A stretch of DNA of 32,000 nt from assembly GCF_000172995.2 (NCBI RefSeq), contig NC_014729.1, positions 2,070,001 through 2,102,000 on the forward strand, given 5' to 3'. The notes under the pieces were generated by a model. That model was not told the origin of the DNA, did not search any database, and worked only from the letters and a program-made list of their open reading frames with translations. The translations under genes were made by a program, and so were the position numbers. How positions within the stretch are numbered: position 1 is the stretch's first letter; each line of letters starts with the position of its first letter. Shown here piece after piece: positions 1 through 32,000 of the stretch. The DNA is from Halogeometricum borinquense DSM 11551 (GTDB taxonomy: Archaea; Halobacteriota; Halobacteria; Halobacteriales; Haloferacaceae).

Positions 1-438
1 GTAGTCGAGAAAGCCCGTCGCGGCCATCGCGCGGAGGAGTCTCGGGGGCGAGGAAACGGCGAGTTGTTCGAGTTCGGGGTTCGCTCGCCGGTACCCGGCG
101 TGCCACGTCTCCATGCTCCGCAGGCCGCCGTGTTCCAGTTGGACGGCGATTTTCCCGCCGTGGTCGTGAATCGCGTCCGTGAGACGGGACAGTTCGGAGA
201 CGAACGCGCGGTCGTGGACGCGAGTCATCCCCGGCGCGGCGCATCCGCCCTCGCCGCGGACGAGCGTCGCCCCCTGACAAATGAGCCCTGCACCGGCCTC
301 GGCGGCGGGTTCCAACTCCGAGATGAGACAGTCTACGGCGTCAGAGCCGTTCCCCGCACACTCCAGCAACGGCGACCGGTAGAGCCGGTTCGGCACCGTC
401 ACGCCGCCGATCTGGAATGGGGATTCGAGACGGGGCAT
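1..438 (-). CDS. NADH:flavin oxidoreductase (Old Yellow Enzyme family), N-terminal part; the gene runs off the left edge
   Basis: Absent from the ORF track because there is no in-window stop. The reverse complement of 438..361 reads ATG CCC CGT CTC GAA TCC... = MPRLESPFQIGGVTVPNRLYRSPLLE, and the frame stays open to base 1 (146 codons). The N-terminal F-x-IG...NR pattern is typical of OYE/NADH-oxidase TIM-barrel flavoenzymes. Confidence 0.65.
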   Translation of the reverse strand, partial: MPRLESPFQIGGVTVPNRLYRSPLLECAGNGSDAVDCLISELEPAAEAGAGLICQGATLVRGEGGCAAPGMTRVHDRAFVSELSRLTDAIHDHGGKIAVQLEHGGLRSMETWHAGYRRANPELEQLAVSSPPRLLRAMAATGFLDY

Positions 439-509
439 ACGCCATCACAGGGGGCGAGCGAGTATAGTTTCTCGGCCGATTCGACGCCGCTACTGGTCGG
501 TAGCGTGCG

Positions 510-1028
510 CTAGTCGGCCGACTCGCCACGGACCTCGCTCGCGGCGCGACGAATCGTCTCGGCCTCGTCCTCGCTGTAGGCGATGAAACGAACGTCTGAG
601 AGCGAGTTGGGGTCGTGGCCGTCGATGACCTCACAAATAATGCGCGCGCCGTCTTCGAGGGCGAACCCGGCGACGCCGCATCCGAGAGCGGGCATCACCA
701 GCGATTCACAGCCGAGTTCGTCGGCGCGCTCCAGCGAGTTGCGCGCGGCGTCGCGGATACTCTCGGCCGTCGCCTGCCCGTCGCCGTAGTGTGGCATCGC
801 GGCGGCGTGAATCACCCAGTCGGCGTCGAGTTCGAAGGCGTCCGTGACGGCAACCGCGCCGAGGTCAACCGGTCCCTCGGCCATCGCCGCCTCGTTCAAC
901 TCCGACCCACCGCCGCGTCTGAGCGCGCCCGCAACGCCCGACCCCATCCGAAGGCTCGTTCCGGCGGCGTTCACGAGTACGTCTGCGGATTGCTGTGCGA
1001 TGTCTCCGTGGACGACGCGAAACTCCAT
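510..1028 (-). CDS. Macro-domain protein (ADP-ribose binding / O-acetyl-ADP-ribose deacetylase-like)
   Basis: ORF 510..1172 trimmed to the internal ATG at 1028..1026 (MEFRVVHGDIAQQSADVLVNAAG...GSGVAGAL...MPALGCGVAGF). These are macro-domain signature stretches. The 48-aa upstream extension is Arg/Pro-rich and overlaps the 3' end of the peptidase gene. Confidence 0.85.
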   Translation of the reverse strand: MEFRVVHGDIAQQSADVLVNAAGTSLRMGSGVAGALRRGGGSELNEAAMAEGPVDLGAVAVTDAFELDADWVIHAAAMPHYGDGQATAESIRDAARNSLERADELGCESLVMPALGCGVAGFALEDGARIICEVIDGHDPNSLSDVRFIAYSEDEAETIRRAASEVRGESAD

Positions 1029-1105
1029 ACTTCGAGATTGCGTGCGAAGGGCAAAAATTCGGGTGCGGTCAGGTGGTGGGTTATCCGCTCGTGTCGCCGT
1101 CTTGA

Positions 1106-3289
1106 TTACTCGTGGGTCTCGTTTTCGGCTTTGTCGTCCGTCTCCACCGCCGGGTCGTGCCGTTCGTACCACGAGGTGATCTCGTCAAGCCGGTGGATGG
1201 CTCGGTCGGGGTCGCCGACGTTGTGATGTTCGTCGGGGTAGATGACGAGGCGCGCCTCGACGCCCTGCTTCTTGGCGCTGACGTACAACTGCTCGGACTG
1301 CGACGGTGGACACCGCCAGTCCTCGCCGCCCGCGATCACGAGAAGCGGCGTTCGAACGTTCCCGATATCGGTGATAGACGACGACGCCTCGAACCTCTCG
1401 GGGTTCTCCCACGGGACGCCGAACTCGTTGTCGGTCCAGATGTGACTGTCGTCGGTGCCGTACGCCGACCGCAGGTCGTAAATGCCGTGTTCCGGTGCGG
1501 CCGCGGTGAAGAGGTCGGGTTCCTGCGTAACGAGAAAGCCCTGTGCGATGCCGCCGTAGGAGAAGCCGTGACCGAAGATGCGATCCTCGGCGGCCCATCC
1601 GCGGGAGACAAGTTCGCGCACGCCGGCGGCGATATCCGTCACTTCAACGGTTCCCCACTGTCCGCGGAGTGCCTCCGCAAACTCGCGTCCGTACGATGAT
1701 CCACCGCGGTAGTTCGGCCGGAACACGAGGTAATCACGGGAGGTGAACACCGCGTGGGTGAATCTGAATACCGGTTCGTCGTAGTTGACCGGACCGCCGT
1801 GGATGGCGACGACCAACGGATGCGGATCTGGATCGTCGAAGTCGAACGACGGCGGCGCGTAGACGATGCCCTCGATTTCCTCGCCGTCGCTCTCGTAGGT
1901 GACCCGCCGAACTTTCGGCAGTTCGTACGTCTCGCGTAGTTCGGCGTTCAGGTCGGTCAGACGCGTCAGATCCGGAGTCGCGTCTATCGAGTCGAGATCG
2001 AATGCGTACAGATCCGATCCTTCGCTCGGATGCGACAGGTGGACGAGGGCGGTTCCGTTGGCCGTCTCGAGCGCTCGGCAGGCCCTGTCGTCGCCCTGCG
2101 CCGTGAACGTCCGTTCCGGCGCGTCCTCGTCCGCAGCGAATCGCACCGGGCGCGTCTTACCTTCGTCACCGATGAGAGCATAGAGCGTCTCGTTGTCCAC
2201 CCAGTTCGGTTCCGAAAAGGAGAGGGTGCGGTCGAGCGACGCTGAAACACTCTCGTAGGCGTCATCTGCGGCGTCGGCGTCGGTGACGTACAGTTGGTCG
2301 GGGAGATGCCAGTTCTCGGCGTCGCCGCCGTTGAACGCGAGTCGGCTTCCGTCGGGGGACCACTGAGGGAGGAGTGTGACACGCTCGCCGTCGGTGTGGC
2401 GTCGTTTCTCCGACCCATCCGGTCGGATGGAGTAGACGTCGCGGATAAACGTATCATCACTTCTCTCGCCCTCGTAGGCGGTGTAGGCGATGCGGTCGTT
2501 CGGCCCCCACGTAGGCATCATCCCGAACTGGTCATCGGACGCGCCGCCCCCTCGTGCGTCGTCGAGGCGTCCCGTGTCGCCCGACTCCGCATCCACGACG
2601 AACAGATACGTCGTGACGGTGTCGAGATAGCCTGCGCCGTCGAATTTGTGCTGGAGTCGCTCCGTCTCGATAGGGCCTCCCTCGCGCCGTTCGTCCAGAT
2701 ACTCGCGTTCCTCCTCAGTCGGGTCGCGCGCCGAGACGACCATTCGGTCGCCATCGGGCGACCAGTCGAACGCTTTCACACCGTCATCGAAGTCAGTCAC
2801 CTGCCGGGCGTCGCCACCGAGTGCGAGATCGAACACCCAGACTTGTGGTTTGGGTTCGTCGTCGCCGGCGGACTGGTGTTCGTCTTCGGACGCACCGTCG
2901 GACTCGCCGTCTTCGGACGTACCGTCAAGCTCATCCGCTTCGATGTCGGCTTCGTCCCGGTCGCCGCTCGTTGCCTCGATATCGTCGTCCGCTGTTTCCT
3001 CGTCGCGGCTTCGGCCGACTCGTCGTGCAGTGTCCTCTGTCCGGGCGGCGACGAAGGCGAGTCGATCACCGTCGGGACTCCACGTCGGACTGGCGGCGGT
3101 GGAGACGCGCGTCAGCCGATGTGGCTCACGGCTTCCATCGGTCGGGACGACGAACAACGAGGCGAGCCGTTCGTCCTCGTCGGGATCAGACTCGCTTGCG
3201 ACGAATGCGGCGCGGTCTCCTGTCGGTGAGAGGGCAACCGCTGAGAGGCTGGTCAGGTCGTAGAACGTCTCGGTTGGAACGGGGTCCAT
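1106..3289 (-). CDS. S9 family serine peptidase (prolyl oligopeptidase / acylaminoacyl-peptidase type): N-terminal beta-propeller plus C-terminal alpha/beta hydrolase
   Basis: 727-aa ORF with ATG at 3289. It has repeated WSPDG propeller motifs (TWSPDGDRLAF, DWSPDGDRMVV, QWSPDGSRLAF), the nucleophile elbow GFSYGG, and a C-terminal GGEDWRCP...DEHH catalytic Asp/His region. A long acidic insertion lies at about 2860-3030. Confidence 0.9.
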   Translation of the reverse strand: MDPVPTETFYDLTSLSAVALSPTGDRAAFVASESDPDEDERLASLFVVPTDGSREPHRLTRVSTAASPTWSPDGDRLAFVAARTEDTARRVGRSRDEETADDDIEATSGDRDEADIEADELDGTSEDGESDGASEDEHQSAGDDEPKPQVWVFDLALGGDARQVTDFDDGVKAFDWSPDGDRMVVSARDPTEEEREYLDERREGGPIETERLQHKFDGAGYLDTVTTYLFVVDAESGDTGRLDDARGGGASDDQFGMMPTWGPNDRIAYTAYEGERSDDTFIRDVYSIRPDGSEKRRHTDGERVTLLPQWSPDGSRLAFNGGDAENWHLPDQLYVTDADAADDAYESVSASLDRTLSFSEPNWVDNETLYALIGDEGKTRPVRFAADEDAPERTFTAQGDDRACRALETANGTALVHLSHPSEGSDLYAFDLDSIDATPDLTRLTDLNAELRETYELPKVRRVTYESDGEEIEGIVYAPPSFDFDDPDPHPLVVAIHGGPVNYDEPVFRFTHAVFTSRDYLVFRPNYRGGSSYGREFAEALRGQWGTVEVTDIAAGVRELVSRGWAAEDRIFGHGFSYGGIAQGFLVTQEPDLFTAAAPEHGIYDLRSAYGTDDSHIWTDNEFGVPWENPERFEASSSITDIGNVRTPLLVIAGGEDWRCPPSQSEQLYVSAKKQGVEARLVIYPDEHHNVGDPDRAIHRLDEITSWYERHDPAVETDDKAENETHE

Positions 3290-3384
3290 GCCATGTCACG
3301 CGCCTGCACGTGGCAAATGTATTAGGGAACCGGAAGGTGGAGTGAACCGAACGGCTCTTTCCCTCCGACCTCGGACCCGACGAC

Positions 3385-4188
3385 ATGGATGACTTCGTCA
3401 CTGCCGACGGCCCGGACCTCGACTCGTTGGCAGCCGTCGCCACTCGCGCTGTCCGCGCTGGAGGCGACTACCTCGAAGACGCCTTCCGAGACGGGTCGGT
3501 TCCGGGTGACTACGGCACCGACGACGTGAAAACCGCCGCAGACCGCGCCGCCGAAGAACGAGTTCTCGACGTTATCCGAGAGTCGTTCCCCGACCACGCC
3601 CTGCACGGCGAGGAGTCCGGCCGAAACGGAGACCACCACTACGAGTGGGTCGTTGACCCGCTCGACGGGACGAACAACTTCGCGGCTGGACTGCCGGCGT
3701 TCGCCACCGCGGCGTGCGTCCTACGCGACGGCGACCCCGTCGTCTCGGCAATCTACGAACCGCTTCCCGATTCAACCTACGTCGCCCGACGCGGCGCGGG
3801 TGCGACGGTAGACGGCGAACCGGTGTCGGCAGAGAGCGATGTCTCTCTCGAACACGGGACTGTCTCGTTCGTCGTCGGCCTCCCTGCCATCCGCGACGAA
3901 GAGCTTGCAGCGACGGCGGACCGAATCGAATCGGCCGTCGAAGACCGATGCAAGCGCGTCGTTTCGACGTGGTCTCCGTGCGTCGATTGGGGACTGCTCG
4001 CCCGCGGCGGGTTGGAAGGTATCGTCTGCTTCTACCCGGACGTGTACGAACAACACGCGGGCGAACTTCTCGCCGCCGAAAGCGGCGTCTACTCGCACGG
4101 AACCGGCACTGACGGCCTCTACGTCGGCGCGACGGACGAGGAGACGGCCGCGGAACTCCATACTGTCACCGAATCTGTTCTCGACTGA
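3385..4188 (+). CDS. Inositol monophosphatase family protein (IMPase/FBPase-like)
   Basis: 267-aa ORF with ATG start. It carries the IMPase motifs HGEESG and WVVDPLDGTNNF, plus a C-terminal WSPCVDW-type motif. Confidence 0.9.
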   Translation: MDDFVTADGPDLDSLAAVATRAVRAGGDYLEDAFRDGSVPGDYGTDDVKTAADRAAEERVLDVIRESFPDHALHGEESGRNGDHHYEWVVDPLDGTNNFAAGLPAFATAACVLRDGDPVVSAIYEPLPDSTYVARRGAGATVDGEPVSAESDVSLEHGTVSFVVGLPAIRDEELAATADRIESAVEDRCKRVVSTWSPCVDWGLLARGGLEGIVCFYPDVYEQHAGELLAAESGVYSHGTGTDGLYVGATDEETAAELHTVTESVLD

Positions 4189-4304
4189 CACAGAGCTAGT
4201 GTTCAAATACGGTCAAAAGGTGGTTCACGGACGTTTGTTGGTTGAATACGTGCGGGAAGCTATCGCATGTATGCTAGATTGATGTTCCCTCATTGCCGTA
4301 CCGT

Positions 4305-4853
4305 CTATTCACAGTCTTCGATAGCGGCATCCAACTCTGCCAAGGACTGTTCAAACTCCTCAAGCAACTCCATACCCCATTCGACAGGCATTGAGCGGAC
4401 ATCGTTGACGTACTCGTGCGCTGCTTCGCTTACCGCTCGGCAGAACTCACACCGCTTAACAACGTAACCACAGGCGCTTTCTGGATCAGCTGATGGCGTC
4501 TTCGAAGTTGAGTGATCTCTCGACTCGCGTATCCGATATGCAACGCGCAACGCTCCCTCTGAAAGCGGTTCCAAGAGTAGATATGATTTGCTGGGAGGGA
4601 ATGTTATTTCTTTAGTTTGGTATATATCTAACTCATTCCTTGCTAGCATACTACTTGCATCGATCAATCTTTGGAAATCTGTCTGAATATATTGTCCCAT
4701 ATAGGTGGGCTTCCACTCATATCTTGACTCAAAATTGTCTTCATTGACCACTCGGGCAATCGAATCGTCATTTACTGTTACTGCGATTCCGCCCAAGAGA
4801 TCGTTTATATCTATTACTTCCTCTTTTATCGAATAGTCTACTGACACATTCAT
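4305..4853 (-). CDS. Hypothetical acidic 182-aa protein (islet gene D; candidate immunity/partner of gene C)
   Basis: ATG at 4853..4851 overlaps the TGA of the upstream ORF (plus strand tcat 4850-4853 = ATGA). The region is AT-rich (a hand count of 4621-4680 gives 20/60 G+C). I recognise no family. There is a Cys cluster, CGYVVKRCEFC...H. Confidence 0.6.
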   Translation of the reverse strand: MNVSVDYSIKEEVIDINDLLGGIAVTVNDDSIARVVNEDNFESRYEWKPTYMGQYIQTDFQRLIDASSMLARNELDIYQTKEITFPPSKSYLLLEPLSEGALRVAYRIRESRDHSTSKTPSADPESACGYVVKRCEFCRAVSEAAHEYVNDVRSMPVEWGMELLEEFEQSLAELDAAIEDCE

Positions 4854-5308
4854 TGATTCTCACCACTAGCAAACGCTGTTTGTACTATGCCTGAGTCAGA
4901 ATTCCGTCTGACATGGATCTGACTAATATCATATTTGTCCAACTTATGACCGTCATAGACTAGCTCTCCAGAATTTCCTCCAACTTCACCCTCTTCGATA
5001 GCTGTTTCAATGACTTGTTTGATATCTGCTGGACCCATGGTTTCGGGAAACGCCTCCTCTACACTTTCCATTGCGGTCCCGGGTGAGATAGGCCAATCAC
5101 CACCAGCAGCAGGATGTCCATGCCTTGCGACAATGTGTTTAAAATCGTGCATACTATCCCCGGTTAGATCAATATCCTCATCCCATTTATCGGAATCCAG
5201 CACATAATGAGGACGATCTCCGTCGCGGTGTGAAATAATCTCGATATCTTCAAGTCCGATTTCAGCGCCGCTTTTCAATTTTCCTTTTCTCGATAATTTG
5301 TGATTCAA
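4850..5308 (-). CDS. Hypothetical 152-aa ORF (islet gene C) with no ATG start; probably the detached C-terminal domain of the orphan DUF4157 module upstream
   Basis: The track 'M' at 5308 is a TTG, and the first ATG is at codon 53. The same frame is open upstream to a stop at 5429-5431, so it overlaps the end of ORF 5377..5766. I recognise no family. Contains DFKHIVARHGHPAAGG. Confidence 0.5.
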   Translation of the reverse strand: MNHKLSRKGKLKSGAEIGLEDIEIISHRDGDRPHYVLDSDKWDEDIDLTGDSMHDFKHIVARHGHPAAGGDWPISPGTAMESVEEAFPETMGPADIKQVIETAIEEGEVGGNSGELVYDGHKLDKYDISQIHVRRNSDSGIVQTAFASGENQ

Positions 5309-5376
5309 CCCCGTAAGCTGTCCTGCAAGTTGTGATAGGAATTCGTTGATATTCGAAAAATCATCTGTTCTTTCAA

Positions 5377-5766
5377 CTATCGAACTAATTCTGATTTCTG
5401 TTCGGAATCGAGTTCCCCCTGTAATTGATCAGCGGACTTCATCCGCTGGACGTGTACTTCAGCCTTGGACACCCGATGTACACCAATCTTCCAACCCTCT
5501 ACCACGCGTTGGGCAGTGTCCTCGGCTTCGCGTTCGAGACGCTCATCGGGGTCAATCTCTAACTCGCCCGCTTGGGGGAGCATCGACACCGCGCCACCAG
5601 TCTGCTGGCGCACGTGCGCGAGTTCGTGGGCGAGAATATGCTGACCTTCAGCACTCGATGGATCGTATTCGCCGTGGTTGAACGCGATGTGATTGCCGAC
5701 AGTAAAGGCACGAGCGTTGATGTCTTCACAGGCTTTCGCGGCCGATGGACCCGTGTGAATACGCAC
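5377..5766 (-). CDS. Orphan DUF4157 (HExxH zincin-like) module, a truncated paralog of the 6656..8176 protein; it has no ATG and may be a silent or frameshifted cassette
   Basis: The sequence VRIHTGPSAAKACEDINARAFTVGNHIAFNHGEYDPSSAEGQHILAHELAHVRQQ is almost identical to residues in the large protein. The track start is a GTG, which is the V of the conserved D-V-R-I-H. Homology starts about 9 nt after the stop of the preceding gene (5799-5801). After HVQR only 21 unrelated residues follow before TAG at 5377-5379. Confidence 0.6.
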   Translation of the reverse strand: MRIHTGPSAAKACEDINARAFTVGNHIAFNHGEYDPSSAEGQHILAHELAHVRQQTGGAVSMLPQAGELEIDPDERLEREAEDTAQRVVEGWKIGVHRVSKAEVHVQRMKSADQLQGELDSEQKSELVR

Positions 5767-5790
5767 GTCACCGAGCGAGCCACCTATCCG
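5443..5790 (-). repeat. Direct repeat copy 2 (DUF4157-encoding block)
   Basis: Aligns with 7340..7687 at a constant offset of 1897 bp. I counted 7 mismatches in the 120 nt 5581-5700 against 7478-7597. The protein level shows about 13 differences over 108 aa. Confidence 0.85.
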
Positions 5791-5798
5791 ATAACCCG

Positions 5799-6659
5799 TT
5801 ATTTGTTGTCTGCGACTGCGCCTGCAATTTTGGCCATTTCTTTCCCCTGTTCGCCGAAGCCATAATCGAATTCGAGCGAATAGCCCGGGATGTCCGCGTG
5901 CAGTTTATGATATGGCCGATACGGACGATCCTCGTAGAGATATCGTGTCGCAGCGTCGTAGAGCCCCGGACCGATCACTCGGTACTGTTCTGGTGGCTCT
6001 TCCCCTCGAAGGAGATAGCAGTCTCGGATTTGGCAGCGGAGATGATAGACGAAAAACTCCTGAGCAACCTCCAGTGATGGCAAGTAGTTGGGTTTCAGTT
6101 GTAATCGGGCGTCAGGATCTCGATTGAGGGGCTGATCGCCGAGAACCACCTGCCTCTCCCGGTTGTCATCCAGATAGAGGAAATGAATGTCCGACACCGC
6201 TTCGATCCGGCCAGCTTCATCCAGATAGACATCGAGCAGATACAGAACGAACTCGTCGTCACCGACGGCATCGGGCTCCGGAACTGGCGCGGTCACGTTC
6301 GGGAGCCGACTGTTGATCTGATCGAAGTACGTCCCGAAGTACTTCTCGAAGTCCTCGTCCGAGAGCGACTCGATGGCTGTTTGGACCCGCTGCATCGCCG
6401 CAGTGTCTCGGTCCCACGGAAGCACGTCGTATCCCTTCTCTTTGGCGACGTAGTACTTGGCATACCGGCGCGCCTGGCTCACGTACTCGTTTTCTTTCCC
6501 AGTACGTTTGGCTGGGTCGTCCGGGTAGCCGTCTTGGGAATGGCCCTGGATTTCTCCATCGAACCCAACTGCAACGGTATGTTCCGTCTCATCGTTATCA
6601 TGGACTCTCACCCCAATTCCTTTATTATCTTGGTCGATGATTTTTGCATTCATATTCAT
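5799..6659 (-). CDS. Hypothetical acidic 286-aa protein (islet gene B; candidate immunity/partner of the DUF4157 protein)
   Basis: ATG at 6659..6657 overlaps the TGA of the upstream gene (plus strand tcat 6656-6659 = ATGA). It has no TM segment and no motif I recognise. Confidence 0.7.
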   Translation of the reverse strand: MNMNAKIIDQDNKGIGVRVHDNDETEHTVAVGFDGEIQGHSQDGYPDDPAKRTGKENEYVSQARRYAKYYVAKEKGYDVLPWDRDTAAMQRVQTAIESLSDEDFEKYFGTYFDQINSRLPNVTAPVPEPDAVGDDEFVLYLLDVYLDEAGRIEAVSDIHFLYLDDNRERQVVLGDQPLNRDPDARLQLKPNYLPSLEVAQEFFVYHLRCQIRDCYLLRGEEPPEQYRVIGPGLYDAATRYLYEDRPYRPYHKLHADIPGYSLEFDYGFGEQGKEMAKIAGAVADNK

Positions 6660-8176
6660 TTGTCGTCGAAGCGGGTATCGCCAGTCTCGTCGTGACTGGT
6701 GAGTTTGTCCTTGCCGTAACTTAGTGCTATACCAGTCAATAATGCTCCGAACGCGACAGTGATATTCTCGAAGAGACCAGCCCCTTGTGGGCCGACCATG
6801 TCGAGTTCGGATTGCAACATCGACGCAAGCGTCGCGTGATCGGTTTGGGACTCGATTGCCTTGTATACCACTGCTGCGACACCAGTGCTGATCCCTACGT
6901 CAGTTAGAAAATCTCGAAATGTGCTTTCCTCGGGGAGTTCCCCCTGTTGGAGTTCCGAAAGGATATCGTTACTGAGAGTCTCGAATTCGGAGACGAGTTG
7001 TTTGTGCTTTTCGACTAACTTCTGCTGGTCCTGTGAGAGGCCCATCTCGGAGAGATCGTGGTCATGTGAGACCGTCACGGCCAATCCGTCTCGAAGTGGA
7101 GTCGGTGTCTCCTCTCTCAGCGTCGTCTCACCAGCCGCTGGTTCCACGGTTACTCCCGTCGCTGCGCTGAGCTCGTTGATCTCCGTCGCTAACTCTTCAA
7201 GATCCGCAACAGCAGACTGCAGTTGTTCTAACTTCTCGGGGTCGATATCTAATAGGACACCTTGGGTAGCTTCCTCTTCGATGATTGCCTGCTCCGTGTC
7301 GCCCATCGAGGGAATATACTCCGAGACGTCTTTCGGTGAGCGCTGAACGTGCACGTCGGAGTGCTCCATGCGATGTACGCCGATTTTCCCACCTTGCATC
7401 ACGCGCTGGGCGGTTTCTTCGGCTTCCCGCTCTAAGCGTGGGTCAGGATCAATTTCTAACGAACCCTCTTGGGGGAGCATCGACACCGCGCCACCAGTTT
7501 GTTGGCGCACGTGTGCGAGTTCGTGGGCGAGAATATGCTGGCCTTCAGCACTTGATGGATCGTATTCGCCGTGGTTGAACGCGATGTGATTCCCCACAGT
7601 AAACGCGCGGGCGTTGATGTCTTCGCAGGCTTTCGCGGCGGATGGATCCGTGTGGATTCGAACGTCGCTCAGATTGTCGCCCATTCGGTCTTCCATCGCG
7701 CGCTGAATCGAGGTGTCGAGTTGTTGGCCCGGCGAGGAAATAACGTCTCGTACGGAGTCGGGCACGTTCGCGTCGCCAGCCTTTGACGCCTCATGATGCG
7801 CGCCACGACTGCGCTGGACAGATTTAGCGTTCCGGCGCTCGATGTCTTTGGGAACTTCGGCAGGGCGCTCCTGCTGACGCTGGCGGAACGCGCGCATGTC
7901 GCGTGGCTTGCCCATCGTATCGACGGTCATGCCTTCGTCGGCCCATTCTCGGACTTGGTCTGCGCCGTGTTTCTTGGCCAGTCGCTGAATCTTCGTATCC
8001 AGCCCGTCCATGTATATTTCGACGCCGAATCGTGATTCACACTCTTGGGGTGTTAGCGATCCACCGCCACCACGACTCTGATTTCGATTCGAGCCTCCCG
8101 TCAGCTCTTGAATAGACGGAACGGACGAGGACTCTTTGCTCGGAGTCGTCCGCTCGTTTGCAGACCGAAATCCCAT
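6656..8176 (-). CDS. DUF4157 domain protein (zincin-like HExxH), 506 aa, with a divergent C-terminal tail ending in two hydrophobic segments (islet gene A)
   Basis: The track ORF 6656..8269 starts at a TTG; I trimmed it to the ATG at 8176..8174 (MGFRSANERTT...), which sits 27 nt downstream of a TATA box. The DUF4157 hallmark is present: GQQLDTSIQRAMEDRMGDNLSDVRIHTDPSAAKA...ARAFTVGNHIAFNHGEYDP...GQHILAHELAHVRQQ. The C-terminus has GISTGVAAVVYKAI and GLFENITVAFGALLTGIALSYG. Confidence 0.85.
   Translation of the reverse strand: MGFRSANERTTPSKESSSVPSIQELTGGSNRNQSRGGGGSLTPQECESRFGVEIYMDGLDTKIQRLAKKHGADQVREWADEGMTVDTMGKPRDMRAFRQRQQERPAEVPKDIERRNAKSVQRSRGAHHEASKAGDANVPDSVRDVISSPGQQLDTSIQRAMEDRMGDNLSDVRIHTDPSAAKACEDINARAFTVGNHIAFNHGEYDPSSAEGQHILAHELAHVRQQTGGAVSMLPQEGSLEIDPDPRLEREAEETAQRVMQGGKIGVHRMEHSDVHVQRSPKDVSEYIPSMGDTEQAIIEEEATQGVLLDIDPEKLEQLQSAVADLEELATEINELSAATGVTVEPAAGETTLREETPTPLRDGLAVTVSHDHDLSEMGLSQDQQKLVEKHKQLVSEFETLSNDILSELQQGELPEESTFRDFLTDVGISTGVAAVVYKAIESQTDHATLASMLQSELDMVGPQGAGLFENITVAFGALLTGIALSYGKDKLTSHDETGDTRFDDK
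7340..7687 (-). repeat. Direct repeat copy 1 (DUF4157-encoding block inside gene A)
   Basis: See 5443..5790: same orientation, offset 1897 bp. Confidence 0.85.
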
Positions 8177-8202
8177 TCTTACTGCAAACTTGATAGCTAT
8201 CC

Positions 8203-8216
8203 TATATAATTGTTCG
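8203..8216 (-). promoter_or_regulatory. Archaeal BRE/TATA promoter for islet gene A (leaderless or near-leaderless transcript)
   Basis: The minus strand reads CGAACAA TTATATA, followed by 26 nt, then the ATG at 8176. This spacing is typical for haloarchaeal leaderless genes. Confidence 0.55.
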
Positions 8217-8404
8217 TTCCTCGGCTTCGTGGTGTGCAGATATGGGGGACGGATCGGCGTATGTGCCAATTACTTCGGAGATATTCGACCAAAAACCGCC
8301 GAAATATGGGATCAAGTGTTTGCGTTTTGCTCGAATCAGATACGCTGAACAATACTGCCAGACGGCAGCAAAGTGCAAGTACGCGCGGTACTGATTGTCA
8401 AGAT

Positions 8405-9205
8405 ATGCGTTCCGGAGATGCCGCGTTCGGGGACGAGGCACTGGTCCAGATGCGGTGGCGCGACGCGCTGTTCGCCCACTGGGAGACTGACCCGGAAACG
8501 GTAGCCGGACGCCTCCCGCCGGGTGTCGAGGTTGCCACGTTCGACGGTCACGCGTGGCTCGGCGTCGTCGCGTTCGTTATGGAGGATATCCGCCCGTGCG
8601 GTGTCCCGTTCGGTCTCTCTTTTCCTGAGTTGAACCTTCGGACGTACGTTACACGCTCAGTGGACGACGCTGAACGTTCTGAAGACGATACCGAACGGTC
8701 AGGAGACGGCGCTGAAGCGAGTTCGACCGGCCACCGAACGCAGTCCGGAGACAGCGCCCGCGCGGTGTACTTTTTCAATCTCGATGCCGACGACAGACTC
8801 GGCGTCGCCCTCGCACGGTTGCTGTACTCGCTTCCGTACTACCGAGCAGATATGCGCGTCCGAAGCGGTGCGGACGAATCTATCGAATTCGCCAGTCAGC
8901 GCACCCACTGGAACGCGCCCCCTGCGCACTTCGATGCGACCTACGAACCCGTCGGTGACGACTTCACACCGGAACCCGGTACGCTTGAACACTTCTTTGT
9001 CGAGAACTATCGGTTCTACACGGTCGGGCGGCGACTCTACTACGGTGACATTTCGCATCCCCCGTGGCCGCTTTATGAAGCAAACGCCGAGATTCGGTCG
9101 AACACGCTATTCGCAGCCAACGGGTTCGAGACGCCGACCGACGAACCAGTGGTACACTACTCACCGGGAATCGAAGTGACGGCCGGACGTATCCACCGGG
9201 CCTGA
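8405..9205 (+). CDS. DUF2071 (YqjF-like) family protein
   Basis: ORF 8210..9205 trimmed to the ATG at 8405 (MRSGDAAFGDEALVQMRWRDALFAHWETDPETVAGRLPPGVEVATFDGHAWLGVVAFVMEDIRP). The W-x-D-x-LF-x-HW...LP-x-G...D-x-F-x-G-x-AW-x-GVV-x-F pattern is the DUF2071 N-terminus. An acidic 3x7-aa repeat insertion is present. Confidence 0.8.
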   Translation: MRSGDAAFGDEALVQMRWRDALFAHWETDPETVAGRLPPGVEVATFDGHAWLGVVAFVMEDIRPCGVPFGLSFPELNLRTYVTRSVDDAERSEDDTERSGDGAEASSTGHRTQSGDSARAVYFFNLDADDRLGVALARLLYSLPYYRADMRVRSGADESIEFASQRTHWNAPPAHFDATYEPVGDDFTPEPGTLEHFFVENYRFYTVGRRLYYGDISHPPWPLYEANAEIRSNTLFAANGFETPTDEPVVHYSPGIEVTAGRIHRA

Positions 9206-9279
9206 GGCTCCCATCGCTGTCGGCCAAGTAATCGATAGAAATCGACGGGTTTCAAGCGGTGAAAGACACAGTAGCTGAT

Positions 9280-9738
9280 ATGATACTCGACACTGTGATG
9301 ACCACGGCTCACGTCCTCACGGGCGCGCTCTGGGTCGGAAGCGTCGTGTTCGTCGCTGGCGTGGTGCTGCCTACCGCTCTCGACGGGTCGCTCGACGCCG
9401 AACCGTTGGAAACGTTCGCCGACAAACTCGTCTTCGGGTCGCGCGCCGCGTCGGTGATCATGTTCTTCACTGGCGGACATCTCGCCGGTACAAGATACAC
9501 GTTCGACCTCCTCATGAACGAGAGTCGCGGTCACCTGGTCCTCGCTATGTTGGTCCTCTGGCTCGTCCTTACCGCGCTCGTCGAAATCGGCCGGAGCCGA
9601 CTCGTCGATGGCCTCAGAGAGAAACGCGTCCGCACGCCGGCAGAGAACGCCGCAGATATCTTCCGCGCGGCGGCAGTCGTCGGCATCCTCCTCCTCGTCG
9701 ATGCCGGACTCTTGGCTTCCGGTATCACGCTCTATTGA
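9280..9738 (+). CDS. Small polytopic membrane protein (about 4 TM; CopD-like / DUF2269-like)
   Basis: The track ORF starts at GTG 9259; the first ATG is in frame at 9280 (MILDTVMTTAHVLTGALWVGSVVFV...). It has four hydrophobic stretches, and an H-x6-W-x-G motif resembles CopD-type proteins. The family call is tentative. Confidence 0.55.
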   Translation: MILDTVMTTAHVLTGALWVGSVVFVAGVVLPTALDGSLDAEPLETFADKLVFGSRAASVIMFFTGGHLAGTRYTFDLLMNESRGHLVLAMLVLWLVLTALVEIGRSRLVDGLREKRVRTPAENAADIFRAAAVVGILLLVDAGLLASGITLY

Positions 9739-9759
9739 GACTCCGGAGCGATATTGAGA

Positions 9760-9777
9760 TAGTATAGACATATACTA
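9760..9777. repeat. Perfect 7-bp inverted repeat with a 4-nt spacer (TAGTATA-gaca-TATACTA) in an AT-rich intergenic region
   Basis: Read directly from the sequence. It lies 22 nt after the stop of the membrane-protein gene and upstream of the next operon. It could be a terminator hairpin or an operator. Confidence 0.4.
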
Positions 9778-9835
9778 CAGAATATATATTATATCCGATA
9801 TTTTTATCATTCGAGCGGTCGGACCGCCGAACGAG

Positions 9836-9964
9836 ATGCAAGGGGACGACCACTCCGCCGACGAAACCGCCCCGCTGACCATCGAACTTTGTAGACAGGA
9901 CGGACGCATCGTCGTTCGTCGGGATACCGCGCTGGGCACGTTCTCCCGCACAATCGAGCGATGA
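9836..9964 (+). CDS. Possible small ORF (42 aa), translationally coupled to the metallophosphoesterase gene
   Basis: Below the track size cut-off. ATG at 9836, reading MQGDDHSADETAPLTIELCRQDGRIVVRRDTALGTFSRTIER. Its TGA (9962-9964) overlaps the ATG at 9961 (ATGA). An AT-rich, TATA-like stretch lies at 9785-9820 just upstream. This is a GC-rich genome, so a chance ORF is possible. Confidence 0.3.
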   Translation: MQGDDHSADETAPLTIELCRQDGRIVVRRDTALGTFSRTIER

Positions 9965-10995
9965 GGGATGGTTCCACCGGTGTTTCAGCGGACCAGCGAA
10001 CGCCGCCCGCAGCAGACGCCGGACCGCTTCTCGCTCGCCTCCGACAGCCAACCTCCCACACGCGAACGCGAATCGCTGTCGTCTCTGACCCCCACCTCAC
10101 ACCGACGGCGACCGGAACATGGAAAGTGTATCACCGAACCGAGACGCGCCTCCGCGCCGCCATCGCCGCCATCAACGACCTGAACGTCGATGCGACACTC
10201 AGCCTCGGCGATCTGACGAGAGATGGCCATCCCGAAGAGTTCGACTGCGTGGACGAACTGCTTGCCGACCTCGATACACCGTTCGTCTCCGTCCCCGGCA
10301 ATCACGACGTCCCGAAACAGTGGGACGACTACGAGGCACCGACGGTAGACGAATTCGGGGCTCGATACGCCCGCGGCGCGTTCCCATTCCACGTGAGCGT
10401 CGGCGGCGTCGATCTCATCGGCTTGGATACCGCCAGCGGCGACGGCACACTGTATGATTCCCATGAAGGTCTCGTCCCGTCCGAACACGTGGCGTGGTTG
10501 GACGAGACGCTGTCCGAGGTGGAGTCACCGATCGTCGCGTCCCATCACAACGTGTTCCACCCGCGCGAACACACCGGGCAGTTCGCTGACGAGGATTTCT
10601 ATCAACTCCGAAACGCCGACGAGGTGGTCGAGGTGCTGTCGAGCGGAGGGGATCCGCTCGTCCTCTCGGGACACATCCACTGGCCTGCGACGGCCCGACG
10701 AGGCGGCGTCCGGGAGATCATCGCCCCCGCAACGTGTTCGTTCCCGCAGGCTGCGATACTTCTCGATGTCGGTCCGCTCGGAACCGAGGTTCGGATGGTC
10801 CCGCTCGCCGGGCCGAACGGGGTGGCCGAGGCGTACTCGCTCGCACAAACTGGGAACGCGCACGGACAAAGCATCGTGTCACACGCCGACAGAGGCGTCC
10901 TCACGGATTTCCCACTCGTTGACGAATTCGAGTGGACAGCAAACACGCGCGCTGATGTTGCTGCGGACGTTCCGGGGGCGGTCCGATGGCGATGA
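9961..10995 (+). CDS. Metallophosphoesterase (calcineurin-like phosphoesterase family)
   Basis: 344-aa ORF carrying the motifs IAVVSDPHL, LGDLTRDG, PGNHD, ASHHN and SGHIHW in the canonical order. Confidence 0.85.
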   Translation: MRDGSTGVSADQRTPPAADAGPLLARLRQPTSHTRTRIAVVSDPHLTPTATGTWKVYHRTETRLRAAIAAINDLNVDATLSLGDLTRDGHPEEFDCVDELLADLDTPFVSVPGNHDVPKQWDDYEAPTVDEFGARYARGAFPFHVSVGGVDLIGLDTASGDGTLYDSHEGLVPSEHVAWLDETLSEVESPIVASHHNVFHPREHTGQFADEDFYQLRNADEVVEVLSSGGDPLVLSGHIHWPATARRGGVREIIAPATCSFPQAAILLDVGPLGTEVRMVPLAGPNGVAEAYSLAQTGNAHGQSIVSHADRGVLTDFPLVDEFEWTANTRADVAADVPGAVRWR

Positions 10996-11753
10996 TCGAG
11001 ACACACCTCGAAGAGGCGACACAGTTGATACGACGTGAACGTCGCCGCTCAGTAGACGAACGCCAAGCGTTCCGGGCGTTCCGGTCAGCCGTCGCCGACG
11101 TTCGACCCACCGCTACGGCGGGCAAAACTGGCGGCCCGTTGACAACGAAGTCGCTCACATATGGGTCGGCGTCCCCCTCGTTGGACACGATTCGACGTGA
11201 ATACGAACGAACCGTGATGGCGGTCCCCCACTACGAGGACGAGTACGGCGATACCTACACCGAGAGCGTCACTGCCGAGTTCGGAGAAGACGTTGCCGCC
11301 GCGATAACCCAGGGAAGCACCCTCACGCCGAACCTCCGACAGGCCGTTGTCGCCGGTGCAACGGCCGCGATGGAGGAACGAACTGAGTTCGTCTCGTTGC
11401 TCGATACAGAGTCCGATTCCGTCGAGGCGGTTCGAACGACGGTTCACTCAGCGGTGGAGACGCTTCGAGCGCTAGATGACGAACCGCTTTCAAAGCGGTC
11501 GTTCGAGAATCTCACTCGCCTCCGCGAATCTGTCGTCTCCGTTCGGGACCGACTGGACGAGGCGGCGGTGCGTCGGCAGACCACGCTGCGTTCACACCGC
11601 AGGAACCTCTCGAATCGCGTTCCGGACGTGACGATGTATCTGTACGAACCGCTCGCAGTCGAGTACCCCGCACTGAACGCGCTCGCCAGCGCCCGAGAGA
11701 TCGTTGAGGCGGCACTCCGGCGGCTTGACCGGCAGTTGATCGCCGCGCTCTGA
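10986..11753 (+). CDS. Conserved-looking hypothetical protein, helical and acidic, about 253-255 aa
   Basis: ATG at 10986, or an in-frame ATG at 10992 that forms an ATGA overlap with the upstream TGA (10993-10995). Composition is coherent and halophile-like. I cannot name a motif with confidence. Confidence 0.7.
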   Translation: MAMIETHLEEATQLIRRERRRSVDERQAFRAFRSAVADVRPTATAGKTGGPLTTKSLTYGSASPSLDTIRREYERTVMAVPHYEDEYGDTYTESVTAEFGEDVAAAITQGSTLTPNLRQAVVAGATAAMEERTEFVSLLDTESDSVEAVRTTVHSAVETLRALDDEPLSKRSFENLTRLRESVVSVRDRLDEAAVRRQTTLRSHRRNLSNRVPDVTMYLYEPLAVEYPALNALASAREIVEAALRRLDRQLIAAL

Positions 11754-11817
11754 CGCTTTCATCGCTACAGGTTGTCTCCACCGACACGTTTCGCCCGCCC
11801 GTGGAGATAGCCGACAG

Positions 11818-11827
11818 TATATTTTAT
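11818..11827 (+). promoter_or_regulatory. TATA-like box (TATATTTTAT) upstream of the ydbS/ydbT-like pair
   Basis: It is an AT island in GC-rich intergenic DNA. Its centre lies about 29 nt upstream of the ATG at 11852 and about 90 nt upstream of the ydbS-like ATG. Confidence 0.4.
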
Positions 11828-11913
11828 CACCGCGGCGGAACGTCTTCCAACATGAAGCCGACAGGCTCTGCCACGGCGTCACGTTCTTCGAACGCTCTCG
11901 TCTACGCCAACCG

Positions 11914-12381
11914 ATGAATCGACTCGATCCGCGCGTCCGACTGCTCTGGGTCGGGAGTGCGGCGCTCACCGCACTCGTCATCGGCGCACTGCTGTTTGCG
12001 GTCGTCCAGTTCGTCTCACCACCGTTTCTCCCCTCGTGGAGTCCGTACGCCGCCACTGCGGTTGTGTTCGTCCTCGGGGCGAGTCTGGCAATCGCCCGGT
12101 ATCGGTCGTGGGGATACGAGGTGCGCGAGGACTCGCTGTACCTCGAACGCGGCGTCTTCACGCGCGTACGGACAGTCGTCCCGTTCGTCCGTATCCAACA
12201 CGTCGATTCCTCCCGTGGCCCGGTAGAACGGGTCATCGGCTTGGCGAGTACTGTCGTCTACACCGCCGGATCACGTGGTGCAGACGTGTCGGTTCCGGGA
12301 CTTACCGCAGACAGCGCGGACGAGTTGCGGGAGCGGTTGAAACGCCTCGCCATCCGGTCTGAAGGTGAAGACGCCGTCTGA
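11914..12381 (+). CDS. Bacterial PH-domain (bPH_2) membrane protein, YdbS-like
   Basis: 155 aa. An N-terminal TM hairpin is followed by YRSWGYEVREDSLYLERGVFTRVRTVVPFVRIQHVDSSRGPVERVIGLASTVVYTAG, the bPH_2 pattern. The stop overlaps the next start (TGATG). Confidence 0.8.
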   Translation: MNRLDPRVRLLWVGSAALTALVIGALLFAVVQFVSPPFLPSWSPYAATAVVFVLGASLAIARYRSWGYEVREDSLYLERGVFTRVRTVVPFVRIQHVDSSRGPVERVIGLASTVVYTAGSRGADVSVPGLTADSADELRERLKRLAIRSEGEDAV

Positions 12382-14072
12382 TGGTCACCCAACATCTCTC
12401 CCCCCTGTCGGTTCCCTATCGCGTCCTCCAACGTGGCGGGAGCATCGTCGCCGCCCTCGGGTTTGCTCTCGCTACGGGGGGGTTCAGCCTTCCGTTCGCC
12501 GGCATCACCGGTCCACTCGTCCTCGTCGGACTGGCGAGTCTCTTCGCTATTGCTCTCGTGGCCTACGAGTTCGCCTACTACCGACGGTTTACCTACGAAC
12601 TCACCGCAGATACGTTCGATATCGAGTCCGGCGTGTTCGCCCGTCGAAACCGCGAGATTCCGCTCGGGCGCATTCAGAACGTGGATATCTCGCGTAACGT
12701 GATCCAGCGAGCGATGGGCATTGCCGCCGTCTCGTTCGAGACGGCCGGCGGGACGGAAACAGAGGCAAAACTTCGGTTCGTGTCCTTCGAGGAAGCAAAA
12801 CGACTCCAGCGGGAACTGGGCCGTCTGAAGCGCGGCGAGTCGGCCGACGAGGATGCCGACACGCCCGTCGCGGAGGAACTCTTCAAACTCGAAGGCCGCG
12901 AACTCGGAATCCTCGGTGCGCTCTCGTTCGACTTCCGCGTGCCCGGTATTATTTTCCTCTTTTTCTCGGGGTCGCTCACGGTCGTCACGTCCTTGTTCCC
13001 CAGCGATCTGGGACCTGTCGTGGTCGTCCTCGGGACGTTCGTGCTCCTCCTCCTCGTGATTCTGGCGTCGTGGATAACCGGCGCAGCCATCGCCATCGTG
13101 AACTACTACGGGTTCCGTCTCGTCCAGTCGGCGGACGAACTTCAGTACGAACGCGGGTTGCTCCAGCGATACGATGGATCGATCCCCTTCGATAAGGTGC
13201 AAACGCTGACGATAGCGGACAACCCGCTGAAGCGCTGGGCGGGGTACGCTACACTGTTGGTCGAGACGGCAGGATACGCGCCCGGACAGGGCGACTCCGG
13301 GTCGTCACGTGGATCGGAGGCTGCCGTCCCAATCGCCAGCCGTGAGCGCATCGAGGACCTCGTCAACGATATCGAACCGGTCGGATCACCCGACTTCCGT
13401 CGCCCGCCGAAACGAACCCGCCGACGCTACTTCGGGCGGTACAGCATCGTCATCGGAGCGGCGACGGCGGTACTGTCCGTCGCAGGCTCTGTCGCCAGTC
13501 TCGGACTCCCGTGGTACGCACCGCTGGCGCTCATCCCCGTCGCGGCCGTCGCCGCACACTACAAGTGGAAACACCGCGGCCTGTGGCTGGGTGAGAACCA
13601 CGTCGTCACCCGAAACGGCGTCCTGAAGCGCGAGACGAAAATCGTCCCCTACTACCGCATCCAGACGGTGATCGACTCGCGAACCATCTTCCAGCGCCGT
13701 CTTCGACTCGCGACCGTCACTATCGACACCGCTGGGTCGCTTTCACTCGGGGGACAGGACGTCGCTGCTGTAGACATCGACACCGACTACGCCGACGAAC
13801 TCCGCGACGAACTGGAGTCGCGTCTCCGTGTCGCCGTCGCCGCACACCGACAGGGCCGCGTCGGCATCGGTGCCGACGACGAACTGTCCGTCACGGAATC
13901 GGTCGAACAGTCGAAATCCGAACAGGATGGAACTGCTGACACGGCGCATTCGGATCCCGATGACGCCGTAGACAATGCCGCAGATGGGGCCACAGACGGT
14001 CCCTCAGATGACGCGACAGATGACGCCGATCCGTTCGTCTGGGATACAGCGAGCGATGACAACAGTAAATAG
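12381..14072 (+). CDS. Triple bPH_2-domain membrane protein, YdbT-like, with an acidic C-terminal tail
   Basis: 563 aa with three repeats of the TM hairpin plus the pattern Y-x-L-x-x-x-x-L-x-x-x-x-G-x-x-x-R-x-x-x-x-I-P-x-x-R-IQ-x-V (RRNREIPLGRIQNVD, YDGSIPFDKVQTL, RETKIVPYYRIQTV). Confidence 0.85.
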   Translation: MVTQHLSPLSVPYRVLQRGGSIVAALGFALATGGFSLPFAGITGPLVLVGLASLFAIALVAYEFAYYRRFTYELTADTFDIESGVFARRNREIPLGRIQNVDISRNVIQRAMGIAAVSFETAGGTETEAKLRFVSFEEAKRLQRELGRLKRGESADEDADTPVAEELFKLEGRELGILGALSFDFRVPGIIFLFFSGSLTVVTSLFPSDLGPVVVVLGTFVLLLLVILASWITGAAIAIVNYYGFRLVQSADELQYERGLLQRYDGSIPFDKVQTLTIADNPLKRWAGYATLLVETAGYAPGQGDSGSSRGSEAAVPIASRERIEDLVNDIEPVGSPDFRRPPKRTRRRYFGRYSIVIGAATAVLSVAGSVASLGLPWYAPLALIPVAAVAAHYKWKHRGLWLGENHVVTRNGVLKRETKIVPYYRIQTVIDSRTIFQRRLRLATVTIDTAGSLSLGGQDVAAVDIDTDYADELRDELESRLRVAVAAHRQGRVGIGADDELSVTESVEQSKSEQDGTADTAHSDPDDAVDNAADGATDGPSDDATDDADPFVWDTASDDNSK

Positions 14073-14104
14073 CCGCTCTTGACGACACAGAACCGACGGC
14101 GAGG

Positions 14105-14464
14105 TTAGAGCGGGGCCGAAACCTCGTGCCGGAACGTCTGGAACTCCACGGTTCGGCCGTCGGGGTCCGCAGCGAAGAACTGGTAGATATCGTACTGTTC
14201 GTTCTCGTGCGGGGCTTCTCGGGCTGCATCCCCGACGCGCTCGTGCATCTCGTCTACCTCGTCTGCGGTATCGTAGACGAACGTGACGATGCCGTCCGTT
14301 TCCGTCTCATCGCCGTCACAGAAGCCGAACAGCATGTTTCCGTGGCGGAGGATGGTACACCCGGACTGCTCTAGCCACACCTCCGCACCGACGGTGTCGG
14401 TGTAGAACGCCGTCGTCGTTTCGCGGTTCGTGGTTCGGAAAAAGAGGATGCCACCTGCGGTCAT
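14105..14464 (-). CDS. VOC (glyoxalase/bleomycin-resistance/dioxygenase) family protein
   Basis: 119 aa with ATG at 14464. The size and beta-alpha-beta-beta-beta pattern resemble small VOC proteins (ILFFRT...FYTDTVGAEV...GFCDG...VTFVYD...DPDGRTVEF). Confidence 0.65.
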   Translation of the reverse strand: MTAGGILFFRTTNRETTTAFYTDTVGAEVWLEQSGCTILRHGNMLFGFCDGDETETDGIVTFVYDTADEVDEMHERVGDAAREAPHENEQYDIYQFFAADPDGRTVEFQTFRHEVSAPL

Positions 14465-14543
14465 GTCTCGGCCGTCGGTCGCGGGGACGAAAGATGTGCC
14501 GGGTCCCGGCCAATTGATACGCTAGAGGCGTCTTCCGACTCTC

Positions 14544-15233
14544 ATGGAGGTACTCGAACGGTTACTCGACGGCAACGACGAACACGTTGCACAGGTTGAC
14601 GACGGCCACTTCGAGGGCGTGCGCGACGGACAGGATCCGCCCGTCGTCTCTGTGTCGTGTTCGGACTCGCGCGTCCCGGCGGAAGGCGTCTGGGACGCCA
14701 ACGCGGACGGGGACCTATTTACGAGCGTCAACGTCGGCGATCAGGCGTGGACGGACGTAGACGGCGAACTCGTCGTCAACGACGCGGTCGGTTACGCGGT
14801 GTCCGCACTGGACGTGGAACTCATCGCAGTCCTAGGACACACCGGCTGTGGTGCCGTCACTGCGGCGTACGAGTCGGTAACCGGCGAATCTGAGACCTCG
14901 CTTCTCCCTGCGGTTGAGGCGGCCGTCGCCCGACTCACACCGATAGTCGAGTCGGCCCGGGAAGACGGCGTTTTCGACGACGATACGCCGCGCGGTGAGG
15001 CCGTCAACAAACTGGTTGAGCGGGCAGTGCAGGAGCAGGTCGATTTCCTCGTCGAAACCGACGCGGTGCCGGACGACGTGGCCGTCGCCGGATTCGTCTA
15101 CGACTTCCAGCACGCCTACGGCGACGACGACGGCGCGGCGTATCTCGTCTCGCTCGACGGCGAAACCGAATGCGAAACGCTTCGAGAACGGGTTTCGCCC
15201 TCGTACCACGAACACGTCGCATCGCTTCGCTGA
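14544..15233 (+). CDS. Beta-class carbonic anhydrase
   Basis: 229 aa with the zinc-ligand motifs SCSDSRV and GHTGCGAV at canonical spacing. Confidence 0.85.
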   Translation: MEVLERLLDGNDEHVAQVDDGHFEGVRDGQDPPVVSVSCSDSRVPAEGVWDANADGDLFTSVNVGDQAWTDVDGELVVNDAVGYAVSALDVELIAVLGHTGCGAVTAAYESVTGESETSLLPAVEAAVARLTPIVESAREDGVFDDDTPRGEAVNKLVERAVQEQVDFLVETDAVPDDVAVAGFVYDFQHAYGDDDGAAYLVSLDGETECETLRERVSPSYHEHVASLR

Positions 15234-15254
15234 ACGGACGTGTCGGATTCCGTT

Positions 15255-15911
15255 CTATTCGCGGGCGTCTTCGATAACCTGTGTGAACTCGCGGGCCGTC
15301 TCGGTGATGGCCTCGAAGTCGCCCGCTTCGATGGCGTCGGCGTCCATGATGGCGCTTCCAGCGCCGACGACGACGGCACCAGCTTCGATGTAGTCGGCTA
15401 CGTTGTCGATGCCGATGCCACCCGTCGGCATGAGCGGAATCTGCGGAAGCGGACCTTTGATGCTAGCGAGGTGTTTTGGCCCCATCACTGACGCCGGGAA
15501 CACTTTGACCAGATCCGCGCCCGCCTCGTAGGCGTCCACGGCTTCCGTCGGCGTGAGGATGCCCGGTGCGACGATAGTGCCGTAGCGGTTGCATGTCTCT
15601 ACGACGCCCTCGTCGAAGCTCGGGCCGACGACGAACTCCGCGCCGTTCATGATGGATGCACGGGCTGTCTCACTGTCGAGGACGGTGCCCGCGCCGACGA
15701 TTGCCTCCGTCTCGGAGAACGACGCCGACACCTCGCTGATGAGGTCCATCGCGTCGGGGTTGTCCGCGGTAATCTCGTAGGCTGTGACGCCGCCGTCGTG
15801 CAACGCCTGTGCCACCTCAAGAATGGTGTCAGCGTCTGCGCCTCGCATCACCGCGACGACGCCGCTGTCTACCAGTCGCTGCATGTCCTCGTGAGAGTCG
15901 AGCGTAACCAT
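15255..15911 (-). CDS. eda: 2-dehydro-3-deoxy-phosphogluconate / 4-hydroxy-2-oxoglutarate aldolase (KDPG/KHG aldolase)
   Basis: 218 aa with VVAVMRG, ITADNP, GAGTVL, VKVFPA (Schiff-base Lys) and PTGGI, which are typical of the Eda family. Confidence 0.85.
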   Translation of the reverse strand: MVTLDSHEDMQRLVDSGVVAVMRGADADTILEVAQALHDGGVTAYEITADNPDAMDLISEVSASFSETEAIVGAGTVLDSETARASIMNGAEFVVGPSFDEGVVETCNRYGTIVAPGILTPTEAVDAYEAGADLVKVFPASVMGPKHLASIKGPLPQIPLMPTGGIGIDNVADYIEAGAVVVGAGSAIMDADAIEAGDFEAITETAREFTQVIEDARE

Positions 15912-15937
15912 CTTCGTGCGCGACTCCGCCGCGACGG

Positions 15938-15944
15938 CTAATAA
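15938..15944 (-). promoter_or_regulatory. TATA-like box (minus strand TTTATTA) about 30 nt upstream of the eda ATG
   Basis: Isolated AT heptamer in GC-rich DNA, at leaderless-type spacing from 15911. Confidence 0.4.
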
Positions 15945-16037
15945 ACTCCCGCGACACTGACACCGTTCGCGCGAATACTTGTCGCGATAACGTACAGCAC
16001 GGAAGAGACCAGACAGAAGAGACGACAGTCGTCCGTA

Positions 16038-16793
16038 TCAGTCCGTCCGCGGGATGGCGTACGCGCCCGCCGCGAAGAACACGACAGAGAGCACGGCGAG
16101 GATGGCGAGATTCGACCACGGATCGCCCGACCCCGTCGTCACCGCGCGGACGCCGCGAGCGAAGTAAGTTAGCGGCGAGAGGTTCATCGCCGGACGGAAC
16201 CACGCGGGCAGCAGGTCCGGCGTGACGAACGTCTCAGAGAGGAACAGCAGTGGAAGCGCAATGGCGTTCGACGCCGCGATGACACCGTCTTGGGAGTCGG
16301 CGACGCGACCGAGAATCGCGCCGAGTCCACAGAACAGCGTGACGCCGAGTGCCACGAACGCGACGATGCTGAGCGTCGCCGGACGGAGCGGAATGGACAC
16401 GCCGGTCACGACGACCGTGAGGACCAACAGGGCTAACGCGGCCAGTCCGATGACGACGACGTTCACGAGCGTCTGGCTCAGCAACCACTCGGCCCGCGAG
16501 AGCGGCGTCGTCGCCAGCTTCTCGAATCGGTTGCCCTCGCGGTGGCGGGCGATTGTGGACCCGACGCGCGAAAGCGGCGTGAAGAGGACGACAACTGCGA
16601 GGTAGCCGGGCACGTAGTATGCTGGTGGTTCGGCGAACAGGCCGCCGCCGGTCGGTTGCGTCTGCACTAACGCCCCGAAGATGAGGACGATGATGACCGG
16701 GAAGAAGAACGTGAAGAACACCGCCGTCCGGCGACGGAGGAACGAGTGCCACGAGGCGGTGAACTCCGCGCGGACGCGGCCGAGCGAACTCAC
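16038..16793 (-). CDS. ABC-2 type transporter permease
   Basis: 251 aa with six hydrophobic segments. GTG start at 16793 forms a 4-nt overlap (GTGA) with the ATPase stop. It lies directly downstream of the ABC ATPase. Confidence 0.85.
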   Translation of the reverse strand: MSSLGRVRAEFTASWHSFLRRRTAVFFTFFFPVIIVLIFGALVQTQPTGGGLFAEPPAYYVPGYLAVVVLFTPLSRVGSTIARHREGNRFEKLATTPLSRAEWLLSQTLVNVVVIGLAALALLVLTVVVTGVSIPLRPATLSIVAFVALGVTLFCGLGAILGRVADSQDGVIAASNAIALPLLFLSETFVTPDLLPAWFRPAMNLSPLTYFARGVRAVTTGSGDPWSNLAILAVLSVVFFAAGAYAIPRTD

Positions 16794-17791
16794 TGTTCGT
16801 CACCTCCGCGACTGCCTCCGTGACCACCGCGAGCCGACTGACCGACGTTCCCGCCGCCGTCAGCCATCGGTGCGTCCGCGAAACTTGGATTATCCTCGAA
16901 CGCTTCGCCCGTCAGCGAGAGATACACGTCTTCGAGGTCCGGTTGCGTCCACGTCAGCGTGTCGTATGCGATGCCCGCGTCGTCGAGTGCGTCCACGGCG
17001 TCGCCGATGTCGCGCGGCGTCAGTCCCTCGAAGACGAGTCGGCCGTCGCGCGCGGCGGCATCGAAATGTCCGTTCAGTGCCTCCGTGGCCGATTCCGGCA
17101 GCGATTCCGTCTCGACTTCGAGTCTGCTGTCGCCGCCGTGGGCCGCGACGAGTTCGCTCGGCGAGCCGACGGCGACGAGTTCGCCCGCGTTCAGCAATCC
17201 CACGCGGTCCGCGAGTCGTTCGACTTCGGCCATCGAGTGACTCGTGAGAAACACCGTCGTCCCGCCCGCAGCGAGGTCATCGAGCAGGTTCCACAGCGAC
17301 CGACGACCCGCGGGGTCGATGCCGGTGGTCGGTTCGTCCAAGAACAGCACGTCCGGGTCGTTCACCAATGCGGCGGCGACGCACGCCCGGCGTTGCTGGC
17401 CGCCCGAAAGGTCCTCGTACCACGTGTTGGCATCGTCCCCCGCGAGTCCCACGTCCGCGAGAACTGACTCGGGGTCGCGTGCCTCGTCGTACAGCCCCGC
17501 GTAGTAGGAAACGAGTTCGCGGGCGGTGAGACGAGCGGCCGGGGAGAACGACTGGGGGAGCAGGCCAATGCGAGAACGTTCGACCGCCGTCGGTGATGTG
17601 CCGAGGACGCTGACGTGTCCTTCCACAGGCGTCGTCCCGGTGAGCGCACGGACCAACGTCGTCTTTCCCGCGCCGTTCGGGCCGATGAGTCCGAACACCT
17701 CGCCCGCCGATACCGAGAGCGAGACTCCCGAGAGAGCGTCTCTGTCGCCGTACGATTTCCGCACGTCGTCGGCGACGAGTACCTCGTCCAT
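16790..17791 (-). CDS. ABC transporter ATP-binding protein (ABC-2/DrrA-like) with a Gly-rich C-terminal tail
   Basis: The track ORF is trimmed to the ATG at 17791 (MDEVLVADDVRKSYG...). It has Walker A GPNGAGKTT, signature LSGGQQRR and Walker B LFLDEPT. Confidence 0.9.
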   Translation of the reverse strand: MDEVLVADDVRKSYGDRDALSGVSLSVSAGEVFGLIGPNGAGKTTLVRALTGTTPVEGHVSVLGTSPTAVERSRIGLLPQSFSPAARLTARELVSYYAGLYDEARDPESVLADVGLAGDDANTWYEDLSGGQQRRACVAAALVNDPDVLFLDEPTTGIDPAGRRSLWNLLDDLAAGGTTVFLTSHSMAEVERLADRVGLLNAGELVAVGSPSELVAAHGGDSRLEVETESLPESATEALNGHFDAAARDGRLVFEGLTPRDIGDAVDALDDAGIAYDTLTWTQPDLEDVYLSLTGEAFEDNPSFADAPMADGGGNVGQSARGGHGGSRGGDEQ

Positions 17792-17923
17792 ACGCAGATT
17801 TCGTCGCGGTTCGGTGGTAAGGATTCGGATTCGGGCACGGGATTCGACGCGGCTTCTACGCGAACGGATCACGCTTCCGACGCCGCGATAACGCTTATTC
17901 TCCCCGCGGCCCGTGAATGACAC

Positions 17924-19354
17924 ATGTCCCCACTCCCCCGCCGCCGCGTCCTCGCGTCCGGGTTTGCAACTGTCCTCGCAGGTATCGCCGGGTGCAGTTC
18001 AGCCCCGACCAGTGGGGAAGACAGCGGCGACCGAACACCGACAACGAATCCGGATCCGACCGACAGCGGATCGTCCGGCAGCTCCGAACTGGACGACGCC
18101 CGTGTTGCCGTCGAACGTGTCGCCTCGGGATTCGTCTCACCTATCGATTTCTACGCGCCGGCGGGAACCGACCGACAGTTCGTCGTAGACCAGCCCGGAA
18201 CCATCTACGAAGTGACGGAGAACGGTCGCCGTGATGAGCCGTATCTGGACATCAGAGACCGCGTAGTAGATCTCGGCGGCTACTCCGAGCAAGGACTTCT
18301 CGGCGTCGCGCCACATCCCGACTTTGCCGAGAACGGCCGTCTGTTCGTCCGGTACAGCGCACCGCGTCGAGACGGCACACCGCAAAACTACAGTCACACG
18401 TTCGTCCTCAGCGAGTTCACCGTGGACCCGACGGCGCGAACGGCAACTCCTGACGAAGAACGGACACTCCTCGAACTCCCGCAACCGCAGTCGAACCACA
18501 ACGCCGGTGCCGTCGGCTTCGGTCCGGACGGCTACCTCTACGTCGGCACTGGTGACGGCGGCGCTGGCGGCGACAGGGGAACCGGCCACGTCGAGGACTG
18601 GTACGACGCCATCGCGGGCGGCAATGGACAGGACGTGACCGAAAACCTGCTCGGGAGTATCCTCCGCATCGACGTGGACGACGAGGGCGAAACCCGACCG
18701 TACGGCATTCCCGACGACAACCCGCTCGTCGGCTCCGACGGGTTAAATGAACATTACGCGTGGGGCCTTCGGAATCCGTGGCGGTTTTCGTTCGACATCC
18801 GCGGCGGAGAAGGGGGCGGTGGGGATGGGAAGGACAGCGACGACAGTACGGACAGAGGCGACGGCGACTGGGATCTCTACGTCGCGGACGTAGGACAGAA
18901 CCGATATGAGGAGGTCAACCGCGTCGAGAAGGGCGGCAACTACGGCTGGAACGTCCGCGAGGGGATGCACTGTTTCGGCGCGAACGACTGTCCGACGACG
19001 ACACCTGACGACAACTCGCTCGTTGACCCGGTCATCGAGTACCCACACTCTGGCGACGGCGTCTCGGGAATCGCCGTCATCGGCGGCTACGTCGTCCGCG
19101 GCGGGTCGCTACCGGAACTTGAGGGCGCGTACGTCTTCGCTGACTGGCGGGCGAACGGACGGTTATTCGCTGCCGACCCTTCGTCGGAGACGGCACCGTG
19201 GCCTCCCGTCGAAGTCTCCATTACGGGCGATACTTCCCCCGGGTCGTTCGTGACGGCGTTCGGTCGCGACGACGGGGAGATATACCTGCTTACGACCAAT
19301 GTCGGGAGAGTCAGCGGGCAGACAGGCGAACTGTTCCGACTGACTGCGCCGTAG
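17924..19354 (+). CDS. PQQ-dependent sugar dehydrogenase (soluble glucose/sorbosone dehydrogenase-like), Tat-signal lipoprotein
   Basis: 476 aa. The N-terminus MSPLPRRRVLASGFATVLAGIAGCSS has a twin-arginine motif plus a lipobox Cys. The core motif HNAGAVGFGPDGYLYVGTGDGG is typical of the GSDH beta-propeller. Confidence 0.85.
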   Translation: MSPLPRRRVLASGFATVLAGIAGCSSAPTSGEDSGDRTPTTNPDPTDSGSSGSSELDDARVAVERVASGFVSPIDFYAPAGTDRQFVVDQPGTIYEVTENGRRDEPYLDIRDRVVDLGGYSEQGLLGVAPHPDFAENGRLFVRYSAPRRDGTPQNYSHTFVLSEFTVDPTARTATPDEERTLLELPQPQSNHNAGAVGFGPDGYLYVGTGDGGAGGDRGTGHVEDWYDAIAGGNGQDVTENLLGSILRIDVDDEGETRPYGIPDDNPLVGSDGLNEHYAWGLRNPWRFSFDIRGGEGGGGDGKDSDDSTDRGDGDWDLYVADVGQNRYEEVNRVEKGGNYGWNVREGMHCFGANDCPTTTPDDNSLVDPVIEYPHSGDGVSGIAVIGGYVVRGGSLPELEGAYVFADWRANGRLFAADPSSETAPWPPVEVSITGDTSPGSFVTAFGRDDGEIYLLTTNVGRVSGQTGELFRLTAP

Positions 19355-19445
19355 CCCCGTCTCTCGAACCGACGGTAATCGTGCCGGCGGAACACGAATG
19401 ACCGGAAGTCACACACTTTTGCGCGCAGCACCCGTCGATTAGCAC

Positions 19446-20468
19446 ATGACACTCGACTCCCGACGACTGGGCAGTACCGGAACGAAGGTCTCGGAACTTT
19501 GCTTCGGCACGTGGCGCTTCGGCCGCGAGACGAACGGCGTGCTGGAAACGTCGAAAGAGGAAGCACACGACCTTCTCGACGCGTTCGCAGACCGCGGCGG
19601 CAACTTCATCGATAGCGCGAACGTCTACGGCACGCCCAACGGCCGGTCGGAGTCGTGGATCGGTGACTGGCTCGCAGAACGGGACCGCGAGAACTACGTC
19701 ATCACCTCGAAAGTGTACTTCCCCTTCGACGAGGAGAACCCGAACGGGTCGGGTCTCTCACGAACCCACATTCGAGATCAGATCGAGGGCACGCTGGACC
19801 GCCTCGGCACGGAGTATCTCGATCTCTACTACATCCACCGTTGGGACGAGGAGACGCCTATCGAGGAGACGCTTTCGACGCTGAACCGCCTCGTCGAAGA
19901 GGGTAAAGTGAACTACCTCGGTGCGTCTACGATGGCGGCGTGGCAACTGACGAAGGCGCTCTGGAAGTCCGAGGTCCACGAGTGGGAGCGCTTCGAGGTC
20001 ACTCAACCGCTGTTCCATGCGGGCTACTACGAGGACGTGAAAGACTATCTCGACGTGTGCGGCGATCAAGAACTCGCGGTCTGTCCGTATTCGCCGCTTG
20101 CAGGCGGTTTCCTGACCGGTAAGTACGAACGCGCCGACCCGGACGACCCGACGCAGGTGATCGCACCCGACGGGTCTCGCGCGTCGTTCGACGACCGGTT
20201 CGAACAGTTCTATCTCTCCGAGCGCGGGTGGAACGTGCTCGACACGATTCGCACGGTCGCCGACGAGGTGGACGCTTCGCCCGCGCAAGTCGCACTTCGC
20301 TGGCTGATGGACTACCCCGAGGCGACGGTGATCCCCATCGTGGGTGCGCGAACCGAGGAGCAACTGGATGAGAACGTCGAAGCCGCCGACGTGAGTCTCT
20401 CCGAGGACCAGTGGGAACGAATCATGAACGCCCGGTACGACGACGAAGGGCGTCTGTGGGGGCACTGA
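19446..20468 (+). CDS. Aldo/keto reductase
   Basis: 340 aa with GTWRFG, IDSANVYG, YLDLYYIHRWD and LGASTMAAWQ, which are AKR family signatures. Confidence 0.9.
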   Translation: MTLDSRRLGSTGTKVSELCFGTWRFGRETNGVLETSKEEAHDLLDAFADRGGNFIDSANVYGTPNGRSESWIGDWLAERDRENYVITSKVYFPFDEENPNGSGLSRTHIRDQIEGTLDRLGTEYLDLYYIHRWDEETPIEETLSTLNRLVEEGKVNYLGASTMAAWQLTKALWKSEVHEWERFEVTQPLFHAGYYEDVKDYLDVCGDQELAVCPYSPLAGGFLTGKYERADPDDPTQVIAPDGSRASFDDRFEQFYLSERGWNVLDTIRTVADEVDASPAQVALRWLMDYPEATVIPIVGARTEEQLDENVEAADVSLSEDQWERIMNARYDDEGRLWGH

Positions 20469-20504
20469 ACTGAGTCCAGCGACTCCACTCCTGTTCGTGC
20501 TGCA

Positions 20505-20921
20505 TCACGCGTAGTCGAGGTCCCTGAGGTAGTCGCAGACGATGTGAGCATAGAGGACGATAGCGACGAAAGCGGCCAGCGTCGGTCGGCCAACGAGGAC
20601 GACCGCAAACGTAACGACGCCGCCGATGAGGTGGTGACTCAACAGACGGCGGGGGGTCAGCCCCTCGCCGTCCATATCGGCGAACACTTTCTCCTGTTCG
20701 ATCAGCCCGACGCGTGGGTTTTTCACGGCGCGTTCGAGATGCCGCCAGTCGCCCGTCAGCCAGCGAGCGATGACAAAGTGGTCTAAATCGATGAGAACGC
20801 TGACCACGATACCAGCGCCGACGAGCGCGAGGTGTGCCATCCCCGTCGAACCCGGAAAGAGGACGAACGCCGCGACAACCGAGACGACACCGCCGACGGC
20901 GGCGTGTTCACCGGATTTCAC
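20505..20921 (-). CDS. Small membrane protein, DUF457/YdjM-like (membrane-bound metal-dependent hydrolase family)
   Basis: 138 aa with GTG start at 20921, 3 nt after the Rdx gene stop. Several TM segments carry conserved His/Asp (LIDLDHF, SHHLIGG, YAHIVCDY). The family call is tentative. Confidence 0.55.
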   Translation of the reverse strand: MKSGEHAAVGGVVSVVAAFVLFPGSTGMAHLALVGAGIVVSVLIDLDHFVIARWLTGDWRHLERAVKNPRVGLIEQEKVFADMDGEGLTPRRLLSHHLIGGVVTFAVVLVGRPTLAAFVAIVLYAHIVCDYLRDLDYA

Positions 20922-20924
20922 CGT

Positions 20925-21155
20925 TCAGAGAGCTGACCGGACGCGCCGTGTGATTTCGTCAACATCGTACTCGTCGTCCGCTTTGTCCCAGACGATTTCG
21001 TCATCGACGGCGACCGTGAGGACGCCGTGGTCACCCGTTACGAGCGAGACGCGATTGACGCGTTCACCGAACTGTTGAAGAACAGCGTGTTGGATGGTCT
21101 CGGCTCTGTCGAGGAACCCACACGGAACGCAGTACTCTATCTCGATCTCGGTCAT
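20925..21155 (-). CDS. Rdx (SelW/SelT/SelH-like) thioredoxin-fold protein with a CxxC motif
   Basis: The track ORF is trimmed to the ATG at 21155. MTEIEIEYCVPCGFLDRAE...VLTVAVDDEIVWDK matches the Rdx pattern (I-x-YC-x-x-C/U-G...F-x-V-x-V-x-x-x-x-I-W-x-K). The upstream 87 aa are Ser/Arg-rich junk. Confidence 0.7.
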   Translation of the reverse strand: MTEIEIEYCVPCGFLDRAETIQHAVLQQFGERVNRVSLVTGDHGVLTVAVDDEIVWDKADDEYDVDEITRRVRSAL

Positions 21156-21243
21156 ATCAGACCGTTTTCCGTCCGGCGAGTTAAATGTGAACGAAGGACA
21201 TTCGATGAGTTCCACCGAACGCCAGCCAAAACGAACGCGAGAC

Positions 21244-21912
21244 TCACTCTCCGCGGCCGAATCCGAACGGCCGCCAGTAGAGAAGCACGACGGTGACGAC
21301 GAAGACGAGCGTCGAGATATCGTACGAGAGATCGAACGTCGCGGCGACGAGTGCAGAGCTGCTTCCGAACACACCCGTGAGGAGAGACGCGAGGATGGGC
21401 CACGAGCATGAGACACACGAGAGTAAGCCGAGAATACCGGAGACGGCCGACCCGGAGGCGTCGATCACTGTCGCGTAGACGAGATAGCCGAGCGCGAGAT
21501 AGCCGACAACGCGCGCGGGCATGAACACGAGAGCGAAGAACGGCGTCGTGAACACGGGTGCGGGACCCCATCCGGGCGCAAGCGTTGCGAGTCGGACACC
21601 CCAGCCGGCAGTGCTGGGCAGCGAGGAGACGACGATACCGCCTGCAAACGCGAGTGCGACGACGTAACCGACGGCGATGAGTCTCGCGCGCTGGCGCGTC
21701 TTCTCGTCCGTCGGGGCGGGTCTCGTCTTCCAGATGGCGATAACGCCGACAGCTATCCAGAGAAGTCCGTAGAAGGCGTATCGGGGTTGCGTAACCGTGA
21801 TCTCGGCGACGAGAACGTAGACAAGTGCGAGCATTCCGAGCGTGTTCGCCAACAGGGCGGCGTAGAGAACATCACGGTCGAACGCGACGCGGAGAGTATC
21901 TGTAACGCTCAT
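21244..21912 (-). CDS. Polytopic membrane protein of unknown function, coupled to ctaA-ctaB; has an intramembrane C-x2-C-x-WP motif
   Basis: The track ORF is trimmed to the ATG at 21912 (MSVTDTLRVAF...), which overlaps the TGA of the upstream gene by 1 nt (TGATG). It has about 6 hydrophobic segments and the motif LLSCVSCSWPIL. Confidence 0.65.
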   Translation of the reverse strand: MSVTDTLRVAFDRDVLYAALLANTLGMLALVYVLVAEITVTQPRYAFYGLLWIAVGVIAIWKTRPAPTDEKTRQRARLIAVGYVVALAFAGGIVVSSLPSTAGWGVRLATLAPGWGPAPVFTTPFFALVFMPARVVGYLALGYLVYATVIDASGSAVSGILGLLSCVSCSWPILASLLTGVFGSSSALVAATFDLSYDISTLVFVVTVVLLYWRPFGFGRGE

Positions 21913-23318
21913 CAGACTGCGAGCGTATCTACGACGACGGCCAACAACAACATTCCGAGGTAGGCGTTCGAGGCGTGGAACGCGCGGAACGCCGCGGACT
22001 CGGTCTGTTCGTAGTGAAGTTGCACGACGAAGTAGAGGAACACCGCGCCGAAGACGACGCTCGTGAGGGCGTAAACGACCCCGAGAGCTTCCATCGCCGC
22101 TAGTGCGCCCGCGGCGATGAGCGTCGCACCGAGATACCAAAGCGTGTGCTTTCGCGTCTCCGTCTCACCGCGGACGACGGGCATCATCGGGAAGCCACCG
22201 CGAGCGTAGTCGTCCTTGTACGCCAGCGCGAGGTTGTAAAAGTGCGCGGGCGTCCACAGGAAGATGACCGCCGCCAGCAGGAGGCCGCCGAAGCCGATTT
22301 CACCGGTGACAGCGACCCAACCGATGAGTGCGGGAAGCGCCCCCGCCGCGCCGCCGATAACGGTGTTCTGCACCGTGTTCGGCTTCAGGATGAGCGTGTA
22401 GACGACGCTGTAGAACAGAATCGCGCCGACGCCGAGGACGGCCGCGAGCGTGTTCACCCACGCGAACAGTGCGACAGACGCCGCTGCTAAGACCAGCCCG
22501 AACGCAACAGCGTGCCGAACAGGAACGAGGTCGACTGCGAGCGGCCGGTCGCTCGTTCGCTCCATTCGCCGGTCGATGTCGCGTTCGAGGACGTGGTTGA
22601 ACGTCCCTGACGCACCGATAGAGAGGACACCGCCACCGAGCGTCGCAAGGACGATTTCGGGAGTCAGACCGGTGCTCGTCGTCGCGGCAAGCGCCATGCC
22701 AGCAGAGGCGACGAGACAAAGGAGCCACATCAGCCGCGGCTTCATCAGACGGAAATACGCGGCCGCAGTCGCTTTCGCCCGCTCGAACGGATCGGTCGGA
22801 ATCGTCGGGTCGTGTTCTCCCTCGGGCGGAAGATCCGGTTCGGGGACGCCCTGTGGTTCGTCCGTCGGGTCGCCCGTTTCTGTCTCAAGCACCCACGCGA
22901 GTGCGAGAACGAGACTGCCGAAGATGCCCATCCCGACGACAAGGTGGAGCGTCGAGAGTGTTGCGTCGGCACCGCCGACAGCGACGAACGCCCCCAGTGC
23001 AGCCTGAACGGGATAGAGCACTCCCGCAACCACCATCGAGCCGAGAACCCGGCGTTCAACGCCGGAACGGACAGCCATGACGAGTGTCACAACCCCGAGG
23101 AGGCCAACGAGGACAGCGGCCAGTCGGTGGCCGACTGCCAGCCAGCCCGCCGCCGTGGTCGGTGCGGTGAAGCCGTCACCGCAGACCGGCCACGCGGTAC
23201 ACGCCGCGGCGGCGTCTGTGAGAGCTGTCGTTGCGCCGACGAGAAGCAAGAGATAGACGCCCATCGCGGTCGCGGCGAGCAGGGCGTGAAAACGGTCATG
23301 TGTACGGTTCGATCCCAC
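21912..23318 (-). CDS. ctaB: Fusion of a compact heme A synthase-like (CtaA/COX15, 4-TM) domain with protoheme IX farnesyltransferase (heme O synthase)
   Basis: 468 aa with a GTG start. The N-terminus has CTAWPVCG and conserved His in TM helices (CtaA-like). The C-terminal part has NHVLERDIDRRMERTSDRPL and the UbiA-type prenyltransferase pattern. It is divergent from coxB. Confidence 0.9.
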   Translation of the reverse strand: MGSNRTHDRFHALLAATAMGVYLLLLVGATTALTDAAAACTAWPVCGDGFTAPTTAAGWLAVGHRLAAVLVGLLGVVTLVMAVRSGVERRVLGSMVVAGVLYPVQAALGAFVAVGGADATLSTLHLVVGMGIFGSLVLALAWVLETETGDPTDEPQGVPEPDLPPEGEHDPTIPTDPFERAKATAAAYFRLMKPRLMWLLCLVASAGMALAATTSTGLTPEIVLATLGGGVLSIGASGTFNHVLERDIDRRMERTSDRPLAVDLVPVRHAVAFGLVLAAASVALFAWVNTLAAVLGVGAILFYSVVYTLILKPNTVQNTVIGGAAGALPALIGWVAVTGEIGFGGLLLAAVIFLWTPAHFYNLALAYKDDYARGGFPMMPVVRGETETRKHTLWYLGATLIAAGALAAMEALGVVYALTSVVFGAVFLYFVVQLHYEQTESAAFRAFHASNAYLGMLLLAVVVDTLAV

Positions 23319-23418
23319 GTATAGTCACCTACGGCTCGTTCGTACGCGCCGTATTTAGGACCCGCGCTTTCACGATTCAATTCGGGATTTCACGACCGCG
23401 CGACGAAAAGACAGCAAC

Positions 23419-23439
23419 TATTTAGGGACATGTTCCTAA
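23419..23439 (+). promoter_or_regulatory. coxB promoter: a TATA-like box (TATTTAG) overlapping an 18-bp near-perfect palindrome TTAGGGACATGTTCCTAA
   Basis: The TATA centre is about 30 nt upstream of the ATG at 23452. The palindrome at 23422-23439 pairs 8 of 9 positions when read directly. Confidence 0.45.
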
Positions 23440-23451
23440 CCGTGCGATAAG

Positions 23452-24216
23452 ATGCGAAAGACGCGTTTAGCACTCGTTTCGGTGTTCTCGGTGCTGATTC
23501 TCGCGCTATTTGCTGACCCTGTGGCCGCGCAGGCGTCCGCGAGCGCCGAGCTCATCAACGATCTGAACAGTAGGCTGCTGTACGTGGCCTTCCCCATCAC
23601 CCTACTCGTAGAGTTCATCCTCCTCTACGCGGTGGTGAAGTTCCGTAACAACGACAACCCGCTGCCAACCAAGGAGAACCGCCGTCTCGAAATCACGTGG
23701 ACCGTTGCAACGGCCATTATCCTTCTGTTCGTCGGCGTCGCCTCCTACGGCGTCCTCGCTGACGACAACGTCACCCACCAGCCAGAAGAAGAGTTGCAGG
23801 GCGACCCTGTCGTCGTCCACGCCGAAGCGTACCAGTGGGGTTGGGAGATGTCCTACCCCGAAGACGGTAACTTCACGACCGGAACCGAAATTGTCGTCCC
23901 GAAGGACCGGCCGGTCGTCTTCGAGGTGACTTCCAGGGACGTGATACACGGCTTCCACGTTCCTAAGATGGGGATGAAGACCGACGCGATGCCGGGACAG
24001 ATTAACACCGTCAAGACTGTCCCTTACGAGGAAGATACCTACCAGGGCTACTGTACCGAGTACTGCGGTGTCGCTCACTCGCAGATGTACTTCAGCGTCG
24101 AAGTAGTCTCACAAGAAGAGTACCAAACGTGGCTCTCCGAACAGCAGAACAGTAGCAGTAGCGGCAACAGTGCCAGCGTCGAAGGCACCGTCGAAGCGTC
24201 CGCGCTCGCTCAGTAA
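23452..24216 (+). CDS. coxB: Cytochrome c oxidase subunit II
   Basis: 254 aa with a signal/TM N-terminus, two TM helices and the CuA centre motif HGFHVP...CTEYCGVAHSQM. Confidence 0.9.
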   Translation: MRKTRLALVSVFSVLILALFADPVAAQASASAELINDLNSRLLYVAFPITLLVEFILLYAVVKFRNNDNPLPTKENRRLEITWTVATAIILLFVGVASYGVLADDNVTHQPEEELQGDPVVVHAEAYQWGWEMSYPEDGNFTTGTEIVVPKDRPVVFEVTSRDVIHGFHVPKMGMKTDAMPGQINTVKTVPYEEDTYQGYCTEYCGVAHSQMYFSVEVVSQEEYQTWLSEQQNSSSSGNSASVEGTVEASALAQ

Positions 24217-25044
24217 CTACCGCGGCGCGTTTCGCAACCGAGTCGTCTCTCCTTCGGTCACTTCCACCGTGCGTTCGTCAGTCTCAACGAGCAGTCCGCC
24301 CCGCGGCGATACATCTCGTGCGATGCCGGTAACATCGGCGTTGCCTCGTCGTCGAACCGTCACGCGCGACCCGAGCGTCTCGGCGCGTTCGCGCCAGTCA
24401 TCCAGGAGTGCCGCGAATCCCTCGTCAGATTCGGCGGCGGCACATCGCGCGACCAACGACTCACGATAGCGTTCTGCGACGCGTTCGCGGTCTACAGACC
24501 CGACTTCCGCCCGGAGCGTCGTCACTGGCCTGTCGAGCGACACCTCCGCAGGGTCGAAGTCGGCGTTGATTCCCGTCCCGACGAGGACGTACTCGACCGA
24601 CACGTTGTCGTCGCCAAACACCTCGTCTACGGGTTTTCCAGGAACAGTGACGCCGTCCACTACGGGTTCGGTGAGGATACCGGCGAGCTTCTTCGGTACG
24701 GCGTCTGCGGCGTCCTCGGCAGACGGGCTGGCTACGACCACGTCGTTCGGCCACTTCAGACGCGCATCGACGCCGAGTGGTTCGACGGCATCGACGACGG
24801 CCATCGCCCCGGCGAAGGTGAGGCGCCCGACGTGTTCCGTGGATAGATCGGGTCGGAGAAGCGTGCTCGACCAGATACCGCCGGGCGGGGCGGCCCACTC
24901 GTTACCCGTCCGTCCGCGGGCAGCGGTGAGTTCGTTCGCCACGACCATCGTCCCGTGGGGCGCGCCGTCATCGGCCAACTGCCGGACGCGGAGGCTCGTG
25001 TTGCCCAGCGACTCGTGAAACTCTACCGGCGGGTCGTCGGTCAT
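24217..25044 (-). CDS. birA: Biotin--protein ligase (BirA catalytic-domain type)
   Basis: The motif GRTGNEWAAPPGGIWSS matches the GRGRxGRxWxSPxG biotin-ligase motif. KWPNDV is also present. The track start 25050 is a GTG, and the first ATG is at 25044. Its stop codon abuts the coxB stop with 0 nt between them. Confidence 0.8.
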   Translation of the reverse strand: MTDDPPVEFHESLGNTSLRVRQLADDGAPHGTMVVANELTAARGRTGNEWAAPPGGIWSSTLLRPDLSTEHVGRLTFAGAMAVVDAVEPLGVDARLKWPNDVVVASPSAEDAADAVPKKLAGILTEPVVDGVTVPGKPVDEVFGDDNVSVEYVLVGTGINADFDPAEVSLDRPVTTLRAEVGSVDRERVAERYRESLVARCAAAESDEGFAALLDDWRERAETLGSRVTVRRRGNADVTGIARDVSPRGGLLVETDERTVEVTEGETTRLRNAPR

Positions 25045-25151
25045 AGTCACTCGTTCGACGGCGGACCCAACAAAGTTCGCGGTGCGCCGGAACGGACGGA
25101 CGCGCCACCGACTCGATAACTCGCGTTAGGATATTCGACGCTTCGGACGAT

Positions 25152-25589
25152 TCAGTCGTCGCCGCGGCGGTCGAGAATCCGGTCGATGATGCGGCCGGTC
25201 GAGAGGAGTTCGTCCTCGTACCGCGGTTCGCGCGCGGAGGCGCGGGTGACTTCACAGTCGATGCCGCGCGAGTCCAGAGCCGCGCGGATACCGTCTGCGT
25301 CGTGGTGTTGGTCGTGACCGAGAACGATAACGTCGGGACGGATGCGCTCGATAGGAACGAAAATATCCTCAGTGTGGCCGAGGTGGGCTTCCGTTACCAC
25401 GTCGATGGCGGCAACCATGTCGCGGCGCTGGCGGTCCGAGAGGATGGGTTTGGCCTTGTGAGTGACGTTTTCGCGGCGGGCGACGATGACGTGGAGTTCA
25501 TCACCGAGTTCGGCGGCGTCTCGCAGGTAATGCACGTGGCCGGGATGAAGGATGTCGAACGTCCCTTGGGCGATAACTCGTCTCGTCAT
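25152..25589 (-). CDS. ribL: FAD synthase, archaeal RibL type (cytidylyltransferase-like nucleotidyltransferase)
   Basis: 145 aa with [14 protein letters not shown] at the N-terminus. The size and pattern match archaeal RibL. The ATG at 25589 overlaps the stop of the upstream JAMM gene (ATGA). Confidence 0.8.
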
Positions 25590-26080
25590 TGATCAAGGTC
25601 ATCGAGGTCCAGATCGAGATCTGCCTCGTCGAAGTCGAAGAACGATTCGGGGTCCGGGAGGTCCACGTCGAGGACATCCAGCGTCGTGGGTTTGCCCTCT
25701 TGGTCGAACGCACGCCAGTCGCTTCTGCGATAGGGATGTCCGAGGATGATATGGACCTGCCCCTGTCCGAACGTGTCCAAGTCAGCGTCACTCGGCCGGA
25801 GGACGCCGTTCGGGTGAGAGTGAATCGAACCCACCGCGCGCATGTCGTTCGGAATCATGTTCGAATCCACCGTTGCACTCGTGGGGTCTGACTTCGTCCC
25901 CGGGATGATCAGCACGTCCGTGATGACCGTCCCCGAGCGGTCGAGGCCGAGCTGTCGTGCGTCCTCACCGCGGAGAAATCCCATGTACTCGTTGGGGTGC
26001 GTCTCTTTGGACGCCTCCAACGCGAATTCGAGTGCCTCCTCGGCGATTCCGAGAATCTCTTTCGACCGGAAGAGGCGCAT
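25586..26080 (-). CDS. JAMM/MPN+ metalloprotease (desampylase-like) with a poly-acidic C-terminal tail
   Basis: The track ORF is trimmed to the ATG at 26080 ([20 protein letters not shown]...). It has the JAMM motif E(x)n [14 protein letters not shown], and the tail is [16 protein letters not shown]. Confidence 0.85.
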
Positions 26081-26200
26081 ACGTTCAGTTCCGGTGCGTC
26101 GGCATCTAAGAGTTCCGGTCCGGGAGCCGAAGAAACCGCAAGACTGCGATACGATGCCGGAAGCGACACGCTCAGGGAACGGGCCTTCGATGTCGTTCGT

Positions 26201-27088
26201 GTGGCCGACAAGACACCACCTGCATCCGAGAGACAACAGTCTCTGGAGACGGTTTGTGCCCGTGCGGAGTCGCAGTTCGGTTCGGCCGTGACAAACGCCG
26301 CTGAACTCGACGGTGGGAAGGTGGGGTCTGTCTCCCGACTCGACTTCGCCGACCGCGATGCCGTCGTCGCCAAAGTCAGTGACACACCGCTGACCGTCGA
26401 AGCCGAGATGCTCCGGTATCTCGACCGTGAGTCGGCGCTTCCGGTCCCCGAAGTGTATCACGCGACAACTGGCTGCCTTCTCATGGAGTACGTCGAGGGA
26501 GATGGAAAATTCACTGAGGCAGTCGAACGAGATGCTGCGGACTGCCTCGCCGAACTCCACGAAGTGACCGCCGAGCAGTCAGGATTCCCGTTCGATACGC
26601 TAAGTGGCCCGTACAGTCTCCCGAACCCGTGGACTGAGTCGTGGATCGACTTCTTCCGCGAGTTCCGACTGCGCGACGTAGCCGACGCGGCGGCCGAGGC
26701 GGGAACGCTGCCATCCGCAGACCGAGAACGCGTCGCGGCCCTCACATCAGACCTCGACAGTTTGCTCACCGAACCGGCTGCGCCCGCCCTGCTCCACGGC
26801 GACGTCTGGTCCGAGAACGTCGTCGTCCGCGACGGCCACGTACGGGCATTTTTGGACCCTGCGATGTACTACGGCCACCCAGAGATCGAACTCGCCTACA
26901 TCCTCGCCTTCGACACGTTCGGTGACGCGTTCTTCGAGCGGTACGACGACCGGCGAGGCATCGAAGACGGGTTCTTCGAGACGCGTGCGGCGGTGTATAC
27001 CGTCTTCTCCTCGCTCGAACTGGTTCGATACTCCGGCTGCGACAAACTCTCGTCACTCCGCGGCGCGTTGACGGAACTGGGGTACTGA
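26201..27088 (+). CDS. Fructosamine kinase family protein (protein-kinase-like fold); start uncertain
   Basis: It has LLHGDVWSENV (HGDLW-x-x-N) and the brace motif DPAMYYGHPEIELA. The frame has no ATG near the 5' end, and the track start 25997 is a GTG that overlaps the JAMM gene. I chose the in-frame GTG at 26201 (MADKTPPASERQQSLE...), which gives about 295 aa. Confidence 0.75.
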   Translation: MADKTPPASERQQSLETVCARAESQFGSAVTNAAELDGGKVGSVSRLDFADRDAVVAKVSDTPLTVEAEMLRYLDRESALPVPEVYHATTGCLLMEYVEGDGKFTEAVERDAADCLAELHEVTAEQSGFPFDTLSGPYSLPNPWTESWIDFFREFRLRDVADAAAEAGTLPSADRERVAALTSDLDSLLTEPAAPALLHGDVWSENVVVRDGHVRAFLDPAMYYGHPEIELAYILAFDTFGDAFFERYDDRRGIEDGFFETRAAVYTVFSSLELVRYSGCDKLSSLRGALTELGY

Positions 27089-27163
27089 ACTACCTCGAAT
27101 CGGACGATTCAGTCGCGGGCGCGCATGTAAAGTCTTAACCGGCGGCCACCATTTCAACCGACT

Positions 27164-29086
27164 ATGACTGTCGAAAACGCCGGGGATTCCGGCGGCGAGT
27201 CCGGTTCGAATTCGGACGGGGACTCGCGTCCTGTCGTCTACGATTTAGCACCGAACTGCACGCTCGAAGACACTGAAGTTGGCGCGAACTACCACGCTGT
27301 CGTCAACGGCGTCGTCGAGTACGGCGTCTTCGTGGATATCTCCGATGAAGTTTCGGGTCTCGTCCACGAGTCGAATCTCGACCGCACGTACGAAGTTGGT
27401 GACCGTCTCATCGTCTCCTTAGACGAAGTCCGAGAGAACGGCGACCTCGCATTCGATGCGGTGAGTCTCAGCGACTACCGCACCGTCACCGTCGATTACG
27501 AACCCGATATCACGCCAATCGCAGAGGTTGAGGCGGGGATGGACGTGTTCGTCGAAGGCGTCGTCGCGCAGATCAAACAGACCGGTGGTCCCACCGTCTT
27601 CCGCATCGCCGACGACACCGGCATCGTCTCGGCCGCCGCATTCGAGGACGCCGGTGTCCGCGCACACCCCGAAGTCGAACTGGACGACGCGGTCCGCGTC
27701 AGCGGAACCGCCGAGAGCCACGAAGGCGCGCTGCAACTCGAAGTCAACTCGATGACGCGGCTGACCGACGAGGCCGCCGAATCGACCCGCGAACGGCTTG
27801 AAAACGCCCTCAGCGAGCGCGCCGAACCCAACGAAGTCGAACCACTCGTGGAGTGGCCGGCATTCGAGAAACTCCGCGACGACCTGCGTGACGTCGCTCG
27901 CCTGCTCCGCCGAACCGTATTGGAGGGCCGCCCCATCCGCGTCCGCCACCACGCCGATGGCGACGGCATGTGCGCGTCTGTCCCGGTTCAACTCGCACTG
28001 GAGAACTTCATCAGCGAGGTCCACGACGACGAGGACGCCCCGCGTCACCTGTTCAAGCGTCTCCCATCGAAAGCGCCGTTCTACGAGATGGAGGACGTGA
28101 CGCGCGATCTGAACTTCGCCTTGGAGGGTCGTTCGCGCCACGGTCAGCGGCTTCCGCTTCTCCTCATGCTGGACAACGGGTCCACTGAGGAAGACGTGCC
28201 TGCCTACGAGAATCTCGCACACTACGACGTGCCAATCGCCGTCGTTGACCACCACCACCCCGACCCCGAGGCGGTCGAACCGCTTCTTGACGCACACGTC
28301 AATCCCTACCTGTACGACGAAGACTACCGCATCACCACCGGGATGATGTGCGTCGAACTCGCGCGGATGATCGACCCCTCGGTCACCGACGACCTGAAGC
28401 ACGTCCCCGCCGTCGCCGGTCTCTCCGACCGGTCGAAGGCCACGGTGATGGACGACTTCGTCGAACTCGCCGAAGAGCAGGGCTACGACCGCGAGGGACT
28501 TCTCGACATCGGCGAAGCGCTCGACTACGCGGCCCACTGGCTTCGCTACAGCGACGGGCAGTCCATCGTCAACGACGTGCTGAACGTCGGTTGCGACGAC
28601 GAAGCGCGCCACGAGGAACTGGTCGAATTCCTCGCCACGCGCGCCGAACGCGACGTGAACCGCCAACTGGACGCAGCAGAGTCACACGTCGAGCACGAGA
28701 CGCTTAGTTCGGGCGCGCACCTCTACACCATCGACCTGGACGAGTGGGCGCACCGCTTTACCTACCCCGCACCCGGGAAGACGACGGGCAAACTGCACGA
28801 CCAGAAGGTCCAAGAACGACAGGAACCCGTCATCACCATCGGCTACGGTCCGGACTTCGCCGTCCTCCGCTCGGACGGTGTCCGCCTCGACATCCCGCAG
28901 ATGGTTGCTGAACTCAACGAGGAAGTCGTCGGCGGCGGCGTCTCCGGCGGTGGCCACCTCGTCGTCGGGTCGATCAAGTTCGTGAAGGGAATGCGAAGCG
29001 AAGTCATCGACAGCCTCGTCGAGAAGATGGCCGAAGCGGAACTCGACGCCGAACTCTCCTCGCAGGCACCCGTTGACGACCTGTAA
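27164..29086 (+). CDS. RecJ-like DHH-family phosphoesterase with N-terminal S1 and OB-fold domains
   Basis: 640 aa. S1-like region: YHAVVNGVVEYGVFVDISDEVSGLVHES. OB-like region: VFVEGVVAQIKQTGGPTVFRIADDTG. DHH motifs: VRHHADGDGMCAS and AVVDHHHPD. There is a C-terminal GGGH (DHHA1-like). Confidence 0.85.
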   Translation: MTVENAGDSGGESGSNSDGDSRPVVYDLAPNCTLEDTEVGANYHAVVNGVVEYGVFVDISDEVSGLVHESNLDRTYEVGDRLIVSLDEVRENGDLAFDAVSLSDYRTVTVDYEPDITPIAEVEAGMDVFVEGVVAQIKQTGGPTVFRIADDTGIVSAAAFEDAGVRAHPEVELDDAVRVSGTAESHEGALQLEVNSMTRLTDEAAESTRERLENALSERAEPNEVEPLVEWPAFEKLRDDLRDVARLLRRTVLEGRPIRVRHHADGDGMCASVPVQLALENFISEVHDDEDAPRHLFKRLPSKAPFYEMEDVTRDLNFALEGRSRHGQRLPLLLMLDNGSTEEDVPAYENLAHYDVPIAVVDHHHPDPEAVEPLLDAHVNPYLYDEDYRITTGMMCVELARMIDPSVTDDLKHVPAVAGLSDRSKATVMDDFVELAEEQGYDREGLLDIGEALDYAAHWLRYSDGQSIVNDVLNVGCDDEARHEELVEFLATRAERDVNRQLDAAESHVEHETLSSGAHLYTIDLDEWAHRFTYPAPGKTTGKLHDQKVQERQEPVITIGYGPDFAVLRSDGVRLDIPQMVAELNEEVVGGGVSGGGHLVVGSIKFVKGMRSEVIDSLVEKMAEAELDAELSSQAPVDDL

Positions 29087-29142
29087 CGGTCAATAGACGA
29101 CCCGCCCACACCGACCTTCCGAAACCGTCGCTCGGCGCGACA

Positions 29143-30819
29143 TCACCGCTCGAATCGAACCGTCTTTTTCAGTATCAGTCCCGCCAGCGACGCAGAGGCG
29201 AGGGCACCCGCTACGAGGACCCACATCGTCCCGCTGTCGTCGCCACCACCCGCCGACTGCCAGTCACTGTCGAACGCGCGCTGATAGTACGACGCCGGCT
29301 CCGGCCCGTCCAATTCGAGAACGACCTCGCGGTTTTCCGTCGCGGCGTGGTCATTCCAGTTGAGACTGCCGACCAGTACCGACTCACCGTCAACGACGGC
29401 CCCCTTTGCGTGGACTTTTCCGAACTGGCCTCGCGGCTCTGCGATGCGTGCCTCGATAGGGACTCCCGAATCGCGGAGTGCCTGCGTCCGTGTAACCACG
29501 CGCTCGTTTTCGTCGGCATCGTACCACGCGTTCGAGAGGAGAATGCGAACGGTGACGCCGCGGCGTGCCGCACGAACGAGGGCGGCAAAGAATCGACCGT
29601 CAGGGTCGAGACGTGGGTTCACGACTGCGATTTGGTTCTCCGCCTCGTCCAATCGCCGAATCACCGCTTTGCCAGCGTTACCGGGCGTCGTCAGGACGCG
29701 CACGTTGGTCGCGTGGACGGACTCTGGGGGAATCGTCGTCGGGTAGGTGGCGTTCGGCGGAGGGTCGGTAACAAACGCCCGTCCTCGGCGGTACGACTTC
29801 CACGAGACGGTACCGCAGCCCGTCGAATCCTGTTCGAACACCGTCGCCAACTCCTCGGCCGTCCGCATCGACTCCACGCGGACACCCCATCCGCGACTGT
29901 CGCGGCCGCCAGTCCCCGCTGGTTTCCAGTTTTCCGTCAGGACGAGCGCGCGGTCGTCTACAACGGCGTACTTTGCATGGTGAAACGAGAACTTCGCTCC
30001 CGGACCGGCGACGACGGCAACGGGGACGCCTGCGCGAACGAGTCGGTCCAACGTCTCGGCCTGCCGCCGTGAGACACCGCCGACAGGGCCGCCCTCGACA
30101 AGGACACGAACTCTCACACCGCGATGATGGGCGGCGACGAGTGCGTCCGCAACGCGCGCAGAGGAAAGTGTGTATCCTGCGAGGAAGAGCCGTTCGTCCG
30201 CCGAGCGAAGCGTCTCGACGGTGATTGTCGATGCGTCGGGGAGAACAAACGCTGTTGCGTCCGCCGGGCCGGTGGCGACCGGTTCACGCAGGTCGAGTCC
30301 CAGCGGTATCCACCGGCCAGTCGAGGCGTTCCAGCGTTCGCCCGCTGGAGCGTCTTCGTAGCGTATCTTGTGGACAGTCGTGCCGTTGCGACGGAGGACG
30401 AGACGCTCACCCGCGTTCGAGAGCGAGAGAGCCGTGGAGACGACGGGGGAGGGTGTCAGCGACCGCGTGGTGTTCGGATCCGAGGAGAGAACGACGACAC
30501 CGCTCCGGGGCGGGATCGAGAACGACTGTTCTCCGTCAGAGAGCGTGAGATTCGATACGCCGCCGACGCGAACGACGACGAACTCGCCTGTGTCGCCCGC
30601 GGTGAGTGGGTTCGGATAGGTGGCGAGAATTTGTGGTGATGCCGCGTTCGATCCGGACTCAGCAGTGGTACTGGCAGCGCTCGTACGTCCAGTAGCGCTA
30701 ACGGCTCTCGACGGGTCGGGATCCGAAACGGCGACAGCGGCACCGACGGCGACGCCGCAGGACTGTCCGAGCAACGTACAGACGAGGGCGACGGCGATGA
30801 GTCGGCGGGCGTTCGACAC
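29143..30819 (-). CDS. Secreted/membrane-anchored phospholipase D-family protein with two HKD motifs and an N-terminal lamin-tail-like domain
   Basis: 558 aa with a GTG start. It has an N-terminal RR-containing signal-like segment (MSNARRLIAVALVC). The LTD-like stretch is YPNPLTAGDTGEFVVVRV. The HKD motifs are FHHAKYAVVDD...TENW and VHAKGAVVDG...GSLNW. A C-terminal hydrophobic anchor reads WVLVAGALASASLAGLILKK. Confidence 0.85.
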   Translation of the reverse strand: MSNARRLIAVALVCTLLGQSCGVAVGAAVAVSDPDPSRAVSATGRTSAASTTAESGSNAASPQILATYPNPLTAGDTGEFVVVRVGGVSNLTLSDGEQSFSIPPRSGVVVLSSDPNTTRSLTPSPVVSTALSLSNAGERLVLRRNGTTVHKIRYEDAPAGERWNASTGRWIPLGLDLREPVATGPADATAFVLPDASTITVETLRSADERLFLAGYTLSSARVADALVAAHHRGVRVRVLVEGGPVGGVSRRQAETLDRLVRAGVPVAVVAGPGAKFSFHHAKYAVVDDRALVLTENWKPAGTGGRDSRGWGVRVESMRTAEELATVFEQDSTGCGTVSWKSYRRGRAFVTDPPPNATYPTTIPPESVHATNVRVLTTPGNAGKAVIRRLDEAENQIAVVNPRLDPDGRFFAALVRAARRGVTVRILLSNAWYDADENERVVTRTQALRDSGVPIEARIAEPRGQFGKVHAKGAVVDGESVLVGSLNWNDHAATENREVVLELDGPEPASYYQRAFDSDWQSAGGGDDSGTMWVLVAGALASASLAGLILKKTVRFER

Positions 30820-30944
30820 GGGGTCGTTGGCCGCCTCTCCCTACTTGAACCTCAGGAGTGCCGCCCCTCGAATCACAACCAGCAAGAAACACGAGACCTG
30901 CAAGAAACGAGCGCGTGCCGGGTTAGGCGTTCTGTGTATTCAGC

Positions 30945-32000
30945 TTAGGCCGTCGGCGCGTCGGCGTCCGCGTCGCCGAGACGTTCGCGTGCGAGTTCAG
31001 CCTCGTGCTGAACGAGGTATGACTGTTCGTCGGTGTAGTCGGCAGCAGTTTCGAGCGCCTCTTCGGTTCCGATCTGGCGGAGTGCCCACGCGGCAGCGGC
31101 GCGGACCGTGTTGTCCTCGTCGTCCGCGAGGGTATCGGCGAGCGGGTCGATAGCGCGCGTGTCGCCGAGGAGACCGAGCGCACGTGCTGCGAACGGACGC
31201 ACGTTCTCGTTGTCCATCACGAGTTTGTCGGCAATTGCCTGTGTTGCCTCTGCGGAGCCGATTTCGCCGAGAGCTTTGAACGTCACCTTCTGGAGTGCCG
31301 GGTCGGAGTCGGTGTCAACGTACTCCACCAGCGTCTCGACAGCCTCCGCCGCGTCGGCTCCCATCTTTCCGAGAGCCTTGATGGCCGTCTTGTCACGGCG
31401 CTGAGCGAGTTGGTGCATCTCGTCGAACACCGCCGGGTCGCCCATCCGGACGAACGCCTCCATGCAGTACTCCTGCATGAACTCCGATTGGAGGTTGTCC
31501 TTCGCAAGGAGAATCATATCCGCACGGCCGCGTTTCTCCCACTCTTTGAGAGCGGAGAGTTCCGGCGGGTAGTCTTTGTAGTGACCGAGAACGTCGTAGA
31601 ACCCCTGTGCTTGGAGTTTCTCGTTCGTCTCGAGGTCATCCCATTCTTCGGCGTCTTCGAGACCGGCTTCCAACTCGTCGGTTGCCTCAAGCAGGGAATC
31701 GATGGTCTCTGCGTCCTCGTCGGCGTCCAGTCCGGCGGACTCGACAGCCGAAATGGCGTCATCAAGGGCCGCGGTCAGGGCCGCTTCGTCGTCGCCGGAA
31801 ACCGACACGGAGGCGTCGAGCGTGTCGTTTACGTCGTCCGCAAACGACTCGACAACGTCCACGATTTCACCTTCCCCGCGGTCGGTCCATTGGGTGTCTG
31901 AAATCTTCGACTGTGCCGATTCGATATCGTCCACGACATCCTCGGCGTACGGACCGCGCTGGGATTCGAGGTCGTCTCGAAGGTCCGAAAGACGCGATTC
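30945..32000 (-). CDS. HEAT-repeat (PBS-lyase HEAT-like) protein, very acidic N-terminal half; the 5' end probably lies beyond the right edge
   Basis: HEAT-like repeats are present (DPAVFDEMHQLAQRRDKTAIKALGKMG, DPALQKVTFKALGEIG, VRPFAARALGLLG, VRAAAAWALRQIG). The track start 31934 is a GTG, and the frame remains open through base 32000 (ESRLSDLRDDLESQRGPYAEDV-VDDIES...). Confidence 0.75.
   Translation of the reverse strand, partial: ESRLSDLRDDLESQRGPYAEDVVDDIESAQSKISDTQWTDRGEGEIVDVVESFADDVNDTLDASVSVSGDDEAALTAALDDAISAVESAGLDADEDAETIDSLLEATDELEAGLEDAEEWDDLETNEKLQAQGFYDVLGHYKDYPPELSALKEWEKRGRADMILLAKDNLQSEFMQEYCMEAFVRMGDPAVFDEMHQLAQRRDKTAIKALGKMGADAAEAVETLVEYVDTDSDPALQKVTFKALGEIGSAEATQAIADKLVMDNENVRPFAARALGLLGDTRAIDPLADTLADDEDNTVRAAAAWALRQIGTEEALETAADYTDEQSYLVQHEAELARERLGDADADAPTA

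What the first reader, a model, noticed from the sequence alone, without database searches (positions are those of the whole stretch)
4189..8404. AT-rich 4-kb islet encoding two tandem DUF4157 (HExxH zincin) toxin-like cassettes, each followed by a translationally coupled gene of unknown function
The islet sits between an IMPase-family gene and a DUF2071 gene. Base composition drops sharply here: hand counts give 20/60 G+C for 4621-4680 against 41/60 for 3421-3480 in the flank. All five ORFs in the islet are on the minus strand. In order they are gene A, gene B, A', C and D.
- Gene A (8176->6656) has an N-terminal region, a DUF4157 domain and a roughly 220-aa unique tail.
- Gene B (6659->5799) has a start that overlaps the stop of A (ATGA).
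- A' (about 5790->5377) is a second copy of only the DUF4157 module, and it has no ATG.
- C (5308->4850) also has no ATG.
- D (4853->4305) overlaps C by ATGA.
A conserved module followed by unrelated C-terminal sequence, then a small coupled gene, then a start-less orphan copy with its own tail and partner, is the classical layout of polymorphic toxin / immunity loci such as CDI, Rhs and WXG-type systems. DUF4157 has been reported as a toxin-associated domain, for example among effectors linked to extracellular contractile injection systems. I recognise none of B, C, D or the tail of A. If this reading is right, it would be an uncharacterised archaeal DUF4157 toxin/immunity (or other conflict) system. 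No integrase, tRNA or terminal repeats mark the islet borders.
Basis: partly seen in the sequence, partly recalled or inferred. Interest (0 to 1): 0.85.

Follow-up and report, generated by a model that had tools for sequence, protein, structure and literature searches.

The report
Archaeal injection-system toxin locus with orphan cassette
This 4.2-kb insert in Halogeometricum borinquense holds one untested toxin-plus-antidote gene pair of a family already shown to be fired by this archaeon's contractile injection system, followed by a broken spare copy carrying a different, RNase-like toxin and its own antidote gene.

Summary
The window is the Halogeometricum borinquense DSM 11551 chromosome, and genes A, B, C and D are Hbor_21730, 21720, 21710 and 21700.

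- **Gene A.** It has a conserved trunk (N-terminal region plus DUF4157/PF13699, HELAH motif). That trunk is 81-97% identical to four paralogues shown in 2024 to be secreted by this organism's membrane-bound contractile injection system ("archaeal T6SS"). Similarity to every paralogue stops at residue ~283, after "VHVQR". A 223-aa tail follows.
- **Gene B.** Tails of this type are followed by a B-like (DUF7958) gene in three other genera.
- **A' and C.** A' is a 5'-truncated DUF4157 copy. A single missing A at 5395-5397 separates it from C. Intact DUF4157-C fusions followed by D homologues exist in brine metagenomes.
- **What C is.** C models confidently and resembles the RNase toxin CdiA-CT(BWH57).
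- **Origin.** Sixteen related genomes have the flanking genes adjacent with no such genes between them, so the islet is an insertion.

The polymorphic-toxin reading is therefore supported, but the system is not uncharacterised. It was predicted for this species in 2012 and shown experimentally in 2024. This locus is an untested member. Its orphan cassette and the C/D and tail/DUF7958 families are the only new parts.

The parts
4189..8404 (-). The inserted islet, lying between the inositol monophosphatase gene and the DUF2071 gene.
   Evidence: G+C is 52.2% against 65.2% and 63.1% in the flanks. In 16 related Haloferacaceae genomes the two flanking genes are 0.07-1.2 kb apart with no A, B, C or D homologue between them.
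6656..8176 (-). Gene A (Hbor_21730, 506 aa): a full-length effector made of trunk plus tail.
   Evidence: Identified by exact sequence match. PF13699 matches at E=3.4e-32.
7328..8176 (-). The conserved trunk of A (residues 1-283): N-terminal region, DUF4157 domain, and a post-domain segment ending in VHVQR.
   Evidence: Identity to paralogues is 97% (Hbor_01880), 96% (Hbor_38900), 92% (Hbor_07690) and 81% (Hbor_02990). All these alignments end at residue 281-285.
7490..7723 (-). The DUF4157 / eCIS_core zincin-like domain of A, with the HELAH motif at 7511-7525.
   Evidence: Domain match. HExxH found at residue 218.
6659..7327 (-). The variable C-terminal tail of A (residues 284-506): the putative toxin, mainly helical, with a hydrophobic C-terminal helix at residues 465-487.
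   Evidence: The same tail occurs in Haloarcula onubensis, Natrinema pallidum, Haloferax larsenii and Halomicrobium katesii. The model has pLDDT 68 and has no PDB fold match.
5799..6659 (-). Gene B (Hbor_21720, 286 aa, DUF7958): the putative cognate immunity protein, overlapping A by ATGA.
   Evidence: Precomputed PF25858. A B-like gene follows each A-type tail examined in three other genera and also occurs inside an injection-system gene cluster.
5377..5785 (-). A': a 5'-truncated orphan copy of the DUF4157 trunk, with no N-terminal region and no plausible start codon.
   Evidence: PF13699 profile positions 22-78 only, E=4.9e-24. It forms a 300-nt repeat with A at 83% identity.
5395..5397 (-). 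The frameshift site. An AAA run where one extra A would join A' to C in frame.
   Evidence: The intact homologue P0154 reads ...DSEQKQKINPIIKNTEDF... across this junction. The same sequence is present in a second strain.
4850..5428 (-). The C module (annotated Hbor_21710 = 4850-5308): a helical linker followed by an RNase-like toxin domain at about 4859-5251. H98 is at 5135-5137 and H103 at 5120-5122.
   Evidence: It is the C-terminal domain of larger proteins elsewhere. The model has pLDDT 85 and its top fold match is CdiA-CT BWH57. K81, H98, H103 and P116 are invariant.
4305..4853 (-). Gene D (Hbor_21700, 182 aa): the putative immunity protein for C, overlapping C by ATGA.
   Evidence: Homologues at 48-63% identity follow C homologues in L007 and L094, and follow a C remnant in L006.

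Best explanation
The islet is a chromosomal satellite locus of the effector arsenal of the Halogeometricum borinquense contractile injection system (the "archaeal T6SS").

**Active pair (A and B).** Gene A (Hbor_21730) is a polymorphic effector. Its constant trunk is an N-terminal region of about 150 aa plus the DUF4157 zincin-like domain, ending in VHVQR. The trunk is the part that gets the protein loaded onto and fired by the injection system. This is inferred from near-identical trunks in four paralogues whose secretion depends on the sheath. The 223-aa tail is the toxic payload. I guess, at low confidence, that it acts on membranes. Gene B (DUF7958) is a soluble protein, translationally coupled to A. 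It most likely binds the tail and protects the producer and its sister cells.

**Orphan cassette (A', C and D).** Downstream lies a displaced older cassette. It is the 3' two-thirds of a DUF4157 trunk fused to a different toxin module, C. [quoted passage not shown] Its immunity gene D follows. This cassette lost its 5' end when the A-tail/B cassette arrived, and it also carries a 1-nt frameshift. It cannot be delivered as it stands. It still supplies D as standing immunity against neighbours that fire C-type toxins. The 300-nt repeat shared with A also makes it potential material for tail swapping.

**Shown here:** domain content, the trunk/tail breakpoint, co-occurrence of each tail with its partner, the insertion status of the islet, and the frameshift.
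**Taken from the literature:** the paralogues are secreted, toxic, and neutralised by their downstream genes.
**Inferred:** delivery and toxicity of A, the immunity roles of B and D, RNase activity of C, and the displacement history.
For: - **Identity of the locus.** Exact sequence matches give Hbor_21700 to Hbor_21730.
- **Trunk.** It is 97%, 96%, 92% and 81% identical to Hbor_01880, Hbor_38900, Hbor_07690 and Hbor_02990. [quoted passage not shown] Hbor_38900 and Hbor_02990 were toxic in Haloferax volcanii unless co-expressed with their downstream gene (PMC11566945).
- **Breakpoint and known toxin tails.** There is a sharp common breakpoint at residue ~283, and paralogues carry known toxin domains in the tail position.
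- **A-tail with DUF7958.** The pair recurs in Haloferax larsenii, Halomicrobium katesii and Haloarcula onubensis. It also lies between the baseplate and sheath genes of an H. larsenii injection-system cluster.
- **C is a mobile C-terminal module.** It sits at the C-terminus of DUF4157 proteins P0154 and P0156, and at the C-terminus of 1291-aa and 2060-aa repeat proteins.
- **C with D.** P0154 is followed by a D homologue.
- **C fold.** pLDDT is 85. The top PDB match is the toxin CdiA-CT BWH57 (probability 0.97, E=0.013). That toxin has the BECR RNase fold and conserved H47/H52 (PMC8616854). Two C relatives give sub-threshold EndoU_bacteria hits.
- **Insertion status.**
- **General model.** Zhang et al. 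2012 describe a constant peptidase domain plus variable toxin and name this species (PMC3482391).
Against: - Hbor_21730 is not among the nine proteins reported as enriched in the wild-type secretome. It is not mentioned in the paper or in its held supplements.
- No toxicity or immunity data exist for A, B, C or D.
- The A tail has no recognisable toxin fold or catalytic motif. Two secreted paralogues (Hbor_01880, Hbor_38720) were not toxic to Haloferax volcanii.
- The fold match for C is marginal in E-value, and C itself hits no Pfam family.
- The role of DUF4157 in loading is itself unproven (PMC11297309).
- I could not see the injection-system gene cluster of this genome with the tools. Its existence rests on the paper.
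Confidence: 0.8

Rival explanations
1. The downstream partners B and D are not immunity proteins. They are chaperones or adaptors that stabilise the effectors or load them onto the injection system, as Eag, DUF4123 and DUF2169 proteins do for bacterial T6SS effectors.
For: - The A tail carries a conserved hydrophobic helix that a soluble partner could shield.
- B is soluble, acidic and large for an immunity protein (286 aa).
- The DUF4157 literature itself speculates about chaperone-like roles (PMC11297309).
Against: - All four downstream partners tested in this organism neutralised toxicity on co-expression (PMC11566945).
- Partners sit downstream with ATGA coupling, and they persist next to 5'-truncated, undeliverable orphan fragments. 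That fits immunity genes but not loading factors.
- D homologues occur without any effector gene (L005).
Confidence: 0.1
2. The whole islet is an inactive relic. A and B are no longer expressed or delivered, and the locus persists only by drift or as an intracellular addiction module.
For: - Hbor_21730 is absent from the reported secretome hits.
- A'-C is demonstrably broken: truncated and frameshifted.
- The locus lies far from the injection-system cluster, which is on a plasmid according to the annotation of Hbor_38900.
Against: - A, B, C and D are all intact ORFs.
- By my estimate the 192-codon open C frame in DNA of 43.5% G+C has a chance probability of about 2e-5 (assuming about 5.5% stop codons).
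- The locus is retained with 99% identity in a second strain.
- The A trunk stays 92-97% identical to active paralogues, which implies ongoing homogenisation or selection.
- The paper notes that some validated toxins (Hbor_38740, Hbor_38760) were also missing from the secretome.
Confidence: 0.1
3. The genes form an intracellular toxin-antitoxin or anti-virus defence island that has nothing to do with secretion.
For: The locus consists of small coupled gene pairs in an AT-rich insertion. One D homologue lies beside a VapBC pair and IS fragments (L005; Pfam hits).
Against: - There are no hits to 5027 defence-system models.
- The trunk is shared with proteins shown to be secreted.
- The C domain is found at the C-terminus of very large extracellular repeat proteins. 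That placement is typical of exported polymorphic toxins, not of antitoxin-controlled intracellular toxins.
Confidence: 0.03

Closest known systems
DUF4157 toxin-immunity pairs of the Halogeometricum borinquense membrane-bound contractile injection system ("archaeal T6SS"), e.g. Hbor_38900 and Hbor_02990 with their downstream genes (Zachs et al. 2024, PMC11566945)
   Same: - Same organism.
- Same trunk, at 81-97% identity over residues 1-283.
- Same layout of an effector followed by a coupled downstream gene.
   Different: - The tail and partner families differ. The partner of Hbor_02990 is a 112-aa DUF7957 protein, whereas B is a 286-aa DUF7958 protein.
- This locus is chromosomal and far from the injection-system cluster.
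- It was not reported in the secretome and has not been tested.
- It carries an orphan cassette, which that paper does not describe.
PVC-metallopeptidase polymorphic toxins (Zhang et al. 2012, PMC3482391) and eCIS-associated toxins marked by DUF4157 (Geller 2021, PMC8213781; Danov 2024, PMC11297309)
   Same: - A constant N-terminal HExxH domain with a hypervariable C-terminal toxin.
- Multiple copies per genome.
- H. borinquense is named as an example.
   Different: - Zhang et al. noted that many PVC-type toxins lack adjacent immunity genes. Here each tail has a conserved partner.
- The delivery machine is membrane-anchored and T6SS-like, not a released particle.
Orphan toxin/immunity cassettes of CDI (cdiA-CT/cdiI) and Rhs loci
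   Same: - A full-length effector plus immunity gene, followed by 5'-truncated, start-less copies.
- Those copies keep a stretch of the constant region, a different toxin tail and their own immunity gene.
- The shared repeat could allow tail replacement.
   Different: - There are no CdiA/FHA, Rhs/YD, VENN or PxxxxDPxGL elements.
- The constant region is a DUF4157 trunk and the junction motif is VHVQR.
- The host is an archaeon.
CdiA-CT of Serratia marcescens BWH57 (PDB 7M5F) and bacterial EndoU-type RNase toxins of the BECR superfamily
   Same: - Best fold match for C (probability 0.97, TM 0.58 over the target).
- The H-x4-H spacing equals that of the conserved H47/H52 in 7M5F.
- C sits at the C-terminus of polymorphic toxins, next to a small immunity gene.
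   Different: - No sequence-level similarity.
- Foldseek E-value is only 0.013.
- C itself hits no Pfam family.
- The activity of both C and the 7M5F toxin is unproven.

Membership tests
Pfam PF13699 (DUF4157 / eCIS_core) | A profile match above the gathering score of 22 bits | tested here: met
   A scores 110.9 bits over the full domain. A' scores 84.8 bits but covers only profile positions 22-78.
Pfam PF13699 (DUF4157 / eCIS_core) | The HExxH zincin motif | tested here: met
   HELAH is at residue 218 of A. The same AHELAHV is present in A'.
Polymorphic toxin system of the PVC / contractile-injection class (Zhang et al. 2012) | A constant N-terminal region shared by paralogues, with a sharp switch to unrelated C-termini | tested here: met
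   Alignments with more than 30 homologues end at residue 279-288 of A, and the subject lengths range from 341 to 586 aa.
Polymorphic toxin system of the PVC / contractile-injection class (Zhang et al. 2012) | Known toxin domains occupy the variable position in family members | tested here: met
   PF14410, PF14424 and PF11429 occur in trunk-sharing relatives.
Polymorphic toxin system of the PVC / contractile-injection class (Zhang et al. 2012) | The downstream gene co-varies with the tail, as a cognate immunity gene would | tested here: met
   The A-type tail is paired with DUF7958 in L008, L010, L011 and L012. C is paired with D in L007 and L094. This shows co-occurrence only, not protection.
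Polymorphic toxin system of the PVC / contractile-injection class (Zhang et al. 2012) | A contractile injection system is encoded in the same genome | not testable with these tools
   The plasmids of this strain are not in the plasmid collection, and look-ups of Hbor_38900 failed. The feature is reported experimentally in PMC11566945. A related cluster was seen in Haloferax larsenii.
Polymorphic toxin system of the PVC / contractile-injection class (Zhang et al. 2012) | The tail is toxic and is neutralised by the partner | not testable with these tools
   This needs expression experiments. It has been shown only for paralogues with other tails.
Effectors secreted by the H. borinquense injection system (Zachs et al. 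2024) | Secretion that depends on the sheath | not testable with these tools
   Hbor_21730 is not listed among the enriched proteins and is not found in the held supplements.
BECR-fold RNase toxins (EndoU / CdiA-CT BWH57-like), for module C | The barnase/EndoU/colicin/RelE fold | tested here: inconclusive
   The model has pLDDT 85 and pTM 0.81. The only notable PDB match is 7m5f_C, at probability 0.97 but E=0.013 and TM 0.38 (query) / 0.58 (target). HigB2 and MafB2-CT appear further down at E>1.
BECR-fold RNase toxins (EndoU / CdiA-CT BWH57-like), for module C | Sequence membership of Pfam EndoU_bacteria (PF14436, cut-off 25.3 bits) | tested here: not met
   C gives no hit. Relatives P0167 (21.8 bits) and P0165 (14.5 bits) fall below the cut-off and match only the C-terminal half of the profile.
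BECR-fold RNase toxins (EndoU / CdiA-CT BWH57-like), for module C | Conserved His, His and Lys/Thr residues typical of metal-independent RNases | tested here: inconclusive
   K81, H98 and H103 are invariant and T79 is nearly so across 13 sequences. Their order (K before the two H) differs from EndoU.
Pfam PF25858 (DUF7958), for B | A profile match | tested here: inconclusive
   The precomputed annotation lists PF25858 for B and for its homologues. The local Pfam scan returned nothing for B, so that model may be missing from the local copy.
   No such Pfam domains are found in A or A'. The resemblance is in locus layout only.

The most novel reading that the evidence does not exclude
Three points may be new.

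1. The A'-C-D unit would be the first documented orphan (displaced) toxin/immunity cassette of an archaeal contractile-injection effector. Similar truncated DUF4157 fragments lie next to B-like genes in Haloferax larsenii, Halomicrobium katesii and Haloarcula onubensis. Together these would show that archaeal effectors diversify by the same cassette-displacement and recombination route as bacterial CDI and Rhs toxins.
2. C/D would define a new RNase-like toxin/immunity family. That family is shared between injection-system effectors and giant secreted haloarchaeal surface proteins.
3. The A-tail/DUF7958 pair would be a widespread haloarchaeal effector/immunity family with a new, possibly membrane-directed, mode of action.
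Probability: 0.5. Interest if true: 0.5.

Novelty: new member of a known kind. Interest (0 to 1): 0.35.

Why it matters
Only one archaeal contact-dependent killing system has been studied experimentally, and only a few of its toxins have been tested.

- **Two more candidate pairs.** This locus adds two toxin/immunity pairs of unknown mechanism to that system. One of them (tail plus DUF7958) is common across haloarchaeal genera and sits inside injection-system gene clusters.
- **A concrete example of arsenal evolution.** It shows how archaeal toxin sets change: by cassette insertion, displaced orphans and retained immunity genes.

The general principle and the family are already published, so the gain is incremental rather than conceptual.

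Tried and rejected
- **Family scans with no informative result.** NCBIfam and PADLOC scans of A, B, A', C and D found nothing useful. PDB sequence searches with A, B, D and the C-family profile found nothing significant.
- **A tail.** The fold search gave only generic helical-bundle hits: a HEPN toxin at E=0.11, and OspC/Vsp. I found no R-x4-6-H motif in the tail, so I do not call it HEPN. The weak Pfam hits (TipAS, Flagellin_IN) are below threshold and I treat them as noise.
- **C homologues.** The word-indexed search found only C itself. The exhaustive search was needed to find relatives.
- **A rearrangement that was not real.** A second strain (L001) appeared to have a different flank upstream of A. 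That proved to be a scaffolding artefact, with 100-N gaps at L001 8498-8597 and 8878-8977.
- **Possible border repeat.** The 16-nt inverted repeat at 4296-4311 / 8109-8124 was considered as an islet border and rejected. Its second arm lies inside gene A, and by my rough estimate about 0.1-0.2 such pairs are expected by chance in 5 kb.
- **Viewing the injection-system cluster of this strain failed.** Look-ups of Hbor_38900 and Hbor_01880 returned nothing, and this strain's plasmids are not in the plasmid collection.
- **Literature gaps.** Makarova et al. 2019 (mBio) is not in the held library. No paper mentions DUF7958.
- **Programmed frameshifting at AAA was considered and rejected.** There is no slippery heptamer, and the fragment lacks a start and an N-terminus anyway.

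Full report
**Observation.**
- The ORFs are A 6656-8176, B 5799-6659, A' 5377-5766, C 4850-5308 and D 4305-4853.
- The junction sequences confirm ATGA at A/B and at C/D.
- The islet 4189-8404 is 52.2% G+C, against 65.2% and 63.1% in the flanks. C is 43.5% and D is 45.4%. The sliding-window minimum is 38.8%.
- Third-position G+C is 0.35 for C and 0.46 for D. It is about 0.6 for B and A, and 0.69-0.77 for the flanking genes. The islet is therefore a mosaic of at least two foreign composition classes.
- PF13699 (DUF4157, now named eCIS_core) is found in A at E=3.4e-32 over the whole profile. It is found in A' at E=4.9e-24 over profile positions 22-78 only. HELAH is present.
- A and A' share a 300-nt direct repeat at 83% identity.
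- The flanks are an inositol monophosphatase family gene and a DUF2071 gene. The window has no tRNA.

**Source.** Exact protein look-ups identify the window as the chromosome of Halogeometricum borinquense DSM 11551. A is Hbor_21730 (RefSeq form 506 aa), B is Hbor_21720, C is Hbor_21710 and D is Hbor_21700. The ATG at 8176 is the right start, because homologues begin with the same MGFR... sequence.

**Gene A is a trunk plus a swappable tail.** A search with A returned 786 relatives.
- Pairwise alignments show that paralogues in the same genome, and orthologues in Haloferax, Natrinema, Haloarcula and Haloterrigena, share residues 1 to ~283 of A. Identity there reaches 97%.
- All of them lose similarity within a few residues of position 283, just after the motif VHVQR. 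Total lengths range from 341 to 586 aa.
- Some relatives carry recognised toxin domains beyond that point: PF14410 (GH-E nuclease), PF14424 (deaminase) and PF11429 (colicin D).
- This is the constant-trunk, variable-toxin architecture that defines polymorphic toxins.

**The family is already known in this organism.**
- Zhang et al. 2012 described "PVC-metallopeptidase" toxins with a constant N-terminal HExxH domain and hypervariable C-termini. They cite Halogeometricum borinquense by name (PMC3482391).
- Makarova et al. 2019 call DUF4157 a signature of polymorphic toxins in archaeal genomic islands (PMC6393860).
- Zachs et al. 2024 showed that H. borinquense kills Haloferax volcanii by contact, through a membrane-bound contractile injection system.
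  - Hbor_01880, 02990, 07690, 38720 and 38900, all DUF4157 proteins, are enriched in the wild-type secretome relative to a sheath mutant.
  - Hbor_02990, 38900, 38740 and 38760 are toxic in H. volcanii unless co-expressed with the gene downstream (PMC11566945).
- Cluster look-ups map four of these onto my hit list. Over the trunk, Hbor_01880 is 97% identical to A, Hbor_38900 is 96%, Hbor_07690 is 92% and Hbor_02990 is 81%.
- Hbor_21730 itself is not mentioned in the text or in the held supplements.
- It is therefore an untested paralogue of proven cargo. Its delivery by the same machine is a strong inference, not a result.

**A tail and B.**
- The A-type tail recurs in Haloarcula onubensis (81% identity), Natrinema pallidum, Haloferax larsenii and Halomicrobium katesii.
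- In each of the three loci I could inspect, the next gene is a B-like DUF7958 protein.
- In these genomes the pairs form tandem arrays. Full-length effectors alternate with shorter DUF4157 genes or fragments, which begin at positions equivalent to A residues 138-204. Each of these is followed by a divergent B-like gene (25-82% identity).
- In Haloferax larsenii plasmid pHl5678-1, one such array lies between the VgrG/PAAR/baseplate genes and the sheath/tube genes of an injection-system cluster. Another lies next to the system's AAA ATPase.
- The tail models at moderate confidence (pLDDT 68) as a mainly helical domain with a short β element. It has no meaningful PDB match and no Pfam, NCBIfam or PADLOC hit.
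- It ends in a conserved hydrophobic helix of about 20 residues, flanked by charged residues.
- My low-confidence guess is a membrane-directed toxin, with B as a soluble cytoplasmic immunity protein.

**A', C and D are a displaced cassette.**
- A' begins about 15 nt after the stop codon of B, part-way into the DUF4157 domain. It has no N-terminal region.
- Its frame stops at 5377. The C frame is open from 5428, so the two overlap in different frames.
- The word-indexed search found no relatives of C. The exhaustive search found 20.
- In those relatives the C module is always C-terminal:
  - in DUF4157 proteins P0154 (439 aa) and P0156 (478 aa);
  - in truncated DUF4157 fragments P0162 and P0165;
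  - in a 2060-aa CARDB/CarboxypepD_reg repeat protein;
  - in a 1291-aa TSP3-repeat protein.
- P0154 reads ...HVQRLKSSERLLDELDSEQKQKINPIIKNTEDF... across the junction. The window reads ...HVQRMKSADQLQGELDSEQKSELVR* in one frame and ...TEIRISSIVERTDDF... in the other.
- Adding one A to the AAA run at 5395-5397 restores a colinear fusion. I read this.
- The same frameshifted sequence is present in a second strain (L001). That strain's A' copy differs from the window by scattered substitutions, so the frameshift is not a sequencing error.

**D travels with C.** D has four metagenomic homologues.
- In L007, a C homologue (60% identity) overlaps the start of a D homologue (63%). A further DUF4157 fragment follows.
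- In L094, the intact P0154 is followed by a D homologue (48%).
- In L006, a remnant of C precedes a D homologue.
- In L005, D stands alone.

**What C is.**
- The 13-sequence alignment gave a confident model (pLDDT 85, pTM 0.81): a two-helix linker followed by an α+β domain.
- The only notable PDB match is chain C of 7M5F, at Foldseek probability 0.97, E=0.013 and TM 0.58 over the target. This chain is the toxin domain of CdiA-CT from Serratia marcescens BWH57.
[quoted passage not shown] They list conserved H47, E51, H52 and R89 as likely active-site residues (PMC8616854).
- The C family has invariant K81, H98, H103 and P116, in a KHIVARHxHP motif with the same H-x4-H spacing.
- Two C relatives give sub-threshold matches to Pfam EndoU_bacteria (21.8 and 14.5 bits against a 25.3-bit cut-off).
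- I therefore treat C as a probable RNase toxin of the BECR superfamily. I do not file it in any named family, because the sequence-level test was not met.

**The islet is an insertion.** A scan with the inositol monophosphatase protein returned related Haloferacaceae genomes.
- In 16 of them (Halogranum, Halobellus, Halegenticoccus, Haloprofundus, Halobium, Halopenitus, Halobaculum and Haloquadratum), the DUF2071 gene lies 0.07-1.2 kb downstream.
- The S9 peptidase lies upstream in many of these genomes, and CopD lies downstream in many of them.
- None has an A, B, C or D homologue in between.
- Where the gap is about 1.1 kb, it holds an unrelated minus-strand gene for a 306-321 aa protein with an N-terminal signal-like sequence and a C-terminal hydrophobic segment.

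**Mechanism (inferred).**
- A is loaded through its trunk onto the injection system and fired into neighbouring cells, where the tail is toxic. B protects the producer and its kin.
- The DUF4157 domain may release the toxin by self-cleavage (Zhang et al. 2012). Alternatively it may act in recognition or loading (Danov et al. 2024). Neither role is established.
- An incoming A-tail/B cassette recombined into a resident trunk-C/D gene. That pushed the 3' part of the resident gene downstream, where it lost its start and later its reading frame.
- D remains useful as immunity against C-type toxins from competitors. The 300-nt repeat leaves open recombination of the A trunk onto the C tail.

**Verdict.** The claim of an uncharacterised system is not supported. 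This is a new, untested member of a family predicted in this species in 2012 and validated there in 2024. The modestly new elements are the orphan cassette, the RNase-like C/D family and the widespread tail/DUF7958 pairing.

Noticed in passing
L013 (Haloferax larsenii plasmid pHl5678-1) 18451-23916 and 32249-36252: Inside a complete injection-system gene cluster (VgrG, PAAR, gp25, baseplate, sheath, tube, AAA ATPase), a full-length DUF4157 gene is followed by a B-like gene. Two short orphan DUF4157 fragments follow, each next to another B-like gene. A second DUF4157 plus B-like set lies beside the ATPase.
   Followed up: partly
L010 / L011 (Halomicrobium katesii KB905379.1, 176.6-193.2 kb): The identical 461-aa effector (P0054) occurs twice, 5185 bp apart. 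It sits within a long array of alternating DUF4157 and DUF7958 genes, which suggests a recent tandem duplication of a five-gene unit.
   Followed up: no
L006 3-7768 (Logan SRR34348067 contig): A protein of more than 1729 aa, with VWA, PKD and TSP3 repeats and a C-terminal PBECR2 nuclease domain, is followed by several small ORFs. After those come a remnant of the C domain and a D homologue. This looks like an orphan or immunity array behind a different kind of polymorphic toxin.
   Followed up: partly
P0155 (2060 aa) and P0163 (1291 aa): The C toxin module also terminates giant repeat proteins (CARDB/CarboxypepD_reg and TSP3 repeats) that have no DUF4157. The same toxin is therefore shared between at least two delivery routes.
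   Followed up: partly
window 5563-5656 (alignment A3 columns 145-238): Ten of the eleven substitutions between the DSM 11551 and RZHH copies of A' cluster in about 95 nt around the HExxH region. This pattern would fit a gene-conversion tract copied from another DUF4157 paralogue.
   Followed up: no
L001 8498-8597 and 8878-8977; L002 8602-8603, 9179 and 10985: Draft assemblies break or carry Ns exactly in the conserved DUF4157 trunk and in A'. The near-identical paralogues therefore confound assembly. "Partial" DUF4157 annotations and apparent rearrangements in drafts should not be trusted.
   Followed up: yes
window 4296-4311 and 8109-8124: A 16-nt inverted repeat, 94% complementary, has one arm spanning the stop codon of D (4305-4307) and the bases just downstream of it, and the other arm inside the 5' end of gene A. 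It is probably chance and is not an islet border.
   Followed up: partly
L005 2108-5633 (GCA_001564315.1 contig): A D homologue stands without any C gene. Nearby are a weak Imm11-like ORF, an IS1595 transposase fragment and a VapBC pair. The start of another A-like N-terminal region lies just downstream. This looks like an immunity-gene island.
   Followed up: no
L095 795-2716 (H. borinquense AOHT01000038): The validated toxin Hbor_02990 is followed, with an ATGA-type overlap, by a 112-aa DUF7957 protein. DUF7957 and DUF7958 have consecutive Pfam numbers, and both turn out to be partners of injection-system effectors.
   Followed up: partly
window 8405-9205: The DUF2071 protein matches its Pfam profile in two stretches. 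It contains an acidic, low-complexity insert (roughly ...SVDDAERSEDDTERSGDGAEASSTGH...).
   Followed up: no
L014 10758-11723 and L027 10796-11716: In Halogranum and Haloprofundus, the slot between the inositol monophosphatase and DUF2071 genes holds a minus-strand gene. It encodes a 306-321 aa protein with a signal-like N-terminus and a C-terminal hydrophobic segment. H. borinquense and the other nine genomes with short gaps lack this gene, so the intergenic slot is variable in its own right.
   Followed up: partly
window 5799-6659 (gene B): Precomputed annotations list PF25858 (DUF7958) for B and all its homologues. The local Pfam-A scan returns no family for B even at E=10. The two Pfam copies evidently differ.
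   Followed up: no

Follow-up and report, generated by a model that had tools for sequence, protein, structure and literature searches.

Orphan cdiA-CT/cdiI and rhs-CT/rhsI modules of bacteria consist of a segment of the constant region that acts as a handle, a variable C-terminal toxin domain (CT), and an immunity gene, and they are located downstream of the main toxin-immunity pair.

In the archaeon Halogeometricum borinquense, a contractile injection system (CIS) that resembles a T6SS and is anchored in the membrane is used to kill Haloferax volcanii (Zachs et al. 2024, PMC11566945). [quoted passage not shown] 2021 (PMC8213781). Orphan cassettes are not described in PMC11566945, where the word "orphan" occurs only as the name of an author, or in the main text of Danov et al. 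2024 (PMC11297309).

The DNA analyzed here (the window) is a stretch of 32,000 nucleotides from H. borinquense DSM 11551 (contig NC_014729.1, positions 2,070,001 to 2,102,000). Positions 4305–5790 of its minus strand very probably represent a displaced and silent orphan toxin-immunity cassette that lies downstream of a DUF4157 toxin gene (gene A) and its partner and that has decayed by loss of a base from a run of A residues. Like the CDI and Rhs orphans, the cassette is a promoter-less and start-less fragment downstream of the main toxin-immunity pair, in which a stretch of the constant region is kept as a recombination handle and is followed by a divergent CT and then by an intact, putatively cognate immunity gene. 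It also shares with them an atypical GC content and the attachment of the same CT to other delivery scaffolds elsewhere, and the VHVQR motif at the constant/variable boundary is analogous to VENN or PxxxxDPxGL. The constant region is DUF4157/eCIS_core here, as compared with filamentous haemagglutinin repeats or an Rhs/YD shell in the bacterial systems. Unlike the CDI and Rhs orphans, the H. borinquense cassette has an archaeal host and carries an extra inactivating frameshift, and any reactivation of it by recombination would be hypothetical.

Organization of the Locus

All of the features described below are on the minus strand. Gene A (6656–8176) encodes a toxin of 506 residues that starts with MGFRS, and its translation matches PF13699 with 111 bits (E = 2.7e-32). 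The protein comprises an N-terminal region, the DUF4157/eCIS_core domain, the VHVQR boundary, and a C-terminal domain of its own with two hydrophobic stretches, for which nothing was found in Pfam, NCBIfam, or PADLOC. The stop codon of gene A overlaps the start of a gene for a protein of 286 residues, Hbor_21720 (ADQ67735.1; 5799–6659), whose position suggests that it is the immunity partner of gene A. The DUF7958 label of this protein (PF25858) is present only in precomputed contig tables, and searches of Pfam-A and NCBIfam gave no match.

The next feature is a DUF4157 remnant (A', 5443–5790), recognized by its PF13699 match, which begins about 9 nucleotides past the stop of the preceding gene without a start codon, and whose sole in-frame start codon, a GTG, falls within the domain. 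It matches positions 13–78 of the 79 in the PF13699 profile with 95.5 bits (cut-off 22) and contains the HExxH motif as HELAH. The remnant has 85% amino acid identity to residues 164–279 of gene A, and its DNA is 85% identical to that of gene A over 296 nucleotides (5474–5769 versus 7371–7666); the similarity ends immediately after VHVQR, beyond which the two sequences are unrelated. Since the first 12 positions of the profile and the N-terminal region of about 160 residues are missing, the orphan cannot be an active effector.

The remnant ends at the VHVQR boundary and leads into a linker in the same frame (MKSADQLQGELDSEQ, 5398–5442) that aligns in frame with the linkers of four intact homologs described below (P0002, P0004, P0022, and L004). 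The CT is encoded in a different frame, the C frame (IRISSIVERTDDF...ENQ*, 4850–5394), and was delineated by homology, alignment, an AF2 model, and Foldseek. Its stop codon overlaps, in the sequence ATGA, the start of a gene for a protein of 182 residues (4305–4853), which was identified by direct reading and by the linkage of its homologs as a putative immunity gene. The GC content falls in steps, from 64–66% in the flanks to 54–59% in gene A and the remnant (59% in the remnant) and to 44–45% in the C frame and the 182-residue gene; the low GC content of the CT and the putative immunity gene fits a foreign cassette. A search of Rfam gave no match anywhere in 4000–8600.

Gene A, together with the intact homologs P0002 and P0004, is similar to the DUF4157 effectors of CIS in having DUF4157 toward the N terminus, the toxin at the C terminus, and an immunity gene downstream. 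The orphan retains the HExxH motif of these effectors and, unlike the known CIS toxins of H. borinquense, lacks the N-terminal region. As judged from sequence, gene A fits the DUF4157 toxin class and the orphan is very probably a disabled spare of the class to which gene A belongs. Neither gene A nor the orphan is among the proteins that were secreted or tested in PMC11566945. The locus that contains them is outside the CIS cluster. The differences within gene A in one draft assembly of the species (L001) correspond to scaffold N-gaps and a duplicated stretch of the draft and were set aside as not biological.

Reading Frames A' and C Are Parts of One Gene

Direct reading of the minus strand between 4700 and 6400 agreed with the description of the two frames in the first-pass annotation. 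The A' frame reads ...VHVQRMKSADQLQGELDSEQKSELVR and ends at the TAG at 5379–5377. Following the TGA at 5431–5429, the C frame opens at 5428 and runs for 40 codons without an ATG, GTG, or TTG before the TTG at 5308–5306. The two open frames overlap by 49 nucleotides (5380–5428), the coding-strand GGGGG is at 5415–5419, and the insertion of one base into this run gives, when computed, an uninterrupted fused ORF.

The proposal made there, that A' and C are the halves of one broken gene composed of DUF4157, a linker, and a new C-terminal domain and mirroring gene A, is upheld by the discovery of intact fused homologs. Twenty relatives were identified when 1.84 billion representatives were searched exhaustively with HMMER, and an additional homolog, P0022, came from a second search. 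When proteins were searched by word index with the C frame as query, the 152-residue ORF of the species itself was the sole match, and a scan of genome contigs found no relatives. The best relatives are longer proteins in which the CT is the C-terminal domain: P0002 (439 residues, E = 3.9e-60), P0004 (478 residues, E = 2.9e-42), P0010, and P0013. In each of these, and in P0022, Pfam places PF13699 upstream of the CT in the same frame. A metagenomic contig (L004) contains a further intact fusion in which EFLSQLAGQLTGLNHKLSRKGKLK is identical to the window. The CT is also the terminal domain of a repeat-rich surface protein of 2080 residues (2060/2080-aa) and of a protein of 1291 residues, both of which lack DUF4157.

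The HMMER matches begin at residues 10–13 of the query, which places their start some 30 residues before the TTG at 5308, and the stretch that has no ATG therefore belonged to the coding region of the ancestral gene. The annotated ORF of 152 residues that starts at this TTG (ADQ67734.1/WP_013440640.1) is the 3' part of the CT domain. As a separate "gene C" it would be an ORF-calling artifact of a pseudogene; on this reading the "hypothetical" 152-residue ORF and the unannotated DUF4157 stub are two halves of one pseudogene.

The same homologs bear on the alternative that C is a genuine and functional stand-alone gene, translated from the TTG at 5308 or from an internal start and acting, for example, in a toxin-antitoxin-like pair with the 182-residue protein. 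The 152-residue ORF is open in all assemblies of the species, and the catalytic-looking Lys and two His residues of the domain (see below) are all within it, as such a gene would require, whereas homology to fused proteins extends upstream of its start by about 30 residues, a region that includes EFLSQLAGQLTGLNHKLSRKGKLK, which is unchanged in intact L004. The apparently free-standing homologs of the CT are either short fragments or sequences that start in the middle of the domain. The evidence on selection that also bears on this alternative is given below.

Location of the Frame Break

The first-pass annotation located the break at the G5 run and predicted the junction peptide ...QLQGGTRFRTEIRISS..., and in this it was mistaken. 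In the alignments, the frames do not diverge at the G-run: the intact homologs remain in the upstream frame past this point, the indel that separates the haplotypes of the species is at an A-run at 5395–5397, and the ancestral reading is ...QLQGELDSEQKIRISSIVER.... P0002 reads VHVQR-LKSSERLLDELDSEQKQKINPIIKNTEDF, P0004 reads IHVQR-RKSAETLREELDAEREARVERIVERVDEV, and L004 reads IQR-VKSVEQLQDEITNEQQNRVNTIVEQTNDF, all without interruption. After the G-run of the window, the A' frame gives QLQGELDSEQK and the C frame gives IVERTDDF; the ELDSEQK motif, 3' of the G5 run and in the A' frame, is conserved among the intact homologs. The distance between the ELD and SQL anchors is 71 nucleotides in the window as compared with 72 in the homologs.

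The position of the break was also scanned by inserting an N at every position and scoring the product with BLOSUM62 against P0002 and P0004. A break in the G-run gives scores of 97–98 against P0002 and 100–103 against P0004. Scores are higher on a plateau at 5380–5400 (128–141 and 121–130, respectively), with a peak at 5392–5394 (140–141 and 129–130), so that a break in the G-run is worse by about 30–43 BLOSUM units than one at the peak. At the A-run, three other assemblies of the species (L002, L007, and L008) carry CAGAAAACC and intact L004 carries CAACAAAATC, as compared with CAGAAATC in the window. Four A residues join the frames as ELDSEQK-I-RISSIVERTDDF, and the sequences with A4 read ELDSEQK-T/I-RISSIVERTDD. 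Because both the A4 haplotype and L004, which has AAAATC at this position, contain four A residues, the parsimonious ancestor is CAG AAA ATC AGA. From these comparisons and the break scan, the A3 run of the window (5395–5397), 18 nucleotides downstream of the G-run, is the frameshift site, at which AAAA became AAA; the loss of one A from A4 in the DSM 11551 haplotype put the CT out of frame and created the premature TAG that is read directly at 5377–5379 in the A' frame. A break located exactly at CGA|TAG (5380/5379), which is suggested by P0004 alone, was rejected, since both L004 and the syntenic haplotype indicate the A-run as the site.

The lesion is accordingly not at the G5 run (5415–5419), which is read in frame as Q-G-E. 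The G5 run had been attractive as the break, and perhaps as a phase-variable slip site in which switching between G5 and G6 turns the fusion on and off, because it is inside the 49-nucleotide overlap and one added G opens the fused frame. The run length is invariant, with five G residues in eight of eight assemblies, including those of the haplotype with a lesion elsewhere. Intact L004 has CAAGACGAA at this position, with no homopolymer, and it is past this run that the A' frame encodes the conserved ELDSEQK. Together with the scores of the break scan, these observations make a G-run break or switch extremely improbable.

Programmed −1 ribosomal frameshifting or transcriptional slippage, by which a fused protein would be made from the broken template, is equally hard to sustain. 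The shift from A' to C is indeed −1, and the T4 run of the other haplotype could in principle allow tRNA-Phe to re-pair. The A' frame has no slippery heptamer of the form X XXY YYZ within 5377–5457, and an AAA that follows G cannot re-pair at −1. Folding of the 101 nucleotides that begin at the site is not better than that of shuffled sequences (z = −0.90), and Rfam contains no match to them. The homologs are encoded in frame, the position of the break differs between haplotypes, and the orphan has neither a start codon nor the N-terminal delivery region. Runs of 3–5 nucleotides are too short for transcriptional slippage. We regard recoding, of which −1 frameshifting was an option listed in the first-pass annotation, as having almost no likelihood.

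Two Haplotypes in H. borinquense

Seven further assemblies or read sets of H. borinquense yielded the syntenic locus, giving eight with the window, of which some may be one strain re-sequenced, so that the independent evidence consists of two haplotypes and their variants. The window, L001, L006, L009, and L010 have a G-run of 5, an A-run of 3, and a T-run of 5, and L002, L007, and L008 have a G-run of 5, an A-run of 4, and a T-run of 4. The A- and T-runs thus have two fixed states each, which are linked to haplotype, and the in-frame combination of A4 and T5 is present in none of the eight assemblies. The T-run at 5356–5360 is intact in the window, as judged by comparison of run lengths. In the second haplotype, A4 was kept, a T was lost from the T5 run as a separate lesion, and further deletions are present. 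L007 and L002 also lack 29 nucleotides before VHVQR, and in L008 this 29-nucleotide stretch is scrambled, the CT is rearranged, and the 182-residue gene is broken. The comparison of the haplotypes indicates a minimum of two independent inactivations of the cassette. The 152-residue ORF is open in all of the assemblies and the 182-residue gene is intact in seven of the eight. In every assembly the CT is cut off from the DUF4157 stub.

The agreement among assemblies also bears on the possibility that the frameshift is a sequencing or assembly error and that the genome truly contains an intact fused gene. The lesion is a change of 1 nucleotide in a homopolymer, which is a typical error of some platforms. 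The A3/T5 state is nonetheless found in the complete genome from which the window is taken, in the independent draft AOHT01000051 (L001), in RZHH01 (L006), and, for two separate read sets, in the Logan assemblies of SRR9434877 and ERR481281, and a run of three A residues is too short to be error-prone. With at least five assemblies or read sets in the same state, an error of this kind, which the first-pass annotation had also considered, is scarcely credible.

Predicted Fold of the C-terminal Domain

Profile searches of the PDB with the CT returned only noise, and Pfam, NCBIfam, and PADLOC contained no sequence-level match. An AF2 model of the domain, built on an alignment of 18 sequences, has a pLDDT of 89 and a pTM of 0.85. 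The best PDB match of the model in Foldseek is chain C of 7M5F (7m5f_C), the CdiA-CT of Serratia marcescens BWH57, with a probability of 0.99, an E-value of 7e-3, and TM-scores of 0.44 and 0.62, which are moderate. The matches that follow are HigB2, XendoU, the CdiA-CT of NC101, and HigB1, all with E > 1. The only invariant residues in an alignment of 14 CT sequences are Lys91, His108, and His113, in the motifs NKW and KHIVARH, and all three fall inside the part of the domain that is encoded by the 152-residue ORF.

The depositors of 7M5F describe a BECR RNase fold with a probable active site formed by His47, Glu51, His52, and Arg89 (PMC8616854). The His-x4-His spacing of His47 and His52 is shared by the KHIVARH motif of the CT, and both proteins are small α+β domains at the C terminus of a polymorphic toxin. 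[quoted passage not shown] The model supports, with moderate strength, a BECR-type RNase fold and the prediction that the CT is an RNase toxin. The C-type CT, as a probable BECR RNase, and the 182-residue gene represent an unannotated family of putative toxin domains and an unannotated family of putative immunity proteins that are distributed in haloarchaea and in hypersaline and marine metagenomes. Both families are directly testable in the Haloferax volcanii assay used earlier for toxins of H. borinquense.

Selection on the Toxin Domain and the 182-Residue Gene

Between the window and L007, dS and omega are 0.49 and 0.12 for the CT, 0.09 and 0.23 for the 182-residue gene, and 0.10 and 0.10 for a flanking inositol-phosphatase gene. 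An omega of 0.12 at a dS of 0.49 is unlike that of a long-dead pseudogene and could instead mean that selection still acts on the CT.

The alleles of the CT greatly exceed the strains in age and diverged under constraint. Because the dS of the flanks is only 0.10, and in view of the identity profiles and the mosaic structure of L008, the divergence of the CT points to changes that accrued in functional alleles, with import by recombination and recent decay thereafter. Between the window and the near-identical L006, the CT has two non-synonymous and no synonymous changes and the 182-residue gene has no non-synonymous and three synonymous changes, which are tiny numbers; one of the changes in the CT replaces the conserved Gly of GDGMHDF with Ser. 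With the same reservation as to numbers, the direction of these changes is that expected if constraint on the toxin is relaxed and immunity is retained.

The omega of 0.12 between haplotypes is also the main reason for which a functional stand-alone gene C retains some weight. The dS is high relative to the flanks, as expected for imported alleles and not for constraint in situ, the recent changes in the lineage of the window are all non-synonymous, and in L008 the CT is scrambled and the partner gene is broken. When these are combined with the homology upstream of the TTG, a stand-alone gene seems unlikely. We attach a similarly small probability to the CT being kept alive in one of two ways, either expressed alone with the 182-residue protein as a domesticated TA-like pair or held as a reserve that would be restored by a change from A3 to A4 and by recombination with gene A through the 296-nucleotide handle. 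These possibilities are entertained because omega is about 0.12 and because the Lys and both His residues are kept in an open ORF of 152 residues that overlaps an intact partner gene.

The Partner Gene and the Origin of the Cassette

The 182-residue protein shares 44% identity (E = 5e-56) with the product of the gene directly downstream of that for the 2080-residue CT protein (L003), and had no match in Pfam, NCBIfam, or PADLOC. Because a homolog directly follows the 2080-residue toxin, the CT and the 182-residue partner move together, and it is this conserved linkage that makes a role of the partner in immunity a putative one.

Of the four explanations for the break that the first-pass annotation put forward, a decayed orphan toxin is the one supported by evidence. 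In the most likely origin of such an orphan, an ancestral DUF4157 toxin would have carried the C-type CT and the 182-residue immunity gene. Recombination within the DUF4157 region may then have introduced a newer cassette, consisting of the CT of gene A and the DUF7958 gene, the direction of this event being the one that we infer. The displacement would have left a DUF4157 stub, without promoter or start, fused to the old CT. The toxin part would now be non-functional, and the 182-residue gene may have been retained as stand-alone immunity against neighbors that still deploy the C-type toxin.

The evolution of DUF4157 effectors in an archaeal injection system of the T6SS-like type appears to resemble that of the bacterial CDI and Rhs toxins, and the traits common to the archaeal and bacterial systems would include cassette displacement, a sharp boundary between constant and variable regions (at VHVQR here), orphan modules, and retained immunity genes. 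A similar arrangement, in which the stop of the preceding gene is followed by a truncated DUF4157 and then by the same CT, occurs in a metagenomic contig (L005) of low coverage, where it is also frameshifted.

Constant and Variable Regions of the DUF4157 Effectors

Sequence comparison of gene A, which encodes a full-length DUF4157 polymorphic toxin on the minus strand, with the orphan, a decayed cassette of a truncated DUF4157 stub, a frameshifted C-terminal toxin domain (CT) and a 182-aa putative immunity gene, shows that their similarity ends exactly at a short motif, (V/I)H(V/I)QR, located at window 7341–7355 in gene A and 5443–5457 in the orphan. The motif is also found in the intact homologs that fuse DUF4157 to an orphan-type CT (P0002, P0004, P0013, P0022, and L004) and in the metagenomic contig L005, and in all of these DUF4157 homologs of the group it is followed by a variable linker and a CT. 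By analogy, (V/I)H(V/I)QR may demarcate the constant and variable regions of these effectors; if it does have this role, it would be the counterpart of the VENN motif of CdiA.

The C-terminal domain of gene A (window 6656–6900) has no family match. Two stretches at its end, GISTGVAAVVYKAI and GLFENITVAFGALLTGIALSYG, are hydrophobic, suggesting a membrane-inserting toxin. The gene A stop is overlapped by the 286-aa DUF7958 gene, the putative immunity partner, which has close homologs in Haloarcula.

Variation among H. borinquense Assemblies

Gene A is unstable between strains: among the H. borinquense assemblies compared, it is full-length only in the window strain and CP050274. L007 (JAXCMF01) lacks window 7550–8295, comprising the gene A promoter, the N terminus, and the first half of DUF4157, and this strain is therefore left with truncated modules only. 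The left flank of L006 (RZHH01) is rearranged, being unlike the window upstream of 7682, and contains an AMP-binding gene together with small duplicated pieces of gene A. In L001 (AOHT01000051.1), a draft of the window strain, gene A is interrupted by N-gaps at 3257–3258 and 3834, one of which conceals 103 bp, and the other adjoins an artificial 89-bp duplication; these features probably explain the 468-aa gene call as compared with 506 aa in the window.

The CT/immunity region is altered in L008 (CP050274.1, about 4100–5000 in locus coordinates). The CT there reads ...WDEDQLIQSACGYVVKHIVARH... and includes SACGYVVK, elsewhere part of the 182-aa gene; in L008 the latter gene is itself interrupted by stops. 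Across the locus, L008 is shorter by 22 nt. The altered state could be a genuine CT/immunity rearrangement or an assembly problem.

The Orphan-type CT in Metagenomes

A second orphan cassette with the same CT family occurs in L005 (ERZ1034488 NODE_7435, 520–1383), where the truncated DUF4157 begins ...IAFDHGEYDP directly after the stop of the preceding gene. The CT is broken within a long A-rich run (GAAAAATAAAAAAAGAAAG), and because coverage is only about 3×, this frameshift may be an assembly error. The marine metagenome contig L003 (ORCR01000529, 241–6483) encodes a 2080-aa secreted protein that has three large internal repeats, ends in the orphan-type CT, and is followed by an immunity homolog; this toxin is apparently delivered by a route other than the contractile injection system.
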